Source of the DNA: Lachnospiraceae bacterium
Lineage (GTDB): Bacteria; Bacillota; Clostridia; Lachnospirales; Lachnospiraceae
Direction: 5' to 3'
DNA length: 64,000 bases
Assembly (NCBI GenBank): GCA_051879015.1
Contig: JBJELF010000040.1
Coordinates: forward strand, 2,823 to 66,822
Shown in pieces: positions 1 through 64,000 of the stretch; positions within the stretch are counted from its first letter, which is position 1, and each line of letters begins with the position of its first letter. The position numbers and the translations under genes were made by a program. The notes beneath the pieces were generated by a model. The model was not told the DNA's origin. It saw nothing but the letters and a program-made list of their open reading frames with translations, and did not search any database.

Positions 1-275
1 TGCAGCAGATGATTGCAGCACAAAATTTCTAAGGATGGGCATAATACATTGAGAAATTCATTGTTTTGGGCGTCGCGCAGCAGCGCCTGCAGAGCAGGGC
101 GGTCGTGAAGAGAAAAACTGGGATTTACATCGGTGTAGATGGCATCGATGGGCATGGAATGGGCTCGGCAATATTGTACCAGCATACATTGCTGTTGGTA
201 AATTTCTTCCTTGATAGATTCCTGATTGACAGAACAGGAGTTCACTTGTGGACAGCAATACAGAACTGTGTGCAT
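1..275 (-). CDS. Partial CDS whose N-terminus is in the window and which runs off the left edge. It resembles a serine-recombinase/resolvase N-terminal domain but has degenerate catalytic motifs.
   Basis: ATG at 273-275 on the minus strand, preceded by GGAGGC (reverse complement of 281-286). My translation is MHTVLYCCPQVNSCSVNQESIKEEIYQQQCMLVQYCRAHSMPIDAIYTDVNPSFSLHDRPALQALLRDAQNNEFLNVLCPSLEIL. It follows the resolvase-domain layout (YCR.S ... Y.D.G.SG ... RP.L..LL.D ... LSRL.R), but the Ser and Arg positions are substituted. It is absent from the ORF track because it is open at the window edge. Confidence 0.4.
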   Translation of the reverse strand, partial: MHTVLYCCPQVNSCSVNQESIKEEIYQQQCMLVQYCRAHSMPIDAIYTDVNPSFSLHDRPALQALLRDAQNNEFLNVLCPSLEILCCNHLL

Positions 276-392
276 GGGCAGCCTCCTATTGACAAATATC
301 CTGATATTGGGCTCAAAAGGTATTTTGCTCCCATCTTATATATAGATATGTAAAAATGACAAAAGAGTGATTCAAAAAAAATGGAGGTTAAA

Positions 393-1010
393 ATGGAAAT
401 TTATATTATGCGTCATGGACAGACAGATTGGAATGTACTTCGTCGCCTGCAGGGAGGTTCCAATACCAGTTTAAATGAGGAGGGCAGACGTTTGGCGCGA
501 GTGACATCGGAAGCATTAAGAGATATCCCTTTTACAAGGGCTTATACCAGTCCTTTATGGAGGGCGAAAGAGACGGCCCAGATTATTTTGAGAGATCGTA
601 AAATTCCTCTGATTGAGGAGCCAAGATTGCGAGAGATTAGTTTTGGAATTTATGAAGGTTTGACATGCCAGTGGGATCAGAGTGAGATCCCTGACCCGGA
701 ATTTATGAATTTCTTTTATGCACCGGAAAAATATCATGCGCCGCAGGGAGGAGAAAGTTTAGAGAGTCTTTGTGCCCGTACTACGGAATTTTTAAATGAA
801 TTGGTACAAAATGCAGATTTGCAAGATGATACTATTTTACTGTCTTCTCATGGGGCAGCAGTGCGGGCACTGCTTTCCTCTGTCAATAAAGAGGGTTCTG
901 ATATGCATGATTTTTGGCATGGTGTAGTGCATAGAAATTGTGCGGTGACTCATCTGCATGCAGAAAATGGAATCATTCAGTTGCTGGAAGAGGGAAAAGT
1001 ATATTATTGA
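393..1010 (+). CDS. Histidine phosphatase family protein (phosphoglycerate mutase-like)
   Basis: N-terminal RHGQTDWN catalytic motif and a later SSHGAAVRAL His motif. Start re-picked at the ATG at 393, which follows GGAGG (384-388). Confidence 0.85.
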   Translation: MEIYIMRHGQTDWNVLRRLQGGSNTSLNEEGRRLARVTSEALRDIPFTRAYTSPLWRAKETAQIILRDRKIPLIEEPRLREISFGIYEGLTCQWDQSEIPDPEFMNFFYAPEKYHAPQGGESLESLCARTTEFLNELVQNADLQDDTILLSSHGAAVRALLSSVNKEGSDMHDFWHGVVHRNCAVTHLHAENGIIQLLEEGKVYY

Positions 1011-1143
1011 AATGATAATTCCTCTGTTTTGCTTGCCTTTCGAGTAGAAAACATGATATACTGAATTTATTATTAGACTGAAGATAGAGAAAAAGGCAGG
1101 GGTGTCTATCGAGACAGGGTAGGTCTAGTAAGAAAGGAGTTTT

Positions 1144-2886
1144 ATGAGAAAAACAAAAATTATTTGTACTATGGGACCAGCAACAGCGGATGATGCGGTA
1201 CTGCGTCAGCTGATGGTTGAAGGCATGAATGTGGCAAGAATCAACTTTTCTCATGGAGATCATGAGCAGCACAAAAATACTCTGAGTCGTATTTTCCGCT
1301 TGAGAGAAGAATTAAATTTGCCAATTGCTACATTGCTGGACACCAAGGGACCAGAAATCCGTACAGGAAACTTCCAGAAAGGTAAAGTGGAGCTGAAAAA
1401 GGGGCAACAGTTTATTTTGACGATTCGTGATGTGGAAGGTGACGAGAACATGGTCTCCATCACATATAAAAATTTATTAAATGATGTCAGAGAGGGTATG
1501 CGTATTTTGATTGATGATGGTCTGATTGAGATGGTAGTTACCTCTATTACTGACACCGACATTGTATGTAAGGTATTGAATGGTGGTTTTGTCTCTAACC
1601 ACAAGGGAATCAATGTACCAAACTGTAACTTGACTATGCCCTTCATCAGCGACAAGGATTATGACGATATTACCTTTGGTATCAAGGCTGGTTTTGATTT
1701 TATTGCAGCTTCGTTTGTCCGCACAGCCGAGGATATCTTGGAGATTCGCAAGATTTTAAATGAAAATGATGCTCATCATATTAAGATTATTGCTAAGATT
1801 GAGAATGCGCAGGGTGTAGAAAATATTGATGATATTATTCGCGTATCGGATGGTATTATGGTGGCTAGAGGTGACATGGGTGTAGAGATTCCTTTGGAGG
1901 AAGTGCCAGTTATCCAAAAAATGATTATCAGCAAAGTATACAATGCGGAGAAAGTAGTTATCACAGCAACTCAGATGTTGGATTCTATGATGAAAAATCC
2001 GCGTCCAACCAGAGCTGAGGCAACGGACGTAGCCAATGCCATCTATGATGGCACCAGCGCAATTATGCTTTCTGGTGAGACTGCAGCAGGCGCTTATCCA
2101 GTGGAAGCGCTGAGAACAATGGTTCGTATTGCAGAGCGCACGGAGGCTGATATCAACTATGTAGAGCGATTCCAGATGAGAGGAACTATGGTAAATCCAG
2201 ATATTACGAATGCAATCTCCCATGCAACTTGTATGACAGCGGTCGATTTAAATGCAGTTGCCATTGTTACGGTTACCATGTCTGGAAAGACTGCTCGAAT
2301 GATTTCTAAGTATCGTCCTGCTTGTCCAATTGTTGCCTGCAGTACGAAAGATTGGGCATGGAGACAGATGAATCTTTCTTGGGGAGTTATTCCATTAAAA
2401 GTGGATGAAAAGCAGACCACCGATGACTTATTTGACCATGCTGTAGAGCGTGCGATTGAAGCTGGTTTAGTCAGTCCAGGTGAGTTGGTTGTTATCACGG
2501 CTGGAGTACCTCTGGGTATGTCTGGTACTACCAACTTGATTAAAGTACATGTGGCCGGTCATATCCTGGCAAAAGGACATTGCATCAGCAACAGAACAGT
2601 ATGCGGAGCACTCTGCATTTGTCATGATGAGACTGATGTAAAGCGCTATTTTAAGAGAGGAGATATCTTAGTAGTGCCAAAAACTACCAATGGTATGATG
2701 GATCAGCTTCGAGAGGCAGCGGGTATCATTACCGAGGAGGATGGAGAAAATTCTCATGCTGCAATTGTTGGCTATAGTTTGAATATTCCAGTTCTTCTGG
2801 GCGCAAAGAATGCGACACGTATTTTGAAAGCGGGAGCTCTTGTGGAGATTAAGGGAGAACAGGGAACTGTTTGCAGCGCAGTTTAA
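1144..2886 (+). CDS. pyk: Pyruvate kinase with a C-terminal PEP-utilizer mobile domain
   Basis: MRKTKIICTMGPA, NFSHG, TKGPEIRTG and MVARGDMGVEIP motifs. The C-terminal roughly 100 aa contain NSHAAIVGYSLNIPVL (swivelling His domain). RBS AAAGGAG. Confidence 0.95.
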   Translation: MRKTKIICTMGPATADDAVLRQLMVEGMNVARINFSHGDHEQHKNTLSRIFRLREELNLPIATLLDTKGPEIRTGNFQKGKVELKKGQQFILTIRDVEGDENMVSITYKNLLNDVREGMRILIDDGLIEMVVTSITDTDIVCKVLNGGFVSNHKGINVPNCNLTMPFISDKDYDDITFGIKAGFDFIAASFVRTAEDILEIRKILNENDAHHIKIIAKIENAQGVENIDDIIRVSDGIMVARGDMGVEIPLEEVPVIQKMIISKVYNAEKVVITATQMLDSMMKNPRPTRAEATDVANAIYDGTSAIMLSGETAAGAYPVEALRTMVRIAERTEADINYVERFQMRGTMVNPDITNAISHATCMTAVDLNAVAIVTVTMSGKTARMISKYRPACPIVACSTKDWAWRQMNLSWGVIPLKVDEKQTTDDLFDHAVERAIEAGLVSPGELVVITAGVPLGMSGTTNLIKVHVAGHILAKGHCISNRTVCGALCICHDETDVKRYFKRGDILVVPKTTNGMMDQLREAAGIITEEDGENSHAAIVGYSLNIPVLLGAKNATRILKAGALVEIKGEQGTVCSAV

Positions 2887-2900
2887 TCTGTTGTATATAG

Positions 2901-2936
2901 AGCTCCTCCCACTGCCTTTGGGCAGTGGGAGGAGCT
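2901..2936 (+). terminator. Perfect 16-bp GC-rich hairpin between pyk and dnaE with no clear U-tract
   Basis: agctcctcccactgcc-tttg-ggcagtgggaggagct. It is followed by tatgag rather than a T run, so it may be a weak terminator or an RNA-stability element. Confidence 0.45.
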
Positions 2937-2959
2937 TATGAGAAAGGAAGGAGTATACT

Positions 2960-4612
2960 ATGTCATTTACTCACCTGCATGTGCATACCGAATACAGCTT
3001 GCTGGACGGCTCATGTAAAGTGAAGGAATTGGTACAGAGAGCCAAGGATTTGGGAATGGACAGTCTTGCCATCACAGATCATGGTGTTATGTACGGTGTA
3101 ATTGATTTTTATCACGCAGCCAAAGAAATTGGCATTAAGCCGATTATTGGCTGCGAAGTTTATGTAGCTCCAGGTTCTCGCTTTGACCGAGAAAAAAATG
3201 TCAATGGAGATGACCGATATTATCATCTGATTTTATTGGCAGAAAATGACTTGGGATATCACAATCTAATGAAGATTGTTTCTTACGGATTTACAGAAGG
3301 ATATTATTATCGTCCACGTGTCGATAAGGAAATTTTGAGAACCTATCATGAGGGCATTATCTGTTTGAGTGCCTGCCTGGCGGGCGAAGTACAGCGCTAT
3401 TTGGCTAGGGATCAGTATGAGGAGGCAAAGGAGAAAGCCCTTGAATATCAAGAAATTTTTGGAAAAGGAAATTATTTTCTGGAATTGCAGGACCATGGAA
3501 TTCCAATGCAGCGCACTGTCAATACCAGCTTGCTGCGTATGAGCCGAGAACTGCAGATTCCGTTGGTAGCCACCAATGATATTCATTATATCAATGCCAG
3601 TGATGCAGAAGCTCACGATGTTTTGCTCTGTATTCAAACCGGAAAAAAAGTCAGTGACGAAAATCGTATGCGTTACGAGGGCGGACAGTATTATCTTAAG
3701 TCGGAACAAGAGATGAGGGAGCTGTTTCCTTATGCTCAGCAAGCTTTAGATAACACTCACCGTATTGCAGAGCGCTGCAGCGTGGAGATTGAGTTTGGTG
3801 TACAGAAGCTTCCCAAATTTCATGTTCCAGAGGGGTATACGGCTTGGGAGTATCTCAATAAGCTCTGTGAGGAGGGAATGTATCAGCGTTATCCCGATGC
3901 AACGCCGAAATTGTGGGACAAACTTTACTATGAGTTAGACACTATCAAAAATATGGGATATGTGGATTATTTCCTGATTGTGTGGGATTTCATTCGTTTT
4001 GCCCGCAGTAAGGATATCATGGTAGGACCAGGGCGTGGCTCCGCAGCTGGCAGTATTGTTGCTTACACTTTGGGGATCACCAACATTGACCCAATTCGTT
4101 ATGATTTGATTTTTGAGCGATTTTTAAACCCAGAGCGTGTTTCCATGCCTGATATTGATGTGGATTTTTGTTTTGAGCGCCGTCAGGAGGTTATTGATTA
4201 TGTTATTGAAACTTATGGTAAGCGGCAGGTGGCTCAAATTGTGACTTTTGGTACCATGGCTGCTCGCGGTGTCATCCGTGATGTGGGGCGTGTGCTGGAT
4301 TATCCTTACGCGTATTGTGACAGCGTGTCAAAGATGATTCCTGCTGAACTCAATATTACTATTGAGAAAGCATTGAAGATGAATCCTGAGTTAAAGCAGC
4401 TTTACGATACCGATGAGCGTACCAAAAACCTGATTGATATGTCCCTTCGTTTGGAGGGATTGCCAAGGCACACTTCCATGCATGCAGCCGGTGTGGTGAT
4501 TAGTCAAAAGCAGGTCGAGGAGTATGTACCCTTGTCGAGAGGTTCTGACGGTTCGGTAGTTACTCAGTATGTTATGACCACATTAGAGGAGTTAGGTCTT
4601 CTTAAGATGGAT
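2960..4612 (+). CDS. dnaE: DNA polymerase III alpha subunit DnaE, exon 1 (PHP domain and first part of the palm; 551 codons)
   Basis: MSFTHLHVHTEYSLLDG PHP motif and the SMPDIDVDFCFERR palm aspartates. It ends ...EELGLLKMD. The listed ORF then reads 6 codons into the intron (VRIVR, stop at 4628-4630). Confidence 0.9.
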
Positions 4613-5669
4613 GTGCGAATTGTTCGCTAACGAAACACTCCAGAAATGGAAACAAGTTAGCGGAGCAAGGAAATGAAATATTTGAGTACAGTTGGTACAA
4701 AAGTGGCTAGAGCCGCCTGCTGGAAAAAATAAAGTAAGGAACTTGTTTAACTGTTTGTTTGATTAGAATAGTGAAATTCTATTTGTTGGGTAAAGGTCGA
4801 TACCCAATCCCCTAAGACTCCGTTATGCTGTTTGGTCTTAATGCCAAATGGTATAAAGCACGGTGAAGTCGGCTGAAAAGTGCCTAAATGGCTGAAATAT
4901 ATCAGTAGTATTGGTATAAAAGTGGCTAGAGCCCACCTGTATGAAAGTATAAAGTAAAAAGTATGGTGGCGAAGTAAATCGGGGGTCCTTAAGAGAAATC
5001 TTTAAAATATAATATGCCTACACATCAGGAACTACCGTATGAAAGGCTCGTAATTTAAGACCGAAACGAAAGTTTCGTTGTCCCAATTGGGATTTTAGTC
5101 GCAGTAATTTTATTGTCCATTGAGATTACTGTACTTAACCAGTAAGGGTTAAGTGTTCTTATTCCATTCGACTAACGGAAGAAAGAATGTCTAACGGGTT
5201 AAAGGTAGAGGCTAAGTTATAATAATAAAGGATAGAACAAACGGAACAATTGAACCCTAAAAGAAAATGTTAATGCTATTAAGAGCAGATGTTTCTAACA
5301 AGTAGGAAATGACTTGTGAATTTAGGGGGCAGCAGCCCATAGTAGCGATGAAGCGGAGTAATGTCCGTGGAGCGAAGGGGCATAGTCGTAGATTAGAATA
5401 TTGTAAGATAGGTTTAAGACTAAATCCTGCAATGGAGTCTGAAAAGGCATACCTTGAAGGAATAATCATTGAAATCTTAGGAATGGAAATCTACAATAAT
5501 GTAGAATAAGGGTATAATAATCAATTCTGACAATATTCGAAAATAGATTACCGAAGTCTATTCATCTACGCTGGAACGCCGTGTGCGGTGAAAGCCGCAC
5601 GCACGGTGTGAAGTGGGGGAAAACGACCCGTAACAGAAAATGCTGACGGTGTTCGTTACCTATCACTAT
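4613..5669 (+). mobile_element. ORF-less group II intron (dnaE intron 1, 1057 nt)
   Basis: 5' end is GTGCG. Domain V at 5576-5609 is ACGCCGUGU-GCGGU-GAAA-GCCGC-AC-GCACGGUGU (34 nt, GAAA tetraloop, 2-nt AC bulge). The domain VI basal stem pairs AGUGGGGG (5612-5619) with CCU-A-UCACU (5659-5667), with a bulged A at 5662, the 8th nt from the 3' end. The 3' end is UAU. There are stops in all frames and no ORF over 70 aa. Excision joins KMD to FLGLRTL. Confidence 0.8.
5576..5669 (+). ncRNA. Intron 1 catalytic domain V plus extended domain VI
   Basis: Read directly from the sequence as described for intron 1. The lower D5 helix begins A-CGC, so the triad is CGC rather than AGC. D6 spans about 58 nt, compared with the usual roughly 35 nt. 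Confidence 0.7.
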
Positions 5670-6270
5670 TTTTTGGGATTGCGTACACTGACGGTCATTC
5701 AAAATGCTGTGAAAAATGTAAAGAAAAATCGTGGTATTGACATTGATATCGACCATATTAATTTTGATGACAGGAAGGTCTTTGATTCTGTTGGTACAGG
5801 TAGATGTGAAGGTATTTTTCAATTAGAAAGTTCGGGCATGAAAAATTTCATGAAGGAATTAAGACCAGAAAATTTGGAAGATATCATAGCAGGTATTTCC
5901 CTGTATCGTCCAGGACCGATGGAGTTTATTCCAAAGTATTTAAAAGGGAAAAATGCCAAGGATTCGATTCAGTATGACTGTCCTCAGCTTGAGCCAATTT
6001 TGAAACCAACCTACGGGTGTATTATTTATCAAGAGCAGGTCATGCAAATTGTTCGTGATTTGGCGGGCTACACTCTTGGACGAAGCGATTTGGTGCGCCG
6101 TGCCATGTCCAAGAAAAAAACAAAAGTTATGGAACAGGAACGCAAAAACTTTGTATACGGAAACGAGGCAGAGGGAGTCAGAGGCTGTGTTGCCAATGGC
6201 ATTAGCGAGAAGACAGCCAATCAAATTTATGATGAAATGATTGATTTTGCAAAATATGCCTTTAATAAGT
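5670..6270 (+). CDS. dnaE: DNA polymerase III alpha subunit DnaE, exon 2 (601 nt)
   Basis: Begins FLGLRTLTVIQ and contains GIFQLESSGM, ISLYRPGPME, IIYQEQVMQI and LVRRAMSKKK. It ends ...DFAKYAFNK plus the first nt of the Ser codon. The ORF-track residues before F (MLTVFVTYHY) are intron sequence. Confidence 0.9.
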
Positions 6271-7234
6271 GTTCGACCCGTTCTAGCTTTAAATAAACAA
6301 AGAGCTAGCACTCTTTTAGGAGTAAGAAACTAAAAATAGGAGAACTAATAATCTGATTGAGTGGAATGATGGAGTAACGCCCTGAAACACTCTCCCTAAT
6401 ACTCCGACTGGCTACACAAGAGGAAACTCTAGTAGTTAGAAGTTCGGTGAAGTCGGCAGAAGTAAACCTAAACTGATTAAAAATCAAGAGTAACATTGGT
6501 ACAAAAGAGCCTAGAGGATGCCTGTGTGAAAAAAGATATAATAAAGGCATGGTTTATGATATGCCGGGGGTCTACAAAATACCTATGGTGAGAATGTCGT
6601 GGCATCTACACGGCTGACGAACCAGCGAATTTAAGAGTCTATATGAAGCTTATAGGGAAACCCATAAGGACGCAGATGCGTCGTTGGTGTGGATTAGTAA
6701 GAATTTTTGTTATGAAACTCCATACAGTGTTATAGGCACTGTCAAGCCAACAGGATCAGAGCTAGGCACCTAAGGGTATATATGTACAGATAAGATTATT
6801 GGTACGGGGAAAGGTATCAGGCTGAGTTAATCGGTAAGTGGACGAAGAATAATAAGCCACTGAACTGGTGCCGAAAAGTAGAGGTCGCACCTATGAAATT
6901 TCTGTAATGGAAATGGAGGAATGGCCTCAAGTCGGTATAAGAATAATAGGATATTTAAGCACCTATAAAAATGCCAGATGGGTTAATGATAAATCCATAG
7001 AAAGGAACACCACAAGGAGGAATTATTTCGCCAAAACGGAACAATTGCTTACAACCGTGTAACAAACAATTCAAAATAGGTGTTTTGTTAATCTCTATAC
7101 CAACATGGATGAACTAGCATAGTTGTGTTGGTTGAATTCTATATCGATGGAACGCCGGATGCGCTGAAAGGTGCATGTCCGGTGTGGACCGGGGGAAAAA
7201 CTGGAGATCACATCAAAGGTTTACCTATCGGTAT
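6271..7234 (+). mobile_element. ORF-less group II intron (dnaE intron 2, 964 nt), homologous to intron 1
   Basis: 5' end is GTTCG; a register shift of 1-2 nt would encode the same protein. Domain V at 7153-7186 is ACGCCGGAU-GCGCU-GAAA-GGUGC-AU-GUCCGGUGU. The domain VI basal stem pairs ACCGGGGG (7189-7196) with CCU-A-UCGGU (7224-7232), with a bulged A at 7227, the 8th nt from the 3' end. The 3' end is UAU. It shares CGGTGAAGTCGGC, TTGGTACAAAAG.G.CTAGAG, GGGGGTC and TTACCTATC blocks with intron 1. No ORF over 81 aa. Confidence 0.8.
7153..7234 (+). ncRNA. Intron 2 catalytic domain V plus extended domain VI
   Basis: Same architecture as in intron 1, including the flanking CTGGAACGCC / GATGGAACGCC context, the CGC triad and the GGGGGAAAA start of D6. 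Confidence 0.7.
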
Positions 7235-8454
7235 CTCATGCTGCTGCTTATGCAGTGGTTGCCTATGAGACTGCCTGGCTCAAATATTATTATCCGGTAG
7301 AGTATATGGCAGCTTTGATGACTTCTGTGATTGAAAATGTGAGAAAAGTGTCAGATTATATGCAGACTTGCCGTCAGATGGGCATTGAAATTTTGCCCCC
7401 AGACATCAATGAAGGACAGAGTGAGTTTTCCGTTCATGGTGATAAGATTCGATACGGTCTGTCCGCACTGAAAAGCCTGGGAAAATCTGTTATTGATTCT
7501 ATAGTGGAGGAGCGAGAACAAAATGGCAAGTTTTTGACCCTCAAGGATTTTATCAGCCGCATGGAGGGCAAGGATATCAACAAGCGAGTGATTGAGAACC
7601 TGATTAAGGCTGGGGCTCTCGACAGTCTTCCTGGTAATCGTCGTCAGAAGGTGATGACTTACCCCAAAATGATGGAGCAAGTAACAAGAGAGCGCAAGGA
7701 TAATGTGATTGGGCAAATGTCCCTGTTTGATTTTGTGGAGGAAGAAGATAAAAAGGACTTGGAGATTACCTTTCCTGATGTGCCTGAATACGAGAAAAGC
7801 GAGCTGCTTGCTTTTGAGAAGGAAATCATGGGAATTTATGTCAGTGGACATCCTCTTGAGGATGATGTAGAATTATTAAAGAAAAATACCAACGCTGAAA
7901 CAAAGATGCTGTGGGCAGATGAAGAGACTGGAGAGATTCTGTTAAAGGAAGGAATGACATGCCGCATTGGAGGTTTGATTACAGATAAAACTGTGCGCCC
8001 TACCAAGAATAACCAGATGATGGCATTTTTTACATTGGAGGATATGAAAGGGAGCGTGGAAGTGGTGGTCTTTCCCAAAATTTACGAGAGATACCGGGGC
8101 TCCATTGAAATTGAGAAGAAAGTGCTGGTAGAAGGACGTGTTAGCCCGGGAACGGATGAGCAGGCAAAATTAGTTTGTGAAAAAATTATCCCATTTGAGG
8201 AGATCCCAAAACAGGTATGGATTCAGTTTGAGAACTTAGATGATTGGCAGCGACAGTCTGGATTTTTTCAGCAAATGTTGGTTGGAAAAAGAGGAAATGA
8301 TCAGATTGTCATCTATATCAAAAATCCGAGGAGTTACAAGAAATTGCCGTCTTCCTGCAATATTTCTGCTACTAAAGAAAATATCGAAAATTTTGTGCAA
8401 AAATTTGGAAAAAGTAATGTGAAAGTTATAACAACTCCTATTGAAAATAAATAG
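7235..8454 (+). CDS. dnaE: DNA polymerase III alpha subunit DnaE, exon 3 (fingers, HhH and OB-fold tail)
   Basis: Begins (S)HAAAYAVVAYETAWLKYYYPVEYMAALM and continues IRYGLSALKSLG, then an OB-fold region. Stop at 8452-8454. The three exons sum to 3474 nt, or 1157 aa, a normal DnaE size. Confidence 0.9.
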
Positions 8455-8578
8455 AAAATAGGCTAAAATAAGACTGATCGCTTTATAGTGCGTTATATGA
8501 AACATTATAATGGTTCTGTCAGCGAAACATCATATAACAAAACTAGACGGAATAAAAGACAAATGGAGGAAATTGATT

Positions 8579-9556
8579 ATGGCAAACGCAGTTAGTACAA
8601 TTGGTGTTTTGACAAGTGGTGGAGATGCACCTGGAATGAATGCCGCAATTCGTGCTGTAGTGAGAGTTGCTCTTGCAAAAGGACTGAAAGTAAAGGGTAT
8701 TATGAGAGGTTATGCAGGTCTGTTGAATGAAGAAATCATTGATATGGATGCCAACAGTGTATCCGACATCATTCAGCGTGGTGGTACGATTCTTTATACT
8801 GCAAGATGTTCTGAGTTTCGCACGGAGGATGGTCAGAAACGTGGTGCAGAGATTTGCAGAAAATATGGCATTGATGGTTTAGTTGTCATTGGCGGAGATG
8901 GTTCTTTCAATGGTGCAGCAAAGCTTGCAAACTTAGGTATCAATACCATTGGACTTCCAGGTACTATTGACTTGGATATTGCATGTACTGAGTACACAAT
9001 CGGATTTGATACGGCTATCAATACCGCTATGGAGGCAATTGATAAGATTCGTGATACTTCTGCATCCCATGAGCGCTGTTCGATTATCGAGGTAATGGGA
9101 AGAAGTGCTGGTTATATCGCATTGTGGTGTGGTATTTCTACAGGCGCCGAGGCCATTTTACTTCCAGAGCGTTATGACGGAGATGAGCAGGCTATTATCA
9201 ACCGTATTATTGAGAGTCGTAAGAGAGGCAGAAGACATCATATTATTGTCAATGCGGAAGGTGTAGGTCATTCTTCCAGCATGGCAAAGCGTATTGAGGC
9301 AGCTACTGGCATTGAAACTCGTGCGACTATTTTAGGACATATGCAAAGAGGCGGCAGTCCAACTTGTCAGGATAGAATGCATGCTTCTATTATGGGTGCG
9401 AGAGCAGTGGAACTTCTCTGTGAAGGCAAGTCGAACCGTGTTGTTGGCTATCAGAATGGTGAGTATGTAGACTACGACATCATTGAGGCATTGCAGATGA
9501 AGAAGGATATCTCTGACTATCAGTATCAGATCAGTAAGTTATTGATTAGACAGTAA
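8579..9556 (+). CDS. pfkA: ATP-dependent 6-phosphofructokinase
   Basis: IGVLTSGGDAPGMNAAIR, VIGGDGS and GHMQRGG motifs. Start re-picked at the ATG at 8579, after GGAGGA (8565-8570). Confidence 0.93.
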   Translation: MANAVSTIGVLTSGGDAPGMNAAIRAVVRVALAKGLKVKGIMRGYAGLLNEEIIDMDANSVSDIIQRGGTILYTARCSEFRTEDGQKRGAEICRKYGIDGLVVIGGDGSFNGAAKLANLGINTIGLPGTIDLDIACTEYTIGFDTAINTAMEAIDKIRDTSASHERCSIIEVMGRSAGYIALWCGISTGAEAILLPERYDGDEQAIINRIIESRKRGRRHHIIVNAEGVGHSSSMAKRIEAATGIETRATILGHMQRGGSPTCQDRMHASIMGARAVELLCEGKSNRVVGYQNGEYVDYDIIEALQMKKDISDYQYQISKLLIRQ

Positions 9557-9576
9557 TTATCAAATAGACGGGATAG

Positions 9577-10374
9577 ATGATGGACAAGATTACAACGAGC
9601 AATCACTCAAAAGTACGTTATGTGATGCAGCTGCAAAAAAAGTCAAAGACAAGGCGCGAAGAAAGCATGTTCATTGTGGAAGGACCGAAAATGTTTCAAG
9701 AGCTTCCGAAGGAGCGTATGGTTATGTGTTTTGTCTCAGAGAGTTTTGCTAAAAAACAGGAAAATTTGTCCTTGCTGAAGGATATTTCTTATGAGGTGGT
9801 AAAGGATAGTGTTTTTGAAGATATGTCGGATACCAAAACTCCTCAGGGAATTTTGGCGGTGGCAAAGCAATTTTCTTATACTTTAGATTCCATGCTTCAG
9901 AGAAAGGATGCTCATCTCTTGATTTTAGAGACCATTCAGGACCCAGGCAATCTGGGGACTATGATTCGGGCAGGTGAGGCAGCTGGCATTACAGGCGTGA
10001 TTATGAATCGGGAGACAGTAGATATTTACAATCCCAAGACTATTCGCTCTACTATGGGCTCGCTCTACCGTGTTCCTTTTTATTGTACCGATTCTTTGGA
10101 GGAGACCATTCAGGCAGTAAAAGCGGCAGGAATTTCTACCTATGCAGCTCATTTAAGTGCAGCGCAATCCTATGATGGAATGGATTATCGAAAGCCGACG
10201 GCCTTTTTGATAGGAAACGAGGCAAATGGATTGAGTGATTCTATCGCTCAATTGGCCAGTGCCTATATTAAGATTCCTATGAAAGGACACTCGGAGTCTC
10301 TCAATGCAGCCATAGCAGCATCTGTGTTAATGTTTGAGGCGGCAAGACAAAGAAGAATGTTTGGTGATGTCTGA
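9577..10374 (+). CDS. TrmH/SpoU family RNA 2'-O-methyltransferase
   Basis: QDPGNLGTMIRAGEAAG, LIGNEANGLS and IPMKGHSESLNAAIAASVLMFE, the three SpoU motifs. Confidence 0.85.
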   Translation: MMDKITTSNHSKVRYVMQLQKKSKTRREESMFIVEGPKMFQELPKERMVMCFVSESFAKKQENLSLLKDISYEVVKDSVFEDMSDTKTPQGILAVAKQFSYTLDSMLQRKDAHLLILETIQDPGNLGTMIRAGEAAGITGVIMNRETVDIYNPKTIRSTMGSLYRVPFYCTDSLEETIQAVKAAGISTYAAHLSAAQSYDGMDYRKPTAFLIGNEANGLSDSIAQLASAYIKIPMKGHSESLNAAIAASVLMFEAARQRRMFGDV

Positions 10375-10527
10375 AAAGCAGGCAAGTCAATTTAGGATGA
10401 CTGAAGTTTGATTGGCGGATTTTATGATTCTGTGTAGCATAATATTCGCCAATTATTTTCTGTGCTTGTGTCAACTGCCCATTACTTAATATCCAAAGGA
10501 CACAGGCGGCACAAGGTTTTTGTTTTT

Positions 10528-10603
10528 GGATTGAGGGAGCACAAAGTGCGAAGCAATTCATAGCTATCAAGAGGTCAGAATACCTTTTGGCCTCAACATC
10601 ATG
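10528..10603 (+). repeat. Dispersed structured intergenic repeat, two-hairpin module (family B)
   Basis: ggattgagggagcacaaagtgcgaagcaattc-atagctatcaagaggtcagaataccttttggcctcaacatcat. It aligns with 44375-44443, 43613-43664 and the reverse complement of 49487-49567. Confidence 0.7.
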
Positions 10604-10717
10604 TGATGGAATCACTGTAAAAAAATAAATAAAAAACTGACCAAAAATAGAGTATAATAATCTATATGAAGAATGTGGACTTTTAAAATCAATATGAAAA
10701 GAAAGAGAGGCTGAGAA

Positions 10718-12142
10718 ATGGTTTTTTCGAGCTTATTGTTCGTATTTTTGTTTTTATTTTTTCATTTATGCCTGTACTATTTGATTCCAGGTACTAAGGG
10801 GAAAAATATTGTATTATTGTTAAGTTCTTTGCTTTTTTATGCATGGGGTGGACCGAGATTTTTGATTTTGCTGGTATTTATGACTTGGGTAAGCTGGTTC
10901 TGTGCGAAACAGCTAGAGAAAGCAGAGCAGCAGGGAAAGAGAAAATTTTGGATAGTATGTGATGCCGTTATTTTGCTTGGTATGTTGTTTGTGTTTAAAT
11001 ATGCAGGCTTTGTGTGTGAGACAACCAATGCATTTTTTTCAGTACCGAAAGTGATTCCAGAAATTGTTCTGCCTATCGGTATTTCTTTTTATACTTTCCA
11101 ATTATTGTCCTACACAGTAGATGTATATCGGGGTAAAGTAAAGGCACAGGAGAAATATTGGAAGTTGTTATTGTATTCGGGATTGTTTCATCAGTGTATT
11201 GCAGGACCTATTGTACGTTATGAGTGGGTGGAACAAGACATCGACCGCAGAACAGTAAATGCGGAGCAGATTTATCAGGGAATTCGAAGATTCTCTATTG
11301 GTTTGGCGAAGAAAGCGATTTTAGCGAATGGCTGTGCCAGTGTGGCAGATCAGCTTCTTCCATTGACTTTGGAGGCAGTGTCAGCTGTTTCACCGTCTGC
11401 CATATGGATTGGTATGTTATTTTATATGTTCCAGATTTATCTGGATTTTGCGGCTTATTCCGATATGGCGATTGGTATGGGTAAGATGGTGGGATTTCGT
11501 TATCCAGAAAATTTCGATTATCCTTACATAGCACGTTCAGTGCAGGAGTTTTGGAGAAGATGGCATATTTCTCTGGGAAGTTTCTTCCGAGATTATGTGT
11601 ATATTCCGTTAGGCGGAAGCCGCAGAGGTTTGGCAAGAACGATTATCAACACATTTATCGTGTGGGGGTTGACGGGCTTGTGGCATGGTGCCAGCTGGAA
11701 CTATCTGTTGTGGGGATTGTATTTCTTCCTTTTCCTAACAATCGAGCGGTTGGGATGGGGAAAATGTTTGGAAAAAGTAAAACCGTTGGGACATATTTAT
11801 CTTCTGGCAGTCATTTATTTCGGCTGGGTTCTTTTTAAATTTGAAGATTTTCAGGTGATGACTGCAGTATGGAAAAGAATGTTCCATTTTGGAGAAACTT
11901 TCCTGTCACTGGAAGTTAGTACAATATTGAAAAATCAGTTGTATTTCATGATTATTTGTATTTTAGGCTCTACACCGTTATTCAAAGAGTTATGGAAAAA
12001 AATAACTGCAGTCAGTGAAGGAAAGGCATGGGGGATTGTGGTGGATTGCTTTGATATTTTAGTTCCTCCAGTATTATTGATTCTTTCCTTAATGGCATTG
12101 GCTGGAGACAGCTATAATCCATTTTTGTATTTTCAGTTTTAG
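10718..12142 (+). CDS. MBOAT family O-acyltransferase (AlgI/DltB-like)
   Basis: Polytopic membrane protein with FWRRWHISLGSFFRDYVYIPLGGSRRG and GLWHGASW, which includes the MBOAT catalytic His region. Confidence 0.88.
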   Translation: MVFSSLLFVFLFLFFHLCLYYLIPGTKGKNIVLLLSSLLFYAWGGPRFLILLVFMTWVSWFCAKQLEKAEQQGKRKFWIVCDAVILLGMLFVFKYAGFVCETTNAFFSVPKVIPEIVLPIGISFYTFQLLSYTVDVYRGKVKAQEKYWKLLLYSGLFHQCIAGPIVRYEWVEQDIDRRTVNAEQIYQGIRRFSIGLAKKAILANGCASVADQLLPLTLEAVSAVSPSAIWIGMLFYMFQIYLDFAAYSDMAIGMGKMVGFRYPENFDYPYIARSVQEFWRRWHISLGSFFRDYVYIPLGGSRRGLARTIINTFIVWGLTGLWHGASWNYLLWGLYFFLFLTIERLGWGKCLEKVKPLGHIYLLAVIYFGWVLFKFEDFQVMTAVWKRMFHFGETFLSLEVSTILKNQLYFMIICILGSTPLFKELWKKITAVSEGKAWGIVVDCFDILVPPVLLILSLMALAGDSYNPFLYFQF

Positions 12143-12156
12143 AGGAGGCGAGAATC

Positions 12157-13578
12157 ATGAGAGACAAGAAAGCGAAAATCGGGATTATTGTATTTGGACT
12201 TGTGTTTGCAGTAATTAGTATATTAGGATTAATGTTGCCCTTGCGTCCGCAGGTTTCTGAGCTGGAGAAGAGAGAATTGACAAAGTTTCCAGAGTTTACA
12301 TGGGAAAGTTTCTGGGATGGAAGCTGGTGTTCTCAAGTTTCGCTCTGGTATGCAGATACCTTTCCTTATCGGGATATTTTGTTGAGTGCTAATGCTCAAT
12401 TAAAGGAATTGTATGGAATACGCACCACGCAGCTTCATGGACAGTTGGGTACAGGGGACGAAATTCCAGATGTATCGGTTCCTTCGTTGGAAGATAGTGA
12501 AGCGACAAAGTCGACTGAGGAGAGCAGTGCGGAGGAGACAGAGTCAACAGAAGAAACGGAATCAGTGGAATCAATCGACGAGAGTTATTCTCAGGAAGAG
12601 ACGGAAGAGAGCAGTACCTTTGCAGCAGAATCTACAGAAGACAATGAAACACCTTCTTCAGAGTCTCCTGCTGTGTTGGGAGAGAAGGTAGGAGCGATTT
12701 ATTTAACGGGAAAGACTGCCTATGAGATTTATTACTTTTCTCGTGAAGCTGCCGATATTTATATAGAAGCAATCAATCAAGCGGCAGAAGAATTGGATGG
12801 AATAGCCAATGTATATGCGATGGTAGTGCCAACTTCCTTTGGCATTTATATAGATGAAAATACCCGCACAAGTTTGGATGGCAGCAGTGAGCAGAAAGCG
12901 GAGTTGTATTTATTGGGTTCTCTGGACTCAAGAGTTAATTCAATTTATCTGTATGATGTCTTAAAGTCTCACAAAGAGGAATATATTTATTTTAGAACAG
13001 ATCATCACTGGACTGCGGATGGAGCGTATTATGCCTATGAGCAATTTGCCAAGAAAAAAGGATGGACGCCGACCAAGCGAGAGGATTTGGAAAAGATGGA
13101 GTTTACTGGTTTTGCAGGTTCCTTCTATGCAGGCACAGAGCAAACGAAGATTTTGATGGATAATCCAGATACGATTACCGCCTATGTGCCAAAAGGCACA
13201 AATTTGATGGAAATGACACAGAGTGATGGTTCCTCACTGAAATGGTATATCATCAATGATGTCACTCACTATAATCATGGAAATAAGTACAGCTGCTTTA
13301 TTGGAGGGGATAACCCGTTCACAGTAATTGAAAATCCAAAGATTAGCGATGGTTCCAGCTGTGTTGTGATTAAGGATTCCTTCGGAAATGCTTATGCTCC
13401 ATATTTGGTAGATCATTATCAGACGGTATATGTCTTGGATTATCGGGCATACAAGGGTAACTTTATTGATTTTGTAAAGGATAATGAAGTGCAGGATGTC
13501 ATATTTCTTCATAATTTATCTTCCTCCATTGGTTCTAAGTCGCAGATGGAAGTATTTTTATCAAAAATAGTAAATTAA
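12157..13578 (+). CDS. DHHW family protein, the AlgX/AlgJ-like partner of the MBOAT protein
   Basis: N-terminal TM anchor, an acidic S/E/T-rich linker, and FRTDHHWT (the DHHW motif). It starts 15 nt after the MBOAT stop. Confidence 0.8.
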   Translation: MRDKKAKIGIIVFGLVFAVISILGLMLPLRPQVSELEKRELTKFPEFTWESFWDGSWCSQVSLWYADTFPYRDILLSANAQLKELYGIRTTQLHGQLGTGDEIPDVSVPSLEDSEATKSTEESSAEETESTEETESVESIDESYSQEETEESSTFAAESTEDNETPSSESPAVLGEKVGAIYLTGKTAYEIYYFSREAADIYIEAINQAAEELDGIANVYAMVVPTSFGIYIDENTRTSLDGSSEQKAELYLLGSLDSRVNSIYLYDVLKSHKEEYIYFRTDHHWTADGAYYAYEQFAKKKGWTPTKREDLEKMEFTGFAGSFYAGTEQTKILMDNPDTITAYVPKGTNLMEMTQSDGSSLKWYIINDVTHYNHGNKYSCFIGGDNPFTVIENPKISDGSSCVVIKDSFGNAYAPYLVDHYQTVYVLDYRAYKGNFIDFVKDNEVQDVIFLHNLSSSIGSKSQMEVFLSKIVN

Positions 13579-13601
13579 AAAAATAGTAAATTAAAAAATA
13601 G

Positions 13602-13636
13602 GGAATTGAGATACTATATCTCAATTCCTTATTTTT
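13602..13636 (+). terminator. Rho-independent terminator
   Basis: ggaattgagat-actat-atctcaattcc followed by ttattttt. Confidence 0.8.
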
Positions 13637-13712
13637 GAGCTAAAAAAGATATTTTTTGCAAAAATTACGAAAAAAATGGCGAATATTCCCTTTAAAAAAA
13701 AGAAGAAATGCT

Positions 13713-13741
13713 TGACAAAATAAATATAAAATGATATTATC
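13713..13741 (+). promoter_or_regulatory. Sigma-A type promoter
   Basis: TTGACA (13713-13718), a 17-nt spacer, then TATTAT (13736-13741). Confidence 0.6.
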
Positions 13742-13864
13742 AACATCGTAATAAAAATGTAACAAATTATTGTAAAATCATAAAAAATGTAAAAAAATTG
13801 TAATTTCTGCTAAAATGGAAGAAGGAAAAGGAGAAATTATATTTTGTATCACATAGGAGGTTTT

Positions 13865-15226
13865 ATGAGAAGAAATAAATTGTTTCTTGCTGCAGCAGGT
13901 GTAACATTGGCAGCAGCAGTTTTGATTATATCGGACAGTGGTGTAGCTTACGCACAGAACGCAGGCGGTGCAGTACAGTCCCAGAGCAGTATGGCAGCAC
14001 AGCTTAGTTTCATGGATGAAGATATTTTGAGTGATATTGACGGATATGCACAGGCATATGCAAAAATATTGTTGGCAGATGGTATCAAAGAAGAGTCTGA
14101 TTTAGGAATCGCGCAGTGGCTGTCAAGTAAGTCTTTCATAGAGACAGAGTTGGTGACAGAAAAGAAAACACAGAAGAGTGCTCAGAAGGACGAGAAAAAG
14201 ACATCAAGCGAGGAAATTGATGAGGAAAACTCGAAACTTAAAAAAGAAACAGCAGAAAACACAGAAAATCAGAAAGAAGAGCCAAAATCAGAATTACAAT
14301 TATATTTTGAAAATCATGGCGTACTGAACAGCGAAAAGGCAGAGATTTTAAATATTCGCGATGGCGCAGGTGTTAAAAGTGAGATTTTGGGATATTTGTA
14401 CACGAATGGTGTGGTTGAAATTATAGAAGAAAAAGACGAAGAAGAGAATGAAGAAGACGAGTGGTTACATATTAAATCTGGAAATGTAGAAGGCTGGGTT
14501 CACAAAGACTATATTTTGCTGGGAGAAGAAGCAGTAGAATACTATGAAGGAAAGATAAATCCAGTTGGCATTATAACGGCAGACAGCCTGAATGTGAGAC
14601 AGAAAAAGAGTACTGACAGTGAGATTTTAGATGTAGTCGTTTTAGATGAGACAGTCGATTTAGTATCTACCGATGGAGATTGGTGGAAAATTAAGACGGA
14701 TAATAAAATTGTTGGTTATGTATTAAGTGACTATCTGGATATTGATTATGGATTTTCTTCTGCAAAGACTGTTGAGGAAGTGGCTGAGGAAGCAAAACTA
14801 GCGGAAGAGGCAAGATTGGCTGAGGAAGCAAGATTAGCTGAGGAGGCGAGATTAGCAGCTGAGGCAGCAGAAGCGGCAAGAGCAGCGGAAGAGGCAAGAT
14901 TGGCAGCTGAGATAGCAGCACAGCAGCAACAGAGTAGTTCATTGCAGTATGCAGGTACATTCAAGATTACTTACTATTGTGCCTGTGAGCAGTGTACAGG
15001 TAAGAAAAATGCACATACTGCTACGGGAACAGTCCCAGTAGTTGGAAGAACGGTCGCTGCAAATCCATCTCAGATTCCATTTGGCACGATTATTGTTCTC
15101 AATGGACAAGAGTATGTGGTAGAGGATTGCGGCGTTGCTCCAGGAGTCATCGATGTGTTTGTGGGAGATCATAATTTGGCAATTCAGTTGGGCGTAAATT
15201 ATAGTGATGTTTATATTAAGAAATAA
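13865..15226 (+). CDS. Secreted cell-wall protein with SH3-like repeats and a C-terminal 3D domain
   Basis: Signal peptide MRRNKLFLAAAGVTLAAAVLI. There are two bacterial SH3-like segments (LNIRDGAG...GWV and LNVRQKKS...GYVLSDYL). The C-terminus is YYCACEQCTGK...TATGT...GRTVAANPSQIPFGT...YVVEDCG. Start re-picked at the ATG at 13865, after AGGAGG. Confidence 0.8.
   Translation: MRRNKLFLAAAGVTLAAAVLIISDSGVAYAQNAGGAVQSQSSMAAQLSFMDEDILSDIDGYAQAYAKILLADGIKEESDLGIAQWLSSKSFIETELVTEKKTQKSAQKDEKKTSSEEIDEENSKLKKETAENTENQKEEPKSELQLYFENHGVLNSEKAEILNIRDGAGVKSEILGYLYTNGVVEIIEEKDEEENEEDEWLHIKSGNVEGWVHKDYILLGEEAVEYYEGKINPVGIITADSLNVRQKKSTDSEILDVVVLDETVDLVSTDGDWWKIKTDNKIVGYVLSDYLDIDYGFSSAKTVEEVAEEAKLAEEARLAEEARLAEEARLAAEAAEAARAAEEARLAAEIAAQQQQSSSLQYAGTFKITYYCACEQCTGKKNAHTATGTVPVVGRTVAANPSQIPFGTIIVLNGQEYVVEDCGVAPGVIDVFVGDHNLAIQLGVNYSDVYIKK
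14783..14911 (+). repeat. In-frame 18-nt tandem repeat encoding (AEEA[K/R]L)x4 plus degenerate units
   Basis: gctgaggaagcaaaacta / gcggaagaggcaagattg / gctgaggaagcaagatta / gctgaggaggcgagatta, then AAEAAEAARAAEEARLAAE. Confidence 0.85.
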
Positions 15227-15346
15227 TGAAGCCAGTGTTAGAATATTTTATATTTTATGCTGAATAGCTACAAAAATAAATCAAGAAAAACATTCTTTTG
15301 TTTTTTTGTATATTGGAAAAGTAAATTGGATATGCTATAATTATTA

Positions 15347-15371
15347 GCCGAGGCGTTCTGCCTCGGCTTTT
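15347..15371 (+). terminator. Rho-independent terminator
   Basis: gccgaggc-gttc-tgcctcggc followed by tttt. Confidence 0.85.
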
Positions 15372-15495
15372 ATATACATATGCCCACGTAAGGCAAATTT
15401 TTGTTAATACAACTATGGGCGGCGCAGTGAGTAGCAGGAGGTGAGTCCTGCCCTACTTGATTATGAATCAGAAAGCGACGAAATGGAGACAAAAT

Positions 15496-17322
15496 ATGAA
15501 AAGAGAAGATATTAGAAATGTAGCTATTATTGCTCATGTAGACCACGGTAAGACCACATTGGTGGATGAATTATTGAAGCAAAGTGGTGTGTTCCGTGAG
15601 AATCAGGAAGTGCAGGAGCGTGTCATGGATTCCAACGATATTGAAAGAGAGAGAGGCATTACCATTCTTTCTAAAAATACCGCTATTTATTATAAAAATA
15701 CTAAAATCAATATTATTGATACTCCTGGACATGCTGACTTTGGCGGTGAAGTAGAGCGTGTGCTGAAGATGGTGAATGGTGTTATTCTGGTAGTAGATGC
15801 CTTTGAGGGTGCTATGCCGCAAACTAAGTTTGTGCTGCAGAAGGCATTGGAGCTAAATCTTTCCGTCATCGTATGCATCAACAAAATTGACCGTCCAGAG
15901 GCAAGACCGGAAGAGGTCATTGATGAAGTTTTGGAGCTTTTGATGGATTTGGATGCGAATGATGAACAGCTGGAGTGTCCATTTGTCTTTGCTTCTGCAA
16001 AAGCTGGTTATGCTATGAAAAATTTGGATGACCCAAGGGAAAATATGATTCCATTGTTTGAGACTATTTTGGAGCATATTCCAGCGCCAGAGGGAGATCC
16101 TGATGCAGGTACTCAGGTACTTATCAGTACCATCGACTACAATGAATATGTTGGACGTATTGGTATCGGTAAAGTGGATAATGGAACAATTGCAGTAAAT
16201 CAGGAATGTTTGGTTTTAAATCATCATGACCCGGATAAGAGACAGCACGTAAAGATTAGCAAATTATATGAGTTTGATGGATTAAATAAAGTCGAAGTAA
16301 AAGAAGCTAATATTGGTTCTATTGTAGCGATTTCTGGTATTGCGGATCTGCATATCGGTGATACCCTGTGCTCTCCGGAAAACCCAGTGGCAATTCCATT
16401 CCAGAAGATTTCAGAGCCAACCATTGCTATGCAGTTTATGGTAAATGACAGTCCATTTGCTGGACAGGAAGGTAAATTTGTCACATCCAGACATCTGCGT
16501 GACCGATTATTCCGTGAGCTGAACACCGATGTATCTTTGCGTGTGGAGGAGACAGAATCAACCGAGTGTTTTAAGGTATCTGGTCGTGGTGAGCTTCACT
16601 TGTCCGTATTGATTGAGAACATGAGACGTGAGGGATATGAGTTTGCAGTCAGCAAGGCGGAGGTGTTGACCAAGCGTGATGAGAGAAATCGACTTCTTGA
16701 GCCTATGGAGTTAGTTTATGTTGATGTGCCAGAGGAATTTTCAGGCAATGTCATTCAAAAGCTGAGCAGCCGCAAAGGTGAGCTGATGGGTATGAGCGAG
16801 GGCAATGGAGGATATACCAGACTTGAATTTTCTATCCCATCGAGAGGTTTGATTGGATATCGTGGTGATTTTATGACGGATACCAAAGGAAATGGTATTA
16901 TGAATACAATTTTTGATGGATATGATTTATATAAGGGTGAGATTGCTTACAGAAAACAAGGTTCTCTGATTGCCTTTGAGACAGGTACTTCTGTCACCTA
17001 TGGTCTGTTTAATGCTCAGGAACGTGGAACTTTGTTTATCGGTGCTGGAGAAAAGGTTTATGGCGGTATGATTGTAGGGCAGAATGGTCGTGGCGAGGAT
17101 ATCGAGGTCAATGTCTGCAAGAAAAAACAGCTGACAAACACCCGCGCTTCTGGTTCCGATGATGCATTAAAGCTGACTACTCCAAAGGTGATGAGTCTAG
17201 AGCAGTGTTTGGACTTTATTGAGACAGACGAACTTTTGGAAATCACTCCCAAGAGTTTACGAATCCGCAAGAAGATTTTGGATCCCACTATGAGAAAGAG
17301 AGCTGCTATCCATAAAGGTTGA
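15496..17322 (+). CDS. typA: Translational GTPase TypA/BipA
   Basis: IRNVAIIAHVDHGKTTLVD, DTPGHADFGGEVER and NKIDR. Start re-picked at MKREDIRN (ATG at 15496). Confidence 0.93.
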   Translation: MKREDIRNVAIIAHVDHGKTTLVDELLKQSGVFRENQEVQERVMDSNDIERERGITILSKNTAIYYKNTKINIIDTPGHADFGGEVERVLKMVNGVILVVDAFEGAMPQTKFVLQKALELNLSVIVCINKIDRPEARPEEVIDEVLELLMDLDANDEQLECPFVFASAKAGYAMKNLDDPRENMIPLFETILEHIPAPEGDPDAGTQVLISTIDYNEYVGRIGIGKVDNGTIAVNQECLVLNHHDPDKRQHVKISKLYEFDGLNKVEVKEANIGSIVAISGIADLHIGDTLCSPENPVAIPFQKISEPTIAMQFMVNDSPFAGQEGKFVTSRHLRDRLFRELNTDVSLRVEETESTECFKVSGRGELHLSVLIENMRREGYEFAVSKAEVLTKRDERNRLLEPMELVYVDVPEEFSGNVIQKLSSRKGELMGMSEGNGGYTRLEFSIPSRGLIGYRGDFMTDTKGNGIMNTIFDGYDLYKGEIAYRKQGSLIAFETGTSVTYGLFNAQERGTLFIGAGEKVYGGMIVGQNGRGEDIEVNVCKKKQLTNTRASGSDDALKLTTPKVMSLEQCLDFIETDELLEITPKSLRIRKKILDPTMRKRAAIHKG

Positions 17323-17346
17323 TAGTTCAGCAGAGAGGAAAAAAGA

Positions 17347-17640
17347 ATGGCAAATATTATTTCAGATGAGACGATTGAATATGTAGGAATTCTTGCAAAG
17401 CTGGAGCTTTCTGATGAAGAAAAGGAGGCTGCTAAGAAGGATATGGGCAGTATGTTGGATTACATTGATAAGCTCAATGAGTTGGATACCACAGGAGTGG
17501 AGCCTATGAGCCATGTATTTCCAGTAAATAATGTATTTCGTGAGGATATTGTCACAAATGCAGACACAAGAGATGCTATTTTGGCCAATGCGCCAGAAGA
17601 AAAAGACGGCAGCTTTAAAGTTCCGAAGACAGTAGAGTAG
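17347..17640 (+). CDS. gatC: Asp/Glu-tRNA amidotransferase subunit C
   Basis: 97 aa, with [10 protein letters not shown] and [11 protein letters not shown], followed directly by gatA and gatB. Confidence 0.9.
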
Positions 17641-17653
17641 GAGGATTCTTGCG

Positions 17654-19117
17654 ATGAATTGGATGAGTTTGACAGCAGTAGAGCTGGGAAAGAAAATAAA
17701 AGCAGGAGAAGTCAGCGTGGTGGAAGCTACTAAGGCGGCTCTGGAAAATATCAAGAAGGCGGAGCCAATCTGTCATAGCTATGTGACCGTCACTGAGGAG
17801 GCAGCTTTAAAGAAGGCAGAAGAAATTCAGAAAAAAATTGATGCGGGAGAGTTGACCGGACCGTTAGCTGGTGTGCCAGTGGCTATCAAGGACAATATGT
17901 GTACGGAAGGCTTGCTGACTACCTGCTCTTCAAAAATTTTGTATAATTTTGTACCAACTTACACCGCAGAGGCAGTGTTGAATTTGGAAAAGGCTGGAGC
18001 AGTGATTTTGGGTAAAACAAATATGGATGAGTTTGCCATGGGAAGTACCACAGAAACATCAGCCTTTGGTGAGACAAAAAATCCATGGAACCCGGAGCAT
18101 GTGCCAGGTGGTTCCTCTGGAGGTTCTGCGGCAGCGGTGGCAGCACAGGAGTGCTCTTATGCATTAGGTTCTGATACGGGTGGCTCCATTCGTCAGCCTT
18201 GTTCTTACTGTGGTATCACAGGTATGAAACCAACATATGGTACCGTATCTCGATATGGATTGATTGCCTATGGTTCCTCTTTGGATCAGATTGGTCCGAT
18301 GGCAAAGGATGTGACCGATGTAGCTACCATTTTGGAAGCGATTGCCTCCTATGATCCAAAGGACAGCACCAGTGTCAAGAGAGAGGATTATGATTTTACC
18401 TCTGCCCTTGTGGATGATGTGAAGGGAATGAAGATTGGCATTCCAAAGGATTATTTTGGAGATGGTTTAGATGTGGAAGTCAAGGAAGCAATCTTGAATG
18501 CCGTTCATAAATTGGAAGAAAAAGGTGCTATCGTGGAGATGTTTGACTTGAGTCTGGTGGATTACGCTATTCCAGCATACTATGTCATCGCTTCCGCAGA
18601 GGCAAGTTCCAATTTGGCTCGTTTTGACGGTGTTAAGTATGGTTACCGTACCGAGGATTATGAAGGTCTTCATAATATGTACAAAAAATCTCGCTCGGAA
18701 GGTTTTGGACCAGAGGTAAAGAGACGTATTATGCTGGGCTCTTTTGTGCTGAGCTCCGGTTACTATGATGCCTATTATTTAAAGGCACTTCGTACCAAAG
18801 CGATGATTAAGAAAGCTTTTGATGAAGCTTTTGCCAAGTATGATGTTATTGTGGCACCAGCGGCACCGACTACGGCACCTAAGTTGGGAGAAAGTTTGAG
18901 CAATCCAATTCAGATGTATCTGAGCGATATTTATACCATTTCGGTCAATTTGGCAGGCTTGCCGGGTATGACAATTCCCTGTGGTGTGGACAGCAAAGGT
19001 CTTCCAATCGGTATGCAGTTGATTGGTGATTGTTTCCAAGAAAAGAAATTAATTCGTACCGGTTATGCTTTCGAGCAGACAAAGACCTATCAGCGACCTG
19101 CCATGGTGGAAGAATAA
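17654..19117 (+). CDS. gatA: Asp/Glu-tRNA amidotransferase subunit A
   Basis: Amidase signature GGSSGGSAAAVAA...GSDTGGSIRQP. Confidence 0.93.
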   Translation: MNWMSLTAVELGKKIKAGEVSVVEATKAALENIKKAEPICHSYVTVTEEAALKKAEEIQKKIDAGELTGPLAGVPVAIKDNMCTEGLLTTCSSKILYNFVPTYTAEAVLNLEKAGAVILGKTNMDEFAMGSTTETSAFGETKNPWNPEHVPGGSSGGSAAAVAAQECSYALGSDTGGSIRQPCSYCGITGMKPTYGTVSRYGLIAYGSSLDQIGPMAKDVTDVATILEAIASYDPKDSTSVKREDYDFTSALVDDVKGMKIGIPKDYFGDGLDVEVKEAILNAVHKLEEKGAIVEMFDLSLVDYAIPAYYVIASAEASSNLARFDGVKYGYRTEDYEGLHNMYKKSRSEGFGPEVKRRIMLGSFVLSSGYYDAYYLKALRTKAMIKKAFDEAFAKYDVIVAPAAPTTAPKLGESLSNPIQMYLSDIYTISVNLAGLPGMTIPCGVDSKGLPIGMQLIGDCFQEKKLIRTGYAFEQTKTYQRPAMVEE

Positions 19118-19130
19118 GGAGGAGAAAAAA

Positions 19131-20570
19131 ATGGCAAAACAATATGAAACTGTAATTGGTTTGGAGGTTCATGTAGAACTTGCCACCAAGACAAAAATTT
19201 TTTGCGGCTGCAGCACTGCTTTTGGTGGTGCACCAAATACCCACACCTGCCCTGTCTGCACAGGTATGCCGGGTTCTCTTCCTGTATTGAATAAGCAAGT
19301 GGTAGAGTATGCTATGGCAGTGGGATTGGCTACAAATTGTCAGATTACTCGATACAGTAAATTTGACAGAAAAAATTATTTCTATCCAGATAATCCACAA
19401 AATTACCAGATTTCTCAGCTCTATGCACCAATCTGTCATGATGGCTATGTAGAGATTGAGGTGAATGGCACTAAGAAGCAGGTGCGAATTCATGAGATTC
19501 ACATGGAGGAAGATGCGGGCAAGTTGATTCATGATGAGTGGGATGATTGTTCATTGGTTGATTTCAATCGTTCCGGTGTGCCGCTGATTGAGATTGTGTC
19601 AGAACCCGATATGCGTTCTGCGGAGGAAGTTATCGCTTATCTGGATAAATTGAGATTGACGATTCAGTATCTGGGGGCTTCTGACTGTAAGCTGCAGGAA
19701 GGGTCGATGCGTGCTGATGTTAATTTGTCTGTCAGAGAGGTAGGCAGTGAGAAATTTGGCACTCGTACTGAAATGAAAAATTTGAACTCTTTTAAAGCTA
19801 TCGCTCGAGCAATCGCTGGTGAGAGAGAAAGACAGATTGATTTGATTGAGGCGGGGAAAGCAGTGATTCAGGAAACCAGACGTTGGGATGATAACAAAGG
19901 TTCTTCTTATGCTATGCGCTCCAAGGAAGATGCACAGGATTATCGTTATTTCCCAGAGCCAGATTTGGTTCCGCTGGTTATCAGCGAAGAATGGATTCAG
20001 AGGATTAAGGCTCGCCAGCCAGAATTTCGCGATGCAAAAAAGGCAAGGTATATTGCGGAGTATGAGCTCCCGGAATATGATGCAGATATCTTGACAGAGA
20101 CTAAAAAATTAGCTGATTTGTTTGAGGAAACCATTGCCTGTGGTGCTCAGCCCAAAAAAGTTTCCAACTGGCTGATGGTAGAGACAATGCGTTTGATGAA
20201 AGAGCATAGTATGGACCCGGAAAATTTGAGATTTTCTCCAGCGCATCTGGCTGCATTGATTGCTATGGTGGATAAGAAAGAAATCAACAGCACTGTGGCT
20301 AAGCAAGTGTTTGAGATGATGTTTGCAGAGGATGTGGATCCAGTAGCATATGTGGAGAAAAATGGATTAAAAACCGTCAGTGATGATGGAGCGCTGCGCA
20401 GTGTCATCGAAGGTATCATTGACAAAAATCCAAAGGCTGTTGAGGATTTTAAGGCAGGCAAGAAGAAAGCTGCCGGTGCTATCGTAGGACAAACAATGAA
20501 GGCTATGAAAGGAAAAGCGGATCCAGCAACAGTAAATCGATTGGTGGCAGAGATTTTGGCATCAAAATGA
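19131..20570 (+). CDS. gatB: Asp/Glu-tRNA amidotransferase subunit B
   Basis: YETVIGLEVHVEL, NTHTCPVCTGMPG and a C-terminal YqeY-like tail. Start re-picked at the ATG at 19131, after AAGGAGGAG. Confidence 0.93.
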   Translation: MAKQYETVIGLEVHVELATKTKIFCGCSTAFGGAPNTHTCPVCTGMPGSLPVLNKQVVEYAMAVGLATNCQITRYSKFDRKNYFYPDNPQNYQISQLYAPICHDGYVEIEVNGTKKQVRIHEIHMEEDAGKLIHDEWDDCSLVDFNRSGVPLIEIVSEPDMRSAEEVIAYLDKLRLTIQYLGASDCKLQEGSMRADVNLSVREVGSEKFGTRTEMKNLNSFKAIARAIAGERERQIDLIEAGKAVIQETRRWDDNKGSSYAMRSKEDAQDYRYFPEPDLVPLVISEEWIQRIKARQPEFRDAKKARYIAEYELPEYDADILTETKKLADLFEETIACGAQPKKVSNWLMVETMRLMKEHSMDPENLRFSPAHLAALIAMVDKKEINSTVAKQVFEMMFAEDVDPVAYVEKNGLKTVSDDGALRSVIEGIIDKNPKAVEDFKAGKKKAAGAIVGQTMKAMKGKADPATVNRLVAEILASK

Positions 20571-20605
20571 TGTTGGGGTCAAAAGCAATGTTGACCCCTT
20601 AATAC
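20569..20605. repeat. Short copy of the dispersed hairpin repeat, placed as a bidirectional terminator between convergent genes
   Basis: gatgttggggtcaaaagcaatgttgaccccttaatac. Compare 49487 (ggatgttggggccaaaaaatattttgaccccttgatac) and 57516. Confidence 0.65.
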
Positions 20606-20609
20606 TTAT

Positions 20610-20972
20610 TTAGCTGACCATGCCTCCTACCATGCCGCTCACACTGCAAAGTCCGAGAGCAATCAGCATGTGGGGCACACTTTGGACCATTTCTTTCTGA
20701 ATCAGAAAGGAGATGCCCAACAAAATACTGAAATATAAAATTCCTTCTAATAGTCCCCACAGAAATTTTTTCTGTGAGGACTGTTTTCCTGCTAAGAATC
20801 CTCCGACGAAGCATACAATCATGTAAATGCCGTAGGCGAACAGAGTCAGCTGTTCATCGGCTATTTTAAATTTCAGCAAAAGGAAGGCCAGAATAGACAG
20901 CAAAACAGCTGTGATTATGTAGCAAAGAAGCAGTATTTTCATCATCGGAATGATAGGAAATTTGTTTTTCAT
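20610..20972 (-). CDS. Small integral membrane protein, possibly TIGR04086-like
   Basis: 120 aa with four predicted TM segments and Gly-rich helix ends (VGGFLAG, GMVGGMVS). RBS AGGAG. Confidence 0.55.
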   Translation of the reverse strand: MKNKFPIIPMMKILLLCYIITAVLLSILAFLLLKFKIADEQLTLFAYGIYMIVCFVGGFLAGKQSSQKKFLWGLLEGILYFSILLGISFLIQKEMVQSVPHMLIALGLCSVSGMVGGMVS

Positions 20973-21155
20973 AAGAATCTCCTGAAAAGCTTTCTATAAT
21001 TTTATTGCATAAACTTCAATTTCATGCTAAAATCGGAATGTTTCATATTTTTTATTTACATTAACGGCGGAAATGAAAGCTGGCCGTTCATTTTAGCCGA
21101 GGAAACAGCTTCTGGTGAATGAAAGCTGTAAGGCCGACAATAAAATTTTATAGGA

Positions 21156-22433
21156 GTGAAAATTTTGGACTCAAGTGACGTCATACAACTAGGATGTTTA
21201 GTTGTGTTCCTGCTGTTATCTTCTTTTTTTTCATCTGCAGAGACAGCACTTATTACCTGCAATCGTATTCGTATCCGTACTTTGGCAGAGGAGGGAAATC
21301 AAAGGGCTATTACATTGGAAAAGGTCTTGGAAGATCAGAGCAAAATGTTAGGTGCAATTTTGATTGGCAACAACATTGTCAATTTGTCTGCATCATCTGT
21401 CGCAACCTTGCTTGCTGATAAATTGCTCGGAAGCAGTGGTGCTGCCATTGCAACAGGTCTTTTAACCTTGCTGATTTTGATTTTTGGTGAGCTTTCTCCA
21501 AAAACAATGGCGACTATTCATGCTGAGTCAATGGCATTAAAGTATGCAAGACCGATTCATATTTTAATGGTGTTGTTTACACCAGTTATTTTTGTAGTAA
21601 ATAAGTTGTCTCGTGGCTTTATTCGCTTAATGGGTACGGATCCTGATGAAAAAAATAATACCATGACTGAGAGTGAACTGCGTACGATTGTGGATGTAAG
21701 CCATGAGGATGGTGTTATCGAAAGTGATGAGCGAAAGATGATTAACAATGTGGTAGATTTTGGAGATTCTCGAGCAAGAGATGTGATGGTTCCACGAATT
21801 GATATGGTGTTTGCTCAGGTTGATATGAGCTATGAGGAATTGTTAAATATTTTTAAAGAAGAGCGCTATACGCGACTGCCTGTTTATGAGGAGAGTATTG
21901 ATGATGTTATTGGTATCATCAATATGAAAGACTTACTCTTATATAAAGAGGGAACTCCTTTTTCCATACGAAATTATCTGCGAGAACCTTATTATGCCTA
22001 CGAATTTAAACGTACCTCCGAAATTATGCATGATATGAAACTGAAAAAATCTTCTGTGACGATAGTGCTGGATGAGTACGGTACGACGGCAGGGTTAATT
22101 ACCTTTGAAGATTTGATTGAGGAGATTGTAGGAGACATTCGTGATGAGTATGATGAGGACGAAGTTGATGAGATTCGTGCAGTTGGTGAAAATGCTTACA
22201 TGATTTCTGCCTCAGCGCATCTTGATGAAATCAATGAAGTATTGGAGATTGAGTTGGAGTCTGAGGAATATGATACCCTTGGTGGATATATGATTGAACG
22301 TCTGGATCATTTGCCGAAGGAAGGAGAACAGATTGAGAATGAGGATGCTGTTTTCACGGTAGAGAAGGTGGACAAAAATCGTATTGATATGGTGTACGTT
22401 GTTTTGAAGGAAAAAGAAACGACAGAGGAATAG
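21156..22433 (+). CDS. Hemolysin-family / CNNM (DUF21)-CBS-CorC_HlyC membrane protein
   Basis: N-terminal DUF21 TM domain, a CBS pair (RDVMVPRIDM...VIGIINMKDLL) and C-terminal CorC_HlyC (GGYMIERLDHLPKEGE). GTG start. Confidence 0.85.
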   Translation: MKILDSSDVIQLGCLVVFLLLSSFFSSAETALITCNRIRIRTLAEEGNQRAITLEKVLEDQSKMLGAILIGNNIVNLSASSVATLLADKLLGSSGAAIATGLLTLLILIFGELSPKTMATIHAESMALKYARPIHILMVLFTPVIFVVNKLSRGFIRLMGTDPDEKNNTMTESELRTIVDVSHEDGVIESDERKMINNVVDFGDSRARDVMVPRIDMVFAQVDMSYEELLNIFKEERYTRLPVYEESIDDVIGIINMKDLLLYKEGTPFSIRNYLREPYYAYEFKRTSEIMHDMKLKKSSVTIVLDEYGTTAGLITFEDLIEEIVGDIRDEYDEDEVDEIRAVGENAYMISASAHLDEINEVLEIELESEEYDTLGGYMIERLDHLPKEGEQIENEDAVFTVEKVDKNRIDMVYVVLKEKETTEE

Positions 22434-22490
22434 ATTGAAAAAGACAAAGCTTTTTCAATGATATGTACAAGTAAAAAATGTAAAAATATC

Positions 22491-22519
22491 TTTTCAATTT
22501 AGGAAGGGTATGTTATAAT
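22491..22519 (+). promoter_or_regulatory. Candidate extended -10 promoter for the SCIFF operon
   Basis: TTTTCA, a 17-nt spacer, then TGtTATAAT (TATAAT at 22514-22519). Confidence 0.4.
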
Positions 22520-22566
22520 AGTTCACGTATGCCTAAAAAATATTTTCATATAAGGAGGATTTTACG

Positions 22567-22707
22567 ATGAAAAGAGTAAAAACTTTGACAACAAACACCT
22601 TGAAGAACACCTTAAAGAAGGGTGGCTGTGGTGAGTGCCAGACATCTTGCCAGTCCGCATGTAAGACATCCTGTACTGTAGGAAATCAGAGCTGCGAGAA
22701 TAAGTAA
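22567..22707 (+). CDS. SCIFF precursor peptide (six cysteines in forty-five residues class RiPP), 46 aa
   Basis: It is not in the ORF track because it is under 60 aa. My translation is MKRVKTLTTNTLKNTLKKGGCGECQTSCQSACKTSCTVGNQSCENK. It has a strong RBS (AAGGAGG), six Cys in the C-terminal half, a GG motif, and lies immediately upstream of the cognate radical SAM enzyme. Confidence 0.88.
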   Translation: MKRVKTLTTNTLKNTLKKGGCGECQTSCQSACKTSCTVGNQSCENK

Positions 22708-22729
22708 TTTGTTAGGTTAAACAGAAAAA

Positions 22730-22768
22730 GCCGAGGGTGCAGTTGGATGGAATTGCAGCCTCGGTTTT
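22730..22768 (+). terminator. Intra-operon hairpin plus T-tract between the SCIFF peptide and its maturase
   Basis: gccgagggtgcag-ttggatggaat-tgcagcctcggt followed by tttc. Confidence 0.6.
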
Positions 22769-22888
22769 CAATGTGCAAAGTTTGAAGTACAGACAGTGTG
22801 ATAAAGATAATATGATATTGGAGTCAAATGGTCTTTTGCCCCTGGTATTATAACATAAAGTATTAGCAGAAAGTTAGGAGAGAGAATT

Positions 22889-24256
22889 GTGATTCATCAG
22901 TATAAGAGTAATGGATATAACATCGTGCTGGATATCCATTCTGGCTCAGTACATGTAGTGGATGATGTCGTTTATGATGTAATCCCATTATTTGAAGAGC
23001 AGGATGAGACATCCATTGTGGAAGCGTTGTCTGACAAGTATAGTAAAGAAGATGTGGAAGACGCGTGGGAGCAGGTGAAAGAGTTGAAAGATGCAGAGAT
23101 GCTTTTCACCGAGGATATTTATCGTGCCCATGTTATTGATTTTAAGAAGAGAAAGACAGTTGTGAAAGCACTCTGTCTTCATATTGCTCATGACTGTAAT
23201 TTGGCTTGTAAGTATTGTTTTGCTGAGGAAGGCGAGTACCATGGCCGACGTGCTTTGATGAGTTTTGAGGTGGGCAAGAAGGCATTGGATTTCTTGATTG
23301 CCAACTCGGGTAACCGCAGAAATCTGGAGGTGGATTTCTTTGGCGGTGAGCCTCTTATGAATTGGGAAGTGGTTAAGCAGCTGGTAGAGTATGGCCGTGA
23401 ACAGGAAAAGATTTATGATAAAAATTTTCGCTTTACTCTGACGACCAATGGTGTGCTGCTTAATGATGAAATTATGGAATTTTGTAATCGTGAGATGGGC
23501 AATGTGGTGCTGAGTCTGGACGGAAGAAAGGAAGTCAATGACCGTATGCGTCCTTTTAGGAATGGGAAAGGCAGCTACGATTTAATTGTACCAAAGTTTC
23601 AGAAATTTGCAGAAAGCCGTCATCAGGACAAGTATTATGTCAGAGGTACCTTTACTCATGAAAATCTGGATTTTGCAGATGATGTAATTCATTATGCGGA
23701 TTTGGGATTTAAGCAGATGTCTATGGAACCAGTGGTAGCACCACCAGAGGCATCTTATGCCATTCGCGAGGAAGACCTTCCTAAAATTATGGAAGAGTAC
23801 GATAAGCTGGCATTGGAGTACATTAAACGTGCGAAAGAGGGAAATGGATTCAATTTCTTCCATTTTATGATAGATTTGCAGCAGGGACCTTGCGTGTATA
23901 AGCGCATGTCGGGCTGTGGTTCGGGCACCGAGTATTTGGCAGTGACTCCTTGGGGGGATTTATATCCCTGCCATCAATTTGTGGGGAACGAGGAATTTTT
24001 GCTGGGTAATGTGGATGAGGGAATTACGAATACGGCTTGTCGCGATGAATTTAAGCTTTGCAATGTTTATGCAAAAGAAAAATGTCAAAATTGCTTTGCA
24101 AAGTTTTACTGCAGCGGCGGCTGTGCAGCAAATTCCTATCAATTTCATGGCTGCATCACAGATGCCTATGATATTGGCTGTGAGATGGAGCGCAAACGTG
24201 TCGAGTGTGCTATCATGATTAAAGCTGCCTTGGCAGAGGATGAGGAGGAAGAGTGA
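22889..24256 (+). CDS. SCIFF radical SAM maturase (thioether-forming, SPASM domain)
   Basis: The IHQYKSNGYNIVLDIHSGSVHVVDD N-terminus is typical of this family. It has a CNLACKYC radical SAM cluster motif and a Cys-rich C-terminal SPASM region (CGSG...CHQF...CQNCFAKFYCSGGC). GTG start. Confidence 0.9.
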   Translation: MIHQYKSNGYNIVLDIHSGSVHVVDDVVYDVIPLFEEQDETSIVEALSDKYSKEDVEDAWEQVKELKDAEMLFTEDIYRAHVIDFKKRKTVVKALCLHIAHDCNLACKYCFAEEGEYHGRRALMSFEVGKKALDFLIANSGNRRNLEVDFFGGEPLMNWEVVKQLVEYGREQEKIYDKNFRFTLTTNGVLLNDEIMEFCNREMGNVVLSLDGRKEVNDRMRPFRNGKGSYDLIVPKFQKFAESRHQDKYYVRGTFTHENLDFADDVIHYADLGFKQMSMEPVVAPPEASYAIREEDLPKIMEEYDKLALEYIKRAKEGNGFNFFHFMIDLQQGPCVYKRMSGCGSGTEYLAVTPWGDLYPCHQFVGNEEFLLGNVDEGITNTACRDEFKLCNVYAKEKCQNCFAKFYCSGGCAANSYQFHGCITDAYDIGCEMERKRVECAIMIKAALAEDEEEE

Positions 24257-24398
24257 TTCATTCACTTCCAAATAGGGAATCATTCAGTCAGTTGTCCTGT
24301 ATGTTGGAGTTGTTTAGCGACCCAAATGCTCTACGGAGCAAAATAGTTCATGTTGGCTGAATCTTTACCAAAGTTTATCAAAATAAGGAGAGACAGAA

Positions 24399-26606
24399 AT
24401 GAAGTCAAAGAAGAATGGAATTATCCGTCTGGTGGTTTTTGTTGTTATTTTGGCAGCAATTGTATATACAGCCATCGCCGGAGTGGATTCGACAGGGGCA
24501 GGCAGCATTTATAATATTAATCGCGGTCTGGACTTGGCAGGTGGTGTCAGCATCACCTATCACATTGTGGAGGAAAATCCTTCTGCAGAGGACTTGAGTG
24601 ATACCGTGTATCGTTTGCAGAAACGTGTGGAAAATTATTCCACCGAGGCAAAAGTTTACACTTCAGGGGAGGACCGTATCACGATTGATATTCCAGGTGC
24701 TACGGATGCCAATGCTATTTTAGCAGAGCTGGGCGAGCCAGGTACTCTGTATTTTGTGGTTGATTCGGAGTATGCGGATCAGTTAGATGGGGAAGAATTT
24801 TCTTGGGAGAGCTACAGCGGTATCGCCATTATGGACGGTAATTCGATTAAGGATGCTCAGGGTGTATCTACACAAAATCAGAACACAGGTGCTATCAGCT
24901 ATGAAGTTAGCTTAACATTGAATGATCAGGGGGCGGAAATTTTTTCCAAGGCAACAGAACTTTTGGTGGAAGATAAAGCTCCGATTTACATTGTGTACAA
25001 TGGTGAGACTGTCAGTGCTCCAACAGTACAGAGCCATATCACAGGTGGTATGTGCAGTATCACAGGTATGTCCAGTTTGGAAGATGCACAAAATTTAGCG
25101 GCTACTATTCGTATCGGCGCGCTTCGTCTGGAATTAGAAGAAGACTACTCCAGTGTCGTAGGTGCTGAGTTGGGTGCCAATGCCGTTTCCAGCAGTTTAA
25201 TGGCAGGAGTGATTGGTTTTATCCTGCTTATCATCTTCATGATTGCTATTTACCGTGTTCCAGGCATTGCAGCTGACTTGGCTTTGACGTTGTATGTAGC
25301 TTTGATGATTGTGCTGTTGAGTGCCTTTGAAGTGACACTGACTCTGTCAGGTATTGCAGGTATTATTCTTGGTATTGGTATGGCGGTGGATGCAAATATT
25401 ATTATCTTTTCTCGTATTCGTGAGGAACTTGAAGCGGATATGTCTGTAAAGACTGCCATCAAGAATGGTTTTGACAAGGCTACTTCTGCGGTTGTAGACG
25501 GAAATATCACTACCCTGGTTGCAGCTGCAGTATTGTACTTCCTCGCATCTGGTACTGTCAAGGGCTTTGCACAGACCCTGGCAATCAGTATTGTAGTTTC
25601 TATGTTTACTGCGTTGATTGTCACCCGTTTTATACTGAATGCATTTTTTGATTTGGGAATTGCAAACAATGCGAAGCAGTTTGGTAAAAATATTCGTTTA
25701 AAGACCATCAATTTTGTTGGAAAGAAGGCAGTATTCTTTGGATTGTCCGGTGTTTTAGTGGCAGCTGCTTTGTTGGGTATGGTATATTCCAAGGCGACTA
25801 CGGGAGATGCTTTTAACTATAGTCTGGAGTTTAAGGGTGGTACTTCCACTAATGTCACCTTCAACGAGGAGATGGACATCAACAACTTGGAGAATGATGT
25901 CCGCCCAGTCATCGAGGATGCAATTGGCAGCGTAGGAGCAATTTTTACACCGATTGTGGGCACCAATGAAGTTGTTATCAAGACCAATACCTTGACAGTG
26001 GAGCAGAGAACTGCTCTCTATGAGGCTTTAGCAGAAAACTTTGGCGTGGATGAGTCTTTGATTACCAATGAAAATATCAGTGCCAGTGTCAGCAAGGAGA
26101 TGAGTCAGGATGCAATCATTTCCATTATTGTAGCAACCATTTTGATGCTGATTTATATTCTGTTCCGTTTCAAAGACATTAAGTTTGCCTCCAGTGCAAT
26201 TTTGGCATTGATTCATGATATTTTAGTTACTGTATTGTTCTATGTCATGTTTAGATGGTCTGTTGGAAATACTTTTGTGGCATGTATGCTGACGATTGTA
26301 GGTTACTCGATCAATGCCACGATTGTTATCTTTGACCGTATTCGTGAGAATTTAGGTGTTATGGCAAAGGCTGATTTGACTGAGGTTGTGAATACATCTA
26401 TCACACAGACCTTGACTAGAACAGTATATTCTTCTTTGACAACAGTTGTCATGGTTATTGTACTGTACATTGTCGGTGTCACCAGTATCCGTGATTTTGC
26501 ACTGCCTTTAATTATCGGTATTATCTGCGGTACTTATTCTTCTGTATGCGTGACAGGTAATATGTGGTATGTCATGAAGAAGAAATTTCCAAGAAAGACA
26601 GCATAA
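24399..26606 (+). CDS. secDF: Protein translocase subunit SecDF (fusion)
   Basis: 735 aa with two blocks of six TM segments and periplasmic domains, carrying the DANIIIFSRIREE and NATIVIFDRIREN motifs. Confidence 0.92.
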   Translation: MKSKKNGIIRLVVFVVILAAIVYTAIAGVDSTGAGSIYNINRGLDLAGGVSITYHIVEENPSAEDLSDTVYRLQKRVENYSTEAKVYTSGEDRITIDIPGATDANAILAELGEPGTLYFVVDSEYADQLDGEEFSWESYSGIAIMDGNSIKDAQGVSTQNQNTGAISYEVSLTLNDQGAEIFSKATELLVEDKAPIYIVYNGETVSAPTVQSHITGGMCSITGMSSLEDAQNLAATIRIGALRLELEEDYSSVVGAELGANAVSSSLMAGVIGFILLIIFMIAIYRVPGIAADLALTLYVALMIVLLSAFEVTLTLSGIAGIILGIGMAVDANIIIFSRIREELEADMSVKTAIKNGFDKATSAVVDGNITTLVAAAVLYFLASGTVKGFAQTLAISIVVSMFTALIVTRFILNAFFDLGIANNAKQFGKNIRLKTINFVGKKAVFFGLSGVLVAAALLGMVYSKATTGDAFNYSLEFKGGTSTNVTFNEEMDINNLENDVRPVIEDAIGSVGAIFTPIVGTNEVVIKTNTLTVEQRTALYEALAENFGVDESLITNENISASVSKEMSQDAIISIIVATILMLIYILFRFKDIKFASSAILALIHDILVTVLFYVMFRWSVGNTFVACMLTIVGYSINATIVIFDRIRENLGVMAKADLTEVVNTSITQTLTRTVYSSLTTVVMVIVLYIVGVTSIRDFALPLIIGIICGTYSSVCVTGNMWYVMKKKFPRKTA

Positions 26607-26614
26607 TATAGTAG

Positions 26615-27757
<1,143 letters not shown>

Positions 27758-27781
27758 AAAATACTTTAGGAGGTAACACAT

Positions 27782-28096
27782 ATGTTTTTAGCACTGACAG
27801 GAAGCGCAGGTATGGGACTTGGTATGACTTTGATTTATATCGTTGTCATGATTGCCATTTTCTACTTCATCTTAATTCGTCCTCAGAAGAAGGAGCAGAA
27901 GGAAAAAGCGGAATTGCAGGCAGCTTTGGAAATCGGCGATTATGTTTTGACAACCGCTGGTTTTTATGGCGAGATTATTGATGTGACCGACGATACCGTA
28001 ATCGTTGAGTTCGGTAATAACAAGAACTGCCGTATTCCAATGCAGAAGGCAGCAATCGTGCAGGTTGAAAAGCCAGCAAAGAACGCAGAGGTTTAA
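27782..28096 (+). CDS. yajC: Preprotein translocase subunit YajC
   Basis: 104 aa with one TM segment, then ILIRPQKKEQKE and GDYVLTTAGFYGEI. Confidence 0.9.
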   Translation: MFLALTGSAGMGLGMTLIYIVVMIAIFYFILIRPQKKEQKEKAELQAALEIGDYVLTTAGFYGEIIDVTDDTVIVEFGNNKNCRIPMQKAAIVQVEKPAKNAEV

Positions 28097-28157
28097 TTAC
28101 AATAACCAAGATTCACTCATTTCTATTTACCGAGTGTGAGTTAAAAAAAGTGTATAA

Positions 28158-28202
28158 AACCAATTGCTGCATCGTAAAAGGTGGCAGCAGTTGGTTTTTA
28201 TT
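28158..28202 (+). terminator. Rho-independent terminator
   Basis: aaccaattgctgc-atcgtaaaaggtg-gcagcagttggtt followed by tttta. Confidence 0.8.
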
Positions 28203-28443
28203 TATTTTATACAAAAAAGTTAATTTTTTTGTATAAAAAATAATAATGACGTTTTAAGAATAGTACTGTAATCATAGAAAACATAAGGTTTTGCAAAATG
28301 CTTAAAAAATATGGAATCGTGTTATGATATGAAAGGAGAGGATTGGCTGAAATGGAATCCAGCCTCCCATTTGATAGGAAGATGGCACAGCAGTGGGTCT
28401 TTTAAGGAAAAGGTGCTGGGGTGTCTGCCATAGGTTTTTCTAG

Positions 28444-28480
28444 GTATCATGTCATGCAAAAGTGGCATGATACTTTTTTA
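28444..28480 (+). terminator. Terminator-like hairpin inside the yajC-leuB gap
   Basis: gtatcatgtcatgc-aaaa-gtggcatgatac followed by tttttta. No annotated gene ends here. Confidence 0.5.
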
Positions 28481-28737
28481 TGTCGTTTAGAAGTAATTCT
28501 TGTTAGCAGAATAGATTATGCAGTAATGTTATATCAAATCCCATTATCTATAAAAATGAGTTATATCGAAAATTCCAAAAATATATAGAAAGACCTTAGA
28601 CAACGGTTGAAAAATTTGCTATTATGTTCTAAGATATATAAAATATCCTTTCGTAAATGCGGCAATTTTGCGAGGTAGTATAACGATTGGATTTTATAGG
28701 AAAAGAAGCCAGTGTGATCTGGCATTGGAGGTAAAAA

Positions 28738-29820
28738 ATGAATTTTCATATTGCATTGATTCCGGGAGATGGAATTGGACCAGAAATTGTAGCGGAAGCA
28801 AAAAAAGTCTTAGATAAAACAGCAACATTAAACGGACATGAGTTTACATATGAAACCTTGTTGATGGGTGGATGTTCCATCGATGCTTATGGCAGTCCAC
28901 TGACAGATGAAACCTTAGCTCGTGCCAAGGCAGCAGATGCAGTTCTTTTGGGAGCTGTTGGCGGCAATGTGGGCAACTCTCGTTGGTATGCAGTAGCACC
29001 AAACTTGCGCCCAGAGGCAGGTTTGCTGCGTATTCGCAAGGGAATGGGACTCTTTGCCAACATTCGTCCAGCCTACTTGTATGATGAGCTGAAGGCAGCT
29101 TGCCCCTTGAAGGAGGAAATTATTGGTGACGGCTTTGATATGGTTATCATGAGAGAGTTGACAGGCGGACTTTATTTTGGAGATAGAAAAACAGAGATGG
29201 TAGACGGCGTGTTGAAGGCAACGGATGTACTGAATTATGATGAGAATGAGATTCGTCGTATTGCCATCAAAGCATTTGATATTGCCATGAAGCGCAGAAA
29301 GAATGTTATCAGCGTGGATAAAGCAAATGTATTAGATTCTTCCAGACTTTGGAGAAAGGTAGTGGAGGAAGTAGCAAAGGATTATCCAGAAGTGACTTTG
29401 AAGCATATGTTAGTAGACAATTGTGCAATGCAGCTAGTCATGAATCCGGGACAATTTGATGTCATCTTGACAGAGAATATGTTTGGTGATATTCTGTCAG
29501 ATGAAGCAAGCATGATTACAGGTTCCATCGGTATGCTCTCTAGTGCAAGTTTAGGTGCAGGAAAAGTCGGTCTCTATGAACCAAGTCACGGTTCCGCACC
29601 AGATATCGCAGGCAAAAATATTGCAAACCCAATTGCTACGATTCTGTCGGCAGCTATGATGCTGCGCTACTCCTTTGATTTAGACAAGGAGGCAGATGCC
29701 ATTGAGGCAGCAGTGAAGGCAGTATTGTCAGACGGTTATCGCACTATCGATATTATGTCAGAAGGATGCAGGCAGGTTAGTACCACAGAGATGGGTGATT
29801 TAATCTGCAATTATCTATAA
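28738..29820 (+). CDS. leuB: 3-isopropylmalate dehydrogenase
   Basis: [44 protein letters not shown] and [14 protein letters not shown]. Confidence 0.95.
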
Positions 29821-30078
29821 TTGATTTAGGTAAGGTGTCAAAATATAATAAAGAAAATTGTGTTTTGAAACAAATTATAGTTATTTATAATCGTATATTC
29901 GAGCCCGAGCAGTATTATTTTTGTGGAGCGAAGTAAACTCCCACCCATGCCAAACAATTTCTGAGTGAAAGTATGATTCAAGAAAGGAAATAAATGGTTT
30001 GGGAGGTTGCTGAGTGGAACAAAACATAAACTGCGAGCGGCGAGTATGAAAATATAGAAGTAGGAGGATAAACGTATT

Positions 30079-31746
30079 ATGAAGAGTGATGCAGTTAAGA
30101 CAGGTATGCAGCAGGCACCCCATCGTTCTCTGTTCCATGCTCTTGGATTTACCCAGGAAGAACTGAAGAAGCCAATGATTGGTATTGTCAGCTCTTACAA
30201 TGAAATTGTGCCAGGTCATATGAATCTGGATAAAATAGTAGCAGCCGTCAAGCAGGGTGTTGCCTTGGCTGGCGGTGTCCCAGTCGTCTTCCCAGCCATT
30301 GCCGTCTGTGATGGTATTGCTATGGGACATGTAGGTATGAAGTATTCTCTGGTAACAAGAGATTTGATTGCTGACTCCACCGAGGCTATGGCAATTGCAC
30401 ATCAGTTTGATGGTCTGGTTATGGTTCCAAACTGTGATAAGAATGTGCCAGGACTTTTAATGGCAGCTGCTCGCCTTAACATCCCTACCGTTTTCGTCAG
30501 CGGTGGTCCAATGTTGGCAGGTCATGTCAATGGCAAGAAGCGCAGTCTTTCTTCTATGTTTGAGGCAGTAGGTTCTTATGCAGCAGGTACTATGACAGAG
30601 GAAGAGGTCGTCAACTTTGAGAATAATGTATGTCCTACCTGTGGTTCCTGTTCAGGTATGTATACTGCTAATTCTATGAACTGTCTGACGGAAGCGATTG
30701 GTATGGGACTTCGCGGAAATGGTACCATTCCAGCAGTTTATTCTGACCGTCTGATTTTGGCAAAACATGCTGGTATGAAGATTATGGAACTGTTGGAGAA
30801 AAATATTCGTCCAAGAGATATCATGACGGAGAAGGCATTTTTGAATGCGTTGACGGTGGATATGGCTTTGGGATGCTCTACCAACACGATGCTCCATTTG
30901 CCAGCTATCGCTCATGAGGCCGGTGTGGAAATCAATCTGGATATTGCAAATGAAATCAGCAGCCGCACACCAAATCTGTGTCATCTGGCACCAGCTGGTC
31001 CGACCTACATGGAGCAGCTTAATGAAGCTGGCGGTATCTATGCAGTTATGAATGAATTAAATAAAAAGGGACTGCTTTACACGGATTTGATTACAGCAAC
31101 AGGAAAGACTGTGGGAGAAAACATTGCAGGCTGTGTCAACAGAGACCCAGAGGTCATTCGTCCGATTGAGCATCCATACAGCGAGACCGGTGGCATTGCT
31201 GTGTTGAAGGGAAATTTGGCACCGGATTCTGGTGTGGTAAAGCGCTCAGCTGTTGTGCCTGAAATGCTTGTACATGAAGGACCAGCAAGAGTCTTTGACT
31301 GTGAGGAAGATGCCATTGCCGCTATCAAGGGCGGCAAGATTGTGGCTGGTGATGTGGTAGTCATTCGTTACGAGGGACCAAAGGGAGGTCCGGGTATGAG
31401 AGAGATGCTCAATCCTACTTCCGCTATCGCAGGTATGGGACTTGGCTCCTCTGTCGCATTGATTACCGACGGTCGTTTCAGTGGTGCTTCCAGAGGTGCA
31501 AGTATCGGACATGTCTCTCCAGAGGCAGCGGTTGGAGGTCCAATTGCATTGGTAGAGGAAGGTGATATCATCAAAATTAATATTCCTGAAAATAAGCTGG
31601 AATTAGATGTATCTGATGAGGTATTAGCTGAGAGAAAGGCAAAATGGCAGCCAAGAGAGCCTAAGATTACTACTGGATATTTGGCAAGATATGCTTCCTT
31701 AGTGACATCTGCAAATCGTGGGGCTATTTTGGAAGTAAAGAAATAA
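30079..31746 (+). CDS. ilvD: Dihydroxy-acid dehydratase
   Basis: [40 protein letters not shown] and [10 protein letters not shown]. Confidence 0.95.
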
Positions 31747-31795
31747 TGAGAAAGTTTCATATACATAAAAGAAAATAAAGGAAAGAGGAAATCAT

Positions 31796-33496
31796 ATGCA
31801 ATTAACAGGTTCTCAGATTGTGGTTGAATGTTTGAAAGAGCAAGGAGTAGACACCGTATTTGGTTATCCGGGTGGCTGTATTTTAAATATTTATGATGAG
31901 TTGTACAAACACTCAGGAGAAATTAGACATATTTTGACATCGCATGAGCAGGGAGCTGCCCATGCAGCTGATGGTTATGCCAGAGCGACAGGTAAGGTAG
32001 GTGTTTGTATGGCTACCTCTGGTCCTGGTGCCACCAACTTAGTTACAGGTATCGCAACAGCTTACATGGATTCTATTCCGATTGTAGCAATCACTGCCAA
32101 CGTAGGTGTTAACTTACTGGGTAAGGATTCCTTCCAGGAAATTGATATTGCCGGTGTGACTATGCCAATCACCAAGCATAATTACATTGTAAAAAAAGTA
32201 GACGATTTGGCGAATGTAATCCGCAGTGCTTTCCGTATTGCAAAGGAGGGACGTCCAGGTCCAGTACTCATTGATATCACAAAGGATGTAACATCCAATA
32301 AGGCTGAATACACACCAAAGACTCCAGAAATTATTAAGAGAGTGACTTCTACCATCGAGAGTGCAGATGTGGAGAGAGCGGTTGCCATGATTCACGCAGC
32401 TAAGAAGCCATTTGTTTTTGTTGGTGGTGGTGCTGTTCTTTCTGGTGCATCGTCCGAGCTGGCTGAGTTTGTAGACAAGGTGGATGCACCTGTTACCGAT
32501 ACCTTGATGGGCAAAGGTGCTTTTGACGGTGAGGATCCAAGATATGTGGGTATGTTGGGTATGCATGGTACAAAAACAGCAAACTTCGGTGTATCCCGCT
32601 GCGACTTGCTGATTGTTATTGGTTCTCGTTTCAGTGACCGTATTTACGGAAATGCAAAGAAGTTCGCTCCAGAGGCAAAAGTTTTGCAGATTGATGTAGA
32701 TCCAGCAGAAATCGACAAAAATATCAAGACACATGCTTCCATTATCGGCGACATTAAGTCTGTGTTGGAGATTTTGAATGCAAAGCTGACTCAGCAGAGT
32801 CATAAGGACTGGATGCAGGAAATTGAGTATATCAAGGAAAAGTATCCAATGACCTATCCAAAGGATGTGCTGACTGGTCCGTATGTAATGGAAAAATTGT
32901 ATGAGATGACAAAGGGTGATGCCATTATCTGTACGGAAGTTGGACAGCATCAGATGTGGGCAGCTCAGTACTACAAGTATAGAAAGCCAAGAGTACTTTT
33001 AACTTCTGGTGGTTTGGGAACCATGGGTTATGGTCTCGGTGCTTCCATCGGAGCCAAAATTGGTCGTCCAGATAAATTGGTATTTAACATTGCTGGTGAT
33101 GGGTGCTTCCGCATGAACATGAACGAACTCGCTACCGCTACTCGTTATGAGGTGCCAATTATTGAAGTTGTTATGAATAATAAGGTACTTGGTATGGTTC
33201 GTCAGTGGCAGACTTTATTCTATGGAAAGCGTTATTCGGCTACTGTTTTGGAGGATAAGGTAGACTTCTGTAAGCTGGCGGAAGCGATGGGTGCGAAGGC
33301 ATTTCGTATTAATACCTGCGAGGAAGTAGAGCCTATCATGAAGGAAGCTATGGAATGGAGTCAGAACGGTGTGCCAGTTTTAGTAGAATGTATGATTGGA
33401 AAGGATGAAAAGGTATTCCCGATGGTAGCACCGGGGGCTGCTATTTCTGAATGTTTTTCTGAGGAAGATTTAGAGCAGAGACATATGAACAACTAA
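31796..33496 (+). CDS. ilvB: Acetolactate synthase, large (catalytic) subunit
   Basis: VFGYPGG, ATSGPGATNL, and the TPP-binding GGLGTMGYGLGASIGA...GDGCFRMN motif. Confidence 0.92.
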   Translation: MQLTGSQIVVECLKEQGVDTVFGYPGGCILNIYDELYKHSGEIRHILTSHEQGAAHAADGYARATGKVGVCMATSGPGATNLVTGIATAYMDSIPIVAITANVGVNLLGKDSFQEIDIAGVTMPITKHNYIVKKVDDLANVIRSAFRIAKEGRPGPVLIDITKDVTSNKAEYTPKTPEIIKRVTSTIESADVERAVAMIHAAKKPFVFVGGGAVLSGASSELAEFVDKVDAPVTDTLMGKGAFDGEDPRYVGMLGMHGTKTANFGVSRCDLLIVIGSRFSDRIYGNAKKFAPEAKVLQIDVDPAEIDKNIKTHASIIGDIKSVLEILNAKLTQQSHKDWMQEIEYIKEKYPMTYPKDVLTGPYVMEKLYEMTKGDAIICTEVGQHQMWAAQYYKYRKPRVLLTSGGLGTMGYGLGASIGAKIGRPDKLVFNIAGDGCFRMNMNELATATRYEVPIIEVVMNNKVLGMVRQWQTLFYGKRYSATVLEDKVDFCKLAEAMGAKAFRINTCEEVEPIMKEAMEWSQNGVPVLVECMIGKDEKVFPMVAPGAAISECFSEEDLEQRHMNN

Positions 33497-33521
33497 TCCA
33501 CTCTAGTCAAAGGAGGAGCTT

Positions 33522-34148
33522 ATGGAACTGAAAAAGAAATATGAAGATGAAGTTGCTTTAAAAGAACAGGTATTAAGCGAAAGCATGAAAAATATTCAAA
33601 AGGCTCTGAATCAGATAGATACATTGGAAAATGAAATGAATACCTTGCTGAAAGATTATCTGACATCTGTAAATTCTATTCAGGCAAAGTTAGATCATGA
33701 GCGAAGCTCAGTGCAGGAAGAAATAGAAAAATTAGGAACTTGTCCAGCACCGAGAGCGATTTATCGAGAGGTCGAGAAGAAAGAGAAGCGATTTATTTTC
33801 TTTACTAAAGCTTGGAAGGAAATAGAGCAGGAAGGCTATGACTACAGCAAATGTGAGGAATGGAAAGAACAGAAGGCGCAGTTGGATAAAAAGTATAACG
33901 ATATGCTAAATAAAATCTACGATGAAATGAAATGGAAAGCTTCTGAATTGAAAGAAATCTTGGCCTTACAGCGTCAGTTGGTGGAACTGCTGAGAGTAAA
34001 GAAAGTAATGCCTATAGATGAGGAAGCAGAGTCGGAGATGTCCGAGGCAGTAAAAACAGAGAAAGCTTCTCAAGATGTGGAGACAGTTGAGACCATCGAA
34101 ACCTCTGAGGATGAGATGGATATTGCTGAACTAGAAACGGTGGAGTAA
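33522..34148 (+). CDS. Hypothetical coiled-coil protein with an acidic C-terminus
   Basis: 208 aa, K/E-rich heptad-like sequence ending in an E/T/D-rich tail. RBS AAAGGAGGAG. It starts 25 nt after the ilvB stop. I recognise no family. Confidence 0.5.
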   Translation: MELKKKYEDEVALKEQVLSESMKNIQKALNQIDTLENEMNTLLKDYLTSVNSIQAKLDHERSSVQEEIEKLGTCPAPRAIYREVEKKEKRFIFFTKAWKEIEQEGYDYSKCEEWKEQKAQLDKKYNDMLNKIYDEMKWKASELKEILALQRQLVELLRVKKVMPIDEEAESEMSEAVKTEKASQDVETVETIETSEDEMDIAELETVE

Positions 34149-34191
34149 GAAAATTGGGTTACTATGCTATAACCTGTATTTGCCGTAAAAA

Positions 34192-34218
34192 ACGGAGCCC
34201 TCACGGGCTCCGTCATTT
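34192..34218 (+). terminator. Rho-independent terminator
   Basis: acggagccc-tcac-gggctccgt followed by cattt. Confidence 0.7.
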
Positions 34219-34373
34219 AATTAATTTTAAAATTATTAAGTTAAGGGTAAATCTTGGGATTTGCCCTTTTAACATTTTTACAATAGATGTGCGAAAAACT
34301 TACTCCACCTGTGCCCTTGAGTATTAAGAGTGGGATGGATAGCGTAAATTATAAAATGATACATATGTAACGG

Positions 34374-34402
34374 TTGAAAATATACACATTTTATGTTATA
34401 AT
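34374..34402 (+). promoter_or_regulatory. Sigma-A type promoter upstream of lepA
   Basis: TTGAAA (34374-34379), a 17-nt spacer, then TATAAT (34397-34402). This implies a 5' UTR of about 240 nt. Confidence 0.6.
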
Positions 34403-34485
34403 TTTGCGGCGAAAACTCACATGCAAACCGTTTTCAGTGTTTAGGTAATATGTTTGTTACGGAATCTAAAAATGCAAGCAAACTA

Positions 34486-34546
34486 ATGAAATCCATTTTC
34501 ATGCAAGTATGAAATGGATGACCTTTTGACTTTGGTATCATATAAT
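34486..34546 (-). repeat. Dispersed structured repeat, family A (hairpin plus CCTTTTGAC-TTGGTATCAT tail)
   Basis: atgaaatccattttcatgcaagtatgaaatggatgaccttttgactttggtatcatat. It is the reverse orientation of the copies at 44261, 48928 and 53498. Confidence 0.7.
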
Positions 34547-34647
34547 AAGTTTCGATACAAGTCTTATGCTATCGTGAATATCTACAATGATGCAATTACT
34601 GTTTGATTTGGCTGAATATCTAGAAAATATTGGAGGATTAAAATAAT

Positions 34648-36462
34648 ATGGGAAATACAGAACAAAGCAGAATCCGCAATTTCTGCATTATCGCTCACAT
34701 TGATCATGGAAAATCAACCTTGGCGGACCGTATCATTGAGATGACAGGTCTTTTGACTAGCCGAGAGATGCAGGCACAGGTGCTTGACAACATGGATTTA
34801 GAGCGTGAGCGTGGAATTACAATTAAGGCGCAGTCTGTTCGCACCATTTATAAGGCGAAGGATGGAAATGAATATATATTTAATTTAATTGATACTCCTG
34901 GACATGTAGATTTTAATTATGAGGTGTCCAGAAGTTTGGCAGCCTGTGATGGTGCAGTGTTGGTGGTCGATGCAGCACAGGGCATTGAGGCGCAGACTCT
35001 TGCCAATGTCTATTTGGCATTGGATCACAATCTGGATGTTTTTCCAGTAATTAACAAAATTGACTTGCCCAGCGCTGATCCAGAGCGTGTTATCAACGAA
35101 ATAGAAGATATCATTGGCATTGAAGCACAGGATGCCCCTCAGATTTCCGCAAAGACAGGACTTAATGTAGAGGAAGTGTTAGAGCAGATTGTGACTAAAA
35201 TTCCAGCTCCGACAGGAGATCCAGATGCGCCGTTGAAAGCATTGATTTTTGACTCTGTTTACGATTCTTATAAAGGTGTGATTGTCTTTTTCCGTGTCAA
35301 GGAGGGTCGTATCTCCAAGGGTACAAGGATTCATATGATGGCGACAGGCTTTGAGGCAGATGTGGTTGAAGTAGGTTATTTTGGTGCAGGACAGTTTATT
35401 CCATGCGAAGAGCTGTCAGCGGGTATGGTTGGATATTTAACCGCCAGCATCAAAAATGTAAAGGATACACGTGTAGGTGATACCATCACGCGTGTGGACA
35501 ATATGGCAAAAGAGCCGTTGCCGGGATACAAGAAAGTGACGCCAATGGTTTATTGTGGTTTGTATCCTGCTGACGGTGCAAAGTATCCTGATTTGCGGGA
35601 TGCGTTGGAAAAATTGCAGCTCAACGATGCTTCTCTTTTCTTTGAGCCAGAAACCTCTATTGCATTGGGTTTTGGATTTCGCTGTGGATTTTTGGGATTG
35701 CTGCATTTGGAGATTATTCAGGAACGCTTGGAGCGTGAGTATAATTTGGATTTGGTGACTACGGCACCAGGCGTTGTGTATCATATTCACAAGACTGACG
35801 GCACGATGATAGAACTGACAAATCCATCCAATATGCCTGACCCCTCTGAAATTTCTTATATGGAAGAGCCATATGTGTCAGCAGAAATTATGGTAACTTC
35901 CGAGTTTATTGGTGCTATCATGGATTTGTGTCAGGAACGCCGTGGTATTTATCAGGGCATGGAGTATATTGAAGAGACAAGAGCTGTTCTTCGCTATGAT
36001 TTGCCGCTGAATGAAATTATTTACGATTTCTTTGATGCATTGAAATCACGTTCCCGTGGTTATGCTTCCTTTGACTACGAGATGAAGGGGTATGAGCGCA
36101 GTGAGTTAGTGAAGTTGGATATTCTTGTGAATCGTGAGGAAGTGGATGCATTATCGTTCATTGTTTTTGCAGACAGTGCTTATGAACGTGGACGCAAGAT
36201 GTGCGAGAAATTAAAAGAAGAAATACCCAGACAGCTTTTTGAGATTCCAATTCAGGCAGCTATTGGCAGCAAGGTTATTGCTCGAGAGACGGTACGTGCT
36301 ATGAGAAAGGATGTCTTGGCAAAATGTTATGGTGGTGATATCACACGTAAAAAGAAGCTGTTGGAAAAGCAGAAGGAAGGAAAGAAACGTATGCGCATGA
36401 TTGGAAATGTGGAGATTCCTCAGAAGGCATTCATGAGCGTTTTGAAGTTAGATGAGAAATAA
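34648..36462 (+). CDS. lepA: Elongation factor 4
   Basis: [34 protein letters not shown] and the C-terminal LepA-specific region. Confidence 0.95.
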
Positions 36463-36476
36463 GATACGGTCCGTTT

Positions 36477-37706
36477 ATGAATAAGAAAGAGAAATTAAGT
36501 TTATATATTCATATTCCGTTTTGTGTGAAAAAATGTGCTTACTGTGATTTCTTATCGGCACCGAGTGGGCGCAAGACGCAGGTACAGTATGTACAGGCAT
36601 TGTGTCATGAAATTACTGCATTAGGACAAGTTTATGGAGGGAAGTATACACTGACCACAATTTTTGTGGGAGGAGGCACACCCTCCATTCTCACATCTGA
36701 GGATATGAAACAAATTTTTCAGCAGATTTATGATAGTTTTACTGTAGAAGCCACTGCAGAAATTACGGTAGAGTGTAATCCGGGCACTCTTACAGAAGAA
36801 AAGCTGATGACTTACAAAAGTCTAGGGATTAATCGGCTTAGTATTGGTTTACAGTCTGCAGATAACGAAGAATTAAAGCGTCTGGAGCGGATTCATACAT
36901 GGGAGCAGTTTTTGGATACTTGGCATTTAAGCAGAAAGATAGGATTTGATAATATTAATATTGATTTAATGTCAGCTCTGCCGGGACAAACGGTTTCGTC
37001 GTGGAAGAATACACTTCAGACTGTTTTAGCATTAAAGCCAGAACATATCTCGGCTTATAGCTTAATTGTGGAGGAGGGGACGCCATTTTTTGAGCGATAC
37101 GGAGAGGAAGCTGAAATGCTGCAGCATTATGGGGAACATCAATCCAACTTTGTACCCTATAAAAATGCACCGCTTCCCGAGGAAGATCAAGAGCGGGAAA
37201 TGTATACTTTAACAGAGACGATGATGACTCAGGCAGGATATCATCGCTACGAAATTTCTAATTATGCCAAGGAAAATAGAGAATGTCGGCATAACAGACA
37301 TTATTGGCTCGTGGACAACTATATCGGGGCTGGTTTAGGGGCTGCCTCCTGCGTTGATGGGTGGAGATGGAGCAATCTTCGTTCATTGTCGAAATATCTT
37401 CAAATAAAATCACAGGGAAAATTGACAGCTGTTTTGACGCAGCTTCAAGAAAATCGTCAGTATAATACTTTAGAGGAACAGATGGATGAAGTTATGTTTT
37501 TGGGACTGCGCATGATGCAGGGCGTGTCGAAGACAAACTTTGAGAGACGATTTGGGCGCAGCATGGAGCAGGAATATAATGAGGCGATTCGTAAAAATAT
37601 TCAAAAAGGATTGCTTTATTGGAGAAAAGATGAATTTTTGACCTTGACCTTACTGGGAATTAATGTATCTAATTTAGTTATGGCAGATTTTTTGCATGAA
37701 GAATAA
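36477..37706 (+). CDS. hemW: Radical SAM heme chaperone HemW (HemN-like)
   Basis: LYIHIPFCVKKCAYCDF radical SAM motif and the usual position after lepA. Confidence 0.88.
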   Translation: MNKKEKLSLYIHIPFCVKKCAYCDFLSAPSGRKTQVQYVQALCHEITALGQVYGGKYTLTTIFVGGGTPSILTSEDMKQIFQQIYDSFTVEATAEITVECNPGTLTEEKLMTYKSLGINRLSIGLQSADNEELKRLERIHTWEQFLDTWHLSRKIGFDNINIDLMSALPGQTVSSWKNTLQTVLALKPEHISAYSLIVEEGTPFFERYGEEAEMLQHYGEHQSNFVPYKNAPLPEEDQEREMYTLTETMMTQAGYHRYEISNYAKENRECRHNRHYWLVDNYIGAGLGAASCVDGWRWSNLRSLSKYLQIKSQGKLTAVLTQLQENRQYNTLEEQMDEVMFLGLRMMQGVSKTNFERRFGRSMEQEYNEAIRKNIQKGLLYWRKDEFLTLTLLGINVSNLVMADFLHEE

Positions 37707-37764
37707 CAAAAAACGATGTGTCGCTTACAAAGGTAAAAATGGCAGGAGAGTGGAGAAATTGACG

Positions 37765-37801
37765 GCGGTGCCAATCACTAACTTACAGTGATTGGCACCG
37801 C
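37765..37801. terminator. Bidirectional terminator hairpin between convergent genes
   Basis: gcggtgccaatcact-aacttac-agtgattggcaccgc (15-bp perfect stem). Confidence 0.75.
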
Positions 37802-37806
37802 TAGGT

Positions 37807-38406
37807 TTATTCTGTGATTTGTGGTACACCCAAAAACATTCCAATGGCAGTAATTACCAGCAGAATAAATTTAATCGTATTGCCCTTGAATGCGGAACGA
37901 TAGAGTTTTTTCTCTTCTGCTATTTTTTGGATAAAGGCGATGGTGTCTGCTGAGTTATTCTTTGTATAAATAGGAAGAAGCTGTTTATTTTTCATGCATA
38001 GAATAATGCTGGGTTTTGTAAGATAGATGCCTTCCACATCTTCCCAGGTATAATCATCCAACTGCTTTTTCTCTACACGGTAGACAGTCAGACCAGTCTT
38101 AGTCATGGTGATACGTTTTCTGGTAGCTTCTTGAATGTTCTTGTTTTTAAAGCTTTGGCGAATGCGTCTCTCATGCATGGTCAATGTGATGATTGGCATG
38201 ACCAGGCAGAGCAGGCTGATGCCTAATGTCAGCATCATAGAATCATTGAAACTATAGATATTGCGTACAATCATAGAAATGCTAATCATGCCATATCCAT
38301 AGATGATGATGAGCAATATCGTTAAAAGTTTGTTTTTACACAGTAGACTCCAGTACATGAGATTGCGATAGTCGTCTTCGTTGAGAGAAATGTTTGCTTC
38401 GTACAT
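37807..38406 (-). CDS. Hypothetical membrane protein (YcxB-like topology)
   Basis: 199 aa with two central TM helices, one C-terminal TM helix and a soluble middle domain. RBS AAGGAG. Confidence 0.5.
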   Translation of the reverse strand: MYEANISLNEDDYRNLMYWSLLCKNKLLTILLIIIYGYGMISISMIVRNIYSFNDSMMLTLGISLLCLVMPIITLTMHERRIRQSFKNKNIQEATRKRITMTKTGLTVYRVEKKQLDDYTWEDVEGIYLTKPSIILCMKNKQLLPIYTKNNSADTIAFIQKIAEEKKLYRSAFKGNTIKFILLVITAIGMFLGVPQITE

Positions 38407-38509
38407 TATAATGGTACTCCTTTTTTGTTATAATAACTACAGTATAACAAAAAGCATTTTAGTAGAAAAGAGAAAACACAAAAAATTTGAAAAAAAATAA
38501 AAAAAGTTA

Positions 38510-38538
38510 TTGACAATATGGCGCGTTGGTGCTATCTT
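38510..38538 (+). promoter_or_regulatory. Sigma-A promoter of the hrcA-grpE-dnaK-dnaJ operon
   Basis: TTGACA (38510-38515), a 17-nt spacer, then TATCTT (38533-38538). Confidence 0.7.
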
Positions 38539-38549
38539 ATCAATAGATG

Positions 38550-38576
38550 TTAGCACTCTCAATCAACGAGTGCTAA
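38550..38576 (+). promoter_or_regulatory. CIRCE operator (HrcA binding site)
   Basis: TTAGCACTC-tcaatcaac-GAGTGCTAA, a perfect match to the CIRCE consensus TTAGCACTC-N9-GAGTGCTAA, just downstream of the promoter. Confidence 0.95.
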
Positions 38577-38602
38577 CAGCAAAAGGCGAAGGAAGTGATA
38601 GA

Positions 38603-39622
38603 GTGGAGCTGGACGCAAGAAAAGCGAAGATATTGAATGCAATTATCAAGACATATATGGAGACTGGAGAGCCAGTGGGTTCCCGCACAATTTCAAAATA
38701 TACGGATTTGAAGTTAAGTTCAGCAACTATCCGAAATGAGATGGCGGATTTAGAGGAGATGGGACTGATACTTCAGCCACATACTTCGGCAGGACGTATT
38801 CCCTCAGATAAAGGTTATCGCCTCTATGTGGACCACTTGATGGCAGAAAAAGATAGAGAGCTGTCGCAGACAAAGAGTGTATTGTTAGAGCGAGTAGACC
38901 GATTAGAAAATTTTCTTCGTCAAATGGCAAAAGTTTTGGCGCAGAATACAAATTACGCTACGATGATATCAGGACCATCCATGCATGAGACAAAGCTTAA
39001 GTTTATTCAGTTATCTAAGGTAGAGCAGTGTAAGCTTTTGGTGGTCATTGTTTCCGAAGGAAACAACATCAAGAACACTATCATTGATGTGGATGATGAG
39101 ATGCGGGAAGAGGAAGTCATTTCTCTTAATCTTCTGTTAAATACTACTTTAAGTGGTCTGTCTTTGAGCGAGATTAATTTGGGATTGATTGCTAAATTAA
39201 AAGAGCAGGCAGGTGAATACAGTGGAGTAGTAGGTAATGTGCTTGAGGCAGTAGCTGATGCAATGAAGGACGAAAATAAAGTGTACACGAGCGGTGCTAC
39301 CAATATTTTCAAGTATCCGGAGTTAATTGAAAACGGAAAGGCCAGTGCTCTGATTTCTGCATTTGAAGAAAAAGAGGAGCTGGGTAAGTTTTTAACTGAG
39401 AATGCTGCTGAGACAGGTATCCAGGTGTACATCGGAGAAGAAAGTCCGATGAAACATATGAGAGATTGCAGCGTAGTGACTGCTCGATATGAGCTAGGTG
39501 ATGGTATGTATGGTACTATCGGTATTGTAGGACCAAAACGTATGAATTATGAAAAAGTCGTTGGCACATTACAAAGTGTCATGGAGCAGTTAGAAAAGCT
39601 CAATAAAAATGACAAAGAATAA
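38603..39622 (+). CDS. hrcA: Heat-inducible transcription repressor HrcA
   Basis: RKAKILNAIIKTYMETGEPVGSRTI winged-helix N-terminus. Start re-picked at the GTG at 38603, after GAAGGAAG, because the track ORF start would place CIRCE inside the CDS. Confidence 0.88.
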   Translation: MELDARKAKILNAIIKTYMETGEPVGSRTISKYTDLKLSSATIRNEMADLEEMGLILQPHTSAGRIPSDKGYRLYVDHLMAEKDRELSQTKSVLLERVDRLENFLRQMAKVLAQNTNYATMISGPSMHETKLKFIQLSKVEQCKLLVVIVSEGNNIKNTIIDVDDEMREEEVISLNLLLNTTLSGLSLSEINLGLIAKLKEQAGEYSGVVGNVLEAVADAMKDENKVYTSGATNIFKYPELIENGKASALISAFEEKEELGKFLTENAAETGIQVYIGEESPMKHMRDCSVVTARYELGDGMYGTIGIVGPKRMNYEKVVGTLQSVMEQLEKLNKNDKE

Positions 39623-39647
39623 AAAATAGAAAGGCGGATTTTCCTAG

Positions 39648-40310
39648 ATGGCAGATATGAATGCAAGCACAAATAAGGAAACAACAGAAGAAATTCTGGA
39701 AGAAACAGAAAATGCACGAAAAGCTGTAGCAGAGGAAACGGTGCAGGGTAAGGCTAAAGCAGAGAATGCACAGACAGATGAACTTGAGGCGGAAGTTCAG
39801 GAGTCAGACGCTAAGCAAGATAATCAAGATGAGAAAGATAACTCAATGAAGGGATTTTTCAAAAAGAAAAAAGATAAAAAGGATGAACAGATTGAAGAGT
39901 TGACAGACCGTTTGAAACGTAGCTTAGCTGAGTTTGATAACTTTAGAAAACGTACAGAGAAGGAAAAAGCTTCTATGTACGATATGGGCGCTAAGTCAGT
40001 GGTGGAGAAGATTCTTCCAATCGTTGACAATTTTGAGCGTGGTCTGGCAGCAGTTCCTACTGATGAAAAGGGTAGTGCATTTGCTGACGGCATGGATAAG
40101 ATTTATAAGCAGCTGATGAAGACTCTAGAAGATATGGATGTAAAGCCAATTCCAGCAGTGGGAGAACCTTTTGACCCGAATCTTCATAATGCAGTAATGC
40201 ACATAGAAAACGAAGAATTGGGTGAAAATGTAATAGCTGCAGAGTTCCAAAAGGGTTATACCTACAAGGGAAGTGTCGTAAGACATTCCATGGTGCAGGT
40301 AGCAAACTAA
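39648..40310 (+). CDS. grpE: Nucleotide exchange factor GrpE
   Basis: AEFDNFRKRTEKE, ILPIVDNFERG and FDPNLHNAV. Confidence 0.93.
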   Translation: MADMNASTNKETTEEILEETENARKAVAEETVQGKAKAENAQTDELEAEVQESDAKQDNQDEKDNSMKGFFKKKKDKKDEQIEELTDRLKRSLAEFDNFRKRTEKEKASMYDMGAKSVVEKILPIVDNFERGLAAVPTDEKGSAFADGMDKIYKQLMKTLEDMDVKPIPAVGEPFDPNLHNAVMHIENEELGENVIAAEFQKGYTYKGSVVRHSMVQVAN

Positions 40311-40387
40311 ACAGGTTACAATTATTAATTATATTTAGAAATAAATTTCTGTATCATAGGATACAGCCGCATTCGGCAAAGGACTGA

Positions 40388-42268
<1,881 letters not shown>

Positions 42269-42452
42269 TATGCCTGAGTGACCATGTAGCAGAGGGTCAG
42301 GATGTTTTTTGACTCTAGCTTATGGTAATGGTTTAGTTGACTGAGTCATTACAAAACTAATATGCCTGTGAAACAGGCATTCGCATATATGAATAGGACA
42401 GGGGGCGACGACATGAGTCGCCCCATATGTCGGTATAGAGGAAGGTAGAAGG

Positions 42453-43592
42453 ATGGCGGATAAAAGAGATTATTACGAGGTATTAGGTGTTGCCAAGGAT
42501 GCAGATGCGGCAACGATTAAAAGTGCATATAGAAAACTGGCGAGAAAGTATCATCCCGATGCCAATCCAGGAGATCAGGCGGCAGCAGATAAATTCAAAG
42601 AGGCTACTGAGGCCTATGAAGTATTGAGTGATTCTGAAAAAAGACAGCAATATGATCAGTTTGGTCATGCTGCCTTCGATCAGACCGCAGGCGGTGGCTA
42701 CGGCGGCGGTGGATTCAGTGATATGGGAGATATGGATGATATTCTCAACAGTATGTTTGGCGGTATGTTTGGTGGAGGCGGCAGCAGCCGTAGAGCCAGC
42801 AACTCTCCGATGAAGGGTGCCAATGTAACTGCTAGTGTAAATATTACCTTTGAGGAAGCTGTTTTTGGCTGCGAGAAGGAGATTACATTAAATTTGAAAG
42901 ATCCATGTCCAAGTTGTAATGGTACTGGAGCAAAGCCAGGTACCAGTCCAACTACTTGTACCAAGTGTAATGGACGAGGTCAAGTAACCTTTACACAGCA
43001 GTCCATCTTTGGAAATGTCAGAAGTGTGCAGACCTGTCCAGAATGTAATGGTACAGGTAAAGTAATTAAAGAGAAATGTAACAATTGTTATGGAAGTGGT
43101 TTTGTATCTTCCAGAAAAACGATCAAAGTTACTATTCCAGCTGGTATTGATAATGAGCAGAGCATTCGTATTCGTGAGAAAGGTGAGCCAGGTATTAATG
43201 GCGGACCAAGAGGTGATTTGTTAGTTCAGGTTATTGTTGGTCGTCATCCAATTTTCCAACGTCAAGATTTCAATATCTATTCGACCGTGTCCATTCCATT
43301 TACAACGGCGGCTTTGGGTGGTATCATCAAGCTGCAGACCGTCGATGGTGAGGAAGATTATGAGGTAAAACCTGGTACTCAGACAGATACGAAAGTACGT
43401 CTTCGCAATAAAGGTGTGCCAAGCCTGAGAAATAAATCTATCCGTGGCGATCATTTTGTTACTTTGGTTGTAAAGGTACCTACTTCTTTAAATGCAGAAC
43501 AAAAAGAGGCTTTGAGACGTTTTGAGGAGACGATGAATGGTGAGAAGCCAGACAAAGACAATAAAGATAAAAAGAAAAAGTGGTTTTCTTAA
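42453..43592 (+). CDS. dnaJ: Molecular chaperone DnaJ
   Basis: J domain with HPD (YHPDANPGD), a G/F-rich region, and four CxxCxGxG zinc-finger repeats. Confidence 0.95.
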
Positions 43593-43612
43593 TTGAATTG
43601 TACGTAAAGTGT

Positions 43613-43664
43613 GCAGCAATCCGTAGGTATCAGGGGGCAAGGTATTTTTTGTCCCCGACATCAT
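43613..43664 (+). repeat. Dispersed structured repeat, family B (partial)
   Basis: gcagcaatccgtaggtatcagggggcaaggtattttttgtccccgacatcat. Compare 44399-44443 and 10552-10603. Confidence 0.7.
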
Positions 43665-43678
43665 AACATGGAATAAAT

Positions 43679-44203
43679 ATGAAATATTGTATACAAGTAT
43701 ATACTGGTCAAGGGAAAGGAAAAACCAGTGCAGCGATAGGATCCGCTATTCGTATGGCGGGGAGTGGGGCTCATGTTGTTATGGCCCGTTTTCTGAAAAC
43801 TGAGAATTCTTCGGAGTTAGCTTTATTATACGAGATAGAGAATATTACCGTTTGTCCAATAACAAAAAATTTTGGATTTACGTTTCGTATGACTTCAGAG
43901 CAGAAGGCAGAAGCGAAACAGTATTACACTCAGCTGTTTATGCAGGCCGTGGAGGTTGCAAAAGAACAATCGGCACAGATGTTAATTTTAGATGAGTTTA
44001 ATTGTGTTTATGCTTCTAATTTGATAGACAGAGAGAAGAGCTTAGCAGTTTTAAGGAAACATAAGGGAAGTATGGAAATGATCCTGACAGGCAGAAATGC
44101 AGCGGATGAACTAATGGAACTGGCAGATTATGTTACTGTATTTCAAAAGCAGAAACATCCTTATGATACTGGACTGATGGCGAGAAAAGGAATCGAATAT
44201 TAA
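43679..44203 (+). CDS. Cob(I)yrinic acid a,c-diamide adenosyltransferase (CobA/CobO/BtuR family)
   Basis: IQVYTGQGKGKTSAAIGSAIRMAGSG P-loop N-terminus and LILDEF; 174 aa. Confidence 0.8.
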   Translation: MKYCIQVYTGQGKGKTSAAIGSAIRMAGSGAHVVMARFLKTENSSELALLYEIENITVCPITKNFGFTFRMTSEQKAEAKQYYTQLFMQAVEVAKEQSAQMLILDEFNCVYASNLIDREKSLAVLRKHKGSMEMILTGRNAADELMELADYVTVFQKQKHPYDTGLMARKGIEY

Positions 44204-44228
44204 TATTGTAAAAAAATAGACAAAGTGA

Positions 44229-44258
44229 TTGACAAGCCTTTGATAGTCGTCGTATAAT
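44229..44258 (+). promoter_or_regulatory. Sigma-A type promoter
   Basis: TTGACA (44229-44234), an 18-nt spacer, then TATAAT (44253-44258). Confidence 0.6.
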
Positions 44259-44260
44259 TT

Positions 44261-44443
44261 TATGATACCAGGTTCAAAAGGTCATATAATTTCATGCAAG
44301 CATGAAATTGTATGACTTTGGGACCCGCTAAAACATGAGAAAGTAGCCAAAATAGGGCGATTTCTCATGTTTTCGGATTGCGTGAGCACGAAGTGCGAAG
44401 CAATCCATAAGTATCAAAGGGGCAAAATACTTTTTGAGCCTTT
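44261..44443 (+). repeat. Longest (composite) copy of the structured repeat, with four consecutive hairpins combining the family A and family B modules
   Basis: H1 pairs 44281-44297 with 44300-44316 (gtcatataatttcatgc / gcatgaaattgtatgac). H2 pairs 44330-44341 with 44362-44373 (aaaacatgagaa / ttctcatgtttt). H3 pairs 44375-44381 with 44400-44406 (ggattgc / gcaatcc). H4 spans 44416-44443 (aaaggggcaaaa-tac-tttttgagccttt). Confidence 0.75.
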
Positions 44444-44488
44444 ATTGAATTTCACACTCATATCATGAAATAGGAAGGGATAAATGGA

Positions 44489-45718
44489 ATGATGAACAAG
44501 GAAGAGTGGAAAAAGGCTTTCTACAATGGCTTATCGGGCTTTATAGCTTTGGCTATGACAGTCATCTTATATTTTGTAGTTCTTCGATTTTCGGAGTTAA
44601 AATCGTTTTTGGGATGGATTATTGGTATCTTGATGCCATTTATCTATGGAGGTGTGCTGGCGTATCTGTTAAAGACGCCATGTAACTTTTTTGATAATTT
44701 TTTTGAAAAAAAGTTGCCTTCTAAGCAGAAGAAGTATGCTCGTATGCTGTCGGTTGTCGTTGTGTTGCTTCTGACAGTGGCAATTTTATATCTATTATTG
44801 TGGATGGTTATTCCCGAGGTGGGAGCAAGTATTGCTGGATTGATTGCTGCGATGCCTAAGCAAATTGAGCGTTTGACCGATTGGTTGATTGTGGCGGCAC
44901 AGGACAATGAGATGGTCAGAAATTATTTAAATGCAGAAAATCTCACAGCTCTTGAGGATAAGTTTATTCAGTGGATCCAGACAGATTTATTGACTACTTT
45001 GGCTAATATGATGGGAGGCGTTGCAGCGACCGTAAGCTCCATTGTTGGTACAGTCAGTGATATTGTTATCGGTATTGTTGTGTGTGTTTATCTTTTGTTA
45101 AGCCGAAAAACTTTTGCTCGTCAGGGAAAAGCAATACTCTATGCAATTTTTGATTCGAATAAGGCAGATGCTGTGGTAAATGAGTTTAAATTTATTGATC
45201 GTACTTTTGTGGGATTTTTTGGCGGTAAGATATTGGATAGTGCTATCATTGGTGCCATTTGTTATATTTTTTGTTTGATTATGACTTTAACTATGGATTT
45301 CAAGAATGCGATGCTTATCAGTGTAATTATCGGTGTCACCAATATTATACCATATTTTGGACCATTTATCGGGGCAATTCCAGCGGCATTATTAATTTTG
45401 ATTTCCAGTCCGGTCAATTGTGTGATTTTCTTAGTATTTATTATTATTTTACAGCAGTTTGATGGAAACATCTTAGGGCCAAAGCTTCTTGCTAATAGTG
45501 TGGGCTTGTCAGGATTTTGGGTATTGTTTTCCATCACACTCTTTGGAGGACTTTTTGGATTTGTAGGTATTCTTATTGGAGTGCCAGTGTTTGCAGTTAT
45601 CTATGATAATTTTAAATCTCTCATTTATGCAGGATTAAAGAAAAATGGAAGAATGGATGTGCTGCAGGGCACTCAACCTGTGGTGGAAGAGAGTAAGAAA
45701 AAGCCAACAGAAAATTGA
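44489..45718 (+). CDS. AI-2E family transporter (PerM-like permease)
   Basis: 409 aa with about 8 TM segments and the conserved NIIPYFGPFIGAIPAA segment. Confidence 0.85.
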   Translation: MMNKEEWKKAFYNGLSGFIALAMTVILYFVVLRFSELKSFLGWIIGILMPFIYGGVLAYLLKTPCNFFDNFFEKKLPSKQKKYARMLSVVVVLLLTVAILYLLLWMVIPEVGASIAGLIAAMPKQIERLTDWLIVAAQDNEMVRNYLNAENLTALEDKFIQWIQTDLLTTLANMMGGVAATVSSIVGTVSDIVIGIVVCVYLLLSRKTFARQGKAILYAIFDSNKADAVVNEFKFIDRTFVGFFGGKILDSAIIGAICYIFCLIMTLTMDFKNAMLISVIIGVTNIIPYFGPFIGAIPAALLILISSPVNCVIFLVFIIILQQFDGNILGPKLLANSVGLSGFWVLFSITLFGGLFGFVGILIGVPVFAVIYDNFKSLIYAGLKKNGRMDVLQGTQPVVEESKKKPTEN

Positions 45719-45836
45719 GTAAGCAGAGCGATAACACGGTGAGCAGTCGGAGAAATAAATTCCTGACTGCCCGCCGTGTCTTTCGTATAATTAAGTCCTA
45801 TCATGCATATGATAGGGTAAAACGCCATGGGGTGAA

Positions 45837-47084
45837 ATGATGAAATCCCATTCTTTTGTTCGTTACATAGTGGTCTATTTGACCTTCTTTTTCTTTCTGT
45901 CTGCTTCTCTTTCTAGTGCGGTTGCGGCCGATCCTTTGTGTATTCCCTCTAATATGTTAAAGCAGGAAAACGAGGTTATTTTGACGGAAGGCAAGATTGA
46001 CTTGGGTTTGACTGCACCCTCTGCCATTTTGATGGAGGCTTCTACTGGCACAGTTATTTATGAGAAAAATGCGGATACCATCTTAAGTCCAGCCAGCATT
46101 ACTAAGATTATGACCTTGATTTTGATTTTTGATGCTATTTCTGATGGGAAAATTAATTTGACGGATGAGGTGACTACCAGTGCCTATGCCAAATCCATGG
46201 GAGGTTCACAGGTATTTTTGGAGGAAGGAGAAAAGCAGACAGTTGAGACATTGATAAAATGTATTGTGGTGGCATCAGGAAATGATGCCTGCGTAGCTAT
46301 GGCAGAGTATATTGCTGGAAGCGAGAGTGAGTTTGTACGTCAAATGAATGAACGAGCAGTGGGTTTGGAAATGAAGAACACTCATTTTGAAGATTGCAGT
46401 GGGTTGAGTGATTCGGACAGCCACCATACATCAGCGAGAGATGTGGCATTGATGTCAAGAGAACTGTTAACAAAATATCCTCAGATTACTACTTATTCCA
46501 CTATATGGATGGAGAATATCACTCATGTGACTGCTCAGGGCAGCAAAGAATTTGGATTGTCCAGCACCAACAAGATGTTAAAGATGAATACCAGTTTTAC
46601 AACAACGGGATTAAAGACAGGTTCTACTTCGAAGGCGAAGTATTGCTTTGCTGGCACGGCGCAAAAGGATGGTGTGGAGTTGATTGCTGTGGTGATGGCA
46701 TGTCCAAACTATAAGGATCGATTTTCGGAAGCTGTGACCATGCTTAATTATGGATATGCGAATTGTAAGCTGTATCGGGATACAGAACTGCCGATATTGC
46801 CGGAGGCCATTGTCAAAAATGGTGTGGAGGCAAGTGTGGGTTTGACTTATTCGGGGGAATTTTCTTATTTGAGCACTACAGGAGAAAATTTTGCGGAGAT
46901 AGAAAAAAATCTGATTGTTAATGAATTGGAAGCACCGGTTCAGGAGGGACAGGAGGCGGGATATCTTGAATATAGCTTGAATGGAAAGGTGATTGGTCAG
47001 GTGCCGATTATTACCTTGAAAGCCGTAGAGGAAGCTGGATATCGAGACTATTTATGGAAAATGTTAAAACAGTGGTTGCTGTAA
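45837..47084 (+). CDS. D-alanyl-D-alanine carboxypeptidase (serine-type, PBP5-like)
   Basis: Signal peptide, SPASITKIMT (SxxK), ASGND (SxN) and KTGST (KTG). Confidence 0.9.
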   Translation: MMKSHSFVRYIVVYLTFFFFLSASLSSAVAADPLCIPSNMLKQENEVILTEGKIDLGLTAPSAILMEASTGTVIYEKNADTILSPASITKIMTLILIFDAISDGKINLTDEVTTSAYAKSMGGSQVFLEEGEKQTVETLIKCIVVASGNDACVAMAEYIAGSESEFVRQMNERAVGLEMKNTHFEDCSGLSDSDSHHTSARDVALMSRELLTKYPQITTYSTIWMENITHVTAQGSKEFGLSSTNKMLKMNTSFTTTGLKTGSTSKAKYCFAGTAQKDGVELIAVVMACPNYKDRFSEAVTMLNYGYANCKLYRDTELPILPEAIVKNGVEASVGLTYSGEFSYLSTTGENFAEIEKNLIVNELEAPVQEGQEAGYLEYSLNGKVIGQVPIITLKAVEEAGYRDYLWKMLKQWLL

Positions 47085-47200
47085 CTGTAAAAGACACTAG
47101 GAGAAACGCAGTAAACGATTGCTTCTTGGTTGAAAATATGTTAAAATTTGACTAGTGATCCTAGAAAGGAATCTTATAAATCACATTAAGGAGAATTATT

Positions 47201-48922
47201 ATGAGAAAAATCAAAAGAGTTGCGGCATTGACTATGGCGAGCAGCATGATTCTTGGATTAGCAGCTTGTTCGCTCAATGGTGATAATGGCAAGAGTACTA
47301 GCGCAGAACAAAACGATGGTCAGGATGACACTCAAGCGCAGGGCAGTGACAGCACCGATAATCAGGATGATGACACAGTTGGTATTAATAGCTGGAAAGC
47401 ATTTGCGGAGAATGTTACTTTGACCATCCCTGTATATGACAGAGGAGTAAAGGATGTACCTGCTGTCGATAATAATTATTGGACAAATTGGATTCAAGAG
47501 AACTTTGGCGATAAGTATAATATTACGGTTAAGTTTGAATCAATTCCTATTCAGGATGTTATGACAAAGTATACACAGCTGGCAAACTCTAATTGTTTGC
47601 CAACTATCTTGATGGACTATGATTATTCAAATCTTTGTCAGTGGGCTGCAGAGGGATATTTAGCTGCTTATGATATCAAAGAATTTCAGACCATTGCTCC
47701 CGTCTACTATGAACAGATGGCTGATAATGACCTCATTAAATACACGGATATAAATGAGGATACCTATTTTGCATTGGCAAACAGACCATATGCTCAGGAA
47801 AATTATACATATTTGACATTTGTACGTATGGACTGGCTGAAGAAAGTTGGATATGACCATATTCCAAATGGTCGTAAAGAGTATCTTGATGCAATGAAGA
47901 AGATTATGGACAAAGGAATTTGTGAGCATCCAGGTGGAGGTCAGCAGCTTTCCGACAGTGGTCTGGATCAGAATTATGCCTACCGCTCATTGGATATCAG
48001 TGAGAAAGAATGGGCAGTTTATGGTGATTATGTTGTATCTCCGCTTAGCTGGGATGTACAGTACAATTTGCTGAAGATGGCAAATGAAGATTATAATGCA
48101 GGTATCACGGATCCAGAATATTTTCTTATTGATGCTGAGACTGCAAAGGAAAACTTTATCAATGGAAAGTCCTACTCTTATAGTGGATATCTTTCCACAG
48201 ATATGGATTTTCTGACCGCTTTTTATGAGCAGAATCCAGATGCTGAGTTGGCGTTGAACTATGTGCCTTATGAGGACTCTTTCGATGATAAGAAATATGG
48301 TATGACTCGTGCATATCGTTCCGAAAACCCATTTGGCATGATCATTGCCTTTTCTTCCCAGGCTTCTGAAGAGGAGATTAGGGCAGCGATGATGTATATG
48401 GAATGGATGAGTCAGGAAGATGTATTATTTACGATGCAGTGGGGAATTGAAGGGGAGAACTTTCATTACAATGAGGAAGGTATTCCAGTCAGTGTAGATG
48501 ATTACAGTGGCAATTATACACAGGGCTACGACAACAGCAAAGACTATTGGTGTGTGACCATTGAGTCTAGAAATTTTGGTACGATTGAGCAGATTATTGA
48601 GCAGAACTCTCCTAAAGGACTTCCTCAGGATTTCACGGAGGATATCATTGATTATTATTACACTAGAAAGGCATTGGCAGAAGATGGCTATGCAATCGCA
48701 GATTGCTTGTTTCATGTAAAAATTACATCAGTTGAAGAGTACAGCGATACCTTGGCAGAGTTGTATGCCGAGTATCGTAATGACTTGAATATGTGTGACC
48801 CAGATCAATTTGATACTCTATATAAAGAATTTAGCCAGAAATACTTAGATGCCGGTTTTCAGGAAATTATTGATGAAAGATTGGAAGCTTATAAGAATGG
48901 AAATACTTCCAGCATGAAATAA
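47201..48922 (+). CDS. Extracellular solute-binding lipoprotein (ABC-type, large LplA/LipO-like)
   Basis: Lipobox ILGLAAC, an S/D/Q-rich linker and a 573-aa family-1 SBP-like body. No permease or ATPase genes are adjacent. Confidence 0.7.
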   Translation: MRKIKRVAALTMASSMILGLAACSLNGDNGKSTSAEQNDGQDDTQAQGSDSTDNQDDDTVGINSWKAFAENVTLTIPVYDRGVKDVPAVDNNYWTNWIQENFGDKYNITVKFESIPIQDVMTKYTQLANSNCLPTILMDYDYSNLCQWAAEGYLAAYDIKEFQTIAPVYYEQMADNDLIKYTDINEDTYFALANRPYAQENYTYLTFVRMDWLKKVGYDHIPNGRKEYLDAMKKIMDKGICEHPGGGQQLSDSGLDQNYAYRSLDISEKEWAVYGDYVVSPLSWDVQYNLLKMANEDYNAGITDPEYFLIDAETAKENFINGKSYSYSGYLSTDMDFLTAFYEQNPDAELALNYVPYEDSFDDKKYGMTRAYRSENPFGMIIAFSSQASEEEIRAAMMYMEWMSQEDVLFTMQWGIEGENFHYNEEGIPVSVDDYSGNYTQGYDNSKDYWCVTIESRNFGTIEQIIEQNSPKGLPQDFTEDIIDYYYTRKALAEDGYAIADCLFHVKITSVEEYSDTLAELYAEYRNDLNMCDPDQFDTLYKEFSQKYLDAGFQEIIDERLEAYKNGNTSSMK

Positions 48923-48927
48923 TAGAA

Positions 48928-48984
48928 GGGATACCAAAGTCAAAGGGTCATACATTTCATACCTGCATGAAATGTATGACTTTC
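48928..48984 (+). repeat. Dispersed structured repeat, family A
   Basis: gggataccaaagtcaaagggtcatacatttcatacctgcatgaaatgtatgactttc, immediately after the SBP stop. Confidence 0.7.
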
Positions 48985-49029
48985 TATAAATTTTTCTAAG
49001 TTTACGGAGAGGGAAGGAAGTACAAAAAG

Positions 49030-49470
49030 ATGAGTTGGATAAGTAATTGTATAAAAGAGCTGCGCAGACAGAAACTATTTCAAAATCGTGATCATGAAGA
49101 ATTGTTTCGAGATACCGTAGAATGTTACAAGATGCGTCCTTTTTTTAGTGCGGGATTATGCAAATGTATCTATTTGGCAAGCTGGGATATGGAACATTTT
49201 GCGATTTTCTTAGAGCCAATCAATCAAATGGTACTGCGTGGTGACACAAATCTGGATTACATGAAAGAATTGGGAGTGGTGTTGGCTGAGGAAAATGAGG
49301 GGCAGTCTCAGCGCGAGATGTATATCTATCAATTGTCCGAGGCATTTTTGGAGGAAATAGATTTTGTACTTCCCAAAGAAGTGGAAGAATCAGGGGAAGA
49401 TTGGATTTTAATTTATCACAATGCAAAGAGGGCGGCACAAATCATTGATCGTTATTACAGAAATAAGTAG
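49030..49470 (+). CDS. Hypothetical protein
   Basis: 146-aa ORF with an RBS (GGAAGGAAG). I recognise no motif. Confidence 0.5.
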   Translation: MSWISNCIKELRRQKLFQNRDHEELFRDTVECYKMRPFFSAGLCKCIYLASWDMEHFAIFLEPINQMVLRGDTNLDYMKELGVVLAEENEGQSQREMYIYQLSEAFLEEIDFVLPKEVEESGEDWILIYHNAKRAAQIIDRYYRNK

Positions 49471-49486
49471 TCCTAGAGAAATCATA

Positions 49487-49567
49487 GGATGTTGGGGCCA
49501 AAAAATATTTTGACCCCTTGATACCTACAGATTGCCGCGTAAAGCTCCATTCGACGCAGTCGATTGG
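49487..49567 (-). repeat. Dispersed structured repeat, family B, reverse orientation
   Basis: ggatgttggggccaaaaaatattttgaccccttgatacctacagattgcc... Its reverse complement aligns with 10528-10603 and 44375-44443. Confidence 0.7.
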
Positions 49568-49573
49568 AGTGGT

Positions 49574-50662
49574 TCACGGAAGATAAACACTATGATTATG
49601 CTGCTTTAAAATATCCATCGCTTTTATGCGGGATGCCTCATCATAAAATTCAATTTTAAGAACTCCAGGGTCGGAAAGGCGATTGTTGCTGATGCCGATA
49701 TTTTTGATGCTGACTTCATGGTACGCCAGAAAAGAGGAAATGGCGGCAATAGCACCAGGGCGATCCTCGATATCCAAGAAGATGGAATATTGTGGCGGAA
49801 GTGCTCCTTTTGAGCGTTCTGGAATGGAGCTGCGGTATGCGCCGGATTCCTCAAATAATTGATGGATGGCGGCACCATTGCCGCTGCGAATATCGGTTAA
49901 GGTATGCTGCAAAGATGCAATGTAATCTTCCAACAAGTCTCCTAGATTGTCGCGGTTGGTCATGCAAATCTGTTCCCACATGATAGGGGAGGACGAGGCA
50001 ATACGAGTGATATCCTTGAAGCCACCGGCAGCAATTCGTCTCATCACTTGATCTTCTGAGTCGGAATCTTTTACCAGATTAACCAGAGAGGCAGCAACGA
50101 TATGGGGCAGATGGCTGATGCCGGCTACACTATAGTCATGCTTATGATAGTCTAAGATTAAAGGAATTGCTTTCAAATCTCTGACCATCATAAGCATCAA
50201 GTCCAGTTGAGCTTGGGTTGACTGAGTTGTTGGAGTCAGTACATAATAGGCATTTTCTAAAAGATGGTCGGTAGAGTTTTGATATCCAGTGCGCTCTGAG
50301 CCAGTCATGGGATGACCGCCAATAAAATATTTTTCCATGTCTAGTCGGATGATTTCCTCGTGGATATTGGTTTTAGTGCTTCCAACATCGGTCAGCAGAG
50401 TGCCCTCCTTTACAATCGGTTTGAGTAAATTTAAATAGTAGGCATTGTAGGAAACGGGAGTGCAGAGAAAGATAATGTCACAGTCAGCCAGTTTTTCGTC
50501 CACACGGTCTAAAATAATATCGATATTGCCGTCGGCAGCTGCCTGTTCCAGGGTGGAGCGAGTGCGGGCGTAGGCCATAATTTGATAGTCTGGGTGTATT
50601 TTTTTAATACGTCTTGCTATAGAACCGCCAATCAGTCCAAAGCCAATAAATCCAAGTGTCAT
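49574..50662 (-). CDS. tyrA: Prephenate dehydrogenase with a C-terminal ACT domain
   Basis: MTLGFIGFGLIGGSIARR Rossmann N-terminus, GGHPMTGSE, and an ACT-like tail. Start re-picked at 50662, after AGGAG. Confidence 0.88.
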   Translation of the reverse strand: MTLGFIGFGLIGGSIARRIKKIHPDYQIMAYARTRSTLEQAAADGNIDIILDRVDEKLADCDIIFLCTPVSYNAYYLNLLKPIVKEGTLLTDVGSTKTNIHEEIIRLDMEKYFIGGHPMTGSERTGYQNSTDHLLENAYYVLTPTTQSTQAQLDLMLMMVRDLKAIPLILDYHKHDYSVAGISHLPHIVAASLVNLVKDSDSEDQVMRRIAAGGFKDITRIASSSPIMWEQICMTNRDNLGDLLEDYIASLQHTLTDIRSGNGAAIHQLFEESGAYRSSIPERSKGALPPQYSIFLDIEDRPGAIAAISSFLAYHEVSIKNIGISNNRLSDPGVLKIEFYDEASRIKAMDILKQHNHSVYLP

Positions 50663-50855
50663 AAAATTGTATCTCCTAATGTGATATTTGTGATGTCGCC
50701 GTTTTAGTAAAGCGGCGACATTTGAAATTCTATGCAATTGTAAGGCATAAGGCAATAAAAGTCAAGTTTAAGTGTTTAAAAATTTAACACATAAAATCAT
50801 TGAACTGTATGAGCAAGTAGAGAGATAGTTCAAATGGTTCATGTTTTGTTGCTTC

Positions 50856-50914
50856 CAAAGTCCTGCTTTTTCATGTAAACATGAAAAGCAGGACCTTTTG
50901 ACTTGGTATCATAT
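50856..50914 (-). repeat. Dispersed structured repeat, family A, overlapping the stop codon and placed as the terminator of the upstream minus-strand gene
   Basis: gtcctgctttttcatg-taaa-catgaaaagcaggac (50860-50894) followed by cttttgacttggtatcatat. Confidence 0.7.
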
Positions 50915-51853
50915 TCGTTTAGAATGCGATGTCTTTGCTTGATGTTGTAGAGTGATGCAGACTATTTCTGGTAAATTGTTGAGACGAATATTAATCGAGT
51001 GAGTGCCTAGTCCTGCGCTGATGATGCTGTCTTTCCCATGAATCTTTAAGTGTCCACGGTCTCTTTTGCAGAAAAATTGAAATTGTGGTGTCATAAGTCC
51101 ACCAAGAAAGGGCAATCGTATGGTGCCGCCATGAAAATGTCCAGACAAAGATAAATCCGCTCCCCAGTCAATATATTGCTCTAGGTAAAGTGGGGAGTGG
51201 GCCAGCAAAATACAAAAGCCGTTTTTGGGAGCCGGACCAAGTTTGCTTTGAACATAGTCAGAAGCCATTGGATATTTGAGGAATTTATGAGAATAATAAG
51301 GTTCATCAATATCTAAGCCTGCGAGATAAAGGTAGCAGTCCTTGACCTTAATTTGGCATAGTTCATTCTCAAGATACACAATGTTAGGATCAAGCTCTGC
51401 ACGAAAGCGAGTGTACCAATCAGGAAATAGTTCAGGGGCATTTTTCATACGTTGTTCATGATTGCCGTTGGAGTAGATAACAGGGTATGATTGAGCCAGT
51501 GTGTTGATGACATGGAGAGGAATGTGAAAATCACATTTGTGATAAGATTTTGTAATCATACTGTCACCGCCGCACAGCACTAAATCAGGATGAAATTGGT
51601 CGATGGCTTCCAATAATGATGCATTATCATTGCCAAACACCTGATTATGCAAATCTGACAGAAACACCAAGCGATATCCATCAAGACCTACTGGTATTTC
51701 AGGTGATGTAATGCTATAATGAGTAGTTGTAAAATGTTTGCGCTCCCACTGAGAGCGTATTAGGCAGAGGATAGCGGCAAGGCTCATTGATGTTCCAAAA
51801 ATGGCAAGCTGTTTTGTGTGTTTCATAAATTTTAGTCTGGTGCGAACACCCAT
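50909..51853 (-). CDS. Metallophosphoesterase (calcineurin-like, YkuE-like)
   Basis: LVFLSDLHN, CGGDSM, GNHE, LAHSP and SGHFHGG metallophosphatase motifs, with an N-terminal TM segment. The start is uncertain; an alternative ATG lies at 51826. Confidence 0.85.
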   Translation of the reverse strand: MGVRTRLKFMKHTKQLAIFGTSMSLAAILCLIRSQWERKHFTTTHYSITSPEIPVGLDGYRLVFLSDLHNQVFGNDNASLLEAIDQFHPDLVLCGGDSMITKSYHKCDFHIPLHVINTLAQSYPVIYSNGNHEQRMKNAPELFPDWYTRFRAELDPNIVYLENELCQIKVKDCYLYLAGLDIDEPYYSHKFLKYPMASDYVQSKLGPAPKNGFCILLAHSPLYLEQYIDWGADLSLSGHFHGGTIRLPFLGGLMTPQFQFFCKRDRGHLKIHGKDSIISAGLGTHSINIRLNNLPEIVCITLQHQAKTSHSKRI

Positions 51854-52116
51854 TGCCTTTTGGCGGTGGGAGGAGCACCATTTTCCTTTCTAACAGAATT
51901 TACTTTTCTGTTGTTTTGTGATAAAATAAATTGGCAATATCTGAGATAGGGAAAATTGTTGCGTGAAAAATACCCCTGTCGGTATCTTGAAAAGTATATA
52001 TGAGGTTGTCGTACAAGAAGTCCTCGCAGATATAGTGTAAAATTGTGAAAGAAAATTGTCAAGCCTTGTTGTATAGAAAAACTGGGGAGGAAAAAAGCAA
52101 AAGGAGATGTTGTATT

Positions 52117-52908
52117 ATGCAGATTGAAATAAAATTAAATTCATTTGAAGGTCCATTAGATTTACTGCTGCATTTAATTGATAAAAACAAGGTCAATATT
52201 TACGACATTCCAATTGCGGAAATTACGAAACAGTATATGGAATACATTGATAGTTTGGAAGTTGATGATCTGGATTTGATGAGTGACTTTTTGGTGATGG
52301 GTGCAACTTTGATTCAGATAAAAGTTGAAATGTTGCTGCCTCCAGAGGTGGATGAAATGGGAGAAGAAATTGACCCGCGCGAAGACTTGGCGGAACGTCT
52401 GGTAGAATATCGTATGTTTAAGATAGCAGCTGCTGAGCTGAAAGAGAGAGAAAATGATGAATTTTTTTTGCATCGAAGAGAAGTACCGAAAGAGGTGGAG
52501 ACCTATCAGCCGCCAGTAGAGCTCTTTAGTTTGTTAGAAGATGTGAGTGCGGAGCAGTTAAAAAAATTATATCAGGATTTGGTTGCCCGCAGTGAGGAGC
52601 GAGTAGATACTGTGCGAAGCAAATTTGGCACCATTACCAAAGAAAAATTGCGTGTTTCCGATAAAATTACAGCAATTATGGAGTATAGCAGGACAAGACC
52701 AGTTTTTGCTTTTCGCAATGTATTAAATGAAAGCAGCAGTCGTGTAGATGTGGTGGTGACTTTGTTGGCTTGCCTGGAATTGATTAAGATGGGATACATC
52801 TTTGTGAGCCAGGAAGAAGCCTTTGGAGAAATCTATATGGAATGGAATGTGAACCAGACAGCAGCGTTGGATAAGGAGGCTTTGGCAGAATATGACAAGG
52901 GATTATAA
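52117..52908 (+). CDS. scpA: Segregation and condensation protein A
   Basis: FEGPLDLLLHLI, IPIAEITKQY and LACLELIK. Start re-picked at the ATG at 52117, after AAGGAG. Confidence 0.9.
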   Translation: MQIEIKLNSFEGPLDLLLHLIDKNKVNIYDIPIAEITKQYMEYIDSLEVDDLDLMSDFLVMGATLIQIKVEMLLPPEVDEMGEEIDPREDLAERLVEYRMFKIAAAELKERENDEFFLHRREVPKEVETYQPPVELFSLLEDVSAEQLKKLYQDLVARSEERVDTVRSKFGTITKEKLRVSDKITAIMEYSRTRPVFAFRNVLNESSSRVDVVVTLLACLELIKMGYIFVSQEEAFGEIYMEWNVNQTAALDKEALAEYDKGL

Positions 52909-53506
52909 GAAAGGTCAAATAGAAGCAATTTTGTTTACTATGGGAGAGTCAGTAACACTTTCTACGCTGGCAGAGGTTCTGGAGCTGCCCAAAAAAGAGG
53001 TGCAAAGTCTTCTTCATGAGATGATGGCAGCCTATGAAATGGAGCAGAGAGGAATTCGTATTTTGGAGCTAGAGGACAGTTATCAAATGTGCAGTGCCAG
53101 GGAATATTATGATATACTGACCAAGGTAGCGGCAAAGCCAAAAAAAAATAATTTGAGTGATGCCATGTTGGAGGTCTTGGCCATTGTGGCCTATCAGCAG
53201 CCAGTGACGAAAAGTACCATTGAAAAAATTCGGGGAGTACGCTCTGACCATCCAGTCAATAAATTGCTGGAATATGAGTTGATTGAGGAACGAGGAAGGT
53301 TGGAAGCACCGGGACGTCCTATTTTATTTGGTACGACGGAGGGATTTTTGCGCCAATTTGGTTTCTCTTCGGTGAAAGAGCTTCCTCAGTTGGAGCATGA
53401 AGAAATGATAGAGGATAAAAAATTAGATGCTTCAGCAGAGGATGCAGGAGAAAAATTAGAACAGATCGAAAAAAATGAAATCTTTGATCCAATTTTAGGA
53501 TACTAA
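52892..53506 (+). CDS. scpB: Segregation and condensation protein B
   Basis: IEAILFTMGE, LEVLAIVAYQQPVTKSTIEKIRGV and PGRPILFGTT. It overlaps scpA by 17 nt. Confidence 0.9.
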   Translation: MTRDYKKGQIEAILFTMGESVTLSTLAEVLELPKKEVQSLLHEMMAAYEMEQRGIRILELEDSYQMCSAREYYDILTKVAAKPKKNNLSDAMLEVLAIVAYQQPVTKSTIEKIRGVRSDHPVNKLLEYELIEERGRLEAPGRPILFGTTEGFLRQFGFSSVKELPQLEHEEMIEDKKLDASAEDAGEKLEQIEKNEIFDPILGY

Positions 53507-53600
53507 GGTTAAAAGGTTATACATTTCATGCTTGCATGAAAAGGTATGATTTTGAGACTTATCAAAACATGAGAAAGTAGTCTAAATGGGGCTGATTTCA
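53498..53600 (+). repeat. Dispersed structured repeat, family A plus a partial H2 module
   Basis: ggatactaaggttaaaaggttatacatttcatgcttgcatgaaaaggtatgattttgagacttatcaaaacatgagaaagtagtctaaatggggctgatttc. It aligns with 44261-44365. Confidence 0.7.
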
Positions 53601-53633
53601 AAATTTTATAAATGAAATAGTTTGGAGGAATTT

Positions 53634-54026
53634 ATGTTTACAAGGAAAAAAATACAGGTAGTGATGTTAAGTTGTGTAACAATGGTAACATTGGTTGTTG
53701 GAATGATAAAGAGTGCGCAATTAATGGAGGAAGAAAAGGAATATCAACTTCGTCAGGCTTCCATTGAAGTGGGAAAACAACAGCTGCAGAAGCAGGAGGA
53801 AGAACAGGCTTTAAAAGAAAGTGAAGTTAGCAGCTTAAAGAAGCAAAATCAGCAGCAGGAAAGCTCTTGGAAGGAAGTTCAAAAATTAAATGAGGAGCAA
53901 GTACAAAATTTGAGTCAATTAGAGTTAGAAAAAGAGAGTCTGCAAGCGGAAGTTAATGCTGAGGAGGATAGAAAAGAAAATCTTCAGCAGCAGAAGGATG
54001 AGATTCAGCAGCAGTTACTGCCATAA
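53634..54026 (+). CDS. Hypothetical membrane-anchored coiled-coil protein
   Basis: N-terminal TM segment followed by a Q/E/K-rich coiled coil. The ATG at 53634 follows GGAGG. Confidence 0.55.
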   Translation: MFTRKKIQVVMLSCVTMVTLVVGMIKSAQLMEEEKEYQLRQASIEVGKQQLQKQEEEQALKESEVSSLKKQNQQQESSWKEVQKLNEEQVQNLSQLELEKESLQAEVNAEEDRKENLQQQKDEIQQQLLP

Positions 54027-54052
54027 CTTTTAAGTAAAAAGGGGATAAAAAA

Positions 54053-55189
54053 ATGAAAAAAAAATACATGTGGAAGAAATATGTATGGATTAGCCTGATT
54101 TTTTTGTGTGCTTGGGTTATTATGTTTTGGGGATTTCGCAGAGTTGAAAAGCGTTATGAGGAAAAGAAAGTAATGCAGGAAGAAGAATTGCAAAATCAAT
54201 CCTTTCAGGAAGAAGAAAACGAAAAGAAAATCAATGCATTAGAGGAATCCATTGGGGAATTGGCAGAGCAGAGTGAGCAGTTGGCACAAAGGTTATCTTC
54301 TGAGCAGGAGGAGCAGGTTTCTTTGTGTCAGGCTGTCTTGGAATGCGAAAATCAAAAAATACAGCTGATACAGGAGTTGACAGATTTACAGTCAGAAAAT
54401 CAGAGGGCTTTGAGTGAGATTGAGGTTTTAGCTTCGAGTCTTCGCTCTCAGCAGGAGAGTATTGCTGAGTCAATCCGTCAGGAAAGTATAGCGGAGTCAA
54501 TTCGCCAGGAAAGTGCAGCAGAATCTATCCGTCAGGAGCAGCTGTCGAGTAGCCAACCCCAGGTGACTGGAAAAAACGTCTATCTTACATTTGATGATGG
54601 ACCATCGTACTTGACGCAGGCAGTATTAGATACGTTGGACCAGTATGGTGTGAAAGCCACTTTTTTTGTGGTATATAATCCGCAGAATGAAAATTTATAT
54701 AAAGAGATCGTTAATCGAGGTCATGCGATCGGTATTCATTCGACAACTCACTCTTATAGTCAGATTTATGCTTCCTACGAGGCATGGCTGAATGATTTTA
54801 CACAAATCTACAACTATGTCTGGCAGGTGACGGGCGTAAGAGCTCAGCTATATCGTTTTCCAGGAGGAAGCAATGGAAGTCATTGTCCAAGTAATGTAAA
54901 GGAGCAGGCTATCGCATATTTGCACAGCATTGGAGTCGAATATTTCGACTGGAATGTGGTATGTGGGGATGGAGATGTAGTGACAGCAGAGGAATCCTAT
55001 AATAATGTGGTCAGCACAATTAATCAGCGCACAATTCCTGTGGTATTGATGCATGATGGGGCAAAGAAGGAAACGACATTAGAATCATTGCCGCGAATTT
55101 TACAGCAGTTAAAGGATTGGGGATACTGTTTTGCTCCTCTCAGTATAGACGTGCCGCCCATTCATCAGGGAGAAAGTTGGGATTATTAG
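54053..55189 (+). CDS. Polysaccharide deacetylase family protein with an N-terminal TM segment and coiled coil
   Basis: NodB domain motifs VYLTFDDGPS, HSTTH and LMHD, preceded by about 160 aa of Q/E-rich coiled coil. Confidence 0.85.
   Translation: MKKKYMWKKYVWISLIFLCAWVIMFWGFRRVEKRYEEKKVMQEEELQNQSFQEEENEKKINALEESIGELAEQSEQLAQRLSSEQEEQVSLCQAVLECENQKIQLIQELTDLQSENQRALSEIEVLASSLRSQQESIAESIRQESIAESIRQESAAESIRQEQLSSSQPQVTGKNVYLTFDDGPSYLTQAVLDTLDQYGVKATFFVVYNPQNENLYKEIVNRGHAIGIHSTTHSYSQIYASYEAWLNDFTQIYNYVWQVTGVRAQLYRFPGGSNGSHCPSNVKEQAIAYLHSIGVEYFDWNVVCGDGDVVTAEESYNNVVSTINQRTIPVVLMHDGAKKETTLESLPRILQQLKDWGYCFAPLSIDVPPIHQGESWDY
54452..54538 (+). repeat. In-frame 27-nt tandem repeat encoding (QESIAESIR)x3
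   Basis: caggagagtattgctgagtcaatccgt / caggaaagtatagcggagtcaattcgc / caggaaagtgcagcagaatctatccgt. Confidence 0.85.
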
Positions 55190-55239
55190 GTATACTAAAA
55201 ATGTGTTTTTCATAAGATGGGTTAATAAGCGAAGTAATT

Positions 55240-56418
55240 ATGACAGGATGGCTCATGAAAGCGCAGAAAAAACATCATAAATACATAATTTTGGTATATT
55301 GTATTTTGTTGACTCAGATATTCTTTTTTTCACCCCTGCATTCACAGGCTTTGGAGGATACCGAACTCTACGCCAAATCAGCTCTTTTGATGGATGCGGA
55401 TTCAGGCAGAGTGCTTTACTCAAAAAATGGCGATGAAATCATGCCTATGGCGAGTACCACTAAAATCATGACAGCAATCTTGGCTATTGAGTCGGGGCGT
55501 TTGGATGAGATATTTGAGGTTTCTTCTTATGCAGCTAGTATGCCAAAAGTGAAGTTGGGACTACAGGCTGATGAACAGTATTATTTGAAGGATTTATTGT
55601 ATTCACTGATGTTGGAGAGTCATAATGACACAGCAGTGGTCATTGCGGAAGGTTTGGCTGGTTCAGTGGAAAATTTTGCTGAGTGGATGAATGAAAAGGC
55701 TAGAGAGCTTGGCTGTGAGCAGACTAATTTTGTGACACCTAATGGCTTGGATGCCGATGGGCATCATACGACAGCACAAGAATTAGCTCTCATTGCACGA
55801 TATGCTTTACAAGATGATACCTTTTGTTCTATAATCAATACAAGATCCTATTCTTTTTCCAGCATAGATGGAAAGAGAAATTTTTCTGTGACAAATAAAG
55901 ATGCTTTTTTGGATTTGTATGAGGGAGCGTTTGGGGTTAAAACTGGATTTACAGGAAAGGCAGGATATTGTTTTGTCGGTGCAGTAAAACGGGGAGAGAA
56001 AATTTTTATTGCGGTAGTATTAGCTTGTGGCTGGCCTCCAAATAAAAGTTGGAAGTGGCATGATATGCGTTTGATGATGGATTATGGCATGGAAAATTAT
56101 GAAAAAAAGATGGTTTTTGAGGGAAAAGAAAATTTTGATACGATAGAAGTGGAAAATGGTAAGATTGGCAAAATTTTGCTTCGGTGTGAGGGGGAACTGG
56201 AGCTGCTGTTGAGGGAAGATGAGGTAGTTTCTGTGCATTATAGTTATCCGAAGCGAGTGGAGGCTCCTGTTGCGGAGGGAGATATTGTGGGATATGCAGA
56301 TGTCTATATTGATGGAGAAAGTTATGCCAGTTTTCCAATTTATGCAGCTTCGTCAGATGAGTGCATTGATTTTCAATGGTGTTTGGAGTATGTATTAGAA
56401 ATTTTTTTTGGCAGTTAA
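55240..56418 (+). CDS. D-alanyl-D-alanine carboxypeptidase (serine-type), second paralog
   Basis: ASTTKIMTA (SxxK), ESHND (SxN) and KTGFT (KTG). The start may instead be the ATG at 55255. Confidence 0.88.
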   Translation: MTGWLMKAQKKHHKYIILVYCILLTQIFFFSPLHSQALEDTELYAKSALLMDADSGRVLYSKNGDEIMPMASTTKIMTAILAIESGRLDEIFEVSSYAASMPKVKLGLQADEQYYLKDLLYSLMLESHNDTAVVIAEGLAGSVENFAEWMNEKARELGCEQTNFVTPNGLDADGHHTTAQELALIARYALQDDTFCSIINTRSYSFSSIDGKRNFSVTNKDAFLDLYEGAFGVKTGFTGKAGYCFVGAVKRGEKIFIAVVLACGWPPNKSWKWHDMRLMMDYGMENYEKKMVFEGKENFDTIEVENGKIGKILLRCEGELELLLREDEVVSVHYSYPKRVEAPVAEGDIVGYADVYIDGESYASFPIYAASSDECIDFQWCLEYVLEIFFGS

Positions 56419-56437
56419 GCTATGATAGGAGGGACAT

Positions 56438-57451
56438 ATGAAGTTTGCAGATATGCATTGTGATACGATATCGCGGCTTTTTTCAGAGAGAGAGAAAACA
56501 AGTCTGGGATATTCGACAGAAAGTTTACAGTCTAATAGAATAAAAAATACTCTTCGTTCCAATCAATTTCATCTTGATTTAGAGCGAATGAAGGAAGCAA
56601 ATTATGCATTGCAAACTTTTGCAATGTTTGTATATTTAAATAGGACAGCAGATCCATTTACTTACTGTAATCAAATGATTGATTTTTATTTTTCAGAGCT
56701 ACATAAAAATAGTGATTTGATACGTCCTGTCTTGTCGTATGAGGATATACTAAAAAATGAAGAGATGGGGAAAATGTCTGCGCTGCTTTCTATTGAGGAG
56801 GGAGAAGCCTGTCTTGGAGAGATTGAAAATTTAAAGCATTTTTATCAGCGTGGTGTGCGTATGATGACTTTGACCTGGAATTTTGAAAATTCATTGGCTT
56901 ATCCGAATATTATTCGAGATGTTTTAAATCGTCCAAATAAGACTCATGGACTGAAAGCAAAAGGTTTTGAATTTCTGGAGGCAATGGAAGCGATGAAAAT
57001 TATTCTGGATGTGTCTCATTTGGGGGATGCGGGAATTTTGGATGTGTTGGAAAATACGAAAAAGCCCTTTATCGCTTCCCATTCCAATGCACGGGCGGTT
57101 ACTAATCATGTGCGAAATTTGACGGATGATATGATTTCGCAGATGGGAGATCGTGGATGTATTGCCGGATTAAATTTTGGAGCTGATTTTACGACAGATA
57201 CACCAGAAATGCCCTATGGCTCATTGGATATGTTAGTGGAACATGTGCGCTATATGACTGATTTGGGCGGTATGGATTTTGTGGCTCTTGGCACGGACTT
57301 TGATGGGATTTCCAACAAAGATATTGAGCTGAAAAATTGTAGTATGATGCCGCGCCTGTTTGATGCCCTGCAGAAGGCTGGCTTCCATGAATCGGAGATT
57401 GATAAAATTTGTTACAAAAATTTTTTCCGCATTTTAAAAGAATTATTGTGA
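56438..57451 (+). CDS. Dipeptidase (peptidase M19 family)
   Basis: DMHCDT, LTWNFENS, DVSHL, ASHSNARAVTNHVRNLTDD and GTDFDG. Confidence 0.88.
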   Translation: MKFADMHCDTISRLFSEREKTSLGYSTESLQSNRIKNTLRSNQFHLDLERMKEANYALQTFAMFVYLNRTADPFTYCNQMIDFYFSELHKNSDLIRPVLSYEDILKNEEMGKMSALLSIEEGEACLGEIENLKHFYQRGVRMMTLTWNFENSLAYPNIIRDVLNRPNKTHGLKAKGFEFLEAMEAMKIILDVSHLGDAGILDVLENTKKPFIASHSNARAVTNHVRNLTDDMISQMGDRGCIAGLNFGADFTTDTPEMPYGSLDMLVEHVRYMTDLGGMDFVALGTDFDGISNKDIELKNCSMMPRLFDALQKAGFHESEIDKICYKNFFRILKELL

Positions 57452-57457
57452 AAATTG

Positions 57458-57499
57458 TGCAGGTATGAAACTCCTTTCATGCCTGCATATTTTTTTTTC
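57458..57499 (+). terminator. Rho-independent terminator
   Basis: tgcaggtatgaaa-ctcc-tttcatgcctgca followed by tattttttttt. Confidence 0.85.
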
Positions 57500-57515
57500 T
57501 TCCTGCCATACTATT

Positions 57516-57562
57516 GATGTTGAGGTCAAAAGGTATTTTGACCTTTTGACTCTGGTATTATA
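57516..57562 (-). repeat. Dispersed hairpin repeat, short form
   Basis: gatgttgaggtcaaaaggtattttgaccttttgactctggtattata. Confidence 0.65.
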
Positions 57563-57595
57563 CGATTATAGATAATAAAGAATGGAGGAAAAGAA

Positions 57596-58579
57596 ATGAA
57601 GCATAAGATTGCCTTTTTTGATACGAAATCCTATGACAGAGAGTGGTTTGAAAAAATTCAGCAGAGTACCTTTGAAGTACGCTATCTAAAAGAAAAATTA
57701 AAAGCGGATACGGCAGCACTTGCTGATGGCTGTGAAGCAGTGGTAGTATTTGTGAATGACACGTTGGACAGAGAAGTTTTAAAACTGCTGAAACGTATGA
57801 ACATCCATCTTGTGGTGCTGCGCTGTACGGGTTTTAATAATGTAGATTTGGAGGCAGCAGCCTGCGAAGAAATTACAGTCCTTCGAGTTCCTGTCTATTC
57901 CCCTTATGCGGTAGCCGAGCATGCTATGGCATTGATTTTGGCTTTGAATCGAAAAGTTCATCGTGCTTACATTCGTACTCGCGATTATAATTTTCGATTA
58001 GATGGATTGATGGGCTTTGACCTGCATGGAAAGACGGTAGGAGTTGTGGGGACAGGAAAAATTGGACGGGCTTTTATCCGAATTTGCCAAGGGTTTGGTA
58101 TGGAAGTACTTGCCTATGACCCTTATCCAGCCAAAGATTTAGAGGTCAAATATGTGCCGATTGAGACAATTTTTCAACAATCGGATGTTATTAGCTTTCA
58201 CTGTCCACTGACAGAATCTAGCTATCATATGCTCAATGAGGAGAGAATTAAAATGGCAAAGAAAAATTTAATTGTAGTTAATACTTCCAGAGGAGCATTG
58301 ATTGATACAGCAGCTTTACTGAAAGCATTAAAAGAAAAGTGGATTGGGGCAGCTGGGCTGGATGTCTACGAGGAGGAAAGTGAATATTTCTTTGAAGATT
58401 ATTCCGAGGAAGTGAGGGAAGATGATTTACTGTCAGTTTTGATTTCTTTTCCAAATGTAATTATGACTGGACATCAGGCATTCTTTACACAAGAAGCAAT
58501 TTCAGAGATTGCTCAGACGACTTTTCAAAATTTGAGGGATTACTTTGAAGAGCGGCCGCTGATGAATGAAATTTGCTAG
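57596..58579 (+). CDS. D-isomer-specific 2-hydroxyacid dehydrogenase (D-lactate dehydrogenase-like)
   Basis: GVVGTGKIGRAF NAD motif, NTSRGALID and LDVYEEE...TGHQAFFT. Confidence 0.85.
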   Translation: MKHKIAFFDTKSYDREWFEKIQQSTFEVRYLKEKLKADTAALADGCEAVVVFVNDTLDREVLKLLKRMNIHLVVLRCTGFNNVDLEAAACEEITVLRVPVYSPYAVAEHAMALILALNRKVHRAYIRTRDYNFRLDGLMGFDLHGKTVGVVGTGKIGRAFIRICQGFGMEVLAYDPYPAKDLEVKYVPIETIFQQSDVISFHCPLTESSYHMLNEERIKMAKKNLIVVNTSRGALIDTAALLKALKEKWIGAAGLDVYEEESEYFFEDYSEEVREDDLLSVLISFPNVIMTGHQAFFTQEAISEIAQTTFQNLRDYFEERPLMNEIC

Positions 58580-58596
58580 GATGGGTGATTAAAATT

Positions 58597-58638
58597 GCGG
58601 CGGTTAGTTGAAACTTGACTTTTTCAACTAACTGCCGC
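58597..58638. terminator. Bidirectional terminator hairpin between convergent genes
   Basis: gcggcggttagttgaaa-cttgact-tttcaactaactgccgc (17-bp stem). Confidence 0.75.
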
Positions 58639-58692
58639 ATAAGGTGCATATTGCTAAACAATTTTTTGATATGTTATTTGGTGATAGGTAAG

Positions 58693-59931
58693 TTATTCGT
58701 GTTTAATAATCTGTGAAGCAGGTACATAGCCGATATAGGTATTGGCAATCAAAACTTTGTAATAAGCAATATGATTGCTGGATGTAGTTTCTTCCAACAC
58801 ATCAATAAGATTTCCCTGTCCGAGATAAGGCCAGCCTTTGATAGAAATATTGGAACCAGGCGCAGTTTCAACACGTACCCAATCGTTGCGGATTTCTCCC
58901 ACAAAATTGGAAAAAGAGTTTTTTCGAATATAGTATGAATTTACATAACCGACTATATTTTGATTGGTTCGAACTTGATACCATAAATTGCCGTCCACGG
59001 AAGTTGTGGAGGACAGGATGTTCACTGGACTGTTATTTAACAGGGTGGTGAGGACATTGTTGATATAAGGATTTGCCTCGGAACGCACATTTAAAGCATC
59101 TGCTTCGGGAACCTGATAGACATATCCAGTTTGTTCTGTTGAAATATTGGTACTTGAATTTGTTGTGGTACGATTAAAGTAGGAAGCAATTGCCTGAGCC
59201 TTGGCTGCTGCCAGATTTTTTAAATTTTCTGTATCCATTAAATATTTGCATTCTGTTGGATTTGTGTGAAATCCATGCTCCAAGATGAAACTGTACTGTA
59301 CGGGACCGCTTTGAGCCTGGGCTGCATTAGTGGCATATCCGACAGAACTGCGGATTACTCCATAATAATCCATTGCTGGGTTGAGGTTATAGTCACGAGT
59401 TTGAATTTCATGTCGATTATATGTAACACCAGTTACTTTGTTCATTTCATTGGCGACTGTATCAAGCATATAATTGATAAAGTTGCTATTTTCAGAGGAT
59501 AGATGTTTGCTGGTTATGGCAACTACTCCAGTTGCACTGGCAGAAGCTGCATTCGTGTGATTTGACATAAAAATAACGGTCTGATACCCAGAGGCATTAT
59601 TAACAGCCATATCTCCTCTGGCTGTCAAAGATGGCGATGACTGGTCATCTCTTGTTAAGATGACATCAAAACCATATTGTTGTAAGTACATTTTTTCGTA
59701 GGTAGATAAAATATACATTTGGACACCCTCGTCATATCCATCTAGCACTCCTTTGTTGGAACCCGTTTGATGTCCGGGATCAATGACAATTAAAATGCCA
59801 TTGGAGGAAGCCTGCCCAGAATCTGTCTGGATTGATGTAAAGACAGAAAAGAGCAATGTTATAATGAGTGTACAAGATAGAAACTTTAATCCTATCTTTT
59901 GTTTCATAAAATAGTTTAGCAGTAGTTTCAT
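58693..59931 (-). CDS. N-acetylmuramoyl-L-alanine amidase (Amidase_3) with two C-terminal SH3-like domains
   Basis: VIDPGHQTGSN and FMSNHTNA amidase_3 motifs, followed by two LNVRS...GYV SH3b-like repeats. Start re-picked at MKLLLNYF (59931), after GAGGGGGA. Confidence 0.82.
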   Translation of the reverse strand: MKLLLNYFMKQKIGLKFLSCTLIITLLFSVFTSIQTDSGQASSNGILIVIDPGHQTGSNKGVLDGYDEGVQMYILSTYEKMYLQQYGFDVILTRDDQSSPSLTARGDMAVNNASGYQTVIFMSNHTNAASASATGVVAITSKHLSSENSNFINYMLDTVANEMNKVTGVTYNRHEIQTRDYNLNPAMDYYGVIRSSVGYATNAAQAQSGPVQYSFILEHGFHTNPTECKYLMDTENLKNLAAAKAQAIASYFNRTTTNSSTNISTEQTGYVYQVPEADALNVRSEANPYINNVLTTLLNNSPVNILSSTTSVDGNLWYQVRTNQNIVGYVNSYYIRKNSFSNFVGEIRNDWVRVETAPGSNISIKGWPYLGQGNLIDVLEETTSSNHIAYYKVLIANTYIGYVPASQIIKHE

Positions 59932-60065
59932 CAGAATCCCCCTCAAATCAAATATAGTAAGTGGTATAAACCCATGCAATGCAATAAATTATTATTGCAT
60001 ATTATATACTACAATAAAATTTACAAATTGTCTATTTAATTTTGACAAATTTGTAAAAATATCAT

Positions 60066-60097
60066 AAATAAAAACCAGACTGCAGAGAGTCTGGTTT
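60066..60097 (-). terminator. Rho-independent terminator (minus strand) after the deacetylase gene
   Basis: The minus strand reads aaccagactctctgcagtctggtt followed by tttatttat. Confidence 0.75.
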
Positions 60098-60205
60098 GTT
60101 ATAGATTGCCCGTCCGCAGACGAGCAATTGTTACTGATGCGGCACGGAGAGTAATTGAAAAAATTTTTAATTATTTGATGGTACAGTACCCATAAAAAAT
60201 TCAAG

Positions 60206-61123
60206 CTATTTGTAAACTCCGAAAAGAAATCCTTTATTTCGAGCGGTGTCAATAAAATCAGGAAGGATGGCTGTATTTGTGGAGGAGACTGCGTGAAGTA
60301 AATAAATTGCACCGTTGTGCAGTTGAGAGGTGGTTTTCTCTAATCCTTCGCTTTGACTTGGCTGCGCCGTTGTGACCCAATCTTTGTAGGCAAAGCTCCA
60401 AAATACTGTGCGATATCCCATTTTTTGCAGAAGTGCCATGGATTGTTCAGAAAACATTCCTTTTGGATAACGGAAAAGATACATGGAGTAGGAGAAATTT
60501 TCAAGCATGTAATTGTGCAGCTCTATAATTTCTTCTGCCTGCTGTTTTAGAGATAGGGAGGGAAAACCTGATTCAGGGTGAGAAACGCTGTGATTTCCGA
60601 TTATATGACCTTCATCAATCATGCGGCGAATCAAGTCGGGATTTTCTTTGACATAAGGCATGGTTACAAAAAAGACTGCACTTACCTGTTTTTCTTTGAG
60701 AATGTCGAGAATTTGTGAGGTGTAGCCATTTTCATACCCTTCATCAAAGGTAAGATAAATTGTTGGCTCGTTAGCACCTAAGAAATCTGCATTATAGGAG
60801 GCGTACTTAGTTTGATATTGGACACTGCCGTTGGGACGGTTGTTTGCGTCTCGGTCTTTCGTGCTATATCCCCAGCTTTGCATGGTATTGTCTAAATGGG
60901 ATAGTGCTTGAAATTCCTCTTCTGATGGCAGTGCGAGAGGAGTGATGGCGGCGGGCGCGTCGGAGGAATCCTGATAGACAATAATTTCTGGATTTTCGCT
61001 GTTGGGCTTACTCTCCGAAGATAAAGGAGATTGCAAAGCGGATGGTTTGGCAGAAAAAGAGACCGAACATCCAGATAAAGTGAGTAAAGTGAGAACATAA
61101 AGGGGATAATATAAATATTTCAT
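60206..61123 (-). CDS. Polysaccharide deacetylase lipoprotein, PdaA-like (delta-lactam-biosynthetic de-N-acetylase type)
   Basis: Lipobox LTLSGCS, then IYLTFDEGYENGYTSQILDILK and GHIIGNHSVSHP. It begins 13 nt downstream of the sigG stop on the same strand. Confidence 0.7.
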   Translation of the reverse strand: MKYLYYPLYVLTLLTLSGCSVSFSAKPSALQSPLSSESKPNSENPEIIVYQDSSDAPAAITPLALPSEEEFQALSHLDNTMQSWGYSTKDRDANNRPNGSVQYQTKYASYNADFLGANEPTIYLTFDEGYENGYTSQILDILKEKQVSAVFFVTMPYVKENPDLIRRMIDEGHIIGNHSVSHPESGFPSLSLKQQAEEIIELHNYMLENFSYSMYLFRYPKGMFSEQSMALLQKMGYRTVFWSFAYKDWVTTAQPSQSEGLEKTTSQLHNGAIYLLHAVSSTNTAILPDFIDTARNKGFLFGVYK

Positions 61124-61135
61124 GAATGGAATCTC

Positions 61136-61912
61136 CTATTCTAGCCAGTTTCGCATATGTTTGAGAGCACCTTTTTCCAAGCGGCTAACTTGAGCTTGAG
61201 AAATGCCAATTTCCTCTGCTACTTCCATTTGGGTTTTTCCATCATAAAAGCGCATTTTGATAATGTTTTGTTCTCGGTTGGAAAGATGCTTTATGGCTTC
61301 ATTTAAGGCAATTTCTTGAATCCAAGTATCTTCTTTATTTTTTTTATCACTGATTTGATCCATGACATATAAGGTATCACCTCCATCATTGTAAACTGGG
61401 TCATAGAGACTAACTGGACTTTGTATGGCATCCATAGCAAAAATAATATCTTCCTTTGGAATACCTGTATTTTCTGCAATTTCGTAAATTGTTGGTTCTC
61501 GGTCAAGTGTGCGGGTCAATTGTTCTTTTGCATTGAGAGCACGGTAAGCGGTATCACGAAGGGAGCGGGAAACGCGCAGCGCATTGTTATCTCGCAGATA
61601 TCGGCGGATTTCGCCGACAATCATGGGAACCGCATAGGTAGAAAACTGTACGCCCTGGGTAATATCAAAATTATCAATCGCTTTCATCAGTCCAATACAT
61701 CCGATTTGGAATAAATCATCTACATTTTCATTATTGCTGGAAAAACGTTGAATAATACTGAGAACAAGCCGTAAGTTTCCTTGGATATACTGCTCTCGTG
61801 CTTTTTTGTCACCATTTATAATCTTCTGAAATAGTGCTTCCTTTTCTGTATTATTGAGAAGTGGAAGCTGGGCAGTGTTTACGCCGCAGATTTCTACTTT
61901 ATATAAGGGCAT
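61136..61912 (-). CDS. sigG: Sporulation sigma factor SigG
   Basis: KVEICGVNTAQLPLL N-terminus, GNLRLVLSIIQRF, DDLFQIGCIGLMKAIDNFD, FSTYAVPMIVGEIRRYLRDNNALRVSRSLRD and a region 4 HTH. Start re-picked at MPLYKVE (61912), after GGAGG. Confidence 0.9.
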   Translation of the reverse strand: MPLYKVEICGVNTAQLPLLNNTEKEALFQKIINGDKKAREQYIQGNLRLVLSIIQRFSSNNENVDDLFQIGCIGLMKAIDNFDITQGVQFSTYAVPMIVGEIRRYLRDNNALRVSRSLRDTAYRALNAKEQLTRTLDREPTIYEIAENTGIPKEDIIFAMDAIQSPVSLYDPVYNDGGDTLYVMDQISDKKNKEDTWIQEIALNEAIKHLSNREQNIIKMRFYDGKTQMEVAEEIGISQAQVSRLEKGALKHMRNWLE

Positions 61913-61959
61913 AAGATTTACCTCCGGTATTGTATTATTTATGGTGATGTTCATAGAGA

Positions 61960-61989
61960 TAGCATTGGCACAAGGACACAAAATTATTC
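61960..61989 (-). promoter_or_regulatory. Candidate forespore (sigma-F/sigma-G type) promoter for sigG
   Basis: The minus strand reads tGAATA, a 17-nt spacer, then CAATGCTA. This resembles the GHATA-N17/18-CATnnTA forespore consensus. Confidence 0.4.
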
Positions 61990-62151
61990 AAAAATTTTAT
62001 GAATTTGAAGTTTGGCATTGTGAAGTTGGGAAAAACGTGGTAAACTAGGAAAAATTCGTATAGAAAAAGAGGAATGGCTGCGGTATTTTGGTAATATATG
62101 GGGAGCTGCAGCAAAATGATGAAAAATCTAATTGTACTGAAGGAGTATTCT

Positions 62152-62931
62152 ATGGACATAAAAATCATTGTGGCAGCACATAAGGTATGTGAGATGCCTA
62201 CAGAAAGTATGTATTACCCGATTCATGTGGGTGCATATAAGAAACCGTTTATTGGCTATCAAAAAGATTGTGAGGGCGGAGCTCATATTTCACAGAAAAA
62301 TCCAACTTATTGTGAGTTGACAGGAATTTACTGGGCGTGGAAACATTTGAAGGCTGATTACATTGGCTTGGTACATTATCGGAGATTGTTTCGTTCAAAG
62401 GGTTTGATTTATAAAAAGACAATGAAGCATGTTTTGAAACAAAAACAATTGGAAAAAATGTTGAAGAAATGGGATTTGATTCTGCCCAAAAAGAGAAATT
62501 ATATGATTGAGAGCGTTTACAGTCATTATTGTCATACTCATTATCAAAAAGATTTGGATGAAGCTGGAAGAGTAGTGAAAGAGCTGTATCCCGATTATTA
62601 TGAGGCGTATCAAAAAAGAATGCAAAGTCGTTCCGCACATATGTTTAATATGTTTATTATGAAATGGGAGCTGTTTGACCAGTATTGCAGCTGGATTTTT
62701 CCACTGTTGGAAGAATTGGAGAAACGGCTGGATTTGACTGGATATACTCCTTTTGAGGCAAGAGTATATGGGCGTATCAGTGAGTTGATGCTGGATGTAT
62801 GGATTGAGAAGAATCAGCTGACGTACAAGGAAATTCCATTTATGTATATTGGAAAAGTAGATTGGGGTAAAAAAATTATGGGATTTTTGAAAGCCAAGTT
62901 TTGGGGCGTGAGATATACGGAGAGTTTTTAA
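62152..62931 (+). CDS. DUF4422 domain protein (putative glycosyltransferase for surface polysaccharide)
   Basis: MDIKIIVAAHK...YYPIHVGA...CELTGIYWAWKH...GLVHYRR is the typical DUF4422 N-terminus. Start re-picked after GAAGGAG. Confidence 0.75.
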   Translation: MDIKIIVAAHKVCEMPTESMYYPIHVGAYKKPFIGYQKDCEGGAHISQKNPTYCELTGIYWAWKHLKADYIGLVHYRRLFRSKGLIYKKTMKHVLKQKQLEKMLKKWDLILPKKRNYMIESVYSHYCHTHYQKDLDEAGRVVKELYPDYYEAYQKRMQSRSAHMFNMFIMKWELFDQYCSWIFPLLEELEKRLDLTGYTPFEARVYGRISELMLDVWIEKNQLTYKEIPFMYIGKVDWGKKIMGFLKAKFWGVRYTESF

Positions 62932-63003
62932 AGATATGAGTTTGCTGCAGGATAAGACAGGCTGGTAGGAATGTGGTGCAGCTGTCTTTAAGTTGGCAGG
63001 ATA

Positions 63004-63047
63004 TTATGATACCACAACGTGTGTAGTGGTATTTTGACCCTTTAGGG
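63004..63047 (+). repeat. Possible degenerate copy of the dispersed repeat
   Basis: ttatgataccacaacgtgtgtagtggtattttgaccctttaggg shares the TATGATACCA and TTTTGACCCTTT blocks. Confidence 0.4.
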
Positions 63048-63066
63048 AAAAGAGGTGAGCGAGTGT

Positions 63067-64000
63067 ATGAGTGAAAGAATCAGTCAGAGCCAGTCAAAAG
63101 TAAGTGTTAAAAAAAATAATAAAAATGTTGGAAAAACATATCAAAAAACAAATTCACAGACAAATTCAGGGAAAAATCCGCAAGCAAAGCAAAGAAATGA
63201 TGCTCAAAAGGCTCCAAATGCAAAATTAAGGGAAGATAAAAAGGTAAATCTGTCGAAGCCTTTCTCCAGTCAGCAAAATCAGAAAAGTCAGAAGGAAAGT
63301 CGGGAAGAAGAGTTTGATATTCCGATTGTCAGAGAATTAATTTGTCTGGCAGTAATAACCCTTTTAATCTTAATTTTTGTCAGTTGTTTTGTGAACTATG
63401 AAAGTGCAATGTATTGGCTTAAGCAAATTCAGCTGGGATTGTTTGGCGGGATGGGGTATGTGATTCCTGTTATTGCCATAGGAGTTGTTATTTGGATTTA
63501 CTTTAAAGGATGGAAGTTCAAAAATAAAATCAAAGTGATTAGCATTGTGGTGATGTCAATCTTGCTGTGCAGTATGTTTCAGATGTATTCTAAAGAAGGA
63601 TTTTCGAGCAGCAATTCTATTCTTTATTATTTTGTGACAAGCCAGAATGGTTCGGGTGGCGGTTTGATTGGCTGTCTGCTGCTTAAGATCCTGTATCCGG
63701 TTTTGGGTACGTTAGGCTGTATGATTGTTTTTTTCTTTTTTATGATTGGCGTGATGATGATTTTGACGGAAAAATCCTTTATGGAGTTCATCAAGTATTG
63801 TATGTATGAAGTAAAAAATATGATTATACTCTTAAAACAATCAGAATTGAGAAATGAAAAAATCTTAAATAAACCTAAATTAGAATTAGTCCATAAAAGT
63901 GAAAAAAAAATATCAGAAGAGAATAAATCAAATCAGGTGGAAAACAGGAAAAAAGTTGAATTTAAAATTGAACATATGGATGATTATGACGAAGACAGGG
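63067..64000 (+). CDS. ftsK: DNA translocase FtsK/SpoIIIE, N-terminal part (runs off the right edge)
   Basis: My translation from the ATG at 63067 gives a K/Q/N-rich tail and then four TM segments (LICLAVITLLILIFV, GLFGGMGYVIPVIAIGVVIWI, SIVVMSILLC and GGGLIGCLL...LGCMIVFFFFMIGVMMIL), typical of the FtsK_4TM domain. It stays open to the window end and is not in the ORF track. Confidence 0.75.
   Translation, partial: MSERISQSQSKVSVKKNNKNVGKTYQKTNSQTNSGKNPQAKQRNDAQKAPNAKLREDKKVNLSKPFSSQQNQKSQKESREEEFDIPIVRELICLAVITLLILIFVSCFVNYESAMYWLKQIQLGLFGGMGYVIPVIAIGVVIWIYFKGWKFKNKIKVISIVVMSILLCSMFQMYSKEGFSSSNSILYYFVTSQNGSGGGLIGCLLLKILYPVLGTLGCMIVFFFFMIGVMMILTEKSFMEFIKYCMYEVKNMIILLKQSELRNEKILNKPKLELVHKSEKKISEENKSNQVENRKKVEFKIEHMDDYDEDR

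Follow-up and report, generated by a model that had tools for sequence, protein, structure and literature searches.

The gene analysed here is the syntenic chromosomal dnaE of a Lachnospiraceae-like Clostridium, a gut bacterium, and its reading frame is broken by two genuine group II introns, which belong to two different lineages and descend from mobile introns that home to dnaE. On the sequence comparisons described below, it is very probable that both are functional splicing-only introns. All positions refer to the window, the whole 64-kb stretch of DNA (64,000 nt) that was analysed.

The dnaE exons and their spliced product

Three ORFs encoding pieces of DnaE (2960-4630, 5640-6296 and 7171-8454) lie in frames 2, 0 and 1, and the original prediction had taken them for consecutive parts of a single protein. 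Excising 4613-5669 (1057 nt) and 6271-7234 (964 nt) confirms this, leaving 3474 nt that comprise 1157 codons and a single terminal stop, distributed over three exons:

2960-4612, + strand: dnaE exon 1, codons 1-551, with the PHP domain and the palm carrying PDIDVDF
5670-6270, + strand: dnaE exon 2, codons 552-751 and the first base of codon 752, fingers domain
7235-8454, + strand: dnaE exon 3, remainder of codon 752 to the stop, with HhH and OB fold

In-silico splicing rebuilds the conserved motifs LGLLKMD/FLGLRTL and YAFNK/SHAAAY (the slash marks the junction). The 1157-aa product matches the NCBIfam equivalog model NF005298 (DNA polymerase III subunit alpha) end to end, scoring 1859.8 bits against a cutoff of 1260 over residues 1-1149 (profile positions 3-1150 of 1151), and it is colinear with 80/80 intronless orthologues drawn from the closest species representatives; the best exon 2 identity among the representatives scanned is 81%. 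PDIDVDF and KMD align with the catalytic Asp triad of E. coli (D401, D403 and D555), with D551, the last codon of exon 1, placed on D555. The exons of the split gene are shown to be intact, as all 3474 nt are in frame and free of internal stops and every conserved motif is preserved. The surrounding gene order is pyk-dnaE-pfkA, and the dnaE-pfkA context is conserved in relatives.

PolC models score far below their own cutoffs on the spliced product, and by these profile matches the polymerase is of the DnaE type, not the PolC type. Firmicutes rely on PolC as the main replicase and possess DnaE as a second polymerase, an essential one in B. subtilis. The identification of the gene as dnaE (NF005298) thus stands, but calling it the replicative polymerase overstates its role, because the protein is DnaE-type and PolC is the main replicase in this phylum.

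Anatomy and ribozyme integrity of the two introns

Both spacers match Rfam group II models at gathering thresholds, as the original prediction implied. RF02004 (group-II-D1D4-5) is found at 4746-4993 in intron 1 (53 bits) and at 6340-6578 in intron 2 (136 bits), and RF00029 (D5-D6; gathering score 40) at 5574-5669 (56.0 bits) and 7150-7234 (55.7 bits), with the RF00029 matches stopping at the final base of both proposed introns. The predicted hallmarks were all recovered: 5' ends of GUGCG (intron 1) and GUUCG (intron 2), a 34-nt domain 5 (D5) whose triad is CGC and whose loop is GAAA in both, a bulged D6 adenosine (A5662, A7227) that stays unpaired when aligned to RF00029 and precedes the 3' end by 8 nt, and a 3' end of UAU in both. 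GUUCG is a one-base variant of GUGYG common to the copies in three related contigs (L087, L086 and L148). Each splice junction can be moved by 1 nt, owing to a shared T, with the mRNA unchanged; the positions are kept where they were originally drawn because of the GU...AY convention. Assignment to class IIC was rejected, as D1-D3 extends over about 680-800 nt, the insertions lie within ORF codons, and the intron-encoded proteins (IEPs) of relatives end in an HNH/CxxC motif, whereas that class is marked by small ribozymes, insertion behind terminator hairpins and IEPs that lack an endonuclease domain. The main elements are as follows:

4613-5669, + strand: intron 1, ORF-less group II, 1057 nt, phase 0, after the D551 codon; Rfam matches
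4618-5251, + strand: intron 1 domain 1, closing helix 4618-4624 with 5245-5251, from the RNAalifold consensus of 8 site-1 introns
4694-4713, + strand: start of a D1 insertion module (GGUAYAAAAGNGSCYAGAGS...), with further copies from 4913 (intron 1) and 6498 (intron 2)
5115-5121, + strand: intron 1 EBS1, GUCCAUU, in the loop of hairpin 5101-5132, whose stem has compensatory changes
5252-5381, + strand: intron 1 domains 2 (5252-5330) and 3 (5335-5381)
5382-5573, + strand: intron 1 domain 4 remnant, basal helix retained
5576-5609, + strand: intron 1 domain 5, from the RF00029 alignment
5613-5666, + strand: intron 1 domain 6, bulged branch-point A at 5662, from the RF00029 alignment
6271-7234, + strand: intron 2, ORF-less group II, 964 nt, phase 1 (AAG U/CU CAU); Rfam matches
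6277-6808, + strand: intron 2 domain 1, from a 21-member family consensus mapped to the window
6705-6711, + strand: intron 2 EBS1, UUUUGUU, in the loop AGUAAGAAU-EBS1-AUGAAA
6957-7034, + strand: relic of the lost RT ORF, within the intron 2 domain 4 remnant (6931-7148)
7152-7185, + strand: intron 2 domain 5, from the RF00029 alignment
7189-7231, + strand: intron 2 domain 6, bulged branch-point A at 7227, from the RF00029 alignment

EBS1 was placed through its covariation, across the family, with the exon of the respective member, and the loops located in this way match the flanking dnaE exons in both introns. The intron 1 element pairs with IBS1 (GAUGGAU, 4606-4612) through seven base pairs, two of them G.U. 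In intron 2, EBS1 together with A6712 pairs with exon positions -8 to -2 (6263-6269), again through seven pairs of which two are G.U, leaving position -1 (U6270) unpaired; this pairing consists of A-U and G.U pairs only, whereas the ORF-containing copy in L087 also pairs position -1. Across the intron 2 family, the EBS1 columns are complementary to the member's own 5' exon in 13/18 members. For EBS2, the second exon-binding element of the IIA and IIB classes, intron 1 offers a low-confidence candidate at 4988-4995 (CUUAAGAG), and intron 2 offers UAUAU or UAAAGGCAUG, at equally low confidence; these are lineage-specific insertions or lack covariation.

Judged by comparison with relatives, the ribozymes of both introns look intact. 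Intron 1 retains 202/206 pairs (98%) of the site-1 consensus, obtained with RNAalifold on 8 site-1 introns and mapped to window coordinates, which equals its closest ORF-containing relative, L154; where the two differ on both sides of a pair, 9 of 10 pairs remain paired. Compensatory changes affect 62 of the 206 consensus pairs, compared with 3-8 in slid controls, and none of 500 shuffles reaches 62. Intron 2 retains 100 of 105 family pairs (95%), 82 of which covary, and its RF02004 score of 136 bits compares with 130 for the ORF-containing L087 copy. The domain 4 remnants of both introns close into stems, and nucleotide identity to relatives is higher in the introns (77-90%) than in the exons (65-73%).

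Descent from mobile introns of gut Clostridia

The claim that the spacers contain no credible ORF was upheld by tblastn with three IEPs, which detects no RT-like ORF in either spacer apart from a 25-aa relic at 6959-7033. This relic lies in a 78-nt segment with 74% nucleotide identity to the L087 IEP gene and is 76% identical over 25 aa to IEP residues 221-245. Other organisms carry homologous introns at exactly these dnaE sites, in over 20 contigs. At the intron 1 site, ORF-containing homologues of about 3 kb are present in L003, L143, L144, L149, L151, L154 and L155, and the complete site-1 introns of other contigs, 2969-3170 nt long, carry the IEP in 7/7 cases; ORF-containing homologues at the intron 2 site are those of L087 and L148. 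The IEPs of these same-site homologues are 632-642 aa long with an RVT_1 domain, and GIIM and HNH score near or just below the Pfam cutoff in one protein each. Identity between the IEPs of one intron lineage and those of the other is low, at about 33-40%.

The sequences that flank the IEP gene of the L003 intron are matched by intron 1 positions 1-805 (78%) and 913-1052 (89%), and those in L087 by intron 2 positions 1-681 and 798-936. The alignments to ORF-containing copies break off 68-78 nt before the IEP start codons are reached, so that the Shine-Dalgarno and ATG region is absent; in intron 1, domain 4 lacks the IEP ORF together with this region, and about 107 nt cannot be aligned to ORF-containing relatives. 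These alignments show both introns to be deletion derivatives of mobile introns of about 3 kb encoding an RT-maturase-HNH protein. Because they are devoid of an IEP gene, they are unable to move or to supply their own maturase. A further ORF-less copy at the intron 2 site, in L086, has lost its ORF independently via a different deletion while its ribozyme is still 83% identical to that of the window; the L086 contig has low coverage and an apparent frameshift at the end of exon 2.

Among related contigs, dnaE of gut Clostridia harbours at least four group II sites and an IStron-like element, every one of them at a conserved motif, a catalytic Asp among these: site 1 follows immediately on the codon of that Asp (KMD/FLG), and site 2a falls inside FNK/SH. 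This distribution shows dnaE to be an insertion hotspot in gut Clostridia, with introns spreading horizontally. The D1 insertion module has three matches against 0.01 expected and, in the fetched loci, occurs solely inside dnaE-resident introns; as ORF-containing copies also carry it, it does not represent an adaptation to the loss of the ORF. The family itself is abundant in gut contigs and prophage-like contigs, and its D5 signature occurs in 50 IMG/VR contigs, in mobile DNA, with copies lying within ORFs and a few of them ORF-less; DnaE is encoded by 0/50 of these contigs. The dnaE introns of the window are not isolated oddities but decayed copies of mobile introns that home to dnaE in many gut Clostridia.

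Proposed splicing route and comparison with known systems

According to the favoured reading, ancestral introns of about 3 kb retrohomed into highly conserved dnaE motifs, and each lost its protein gene in this lineage through an internal deletion in domain 4, becoming a splicing-only ribozyme. Production of DnaE would then require a 5.5-kb pre-mRNA to be spliced twice. In each event, EBS1 (5115-5121 or 6705-6711) would pair with the end of the preceding exon, the bulged adenosine of D6 (A5662 or A7227) would attack the 5' splice site through its 2'-OH, and the freed exon would attack the 3' splice site, releasing the lariat and restoring codons D551-F552 and K751-S752. We infer that this splicing takes place in vivo. 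Since the introns interrupt dnaE and their helper genes have been lost, DnaE synthesis would have to depend on RNA splicing, a dependence that is rare in bacteria and has a cyanobacterial precedent.

The helper is the least certain step of this explanation. By analogy with Trichodesmium (PMC12584367, PMC4424553), we lean slightly towards maturases supplied in trans by related full-length introns elsewhere in the genome or in its prophages; such donors are plausible because the family is abundant in gut and prophage-like contigs, and, with IEPs so divergent between the lineages, each intron might require a helper of its own. In studied introns, the IEP start-codon region is a high-affinity maturase binding site, and its loss together with the Shine-Dalgarno region from both introns weakens the trans-maturase step. 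Splicing without an intron-family maturase, through self-splicing in vivo or a recruited host factor as in C.te.I1 and organellar splicing-only introns, is the main alternative, possible but less likely. It would fit this loss, the result of the tblastn search with three IEPs, which finds no RT or maturase gene within the 64-kb window, the disappearance of the ORF from two unrelated lineages in the same gene, and the restriction of the D1 module to dnaE-resident introns, where it could bind a factor or stabilise the fold; C.te.I1, with robust self-splicing in vitro and a genome devoid of IEP genes, provides a precedent (PMC4424553). However, bacterial ORF-less introns nearly always coexist with related ORF-containing ones (PMC4424553), trans donors are plausible for the reason given above, and the view of the genome spans 64 kb.

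It is very improbable that this dnaE is a pseudogene, killed by decayed introns that no longer splice, with another polymerase gene supplying the function. Decay would fit the loss of the ORFs, the absence of a maturase from the window and the weak EBS1 pairing in intron 2, and the genome is viewed through a 64-kb window, beyond which a second dnaE copy may exist, but the intact exons and motifs, the conserved dnaE-pfkA context, the 95-98% of pairs retained with compensatory substitutions since the split from the closest ORF-containing relative, and the conserved ribozyme of the independently ORF-less L086 lineage all argue against it. That the insertions are assembly artefacts or chimeras, such as mobile-element reads mis-joined into dnaE, is hardly conceivable: Logan contigs do break in or near the introns (at 5606, 6230, 6905 and 7086), as is typical of repeats, but Logan assemblies of other runs match window positions 1-5606 and 6230-8638 with one mismatch each, independently reproducing exon 1 with intron 1 through the deletion junction and the entire intron 2 with both junctions (99.96-100% identity), and the same-site homologues in other organisms and the EBS1 matches to the flanking exons likewise mark the insertions as real.

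Two functional splicing-only introns in dnaE, the reading retained here, can be set against several known systems. Among these are group II introns that are mobile, home and encode an RT-X-HNH IEP, a kind reviewed in PMC4424553 and represented here by the copies in L003, L087, L154 and L148; they share the ribozyme families, the dnaE sites and the EBS1-IBS1 logic but carry the IEP gene, and the window introns are their direct derivatives lacking it. The cyanobacterial split DnaE intein is likewise a self-splicing selfish element in the same conserved YxFNKSH motif, and the NCBIfam split-DnaE models break at residues 745-751, a few codons from sites 2a and 2b; it is, however, an unrelated element that acts by protein splicing. 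Organellar splicing-only introns of housekeeping genes have also lost the IEP, leaving remnants, and kept ribozyme and splicing (PMC4424553) because the host gene is indispensable; they depend on numerous factors encoded in the nucleus, and their ribozymes are often degenerate, whereas the present introns, whose splicing is predicted, reside in a bacterium and look intact. C.te.I1 of Clostridium tetani is, similarly, an ORF-less group II intron that interrupts a protein-coding gene of a Clostridium without a cis maturase; its genome is devoid of IEP genes, and it self-splices in vitro (PMC4424553). It lies, however, in a surface-layer protein gene region, where it splices alternatively, and not in a core replication gene.

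Bacterial group II introns are mostly found outside housekeeping genes, and ORF-less ones are rare (Zimmerly and Semper review, PMC4424553), which agrees with the rarity claimed in the original prediction. Its wording, very unusual, is tempered by the homing of introns to dnaE sites in many gut Clostridia and by the dnaN gene of Trichodesmium erythraeum. No report of group II introns in dnaE was found in the literature; the split arrangement nevertheless has a precedent in the dnaN gene of Trichodesmium, which contains four ORF-less group II introns. Their splicing uses the trans-acting maturase of the RIR intron (Meng et al. 2005, as summarised in PMC12584367), and split reads document it (PMC4143802). 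In both cases several ORF-less introns sit in an essential replication gene of a free-living bacterium and related ORF-containing introns exist; the expression of dnaN consequently depends on RNA splicing, as that of dnaE would. The two differ in organism (a cyanobacterium versus Clostridia) and in gene (beta clamp versus DnaE). Moreover, the four introns of dnaN and their maturase donor are all close relatives, whereas the dnaE introns represent different lineages, have lost the IEP start-codon region and lie in a window that shows no donor.

Gene structure and authenticity of the interrupted dnaE locus

The dnaE gene of the window had been predicted to consist of three exons separated by two ORF-less group II introns, and the elements relevant to this proposal are the following.

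Features of the dnaE locus in the window
2960-4630, 5640-6296 and 7171-8454: the three predicted ORFs, all present
4613-5669: intron 1, at site 1
4694-4713 and 4913-4932: two copies of the D1 module, an insertion in ribozyme domain D1, in intron 1
4746-4993: group-II-D1D4-5 match in intron 1 (Rfam, gathering threshold)
5574-5669: D5-D6 model match in intron 1 (Rfam), ending exactly at the proposed 3′ end of the intron
6271-7234: intron 2, at site 2a
6340-6578: group-II-D1D4-5 (RF02004) match in intron 2 (Rfam, gathering threshold)
6498-6517: D1 module copy in intron 2
7150-7234: D5-D6 model match in intron 2 (Rfam), likewise ending exactly at the proposed 3′ end

Removal of the spacers at 4613-5669 and 6271-7234 leaves, as predicted, a 3474-nt reading frame with one terminal stop. 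The translation (1157 aa) scores 1859.8 bits (cutoff 1260) against NF005298, the DnaE equivalog of NCBIfam, along residues 1-1149, and the PolC-type NCBIfam models score far below their own cutoffs. The assignment to Pol III alpha is therefore correct, while the label "replicative polymerase" requires qualification, since in Firmicutes the main replicase is PolC rather than DnaE. The spliced product is colinear with dnaE in all of the 80 species representatives closest in the DnaE exon 2 region (identity 63-81%; nearly all from Lachnospiraceae or other Clostridia). In each of them the gene is uninterrupted at sites 1 and 2a, so the junctions restore the ancestral protein without adding or removing anything, and the possession of introns is a derived, sporadic state. 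The gene is flanked by pyk and pfkA, and the dnaE-pfkA neighbourhood is common to related loci.

At gathering thresholds, Rfam returned exactly four intron matches in the window, and the predicted hallmarks are present in both spacers: 5′ ends GUGCG and GUUCG, a 34-nt D5 (search pattern GAAMGCCGKRTGCGSTGAAAGNYGCAYGYMCGGTKTG), an A bulged out 8 nt before the 3′ end, and UAU termini. We dropped a IIA, IIB or bacterial class label, because the intron-encoded RT-maturase-HNH proteins (IEPs) resemble IIA, IIB and IIC maturases about equally in PDB and Pfam searches. The insertions are not an assembly artefact: Logan assemblies of separate runs reproduce window 1-5606 (exon 1 and intron 1 through its deletion junction into D5) and window 6230-8638 (the entire intron 2 with both junctions), with 1 mismatch each. 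The exon 2 ORF had no exact match in the sequence collections, where the species is barely represented.

Gene finders call the intron-split dnaE as three fragments, and database entries P0002, P0003, P0008, P0013, P0015, P0017 and P0026 are such separately annotated pieces. Entry P0017 occurs in 39 indexed blocks of the assembly collection (21 contigs read), so wrongly annotated split dnaE genes look common in metagenomes from the gut, which affects annotation, estimates of completeness and phylogenies of gut MAGs based on marker genes. One apparent case, a dnaE seemingly split into four overlapping ORFs (L005:6235-10425), was set aside as a frameshift-ridden assembly. Elsewhere in the window, a Clostridiales-1 RNA (RF01699, 96.6 bits) lies at 44263-44416 on the + strand; it is unrelated to the dnaE introns.

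Descent from mobile introns and conservation of the ribozymes

A protein search with the exon 2 ORF returned several clusters of "DnaE fragments" of about 216-246 aa, whose N-terminus (MLTVFVTYHYF) is the translated D6 of intron 1 and whose C-termini (NKCSTRS or NKSHG..SS.I) are translated intron 5′ ends. In the contigs carrying them, the same dnaE sites hold introns of about 3 kb that encode RT-maturase-HNH proteins. Intron 1 aligns at positions 1-805 (78%) and 913-1052 (89%) to both flanks of the IEP gene in the intron of locus L003, with about 107 nt in place of about 2.2 kb. A metagenome scan for the intron 1-exon 2 junction yielded 17 further contigs, mostly from human gut, and all seven complete site-1 introns among them (2969-3170 nt) have an intact IEP, so that the window copy is the sole ORF-less one seen at this site. 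Intron 2 aligns at positions 1-681 and 798-936 to the flanks of a gene for a 642-aa IEP in the intron of L087, a locus from another gut Clostridium, and a remnant of that ORF survives at positions 687-764 (window 6957-7034), with 76% amino acid identity to IEP residues 221-245. In locus L086 the same intron has undergone another deletion, which spared roughly the first 133 codons of the ORF; thus, ORF loss at site 2a happened at least twice.

The ribozymes themselves look well preserved. The RNAalifold consensus built from eight site-1 introns comprises 206 pairs, and compensatory changes occur in 62; slid-partner controls give 3-8, and none of 500 shuffles reaches the observed value. Intron 1 forms 202 of the 206 pairs, equal to its closest ORF-containing relative (L154, 90% identity), and nine of the ten pairs changed on both sides between the two stay paired, the exception lying at the edge of the D4 deletion. 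In the intron 2 family (21 sequences, phage-borne relatives included), 82 of 105 consensus pairs covary; intron 2 keeps 100 of the 105, a share within the 92-99% span of the ORF-containing copies, and its RF02004 score (136 bits) is on par with that of the L087 copy (130 bits). The D4 remnants left by ORF deletion close into stems in both introns.

In both introns EBS1 matches the 5′ exon. EBS1, the intron loop that pairs with the end of the 5′ exon, is GUCCAUU (5115-5121) in intron 1, where it sits in a hairpin with a covarying stem and pairs with the GAUGGAU that ends exon 1. EBS1 of intron 2 was located by comparison within its family, in which the loop AGUAAGAAU-N7-AUGAAA has 6-7 nt complementary to the 5′ exon of the respective member in 13 of 18 cases; in intron 2 it reads UUUUGUU (6705-6711), followed by A6712, and pairs with exon positions -8 to -2 through two G.U pairs among others, leaving -1 unpaired, whereas the ORF-containing L087 copy pairs -1. 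For EBS2, the intron 1 candidate CUUAAGAG falls in an insertion of about 12 nt missing from most relatives. A 10-bp complement in intron 2 (UAAAGGCAUG/UAUGCCUUUA) was rejected as EBS2: it lies inside the lineage-specific D1 module, within which it probably pairs, and L087 and L086 share it despite their different exon sequences there. Nucleotide identity to relatives is higher in the introns (77-90% in D1-D3, 78-90% in D5-D6) than in the flanking, highly conserved exons (65-73%). The conserved structure, the EBS1 match and this excess of intron over exon identity argue for continued selection on splicing, which we infer here rather than demonstrate.

Self-splicing elements in dnaE and their spread

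Further dnaE genes carry elements at additional positions.

Elements in dnaE of other organisms
Site 2b, 6 nt downstream of site 2a (after TCA CAU G): a different intron in L003 (L003:8629-11367)
Site 3, in YQ-E-Q (YQEQ motif), after residue 672: a group II intron in L141 and L143
L087:6079-7994, 1916 nt, after about codon 493: IStron-like element, a group I intron with IS605 OrfB/TnpB
L087:6092-6480: the group I intron (RF00028, 73.8 bits)
L087:6753-7874: the IS605 OrfB/TnpB gene that follows it

In L087, the IStron-like element shares dnaE with a full-length group II intron, and many contigs have two introns in the gene, in varying combinations. The dnaE gene of gut Clostridia is a hotspot that self-splicing elements occupy at several sites, at least four of them for group II introns, in addition to an IStron-like element. 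Highly conserved motifs harbour the group II sites: site 1 comes directly after the codon for D551, the counterpart of E. coli D555 (the third catalytic aspartate), and FNKSH contains both 2a and 2b. In the spliced protein, the breakpoint of the NCBIfam models for cyanobacterial split DnaE falls at residues 745-751 (the end of exon 2, about 6250-6270), so the classic site of the split intein shares the YxFNKSH motif with sites 2a and 2b.

The site-1 introns of L143, L144, L149 and L151, and those of L003 and L155, are 97-99% identical, while the dnaE exons of their hosts are just 61-74% identical, which indicates recent horizontal spread by homing between genera. The D5 signature of the intron family is also present in 50 IMG/VR contigs (L089-L138). 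The sampled copies lie inside ORFs whose upstream translations resemble, by eye, phage or ICE proteins (portal, major capsid, HK97 gp10-like and RusA-like); all eight are in codon phase 1, like intron 2, and those of L101 and L134 look ORF-less. Acquisition from a phage dnaE was rejected, as none of the 50 contigs encodes DnaE. The D1 module (GGUAYAAAAGNGSCYAGAGS...), for whose three copies in the window 0.01 matches are expected by chance, is confined among the fetched loci to dnaE-resident introns of sites 1, 2a and 3, and was not found in the 50 phage-borne relatives.

Possible splicing helpers and comparison with known systems

A tblastn search of the 64-kb window with three IEPs found no RT or maturase. 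Missing from both introns is the stretch with the Shine-Dalgarno sequence and start codon of the IEP, which in studied introns, e.g. Ll.LtrB, is where the maturase primarily binds. The IEPs of the two lineages are only about 33-40% identical. According to the review literature, bacterial introns lacking an ORF are nearly always accompanied by related introns that have one and whose IEP may act in trans; the lone exception given is C.te.I1 of Clostridium tetani (PMC4424553). Given this coexistence, we lean towards maturases that would serve the dnaE introns in trans. Maturase-independent or host-factor-assisted splicing is the less likely alternative.

Most group II introns of bacteria are retroelements that stay out of essential genes, and those lacking an ORF are rare. 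In the window, two unrelated lineages have both lost the ORF and the D4 start-codon region, and a D1 insertion module is common only to dnaE-resident introns; both features are unusual, as is the clustering of self-splicing elements at several sites of dnaE in gut Clostridia. Literature searches for group II introns in dnaE or in polymerase genes of Lachnospiraceae, and for the intron family in Lachnospiraceae, found nothing, and every dnaE match concerned inteins. A probably essential polymerase would be makeable only after two splicing events, by introns without a helper of their own, providing a natural bacterial system for how introns pass from selfish mobility to obligate splicing-only residence, whether maturases are shared in trans across intron lineages, and whether splicing throttles or regulates replication. 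We offer only tentatively the broader idea that gut Clostridia hold an undescribed, horizontally spreading guild of self-splicing elements specialised on conserved dnaE motifs, including the catalytic Asp and FNKSH, two unrelated members of which became fixed in the window lineage as immobile, splicing-only introns without use of a cognate maturase; if true, intron domestication would here have taken a step like that of organelles, in a replication gene of a free-living bacterium.

The observation is confirmed, and the interpretation in the original prediction is supported with three qualifications, concerning the replicase, splicing and precedent. On the last point, the arrangement is indeed unusual, but its claimed rarity is tempered by a cyanobacterial case. 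The closest precedent is dnaN of Trichodesmium erythraeum, which contains four ORF-less group II introns spliced with the RIR intron maturase (PMC12584367), with splicing confirmed by split reads (PMC4143802); Geobacillus recA and Avi.groEL are other housekeeping-gene cases (cited in PMC12584367).

Follow-up and report, generated by a model that had tools for sequence, protein, structure and literature searches.

The window, that is the whole 64-kb stretch of DNA that was analysed, carries a chromosomal dnaE locus in the gene order pyk-dnaE-pfkA, the usual housekeeping context, and the sequence at 4613-5669 reads as a 1,057-nt intron interrupting dnaE. Exon 1 terminates with ...LGLLKMD and exon 2 restarts with TTT TTG GGA (FLGLRTL), giving the predicted spliced junction ...AAGAUGGAU/UUUUUGGGA... 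(short form AAGATGGAT/TTTTTGGGA; slashes mark the junction here and in LKMD/FLG below). All three dnaE exons are in frame, and excising both dnaE introns gives a complete DnaE of 1,157 residues with all five Pfam domains, in which every DnaE domain and the catalytic residues are intact. Asp551 (GAU), the last codon of exon 1, aligns with the catalytic aspartate D618 of Taq Pol III alpha. The dnaE locus is also carried by Logan runs SRR30616809 and SRR30616816, as judged by exact-protein matches.

In Rfam, intron 1 matched RF02004 with 53 bits (gathering score 34.5) and RF00029 (clan CL00102) with 56 bits (gathering 40; E 1.3e-9). The preliminary description had proposed a group II intron that starts with GUGCG and has a CGC triad, a branch A and no maturase ORF; Rfam, folding, covariation and the restored DnaE frame agree with this proposal, and the individual features that it listed were confirmed at their positions, far beyond chance. 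Intron 1 (4613-5669, +) is very probably a group IIB intron of bacterial class B, ORF-less and structurally intact, with a mobile ancestor that homed to LKMD/FLG. No description of a group II intron at the LKMD/FLG dnaE site was found in the literature. The features of intron 1 and of the adjoining exon ends are as follows.

4600-4605, +: putative IBS2 (UCUUAA) in exon 1; A/U-rich, six Watson-Crick pairs with 5055-5060
4606-4612, +: IBS1 (GAUGGAU), last 7 bases of exon 1, including the Asp551 GAU; pairs with EBS1 at 5115-5121
4613-5669, +: whole intron 1; RF02004 and RF00029 above gathering, excision restores the reading frame
4613-4617, +: 5' end GUGCG, with epsilon at G4615-C4616; read directly, invariant in 15 sequences
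4618-4624, +: 5' strand of stem I(i), which closes domain I; seven invariant pairs with 5245-5251
4625-4662, +: double-stem insertion, stem-loop 1 (CGCUAAC/GUUAGCG; inner UCCA-GAAA-UGGA); helices 2 and 3, 2 compensatory pairs
4663-4748, +: double-stem insertion, stem-loop 2 (GAGCAAG/CUUGUUU); helix 4, 3 compensatory pairs
4674-4737, +: inserted copy of the domain IC2 module in the loop of stem-loop 2; 81% identity (52/64) to 4893-4957
4751-4760, +: 5' strand of stem I(ii); pairs with 5235-5244, helix 5, 3 compensatory pairs
4766-4807, +: hairpins IA (4766-4784) and IB (4786-4807); helices 6 and 7, 9 compensatory pairs
4795-4800, +: alpha (GGUCGA) in the IB loop; covaries with alpha-prime
4809-4985, +: domain IC, the RF02004 core, closed by CCCC/GGGG; from the Rfam alignment, Rfam-like helices tested on A2
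4820-4863, +: IC1, with the 4-base bulge AAGC (4856-4859) as epsilon-prime
4870-4981, +: IC2 arm, with receptor-like CCUAAA...UAUGG
5013-5018, +: 5' half (UAUGCC) of an 11-nt-receptor-like motif, partner GGCUAAG at 5210-5216; motif from sequence, flanking helices 18 and 19 covary
5054-5060, +: EBS2 (UUUAAGA), in the joiner ahead of the hairpins 5059-5079 and 5081-5092; placed by its pairing with IBS2
5115-5121, +: EBS1 (GUCCAUU), in the terminal loop (8 bases) of ID3, whose stem is 5101-5112 / 5121-5132
5168-5173, +: alpha-prime (UCGACU); complementary to 4795-4800 and covarying
5252-5330, +: domain II; helices 29-32, 11 compensatory pairs
5335-5381, +: domain III; helices 33-35, weak RF01998 match over 5295-5380
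5387-5572, +: domain IV, from folding; stems CGUAGAU/AUCUACG and GAAUAUUGU/ACAAUAUUC, inner 3' hairpin 5542-5560
5418-5520, +: filler of about 103 bases standing in for the leader of domain IVa and for the reverse transcriptase/maturase ORF; unlike the domain IV/ORF of the closest relative, L136
5576-5609, +: domain V; CGC triad 5577-5579, AC bulge 5599-5600, GAAA loop 5590-5593
5612-5667, +: domain VI, 56 bases; from the minimum-free-energy fold, RNAalifold on 10 relatives and covariation
5662, +: bulged A, predicted branch point; on the 3' strand of the domain VI basal helix, the single base left unpaired; invariant in 10 sequences
5670, +: first base of exon 2 (U), presumed IBS3; U in 10 of 10 complete relatives

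The intron begins, as had been described, with GTGCGAATTGTTCGC at 4613, right behind the GAT codon (4610-4612), and its last nucleotides are indeed UAU (5667-5669); both ends, including GUGCG at 4613-4617, agree with the intron-end consensus 5' GUGYG / 3' AY. Eighteen relatives were recovered for comparison, of which 17 share the LKMD/FLG site and one, L133, is ectopic. The sequence AUGGAY lies directly 5' of every relative, L133 included. EBS1 and IBS1 form seven Watson-Crick pairs in L105, and five together with two G-U pairs in the window copy. Of 16 relatives, 13 show pairing of the joiner aligned with EBS2 to exon positions -12 to -8; in L131, both partners of the EBS2/IBS2 pairing have changed to match. 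The EBS2 of intron 1 is short and A/U-rich; its position, adjoining two stem-loops, agrees with the class B description in PMC4024640. A candidate EBS2 in the IC2 arm (UAAGAAGU) forms 8 pairs in L105 but pairs inconsistently among the relatives, and it was rejected in favour of the joiner at 5054-5060, which pairs consistently. EBS3, delta and gamma were not located in intron 1; in IIB introns EBS3 sits in a coordination loop and pairs with the base that opens the 3' exon, and here it is not locatable by covariation because all 11 sequences have U as that base.

Within domain I, alpha and alpha-prime changed together (GUCGA/UCGAC in the window copy, GCUGA/UCAGC in the L125 group). For domain IC, the pairing chosen by RNAalifold itself (helices 8, 9 and 11) contained zero compensatory pairs and was replaced by the better Rfam-like pairing. 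The inserted IC2-module copy, which folds in the same way as its source module, was present in L121, L132, L133, L136, L137 and L138, and not in L105, L123-L126, L131, L134 or L135. The UAUGCC/GGCUAAG motif, recognised from the sequence, may act as zeta receptor of domain V's GAAA loop.

Introns of class B are marked by a CGC instead of an AGC triad in domain V and by a double-stem insertion between I(i) and I(ii) (PMC4024640), and group IIB introns carry epsilon-prime in a 4-base IC1 bulge with the consensus AARC (PMC12350094). In intron 1, the triad is C5577-G5578-C5579, two stem-loops (4625-4662 and 4663-4748) with five compensatory pairs lie between I(i) and I(ii), and the bulge AAGC (4856-4859) extends from the helix 4820-4823 / 4860-4863, which has one compensatory pair. 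RF02004 is matched by both intron 1 and B.a.I2 of the Bacillus anthracis plasmid pXO1, which is named class B in PMC4024640, and not by B.a.I1; the triad is CGC in B.a.I2 and AGC in its non-class-B neighbour B.a.I1. The proteins of the relatives align with the B.a.I2 protein over the full length (E 2e-90), and with the B.a.I1 protein over the reverse transcriptase part only (E 1e-49); their HNH match is weak (E 0.0015, under the cut-off). The host range of class B, Firmicutes/Bacillota only, agrees, the named relatives being Bacillota, such as a Cellulosilyticum MAG. A Clostridiales-1 RNA also lies in the window. Judged by its RNA features, intron 1 is a IIB intron of bacterial class B. Class IIC, which the CGC triad could suggest, was rejected, since the intron has EBS2, an IBS1 of 7 bases, an epsilon-prime bulge of the IIB type and a domain I of 630 bases, and no terminator hairpin precedes it.

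Domain V folds as proposed, with ACGCCGUGU (5576-5584) paired to GCACGGUGU (5601-5609), the AC bulge, and GCGGU/GCCGC capped by GAAA, and the fold equals the RF00029 alignment. This agrees with the domain V expected of group II introns, a helix of roughly 34 bases that has the catalytic triad close to its base, a 2-base bulge and a GNRA loop. The minimum-free-energy fold of 5574-5669 returned the proposed domains V and VI (z = -4.69; none of 200 shuffles was as good). In domain VI, AGUGGGGG pairs with CCU-A-UCACU, and the sole bulged base is A5662, as predicted; it is the 8th base from the 3' end, in agreement with the 7-8-base distance expected of group II introns. Domain VI had been called long. 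Its 56 bases bear out the size, though not as a peculiarity of the window copy, this being the normal length in the intron lineage.

Failure of covariation to support the folding of domains I to VI had been named as a refutation test. The test was run with 14 to 15 relatives, and covariation supported the fold. Across domains I to III (191 pairs), 98.5% of the cells were paired and 74 pairs had changed on both sides; controls with slid partners gave 4-9 compensatory pairs, and none of 500 shuffles reached 74. For the domain IV hairpin together with domains V and VI (43 pairs), 98.6% were paired and 13 were compensatory, against 0-2 with slid partners. In both sets several of the changes are common by descent and not independent events, as the alignments consist of closely related sequences. 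Domain V contributed 14 pairs (99.3% paired, 3 compensatory), and in domain VI 8 of 21 pairs were compensatory, two of them in the basal helix under the bulge (UA/GC and GC/AU). The window copy has 0/43 and 2/196 broken pairs, not above the ORF-bearing relatives; two domain I pairs of the tested model are mismatched in it, and it carries a private compensatory change from G-C to A-U. The ribozyme of intron 1 is intact, its fold being strongly supported by covariation. It is a textbook ribozyme of class B, an ordinary representative of an intron class already known, and thus no new kind of RNA.

What sets the window copy apart is domain IV. The complete relatives (n=10) are all 2.8-3.2 kb long, each with a reverse transcriptase/maturase gene or what is left of one, and the window copy is the sole ORF-less one among the recovered relatives; no second ORF-less copy of the lineage appeared among 19 stretches from two collection scans. 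The ORF-bearing version is found at the same dnaE site in L105 and the metagenome loci L121-L138, in uncultured gut and rumen Bacillota, and the ORFs of L105 and L136 score above the curated cut-off of TIGR04416, the model for reverse transcriptases/maturases of group II introns. As the preliminary description had held, no maturase is encoded: the only ORFs of intron 1 are 5309-5509 (+, 66 aa) and 5257-5469 (-, 70 aa), and neither matched Pfam at E<=1. These small ORFs do lack reverse-transcriptase motifs, as had been noted, whereas their placement in domain IV was not borne out, since they cover domains II, III and the start of IV and not domain IV (5387-5572) alone. A tblastn search of intron 1 with five related intron proteins gave a best E of 1.4 and thus no ORF fossil, and the 64-kb window contains no reverse transcriptase. 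Counts of promoters and terminators within intron 1 equalled the shuffled expectation.

The leader of domain IVa is the presumed site of high-affinity protein binding; its motif was found in 14 of 14 relatives reaching past domain III and is missing from the window copy. In its place, and in that of the ORF, stands the 103-base filler, for which no similarity was found in L136, in any of the 141 fetched loci or in the rest of the window. Both domain IV stems differ on both sides between the window copy and L105, and the hairpin at 5542-5560 has 2 compensatory pairs, one private to the window copy. The window copy has lost the whole ORF and the domain IVa leader. Its ORF-bearing dnaE siblings (L136, L123, L121, L105 and others) share 79-93% nucleotide identity with it in domains I-III and V-VI, and have its EBS1, its insertion point and its domain VI in common with it; they differ in their length, their conserved domain IVa leader and their maturase gene with the weak HNH match. 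Introns are 79-93% identical to the window copy and flanking exons 60-73%, which shows that the introns spread horizontally and that the ORF was lost recently. The ORF is broken in 3 of the 10 complete relatives, so that loss of the protein is tolerated in the lineage.

A phage origin was rejected. The locus is chromosomal, the 5' 20-mer of intron 1 had no match in viral contigs, and blastn against 50,697 phage records returned short similarity in domain III and domains V/VI only, which included known introns of LPJP1, AR9 and PBS1.

Among described systems, C.te.I1 of Clostridium tetani (PMC4024640, PMC3919590) is likewise an ORF-less group IIB intron of class B; it has the domain IA hairpin and a stem immediately 5' of alpha-prime, and it has lost its ORF, leaving a domain IV without protein remnant, as in the window copy. 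It differs in lying between surface-layer protein ORFs, where it takes part in alternative splicing with a shifted 5' splice site, and in having lost EBS2 and the bulged A and splicing by hydrolysis, whereas the window intron has a canonical GUGCG boundary, EBS2 by two hairpins and the bulged A, and sits in one essential gene at a fixed codon. B.a.I2 resembles intron 1 in its RF02004 match (66 bits) and CGC triad, and its protein aligns with that of L136 over the full length, including the C-terminal nuclease region, at 34% identity (E 2e-90); in contrast to intron 1, it retains its ORF, is plasmid-borne and not located in a housekeeping gene, and can be spliced at either of two 3' splice sites (PMC4024640). 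The ORF-less TeI3 introns of Thermosynechococcus elongatus (PMC2882425) are also bacterial group IIB introns and deletion derivatives of an ORF-bearing parent, but they belong to a chloroplast-like lineage with many mobile copies, mostly outside genes. Their deletion lies within domain IVb, so that domain IVa and both ORF ends are kept, and they use a protein in trans for splicing. In plant and algal organelles, group II introns without an ORF became splicing-only and fixed in housekeeping genes after protein loss (PMC4424553); they are often degenerate and dependent on nuclear factors, whereas the window intron is a canonical ribozyme in a bacterial host.

Intron 1 very probably goes back to a mobile intron homing to the dnaE codon junction LKMD/FLG, which encoded in domain IV a reverse transcriptase/maturase of about 620 aa with a weak match to HNH endonucleases. 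Roughly 103 bases of unrelated sequence have replaced the leader of domain IVa, the ribosome-binding site and the entire ORF; with leader and ORF gone, the intron would no longer be mobile on its own and would persist as a splicing-only element in an essential gene. In the proposed mechanism, EBS1 (5115-5121) and EBS2 (5054-5060) would grip the end of exon 1 (4600-4612), domain V with its CGC triad (5577-5579) would form the catalytic centre, and the 2'-OH of A5662 would attack at the 5' splice site, producing a lariat. The released exon 1 would attack past U5669, joining GAU to UUU and, with intron 2 out, yielding the 1,157-residue DnaE. The most likely reading of intron 1 is an element that only splices, with a lariat formed at A5662, and it probably splices in vivo with branching at this base. 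Given an essential host gene and an insertion directly behind the codon for a catalytic aspartate, in vivo splicing would have to be efficient.

Many group II introns require protein help in vivo, even with a perfect fold. We lean towards splicing of intron 1 without a cognate maturase, either by self-splicing like C.te.I1 or with host factors. A tentative alternative is that a class B maturase from a related ORF-bearing intron elsewhere in the genome acts in trans, as in T. elongatus, where such action was shown experimentally (PMC2882425). According to a 2015 review (PMC4424553), ORF-less introns in bacteria almost always have a related ORF-bearing intron in the same genome, and its protein may serve them in trans. 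Logan contig L120, an independent assembly of the same sequence, breaks in domain V (5606), which could mean a second intron sharing domain V. Against this stand the lack of a reverse transcriptase in the 64-kb window and the broken ORFs among the complete relatives, and the T. elongatus introns keep domain IVa and ORF remnants, whereas the conserved IVa leader of the window copy is wholly gone.

Hydrolytic splicing instead of branching is an unlikely course for intron 1: C.te.I1, its closest described ORF-less relative, uses it (PMC4024640), and branching is dispensable after mobility loss, yet C.te.I1 is without the bulged A and the domain VI loop motif, while here neither A5662 nor the helix flanking it is damaged, and both are invariant and supported by covariation. 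Slightly less probable still is that intron 1 remains mobile as a compact ORF-less intron moved by the driver protein of another intron, as happens with those introns of T. elongatus that lack an ORF (PMC2882425); its good EBS/IBS pairings fit this, but the domain IVa leader is absent and the recovered stretches hold no second ORF-less copy. A dead intron in a dnaE pseudogene, with another polymerase gene active, is highly improbable despite the lost maturase and binding site and the two introns in one gene, as the three exons are in frame with DnaE domains and catalytic residues intact, broken pairs are not in excess, a private compensatory change is present and the context is that of housekeeping genes.

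As a naturally compact (1,057 nt) and apparently intact class B intron, with ORF-bearing siblings that are 7 to 21% divergent across the ribozyme regions, intron 1 allows a comparison that asks what a group II ribozyme needs after losing the maturase and domain IVa, and maturase-independent or host-assisted bacterial splicing is directly testable at dnaE. A broader and rather speculative reading is that two maturase-less class B introns in the essential gene for the replicative polymerase of a free-living bacterium splice without any intron-encoded protein and belong to class B lineages that home, in the manner of inteins, preferentially into the most conserved dnaE catalytic motifs. If true, this would be a bacterial counterpart of the domesticated organelle introns, and the preferential homing would contradict the common picture of bacterial group II introns as staying out of housekeeping genes and having no bias towards conserved sites. 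Spread at an invariant motif is usually linked with inteins and group I introns; this lineage shows horizontal spread of bacterial group II introns among diverged dnaE genes at such a motif. The dnaE insertion sites seen were three, LKMD/FLG, YQ/EQ and AFNK/SH.

Direct reading placed the 5′ junction of intron 1 at GAT/GTGCGAATTGTTCGC (window 4610-4627), confirming the GUGCG-type start right after the GAT codon in the preliminary description, and the 3′ junction at ...CCTATCACTAT/TTTTTGGGA (5659-5678). In translation, exon 1 ends with ...TTLEELGLLKMD, and the sequence downstream of 5669 reads FLGLRTLTVIQ.... Joining 2960-4612, 5670-6270 and 7235-8454 gave a single open frame of 1,157 residues, whose product contains PHP, Pol III alpha, finger, HhH and OB domains. 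As dnaE is flanked by pyruvate kinase upstream and phosphofructokinase downstream, the locus is a chromosomal housekeeping one. Asp551, the last codon of exon 1, aligns without gaps with D618 of the Pol III alpha subunit from Thermus aquaticus. D618 (D555 in E. coli) is the third catalytic aspartate in the structures solved for the two enzymes (Bailey et al. 2006; Lamers et al. 2006).

Rfam models matched intron 1 at 4746-4993 (RF02004, group II D1-D4; 53 bits, gathering 34.5, E ~1e-9) and at 5574-5669 (RF00029, domain V/VI; 56 bits, gathering 40, E ~1e-9). The following features were located.

Features of intron 1 (window coordinates, forward strand)
4618-4624 and 5245-5251: I(i)
4625-4662: inserted stem-loop 1
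4663-4748: inserted stem-loop 2
4751-4760 and 5235-5244: I(ii)
4766-4784: IA
4786-4807: IB, with alpha at 4795-4800
4809-4985: IC, with the epsilon-prime bulge AAGC at 4856-4859
5013-5018 and 5210-5216: proposed zeta receptor
5054-5060: EBS2, with two hairpins directly after it
5115-5121: EBS1, within an 8-base loop
5168-5173: alpha-prime
5252-5330: domain II
5335-5381: domain III
5387-5572: domain IV
5576-5609: domain V
5612-5667: domain VI

Domain V as previously drawn (lower helix of 9 pairs, AC bulge, upper helix of 5 pairs, GAAA loop) was reproduced both by the Rfam alignment and by folding 5574-5669 alone (-40.8 kcal/mol, z = -4.69), and in the same fold AGUGGGGG of domain VI pairs with CCU-A-UCACU, leaving A5662 bulged as proposed. 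Domain VI is indeed long (56 bases), a length common to the whole lineage rather than peculiar to intron 1. The only internal ORFs, of 66 and 70 aa, generated no Pfam match at E<=1, and the best tblastn hit of five related intron proteins against intron 1 had E = 1.4; these ORFs had been assigned to domain IV, whereas they span domains II-IV.

Alignment of D1-D3 (15 sequences, 14 distinct; Rfam-like model of 191 pairs) yielded standard pairs in 98.5% of cells and changes on both sides in 74 of 191 pairs, against 4-9 such pairs with slid partners and a covariation score matched in 0/500 shuffles. In a second alignment, covering the hairpin of domain IV plus domains V and VI (10 sequences, 43 pairs), 98.6% of cells were paired and 13 pairs were compensatory, against 0-2 when slid. 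These counts support the proposed fold, with the sequences being close relatives that share many changes by descent and the structure being derived from the same sequences. Alpha and alpha-prime covary. EBS1 forms seven Watson-Crick pairs in L105, an ORF-bearing sibling, and two of the seven are G-U in the window because the exon reads GAU and AAG instead of GAC and AAA. In the loop of the second inserted stem, 4674-4737 is a 64-base copy of the IC2 module at 4893-4957 (81% identical). The copy also occurs in an ORF-bearing sublineage (L121, L132, L133, L136, L137 and L138), so the duplication predates ORF loss.

The second intron of B. anthracis pXO1, presumably B.a.I2 and hence an accepted class B intron, matched RF02004 (66 bits) and has the CGC triad; the first, presumably B.a.I1, has an AGC triad and did not match RF02004. 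The protein of L136, the closest relative of intron 1, aligned with that of B.a.I2 over its full length (34% identity, E 2e-90) and with the other pXO1 intron protein across the reverse transcriptase part only. It also gave a weak, full-length HNH match. The endonuclease domain is missing from classes C-F, and class B is confined to Firmicutes with IIB-type RNA (PMC4424553). Class B is marked by the CGC triad, the double-stem insertion in I(i,ii) and an EBS2 flanked by two stem-loops, and its beta sublineage by the IA hairpin, a stem 5′ of alpha-prime and an EBS1 loop of 8-9 bases (PMC4024640); all of these were found in intron 1. By its RNA marks and RF02004, intron 1 belongs to class B.

A degenerate domain V pattern retrieved 119 loci, mostly in Bacillota, from species-representative genomes, one of which (L105, a Cellulosilyticum MAG) shares both the intron and its insertion codon; the L105 copy is 3,139 bases long and has a 619-aa ORF in domain IV. 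Metagenomes scanned with the first 20 bases of intron 1 yielded 18 further loci, 16 of them at ...G(L/M)LKMD/ of dnaE-like genes. Of the other two, L122 showed no similarity to intron 1 beyond the 20-base query, and L133 (contig OKSC01008815.1) lies at an unrelated site outside dnaE, ...UUAUUAUGGAU/UUUUAAAUGG, where the AUGGAU match to IBS1 is kept, as expected of ectopic retrotransposition. The ten complete relatives are 2,817-3,170 bases long, and three more run 1.4-2.2 kb without reaching domain V; among the recovered copies, only that in the window is ORF-less. L136, with a 625-aa ORF, is 92% identical across bases 1-805; its product and that of L105 scored 324 and 321 bits with TIGR04416 (group II intron reverse transcriptase/maturase; curated cut-off 300). 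Introns (79-93% identity to the window copy) are far more alike than flanking exons (60-73%). The intron was therefore spread by horizontal transfer, and, measured against the divergence of the hosts, its window copy separated only recently from those with an ORF.

In 14 of 14 relatives reaching beyond domain III, a conserved leader, UUGUUAAGGUAGCCGnUGnGCGAAACGAACUAACC, precedes GGAGGUGAU and the start codon. Similarity of the window to these relatives ends after GUUUAA (5417) and restarts at CAAUUCUGA (about 5520); the intervening 103 bases matched no fetched sequence. The deletion thus took the presumed protein-binding domain IVa together with the ORF, unlike in the ORF-less introns of T. 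elongatus, where domain IVa and the two ends of the ORF are retained (PMC2882425). Stops or frameshifts, possibly assembly errors, break the ORFs of three of the ten complete relatives (L123, L125 and L134) while the ribozyme parts are intact; ORF decay in this lineage is ongoing. In L105, L125/L134, L126/L128 and L131, a further small ORF, equipped with a ribosome-binding site of its own, lies downstream of the reverse transcriptase gene, between the intron-protein stop and the domain IV 3′ strand. It varies by sublineage, some products resemble small membrane or zinc-ribbon proteins, and such ORFs may be cargo within group II introns.

We propose the standard branching pathway, in which the exon-binding sites would hold exon 1, domain V would catalyse, A5662 would attack G4613, and exon 1 would then attack after U5669. 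We lean cautiously towards splicing independent of a maturase. Supply of a maturase in trans is possible, if doubtful: bacterial ORF-less introns as a rule co-occur with related ORF-bearing ones (PMC4424553), and L120, an independent assembly of the window sequence (Logan SRR30616809 contig), ends at 5606 inside domain V, a break that could be a de Bruijn graph branch caused by a second intron in the sample whose domain V is identical. However, domain IVa is lost, no reverse transcriptase was found within the 64-kb window, and the class B intron C.te.I1 shows robust self-splicing although its genome encodes no intron protein (PMC4424553, PMC4024640). Hydrolytic splicing is improbable, given the intact branch motif. 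That intron 1 is dead is highly improbable: broken pairs (none in the domain IV hairpin, V and VI; two in D1-D3) do not exceed those of ORF-bearing relatives and one private compensatory change (G-C to A-U) is present, so the ribozyme is not decaying.

Intron 1 is one more example of a known intron type, not a new RNA class; its interest lies in an essential gene being interrupted right behind a catalytic codon, in domain IVa having been lost completely, and in the ORF-bearing siblings that occupy the same site. By a rough count in the species-representative genomes (L001-L119), 8 of 34 domain-V-anchored loci with a detectable D1 core motif upstream have ORF-less spacing (L009, L015, L033, L060, L068, L077, L085 and L089), and class-B-like introns that lack an ORF may occur more often than published work implies.

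Intron 2 of dnaE (6271-7234; 6269-7232 would yield an identical protein) splits AFNK/SHAAAYA. It is likewise ORF-less and of class B type (RF02004 136 bits, CGC triad), begins with GUUCG rather than the GUGCG of intron 1 and, unlike intron 1, retains a 25-aa reverse transcriptase-block fossil, APIKMPDGLMINP*KGTPQGGIISP (6959-7033, E about 2e-8). The dnaE of L125 has a second class B intron at YGCIVYQ/(E)QVMQIVRD, about 3.4-6.7 kb past the start of the first. With LKMD/FLG, YQ/EQ and AFNK/SH as their sites, introns in these bacteria therefore interrupt three motifs that are among the best conserved in DnaE. Elsewhere in the window, 44263-44416 matched the structured Clostridiales-1 RNA (RF01699, 96.6 bits), which fits a Clostridia host.

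What the first reader, a model, noticed from the sequence alone, without database searches (positions are those of the whole stretch)
6249..6280. Intron 2 lies four codons from the position of the classic cyanobacterial DnaE split intein
The exon 2 / exon 3 junction is DFAKYAFNK|SHAAAY. The Synechocystis and Nostoc DnaE split inteins interrupt the homologous motif as ...FAEY | CFNKSH..., with native exteins AEY and CFN. An RNA-level element here and a protein-level element in cyanobacteria have therefore independently colonised essentially the same ultra-conserved segment of dnaE. This is a striking case of convergent targeting by selfish elements. It also argues that the interruption is biological rather than an assembly error.
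Basis: partly seen in the sequence, partly recalled or inferred. Interest (0 to 1): 0.6.

Follow-up and report, generated by a model that had tools for sequence, protein, structure and literature searches.

The report
Intron beside intein sites in dnaE
A self-splicing group II intron interrupts the DNA polymerase gene dnaE inside the loop that holds the incoming nucleotide, 13 bases from the cyanobacterial split-intein site and 1 base from a phage intein site. This makes the motif a repeatedly invaded hot spot, although the intron itself is an ordinary type.

Summary
Exon 2 ends ...DFAKYAFNK plus the first base of a Ser codon, and exon 3 continues (S)HAAAY.

- **Split intein distance.** Nostoc, Thermosynechococcus and Crocosphaera carry ...FAEY|CLS (intein-N) and ...ASN|CFNKSH (intein-C). 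The split-intein junction therefore lies 13 nt (4 codons + 1 nt) upstream of intron 2.
- **Origin of intron 2 (6271-7234).** It is an ORF-less deletion derivative of a mobile group II intron. Copies at the identical site in other Lachnospiraceae-like assemblies still carry a 637-aa RT/maturase with a weak HNH-like match. Our copy keeps a 25-aa RT relic.
- **More elements in the same motif.** A different group II intron with its own RT sits 6 nt downstream in a metagenomic contig. At least four Rhodococcus phages have a mini-intein exactly at FNK|SH, 1 nt from our site.
- **Where the motif sits.** It maps to E. coli Y754-H760, the helix-loop-helix of the nucleotide pocket.
- **Conserved-site bias.** Of five dnaE intron sites found, four lie in runs invariant between Firmicutes and cyanobacteria and the fifth lies two residues after one. 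This is atypical for group II introns.
- **No maturase.** None is detectable in this genome or in a 99%-complete relative.

An unchecked note from this scan reports a group I intron in FNKSH of a phage dnaE.

The parts
2960..4612 (+). dnaE exon 1 (residues 1-551, PHP and palm domains, ends ...GLLKMD)
4613..5669 (+). Intron 1 (ORF-less group II intron, site A at D551|F552). Its EBS1 GUCCAU at 5115-5120 pairs with exon AUGGAU.
5670..6270 (+). dnaE exon 2 (residues 552-751 plus the first base of Ser752)
6255..6270 (+). Codons Y747-A-F-N-K751 plus T of Ser752, equivalent to E. coli Y754-K758 in the helix-loop-helix of the nucleotide pocket. This 5' exon stretch contains IBS1 (UAAUAAGU).
6257..6258 (+). 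Position homologous to the cyanobacterial split-intein junction (Y|C)
6271..7234 (+). Intron 2: 964-nt ORF-less group II intron (GUUCG...UAU), site C, phase 1 in Ser752
6705..6712 (+). EBS1 (U)UUUGUUA in a loop closed by the helix GUGUGGA/UCCAUAC; pairs with exon UAAUAAG(U)
6959..7033 (+). Relic of the intron-encoded reverse transcriptase in domain IV (...KGTPQGGIISP, with an in-frame stop)
7153..7186 (+). Domain V
7189..7234 (+). Domain VI, with bulged A7227 eight nt from the 3' end
7235..8454 (+). dnaE exon 3 ((S)HAAAY... to the stop; HhH and OB domains)

Best explanation
Intron 2 is a resident, ORF-less descendant of a mobile group II intron. The intron's homing site is the Asn-Lys-Ser codons of the invariant FNKSH motif of dnaE.

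Shown: RT-bearing copies sit at the same nucleotide position in other assemblies, and our copy retains an RT relic.

Inferred: an RNP of intron RNA and its RT (which carries a weak HNH-like match) reverse-spliced into the DNA. It was guided by EBS1 (UUUGUUA), whose G and U residues can wobble-pair with either synonymous codon of Asn (AAY) and Lys (AAR). After fixation the ORF decayed independently in several lineages.

Because the intron sits in the sole dnaE (PolC is the only other C-family polymerase here), it must be removed from the mRNA. No group II maturase is detectable in this genome. Splicing is therefore most likely self-catalysed or helped by a host factor, as reported for C.te.I1 of Clostridium tetani.

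Its closeness to intein sites (13 nt from the cyanobacterial split intein, 1 nt from a Rhodococcus-phage mini-intein) is convergence, not shared descent. The Y-x-F-N-K-S-H loop is invariant across phyla at the protein level and nearly so at the DNA level. That gives homing elements a target present in many hosts. It also means that only a precise deletion of the element would be viable.
For: - Rfam RF02004 and RF00029 match the intron.
- The D5/D6 fold is kept, with both-sided changes at 13 of 27 pairs across 10 related introns.
- The same intron lies at the same site in G369, L013, L015, L164, L184, L216, L223, L245, L250, L272 and L274.
- L015 (2875 nt) and L216 (2838 nt) are full-length. 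The L015 ORF reaches TIGR04416 at 353 bits, with a weak HNH match.
- Our domain IV holds a 25-aa relic 72% identical to that RT. The deletion end points differ from those in G369, and L013 has an internal IEP deletion.
- EBS1 pairs with A-Y-A-A-R-U in every copy and lies in a loop closed by a covarying helix.
- There is a single dnaE plus PolC, and all exons are intact.
- No RVT_1 or TIGR04416 hit in G000 (95% complete) or G369 (99% complete).
- Intein junctions were read directly from genomes.
- The motif maps to E. coli Y754-H760. The preprint 10.64898/2026.06.29.735100 assigns Y754 to stacking on the dNTP, K758 to the finger pivot and H760 to the rNTP steric gate.
- Four of the five intron sites lie in runs of at least 4 residues invariant between this protein and three cyanobacterial DnaEs; the fifth lies two residues after one.
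Against:
- The genome is a 132-contig MAG, and repeated RT-bearing introns often fail to assemble, so the absence of a maturase is not proven.
- The 5' end is GUUCG rather than GUGYG, and EBS1 mismatches position -1 (U x U) in our copy.
- The EBS2 candidate (AAAGGC, 6543-6548) has no covariation support.
- The wobble-tolerant-guide idea rests on 4 of 4 free choices, a small sample.
Confidence: 0.8

Rival explanations
1. Pure coincidence: group II introns insert without regard to conservation, and one of them happens to lie near the intein site.
For: Swithers et al. 2009 found no conserved-site bias for group II introns in general (p = 0.49). Under a uniform model, three independent intron families have about a 2% chance of one falling within 4 codons of a given site.
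Against: Four of the five dnaE intron sites (D551|F552, Q672/E673, K751/S752, H753/A754) lie in runs of at least 4 invariant residues, which cover only 10.4% of the protein, and the fifth (about D636/F637) lies two residues after one. The chance of three independent sites all falling in such runs is about 1e-3. Two different introns and two different inteins fall within 19 nt.
Confidence: 0.1
2. The interruption is an assembly artefact, or dnaE is a dead gene.
For: The source is a fragmented MAG, and no RNA evidence is available.
Against: The interval is a complete ribozyme with covarying helices. The same intron is at the same site in many independent assemblies from different samples. The exons join in frame into the only dnaE of the genome, about 77% identical to relatives.
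Confidence: 0.02
3. Intron and intein are mechanistically linked. For example, the intron exploits a site once cut by an intein homing endonuclease, or one element descends from an invasion of the other's allele.
For: The insertion points are 1 and 13 nt apart, and the exon stretch guiding the intron would overlap a 12-40 bp endonuclease recognition site centred on either intein junction (that size range is quoted).
Against: No intein or intein relic lies in or near this dnaE or the intron-bearing relatives examined. The hosts are Firmicutes, Cyanobacteria and actinophages. All 120 cyanobacterial alleles are split and lack an endonuclease, and the 153-aa phage insert shows only intein splicing-domain matches. 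Retrohoming needs no pre-existing break.
Confidence: 0.03

Closest known systems
Cyanobacterial DnaE split intein (Ssp/Npu DnaE; Wu et al. 1998; Caspi et al. 2003, as cited in PMC2677866)
   Same: It interrupts the same helix-loop-helix of DnaE; native exteins ...FAEY | CFNKSH were verified here in 120 loci.
   Different: It is a protein-level element, it lies 13 nt upstream, the gene is physically split into two loci, it is found in another phylum, and its +1 Cys replaces the Ala/Gly of other DnaEs.
Mini-intein in DnaE of Rhodococcus phages (Weasels2, Trina, Dorin and NiceHouse read here; Grayson, Peregrin and Francesca by intein match only)
   Same: It is inserted at FNK|SH, the same residue boundary as intron 2 and 1 nt away at the DNA level.
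   Different: It is a contiguous class-1-like intein of about 150 aa (Cys1, TxxH, HN|S). The records annotate the gene only as a polymerase. I found no paper on it, but I did not search for one specifically.
C.te.I1 of Clostridium tetani (ORF-less class B group II intron; PMC3919590)
   Same: It is an ORF-less intron of Firmicutes reported to splice without any IEP encoded in the genome.
   Different: C.te.I1 lies in a surface-layer gene region and undergoes alternative splicing. The present introns sit in invariant catalytic motifs of an essential polymerase gene.
Trichodesmium erythraeum replication genes (four group II introns in dnaN; inteins plus introns in the ribonucleotide reductase and thyX genes; PMC4143802 and papers cited there)
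   Same: Several ORF-less group II introns sit in a replication gene, and inteins and group II introns occur in the same conserved genes.
   Different: This is a cyanobacterium. By my recollection of Meng et al. 2005 (cited, not read) a maturase from a sister intron acts in trans. dnaE itself is not reported to hold group II introns there.

Membership tests
Group II intron (Rfam RF02004 D1-D4 type plus RF00029 D5/D6) | Domain V hairpin and domain VI with a bulged branch-point A near the 3' end | tested here: met
   RF00029 scores 55.7 bits against a gathering score of 40, with the full model matched at 7150-7234. A7227 is bulged 8 nt from the end, and 13 of 27 pairs show both-sided changes in 10 relatives.
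Group II intron (Rfam RF02004 D1-D4 type plus RF00029 D5/D6) | Domain I core of the subclass | tested here: met
   RF02004 scores 136.4 bits against a gathering score of 34.5, with model positions 1-201 matched at 6340-6578. The same family matches all relatives.
Group II intron (Rfam RF02004 D1-D4 type plus RF00029 D5/D6) | 5' GUGYG and 3' AY boundaries | tested here: inconclusive
   The 3' end is AU. The 5' end is GUUCG (G3 changed to U), conserved in all 10 site-C copies whose 5' end was read, whereas sister introns at site B have GUGCG.
Group II intron (Rfam RF02004 D1-D4 type plus RF00029 D5/D6) | EBS1 in a domain I loop complementary to the last bases of the 5' exon | tested here: met
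   6706-6712 UUUGUUA pairs with UAAUAAG (7 bp, 2 of them G-U). In the G369 lineage AUUUGUUA pairs with UAAUAAAU (8 bp). The loop is closed by a covarying helix.
Group II intron (Rfam RF02004 D1-D4 type plus RF00029 D5/D6) | Intron-encoded RT/maturase in domain IV | tested here: not met
   This copy has only a 25-aa relic with a stop. The feature is met in the homologous copy L015, whose 637-aa ORF reaches TIGR04416 at 353 bits. L216 has the same full length (2838 nt), but its ORF was not scanned. ORF-less members of the family are accepted in the literature.
Group II intron (Rfam RF02004 D1-D4 type plus RF00029 D5/D6) | Excision from the transcript with ligated exons | not testable with these tools
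Excision is inferred from the intact, conserved sole dnaE.
Same insertion site as the cyanobacterial DnaE split intein | Insertion at the identical residue boundary (Y|C) | tested here: not met
   The intein boundary is at Y747|A748 and the intron lies in codon 752, 13 nt apart. The motif is the same but the site is not.
Same insertion site as the Rhodococcus-phage DnaE mini-intein | Insertion at the K|S boundary of FNKSH | tested here: met
   The phage junctions read ...FNK|CL...THN|SH... in four phages. The insert is an intein by TIGR01443 (29.3 bits against a cut-off of 15.6) and by similarity to the Spl DnaX mini-intein 7CFV (E = 6e-5). Intron 2 is 1 nt downstream of that boundary.

The most novel reading that the evidence does not exclude
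This RF02004 intron lineage of Lachnospiraceae-like bacteria has adopted the strategy normally seen in inteins and group I introns. It homes into invariant active-site codons of an essential replication gene, with at least five sites in dnaE and four occupied at once in one contig. It uses guide bases that wobble-pair with synonymous codon variants. It then loses its ORF and persists as a maturase-independent resident intron. If so, the Y-x-F-N-K-S-H loop of C-family polymerases is a general landing pad shared by two inteins, two group II introns and possibly a group I intron.
Probability: 0.35. Interest if true: 0.65.

Novelty: new member of a known kind. Interest (0 to 1): 0.5.

Why it matters
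Bacterial group II introns are usually described as avoiding conserved genes and conserved sites. Here a family of them occupies the most invariant motifs of the dnaE polymerase gene. One sits in the loop that holds the incoming nucleotide, a loop that inteins have also invaded twice, in unrelated hosts.

This gives a natural system for comparing RNA-level and protein-level selfish elements at one target. It can be used to test whether conserved-site homing and wobble-tolerant guides aid spread between genera.

It also allows a test of how ORF-less introns in a probably essential gene are spliced when no maturase is encoded. That question bears on how resident introns arise.

On the practical side, such genes appear as split or pseudogene dnaE fragments in gene calls: many 481-486-aa ORFs begin at MQIVRD.

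Tried and rejected
1. GCUUAU (intron positions 378-383) as EBS1. It pairs with the exon, and L015 seemed to show a compensatory change, but it is the 5' strand of a local hairpin (CUUAUAGGG/CCCAUAAG) that covaries within the intron. Rejected.
2. AAAGGC (6543-6548) as EBS2. It matches our exon perfectly but has a mismatch in most relatives and is absent in L223. Left as unsupported, so I do not claim that IBS2+IBS1 exactly fill the 13 nt.
3. Alternative boundaries 6269/7232 and 6270/7233. They give the same protein but are disfavoured.
4. In-frame inserts in the G192 DnaE (1429-aa open frame in the scan) as possible inteins. They are low-complexity segments.
6. The 401-genome protein scan does not list split genes. 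I re-queried 20 suspect genomes by handle.
7. Pfam did not recognise the phage intein; NCBIfam and PDB searches did.
8. Only one of 1293 phage records had two separate matching places, and it was not listed.
10. Literature searches found no report of group II introns in dnaE.

Full report
**What is there**

The + strand carries one dnaE gene in three exons: 2960-4612, 5670-6270 and 7235-8454. They join into a 1157-aa protein without a stop. Pfam finds PHP, DNA_pol3_alpha, finger, HhH and OB domains.

Both gaps are group II introns by Rfam. Intron 2 matches RF02004 at 136 bits (6340-6578) and RF00029 at 55.7 bits, ending at 7234. The junction reads D-F-A-K-Y747-A-F-N-K751 | S752-H-A-A-A-Y. Codons TAT GCC TTT AAT AAG occupy 6255-6269, and the Ser codon is split as T(6270) | CT(7235-36).

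**Exact boundary**

Three boundary placements give the same protein. I favour 6270|6271 ... 7234|7235 (GUUCG...UAU) for these reasons:
- Sister introns begin GUGCGACUCGUUC and end UAU, so ours differs by one substitution.
- The Rfam D5/D6 model ends there in every copy.
- In the G369 lineage the exon reads AAAT|GTTCG. That excludes the leftmost alternative, which would start the intron with A. Its EBS1 (AUUUGUUA) pairs through position -1.

**The intein comparison, read from genomes**

Each has an intein-C of about 35-36 residues in front of CFNKSH.

In Nostoc punctiforme NIES-2108, DnaE-N ends ...EQMLKFAEY|CLSYDTEIL and DnaE-C reads ...NGFIASN|CFNKSHSTAY. Thermosynechococcus and Crocosphaera are the same.

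Aligned with our protein, the intein junction falls at Y747|A748, which is window 6257|6258. Intron 2 lies 13 nt downstream, that is four codons plus one base. So the motif is the same but the site is not identical.

**What intron 2 is**

Proteins resembling exon 3 led to contigs in which the same intron sits at the same nucleotide. In some of these it carries a gene:
- L015 holds a 2875-nt intron with a 637-aa ORF. The ORF reaches the group II RT/maturase model TIGR04416 (353 bits, cut-off 300) and has a weak HNH match.
- L216 holds a 2838-nt intron.
- L223 holds a 2011-nt intron.
- L013 has an IEP with residues 104-584 deleted.
- G369, L184 and L250 hold 963-nt ORF-less copies.
- L272 and L274 hold further ORF-less copies.

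Our 964-nt copy is 81% identical to L015 over domains I-III. In domain IV (6959-7033) it keeps a 25-aa relic...KGTPQGGIISP, that is 72% identical to that RT and contains a stop. Its deletion end points differ from those of G369, so the ORF was lost more than once.

D5 and D6 are conserved, with both-sided compensatory changes at 13 of 27 pairs among ten related introns. The branch-point A is bulged at 7227.

**Target recognition**

EBS1 lies at 6705-6712 in a loop closed by GUGUGGA/UCCAUAC, a helix that covaries in relatives. UUUGUUA pairs with exon UAAUAAG.

The exon varies among copies as A-Y-A-A-R-U, following synonymous changes of Asn (AAY) and Lys (AAR). The facing guide bases are G and U, which pair with either variant. 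The same holds for the site-B intron (CUUGGU with AUCAAG) and for intron 1 (GUCCAU at 5115-5120 with AUGGAU). This suggests a guide that tolerates third-position transitions, but the sample is small.

An earlier EBS1 candidate and an EBS2 candidate were rejected or left open (see Tried and rejected).

**Catalogue of the motif and of dnaE**

- **Site D.** Contig L014 carries a different intron 6 nt downstream of ours (CAT G|GTGCGTCC, phase 1 in Ala754). It has a 484-aa RT/maturase only 37% identical to the site-C protein and without the HNH-like region.
- **Phage intein at FNK|SH.** In Rhodococcus phages Weasels2, Trina, Dorin and NiceHouse, DnaE reads ...(S/Q)FNK|CL...(about 150 aa)...THN|SH.... 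Three more phages match the intein. The insert matches the intein C-terminal model TIGR01443 (29.3 bits, cut-off 15.6) and the Spl DnaX mini-intein 7CFV (E = 6e-5). It has Cys1, a TxxH block and HN followed by Ser. That boundary is 1 nt from our intron.
- **Unchecked note.** I could not check it.
- **Other dnaE intron sites in the same bacterial family.** These are D551|F552 (our intron 1, and fragments), about D636/F637 (L274), and Q672/E673 (G241 with an RT; G271, G369, G371, L014, L272 and L274 without). Contig L274 has four introns at once.
- **Frequency.** In a sample of 401 genomes, one per genus, of the window's family, only G000 and G369 have the site-C intron and four genomes have the site-B intron. 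This count comes from the scan plus a re-query of the 20 genomes with weak or multiple matches.

**Why this spot**

The motif maps to E. coli Y754-G-F-N-K758-S-H760. A 2026 preprint with ternary-complex structures makes the following assignments:
- Y754 stacks on the incoming dNTP.
- F756, N757 and H760 lie within 4 Å of the dNTP.
- K758 is the pivot of finger closure.
- H760 is the steric gate against rNTPs.

Between our protein and three cyanobacterial DnaEs there are 20 runs of at least 4 invariant residues. Together they cover 120 of 1157 positions, or 10.4%. Sites A-D lie in such runs and site E lies two residues after one. For three independent sites the chance of all being in such runs is about 1e-3.

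This departs from the general finding that group II introns show no conserved-site preference (Swithers et al. 2009, PMC2814812). Given that bias, adjacency to an intein site is only mildly improbable, about 1 in 7.

I read the closeness as convergence. A target that is invariant across hosts is easy to home into. An element lodged there can be lost only by a precise deletion.

**How it works in this genome**

There is one dnaE and one PolC. No reverse transcriptase or group II maturase is detectable in this 95%-complete MAG. None is found in G369 (99% complete), whose only group II introns are two ORF-less ones in dnaE.

Splicing is therefore most likely self-catalysed or host-assisted, as described for C.te.I1 (PMC3919590).

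**Verdict**

The intron is an ordinary member of a known class. The interest lies in the recurrent use of one active-site loop by inteins and introns, and in the conserved-site habit of this intron lineage. I found no paper describing group II introns in dnaE.

Noticed in passing
L274 (ENA ERZ17292903, k87_36443352), about 1460-4930: One dnaE gene carries four ORF-less group II introns at once (sites KMD|FLG, GPMD|F, YQ^EQ and FNK^SH). The GPMD|F site was seen nowhere else here.
   Followed up: partly
L268 (Rhodococcus phage Weasels2, KX774321.1: 63893-64351) and L269-L271: A mini-intein of about 150 aa is inserted at FNK|SH of the phage DnaE. The records annotate the gene simply as DNA polymerase III alpha. 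Pfam does not detect the intein; NCBIfam TIGR01443 and PDB 7CFV do.
   Followed up: partly
window 6271-6275 and all site-C copies whose 5' end was read: The intron 5' end is GUUCG rather than GUGCG in all 10 site-C copies whose 5' end was read, whereas sister introns at site B keep GUGCG. A compensating change in the epsilon' partner was not looked for.
   Followed up: no
/ protein list: Dozens of database ORFs of 481-486 aa start at MQIVRD. These are the downstream halves of dnaE genes split by the site-B intron (YQ^EQVMQI), so gene callers routinely mis-annotate these genes.
   Followed up: partly
L144 (G192:C19): This DnaE is unusually long (1429-aa open frame in the scan) and has two long low-complexity in-frame inserts of about 50 and 150 aa, in the finger domain and before the HhH domain. 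They are not inteins.
   Followed up: partly
H1, MT835501.1 ('Bacteriophage sp.', human faecal sample): A 54-kb record labelled as a phage encodes a DnaE segment 78% identical to ours and uninterrupted in this region. It may be a misbinned bacterial contig or a phage with a host-like dnaE.
   Followed up: no
window 7235-8454 compared with L015: Exon 3 is much more diverged from L015 (54% identity) than exons 1-2 (77%). This may be ordinary C-terminal variability, or a sign of recombination at the intron.
   Followed up: no
L275 (GCA_029782595.1): Here dnaE is called as three abutting ORFs with no room for introns. The cause is probably frameshift errors or a deletion, not splicing.
   Followed up: no

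Follow-up and report, generated by a model that had tools for sequence, protein, structure and literature searches.

What are the two insertions that cut dnaE into pieces in the 64-kb window (the whole stretch of Lachnospiraceae DNA that was analysed), and can the gene still give a protein? The ORF listing presents dnaE as three fragments (2960-4630, 5640-6296 and 7171-8454), a pattern that automatic annotation could call a broken gene. Joining 2960-4612, 5670-6270 and 7235-8454 yields a seamless 1157-aa DnaE (DNA polymerase III alpha subunit), whose closest relatives come from Lachnospiraceae and Blautia MAGs and whose alignment with Thermus aquaticus (Taq) DnaE (2hpi) is gap-free at both junctions, ...GLLKMD/FLGLRTLT... 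and ...FNKS/HAAAY... (slashes mark insertion points). The first insertion lies directly 3' of the Asp codon aligned with Taq DnaE residue 618, as calculated from the alignment, a residue that we take to be the third catalytic aspartate; the second is in phase 1 and splits the Ser codon of the conserved DnaE motif FNKSH behind its first base. A scan of the window with Rfam models returns two pairs of group II intron hits, all on the + strand and above curated thresholds. Rfam also places a Clostridiales-1 RNA in the window. We infer that the second insertion (intron 2) is very probably an ORF-less IIB intron, probably of class B, which descends from a mobile intron and retains an intact ribozyme that would splice with a maturase supplied in trans or by itself. 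The features of the gene are as follows.

2960-4612, + strand: dnaE exon 1 (aa 1-551, ending ...LLKMD), from the spliced translation and the Taq alignment
4601-4606 and 4607-4612, + strand: IBS2 (CUUAAG) and IBS1 (AUGGAU), in exon 1
4613-5669, + strand: intron 1, an ORF-less group II intron of 1057 nt, GUGCG...CACUAU
5576-5609, + strand: domain V of intron 1, with the branch A at 5662
5670-6270, + strand: dnaE exon 2 (aa 552-751 and one base, the first, of a Ser codon)
6260-6264 and 6265-6270, + strand: IBS2 (CUUUA) and IBS1 (AUAAGU), in exon 2
6271-7234, + strand: intron 2, an ORF-less group II intron of 964 nt, GUUCG...GGUAU, class B-like
7235-8454, + strand: dnaE exon 3, which completes the Ser codon and continues HAAAY...; C7235 is IBS3

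Both introns match the same two Rfam families, in agreement with the preliminary description, which had placed intron 2 in the structural family of intron 1. For intron 2 the matches are RF02004 (group-II-D1D4-5) at 6340-6578 with 136.4 bits, at the gathering threshold setting, and RF00029 (domains V/VI) at 7150-7234 with 55.7 bits against a threshold of 40; for intron 1 they are RF02004 at 4746-4993 (53 bits) and RF00029 at 5574-5669 (56 bits). Neither intron contains an ORF above about 86 aa or a Pfam match, and the small ORFs inside both have no Pfam match either. Class B introns are marked by two stem-loops between stems I(i) and I(ii), a linker of 3 nt joining domain V to domain VI, four base pairs under the bulged A and a 3' splice site lying 3-4 nt beyond domain VI (PMC1865049). 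Intron 2 has two hairpins at this place, a 3-nt linker (GGA, 7186-7188), four pairs below A7227 (CCGG:UCGG) and a 3-nt tail (UAU); the minimum-energy fold adds one A-U pair, which shortens both linker and tail to 2 nt. Recognition of its 3' exon follows the IIB type (EBS3-IBS3), and intron 1 likewise has two hairpins between I(i) and I(ii). Class B proteins carry RT, X, D and En (HNH) domains, and class B ribozymes lack subdomain IA. The class is confined to Firmicutes (PMC4424553) and dominant in the Bacillus cereus group (PMC2504315). Published primers of En.fm.I2, a class B intron (PMC2920175), match the window at 6361-6378 (16/18 bases) and at the start of domain V (15/17), and intron 2 matches 467 plasmid records, mainly from Bacillus (214) and Enterococcus (175). 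On these structural marks and indirect sequence links, intron 2 is probably an IIB-type intron of bacterial class B ('B2-like'), and both dnaE introns look like probable members of the class.

A search for further family members, which the preliminary description had proposed, found a two-block domain I pattern at 118 or more loci (at least) in species-representative genomes, overwhelmingly in Bacillota, and searching those loci with the spliced DnaE recovered introns at exactly both dnaE positions in other Clostridia. Site 1 is occupied in L075 (a Blautia MAG), L047, L030 and L057, and site 2 in L033 (a Lachnospiraceae MAG), L025, L043, L085 and L095. Most of these relatives measure 2.7-3.0 kb and have stop-to-stop ORFs of 626-639 aa; the site-2 introns of L033, L025, L043 and L085 are 2.8-2.9 kb long, each with an ORF of 635-639 aa. 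The L033 protein matches Pfam RVT_1 with E = 1e-41, and in the two intron-encoded proteins (IEPs) that were scanned, those of L033 and L075, the RVT_1 match is strong and a C-terminal HNH match reaches 20.8-21.0 bits, below the 21.4-bit cut-off. Intron 1 is 91-94% identical, outside the ORF, to the ORF-containing 3046-nt intron at the same site in L075, and intron 2 shares 81-83% identity with the L033, L025 and L043 introns across its first 681 nt and its last ~110-170 nt.

In some genomes only one of the two sites is occupied, L033 and L085 having an intron at site 2 only and L047 at site 1 only. Of the 80 metagenomic dnaE sequences most closely related, 79 have an intron at neither site, and the dnaE introns are best read as sporadic acquisitions. 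Two public proteins that resemble products of exon 2 alone (P0101 and P0005) proved to be frameshifted assemblies rather than intron-flanked exons. The motifs ...KMD/FLGL... and FNKS/HAAAY appear as recurrent class B homing sites, with at least three insertion points in dnaE. In L219 (a MAG seen on at least 21 contigs) and L223/L224, dnaE has two ORF-containing introns, one at site 1 that is 78-94% identical to intron 1 and, 6 nt downstream of site 2, another that is a different member of the family. The site-1 IEP of L219 is already split into two ORFs, which suggests, in our reading, how introns lodged together in one gene could lose their ORFs in succession. Viral contigs contain 18 family members, none in dnaE. 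Other members lie in motifs of apparent pcrA/uvrD (DEYQD/TN), recJ (DYDA/DG), radC (HNH/PSG), recD2-like helicase and alaS genes, names that are our reading of the translated flanking peptides with no database match behind them. Because family members seem to sit in conserved motifs of other genes as well, the dnaE introns fit a general habit of the class.

To assess the state of the intron 2 ribozyme, a six-domain consensus of 236 pairs spanning domains I-VI was predicted with RNAalifold from six site-2 introns with their ORFs removed. The domains, and the exon-binding sites described below, are placed as follows.

6277-6808, + strand: domain I, from RNAalifold on the site-2 set and the single-sequence fold
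6283-6308 and 6310-6323, + strand: the two hairpins of domain I between stems I(i) and I(ii)
6644-6648, + strand: EBS2 (UGAAG), pairing with exon positions -7 to -11, 5/5 in the window
6705-6710, + strand: EBS1 (UUUUGU), in a hairpin terminal loop, pairing with exon positions -1 to -6, 5/6
6759, + strand: EBS3 (G), pairing with C7235, the first base of exon 3
6813-6872, + strand: domain II, 14/14 consensus pairs kept
6881-6928, + strand: domain III, 16/16 consensus pairs kept
6931-7148, + strand: domain IV, degenerated, ORF deleted, 31/37 consensus pairs kept
6959-7033, + strand: remnant of reverse transcriptase (RT) block 4, from tblastn and translation
7152-7185, + strand: domain V, 34 nt with CGC triad, GAAA loop and 2-nt AU bulge, 14/14 pairs
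7188-7232, + strand: domain VI with the bulged branch-point A7227, 13/13 pairs kept

Across the six introns 96.7% of consensus cells are paired, compared with 88.8 ± 0.5% in shuffles and 35-40% in slid controls, a fraction favoured by construction as the consensus was predicted from the same six sequences; the stronger evidence is the number of pairs changed on both sides, 72 versus 29 in shuffled and 6-13 in slid controls. Intron 2 keeps 227 of the 236 pairs. Domain IV accounts for six of the nine losses and domain I, with 139/142 kept, for three single pairs, so that domains I-III, V and VI together keep 196/199 pairs, as many as in the ORF-containing relatives. The catalytic core and exon-binding sites of intron 2 are preserved as well as in its protein-encoding relatives, and decay is confined to the domain in which the ORF and its binding site lay. 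In relatives, stems of domain IV hold the site where the maturase binds; intron 2 has these stems partly broken, which may hinder help from a cognate maturase.

The 3' portion of the ribozyme folds as expected for domains V and VI of group II introns (Rfam RF00029, clan CL00102), where domain V is a 34-nt hairpin with an AGC or CGC triad, a 2-nt bulge and a GNRA loop, and domain VI bulges its branch-point A 7-8 nt from a 3' end of AY. The 34-nt domain V sequence quoted in the preliminary description, ACGCCGGAUGCGCUGAAAGGUGCAUGUCCGGUGU, is present, with its coordinates corrected by one position, from 7153-7186 to 7152-7185. The bulged A7227 reported there, the eighth nucleotide from the 3' end (...UAU), recurs in both the minimum-energy fold and the Rfam alignment. 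The fold of 7152-7234 has z = -3.3, with none of 200 shuffles as stable, and the upper stem of domain VI shows compensatory changes among the site-2 introns. At the opposite end, GUUCG matches the GUGYG consensus at four of five positions (G1, U2, C4 and G5). Four further site-2 introns begin with this variant, and in three of these the IEP gene is intact; L085 has GUGCG at the identical position. A screen for an epsilon-prime change that would offset the G3-to-U substitution had too few independent variants to inform.

A trace of the missing protein gene survives in domain IV. The 25 codons at 6959-7033, translated as APIKMPDGLMINP*KGTPQGGIISP with an in-frame stop at the asterisk, are 72-80% identical to the IEPs of L085, L033 and L043 (tblastn, E = 3e-6). 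Since this stop-interrupted remnant of RT block 4 survives, intron 2 is a deletion derivative of an ORF-containing mobile intron; intron 1 is one also. The site-2 intron of L095 has lost its RT by a different deletion that retains IEP residues 1-61 and 545-639, and ORF loss at site 2 therefore happened at least twice. The origin of both introns by deletion is an observation beyond those of the preliminary description.

We placed the exon-binding sites of intron 2 by a covariation screen over 46 non-redundant introns of the family whose flanks are known, aligned by their 5' parts, taking the best-pairing column for each exon position. Exon positions -7 to -11 lead to one set of adjacent columns, EBS2, which are paired in 70-87% of the 46 introns, with 5-6 pair types per column. 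For EBS1, exon positions -1, -2, -3 and -5 each have their best-pairing column (83-91% paired) among adjacent columns of one loop, and positions -4 and -6 were assigned by position, not being separately top-ranked. Exon position +1 has one partner column in domain I, paired in 91% of the introns with 5 pair types, which defines EBS3. The only mismatch in intron 2 is a U-U at -1 of EBS1, common to the ORF-containing introns of L033 and L025; the pair at this position covaries elsewhere (A-U in L095, U-A in L085). Relatives with the same GUUCG and U-U deviations contain ORFs and are presumably active. A naive complement search for EBS1 and EBS2 had pointed to GCUUAU at intron position 378, which is unconserved in the homologues, and was replaced by the covariation screen; AAAGGCAU, which forms 8 bp with the exon in the complement search, is also unconserved and was set aside as spurious. 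In intron 1 the corresponding elements are EBS1 GUCCAU at 5115-5120 (6/6), EBS2 UUUAAG at 5054-5059 (6/6) and EBS3 A5202, which pairs with U5670.

These data bear on whether the introns are dead relics that no longer splice, in a dnaE copy that is redundant or a pseudogene. The protein gene is gone from each intron, intron 2 has a degraded domain IV, the window holds no maturase gene and EBS1 has its mismatch at -1, all of which a relic would share. Yet the three exons keep an uninterrupted frame through 1157 codons of DnaE, gap-free against the solved enzyme at the junctions, domains I-III, V and VI are as fully paired as those of ORF-containing relatives, and EBS2 and EBS3 match the exons perfectly, features that a decaying element would not keep. 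We consider it very unlikely that the introns are relics and retain the reading of intron 2 as an intact ribozyme.

A real intron might also use splice sites displaced by 1-2 nt from those given above. The three registers noted in the preliminary description exist as described: TGTTCG...GGTA (register 2) and 6271-7234 (register 3) give identical mRNA, and GTGTTCG...CGGT (register 1) gives AAA instead of AAG. Displaced 5' splice sites are documented for C.te.I1 (PMC4424553), and in register 2, with its unaltered mRNA, the U-U at -1 would become G-U. But register 2 lowers the pairing to 4/6 for EBS1 and 3/5 for EBS2 and would have the intron begin with U, and register 1 lowers it to 3/6 and 1/5, leaves EBS3 unpaired and would have the introns of L095 and L043 begin AUGUU; register 3 scores 5/6 and 5/5 with a G-C pair at EBS3. 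The junctions of the homologues point the same way. Site 2 reads AAGU/GUUCG in the window, L033 and L025, AAAU/GUUCG in L043 and L095, and AAGA/GUGCG...GGUAU/GCCAC in L085, whose canonical GUGCG falls exactly at the intron start of register 6271-7234. As only this register allows it, G is the first base in all five site-2 homologues, and it is in this register that L095 and L085 covary at -1. The exon-binding sites placed by covariation fit only 6270/6271 and 7234/7235 as predicted boundaries, in favour of the register that the preliminary description had chosen, and a shift in vivo has a slimmer chance still than the relic reading.

The two introns of the gene are related at a distance. Aligned over 940 positions they are 49.9% identical, compared with 40-45% for shuffled controls, with higher values by block (55-58% in the domain I core, 67% in domains V and VI), in line with the earlier view that they have diverged substantially and are not recent copies. 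The shared blocks cited for them are real: CGGTGAAGTCGGC lies at 6445 in intron 2 and at 4861 in intron 1, and TTGGTAYAAAAGNGNCTAGAG occurs three times where none is expected. The domain I and domain V patterns each match the two introns only, and an accessory hairpin common to the dnaE intron lineages (4692-4712, 4911-4931 and 6496-6516) is found in few other family members. When the site-2 consensus is mapped onto intron 1 through the sequence alignment, 59% of pairs are kept versus ~43% in slid controls; as this mapping is limited by the alignment itself, the shared architecture rests on the Rfam models and the collinear order of EBS2, EBS1, EBS3, D5 and D6. Between the lineages of site 1 and site 2, IEP identity is 32-35%. 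A neighbour-joining tree built from 46 IEPs of the family has the site-1 lineage as its deepest branch, with the site-2 lineage nested elsewhere, adjoining introns in recD2-like helicase genes. The description of intron 2 as a diverged homologue of intron 1 thus holds for the class, where Rfam models and blocks agree, and fails for the lineage; intron 2 is a homologue at the class or family level only, and the two introns are independent acquisitions rather than copies of each other. That one arose from the other by transposition within the gene or genome, as lineage-specific paralogues, is scarcely credible despite the common Rfam families and blocks and a hairpin module rare among other members, given that each has closer same-site relatives elsewhere (91-94% for intron 1 and L075, 81-83% for intron 2 and L033/L025/L043, against ~50% mutually), that the lineage IEPs fall on separate branches of the family tree at 32-35% identity and that genomes with a single occupied site exist (L033 and L085 at site 2, L047 at site 1).

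We propose that intron 2 derives from a mobile intron of ~2.9 kb encoding an RT, maturase and HNH-endonuclease protein, which homes specifically into dnaE site 2 among Lachnospiraceae and Clostridia related to them. In this genome deletion has taken away the protein gene with most of domain IV and left the ribozyme intact. Splicing would follow the standard branching pathway: EBS1 (6705-6710) and EBS2 (6644-6648) would hold the final 11 bases of the exon (6260-6270), the bond before G6271 would be attacked by the 2'-OH of A7227, and the freed exon, positioned by the EBS3 pair G6759:C7235, would attack after U7234, releasing the lariat and restoring ...FNKSHAAAY.... The predicted ligated junction at intron 2 is TTTAATAAGT/CTCATGCT, and the predicted spliced joins across the two dnaE junctions are TTTAATAAGT to CTCATGCTGCT and AAGATGGAT to TTTTTGGGATT. 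Intron 1 is a second ORF-less intron of the same class and a separate lineage. A tblastn search with the IEPs of the relatives finds no RT or maturase gene within the 64-kb window; as neither intron encodes a maturase, efficient splicing in vivo would need one from elsewhere in the genome, or protein-independent self-splicing. It is possible but rather doubtful that both introns are maturase-independent residents of an essential gene in a free-living gut Clostridium, in an organelle-like 'domesticated intron' state reached by true self-splicing in vivo or by recruitment of a host factor, for which the accessory hairpin is a possible docking site.

An ORF-less group II intron in an essential gene is a rare but known arrangement and not a new type of element. 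The closest parallels of class lie with En.fm.I2 of Enterococcus faecium and B.c.I4 of Bacillus cereus, class B introns of Firmicutes hosts, as here (PMC2920175, PMC1865049). As in these, EBS1, EBS2 and EBS3 of the IIB type are present, and the proteins of the relatives carry an RT domain together with a weak HNH match; unlike them, the window introns are ORF-less, reside in a chromosomal essential gene instead of plasmids or transposons and have no domain VII 3' extension, and intron 2 begins with GUUCG. The closest parallel of arrangement is dnaN of Trichodesmium erythraeum, where four ORF-less introns rely on the maturase of a related RIR intron (PMC12584367). In both cases several ORF-less introns, related to ORF-containing ones, occupy the gene of an essential DNA polymerase III subunit, and a maturase supplied in trans is expected (PMC12584367, PMC2504315). 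The two differ in host (Clostridia versus Cyanobacteria) and gene (dnaE versus dnaN), and the introns here come from two distant lineages. The Trichodesmium dnaN introns are presumably of the chloroplast-like class, whereas the dnaE introns are class B-like. The same ultra-conserved DnaE motif also receives the cyanobacterial split DnaE intein, at ...AEY/CFNKSH, ~10 nt upstream of intron site 2; this is a protein-splicing element, unrelated in mechanism and sequence to the RNA intron.

Bacterial group II introns lie mostly outside housekeeping genes (PMC4424553, PMC2504315). Housekeeping genes with such introns include recA in Geobacillus, groEL in Azotobacter and dnaN and RIR in Trichodesmium, and hosts in the B. 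cereus group include polC, radC, mutS and uvrD. The dnaE introns resemble class B introns in replication and repair genes in hitting conserved motifs, and differ from them in the gene, in the occupation of two sites and in that both introns are ORF-less. A full-text literature search returned no group II introns in dnaE, a result that speaks only weakly for their absence. This organism would obtain an essential replication enzyme only after two splicings by ribozymes without a helper protein of their own, and DnaE output may hinge on a maturase made elsewhere. Clear cases in essential genes help to show how selfish retroelements settle into a life of splicing only, as they did in organelles.

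The intron at site 2, the dnaE insertion point of intron 2, is a 1430-nt ORF-less derivative in Candidatus Fimimorpha faecalis (L095). It retains 61 codons from the start of the intron-encoded protein (IEP) and 95 from its end (HNH region), so the deletion is unlike that in intron 2 of the window and the derivative is an independent one.

Both window introns contain a conserved accessory hairpin module of ~36 nt (UUGGUAYAAAAGNGNCUAGAG...CCUGU), of which intron 1 carries two copies and intron 2 one.

Accessory hairpin copies in the window
4692-4712, intron 1, first copy
4911-4931, intron 1, second copy
6496-6516, intron 2, single copy

Eleven copies of the module yield a hairpin whose basal stem shows covariation. 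The module is present in 9 of the 51 family introns examined, and its carriers comprise only the two dnaE lineages and one lineage in recD2-like helicase genes; some contain two copies, at different places in domain I. The hairpin looks like a module that was duplicated or relocated inside introns. Elsewhere within intron 1, a sub-threshold match to RF01998 (group-II-D1D4-1; 5295-5380, 26.7 bits versus a threshold of 35) probably reflects chance or a local motif in common. The window also contains a Clostridiales-1 RNA (RF01699; 44263-44416, 96.6 bits), consistent with a Clostridiales origin.

Introns of the same family, found by pattern search of other genomes, also appear to lie inside conserved motifs of other genes (L083/L119, L019, L026, L059/L088, L072 and L046), the hosts being identified by eye from translated flanks.

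Apparent host genes (slash, insertion point)
pcrA/uvrD, DEYQD/TN, introns ORF-less, 881-941 nt
recJ, DYDA/DG
radC, HNH/PSG, intron 1388 nt, presumably ORF-less
recD2-like helicases, alaS of Clostridioides difficile and an aspartate kinase, further apparent hosts

Near-identical 2759-nt members occur in Streptococcus suis, S. mitis and relatives (L005, L007, L032, L034, L035, L051 and L073); with the boundary placed by pattern only, they apparently start with GUUAG, not GUGYG, at the target CTAACTGAAAAG/A.

Within dnaE itself, a different RF02004-type intron occupies a third insertion point, 6 nt downstream of site 2, with the junctions AAATCACATG/GUGUG...GACAU/CAGCGGCA.

Introns at the third dnaE insertion point
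L219, 7651-10367
L223, about 718 onward

This intron co-occurs with a site-1 intron in a MAG found on at least 21 contigs, and both dnaE introns of that MAG contain RT ORFs; the ORF of the L219 site-1 intron is broken into pieces of 352 and 275 aa. Site 1 (window 4607-4612) directly follows the codon aligning with Taq DnaE residue 618, the third catalytic Asp, and site 2 (window 6260-6275) lies ~10 nt downstream of the point, AEY/CFNKSH, at which the cyanobacterial split DnaE intein is inserted. The same DnaE motif seems to be the target of different selfish elements.
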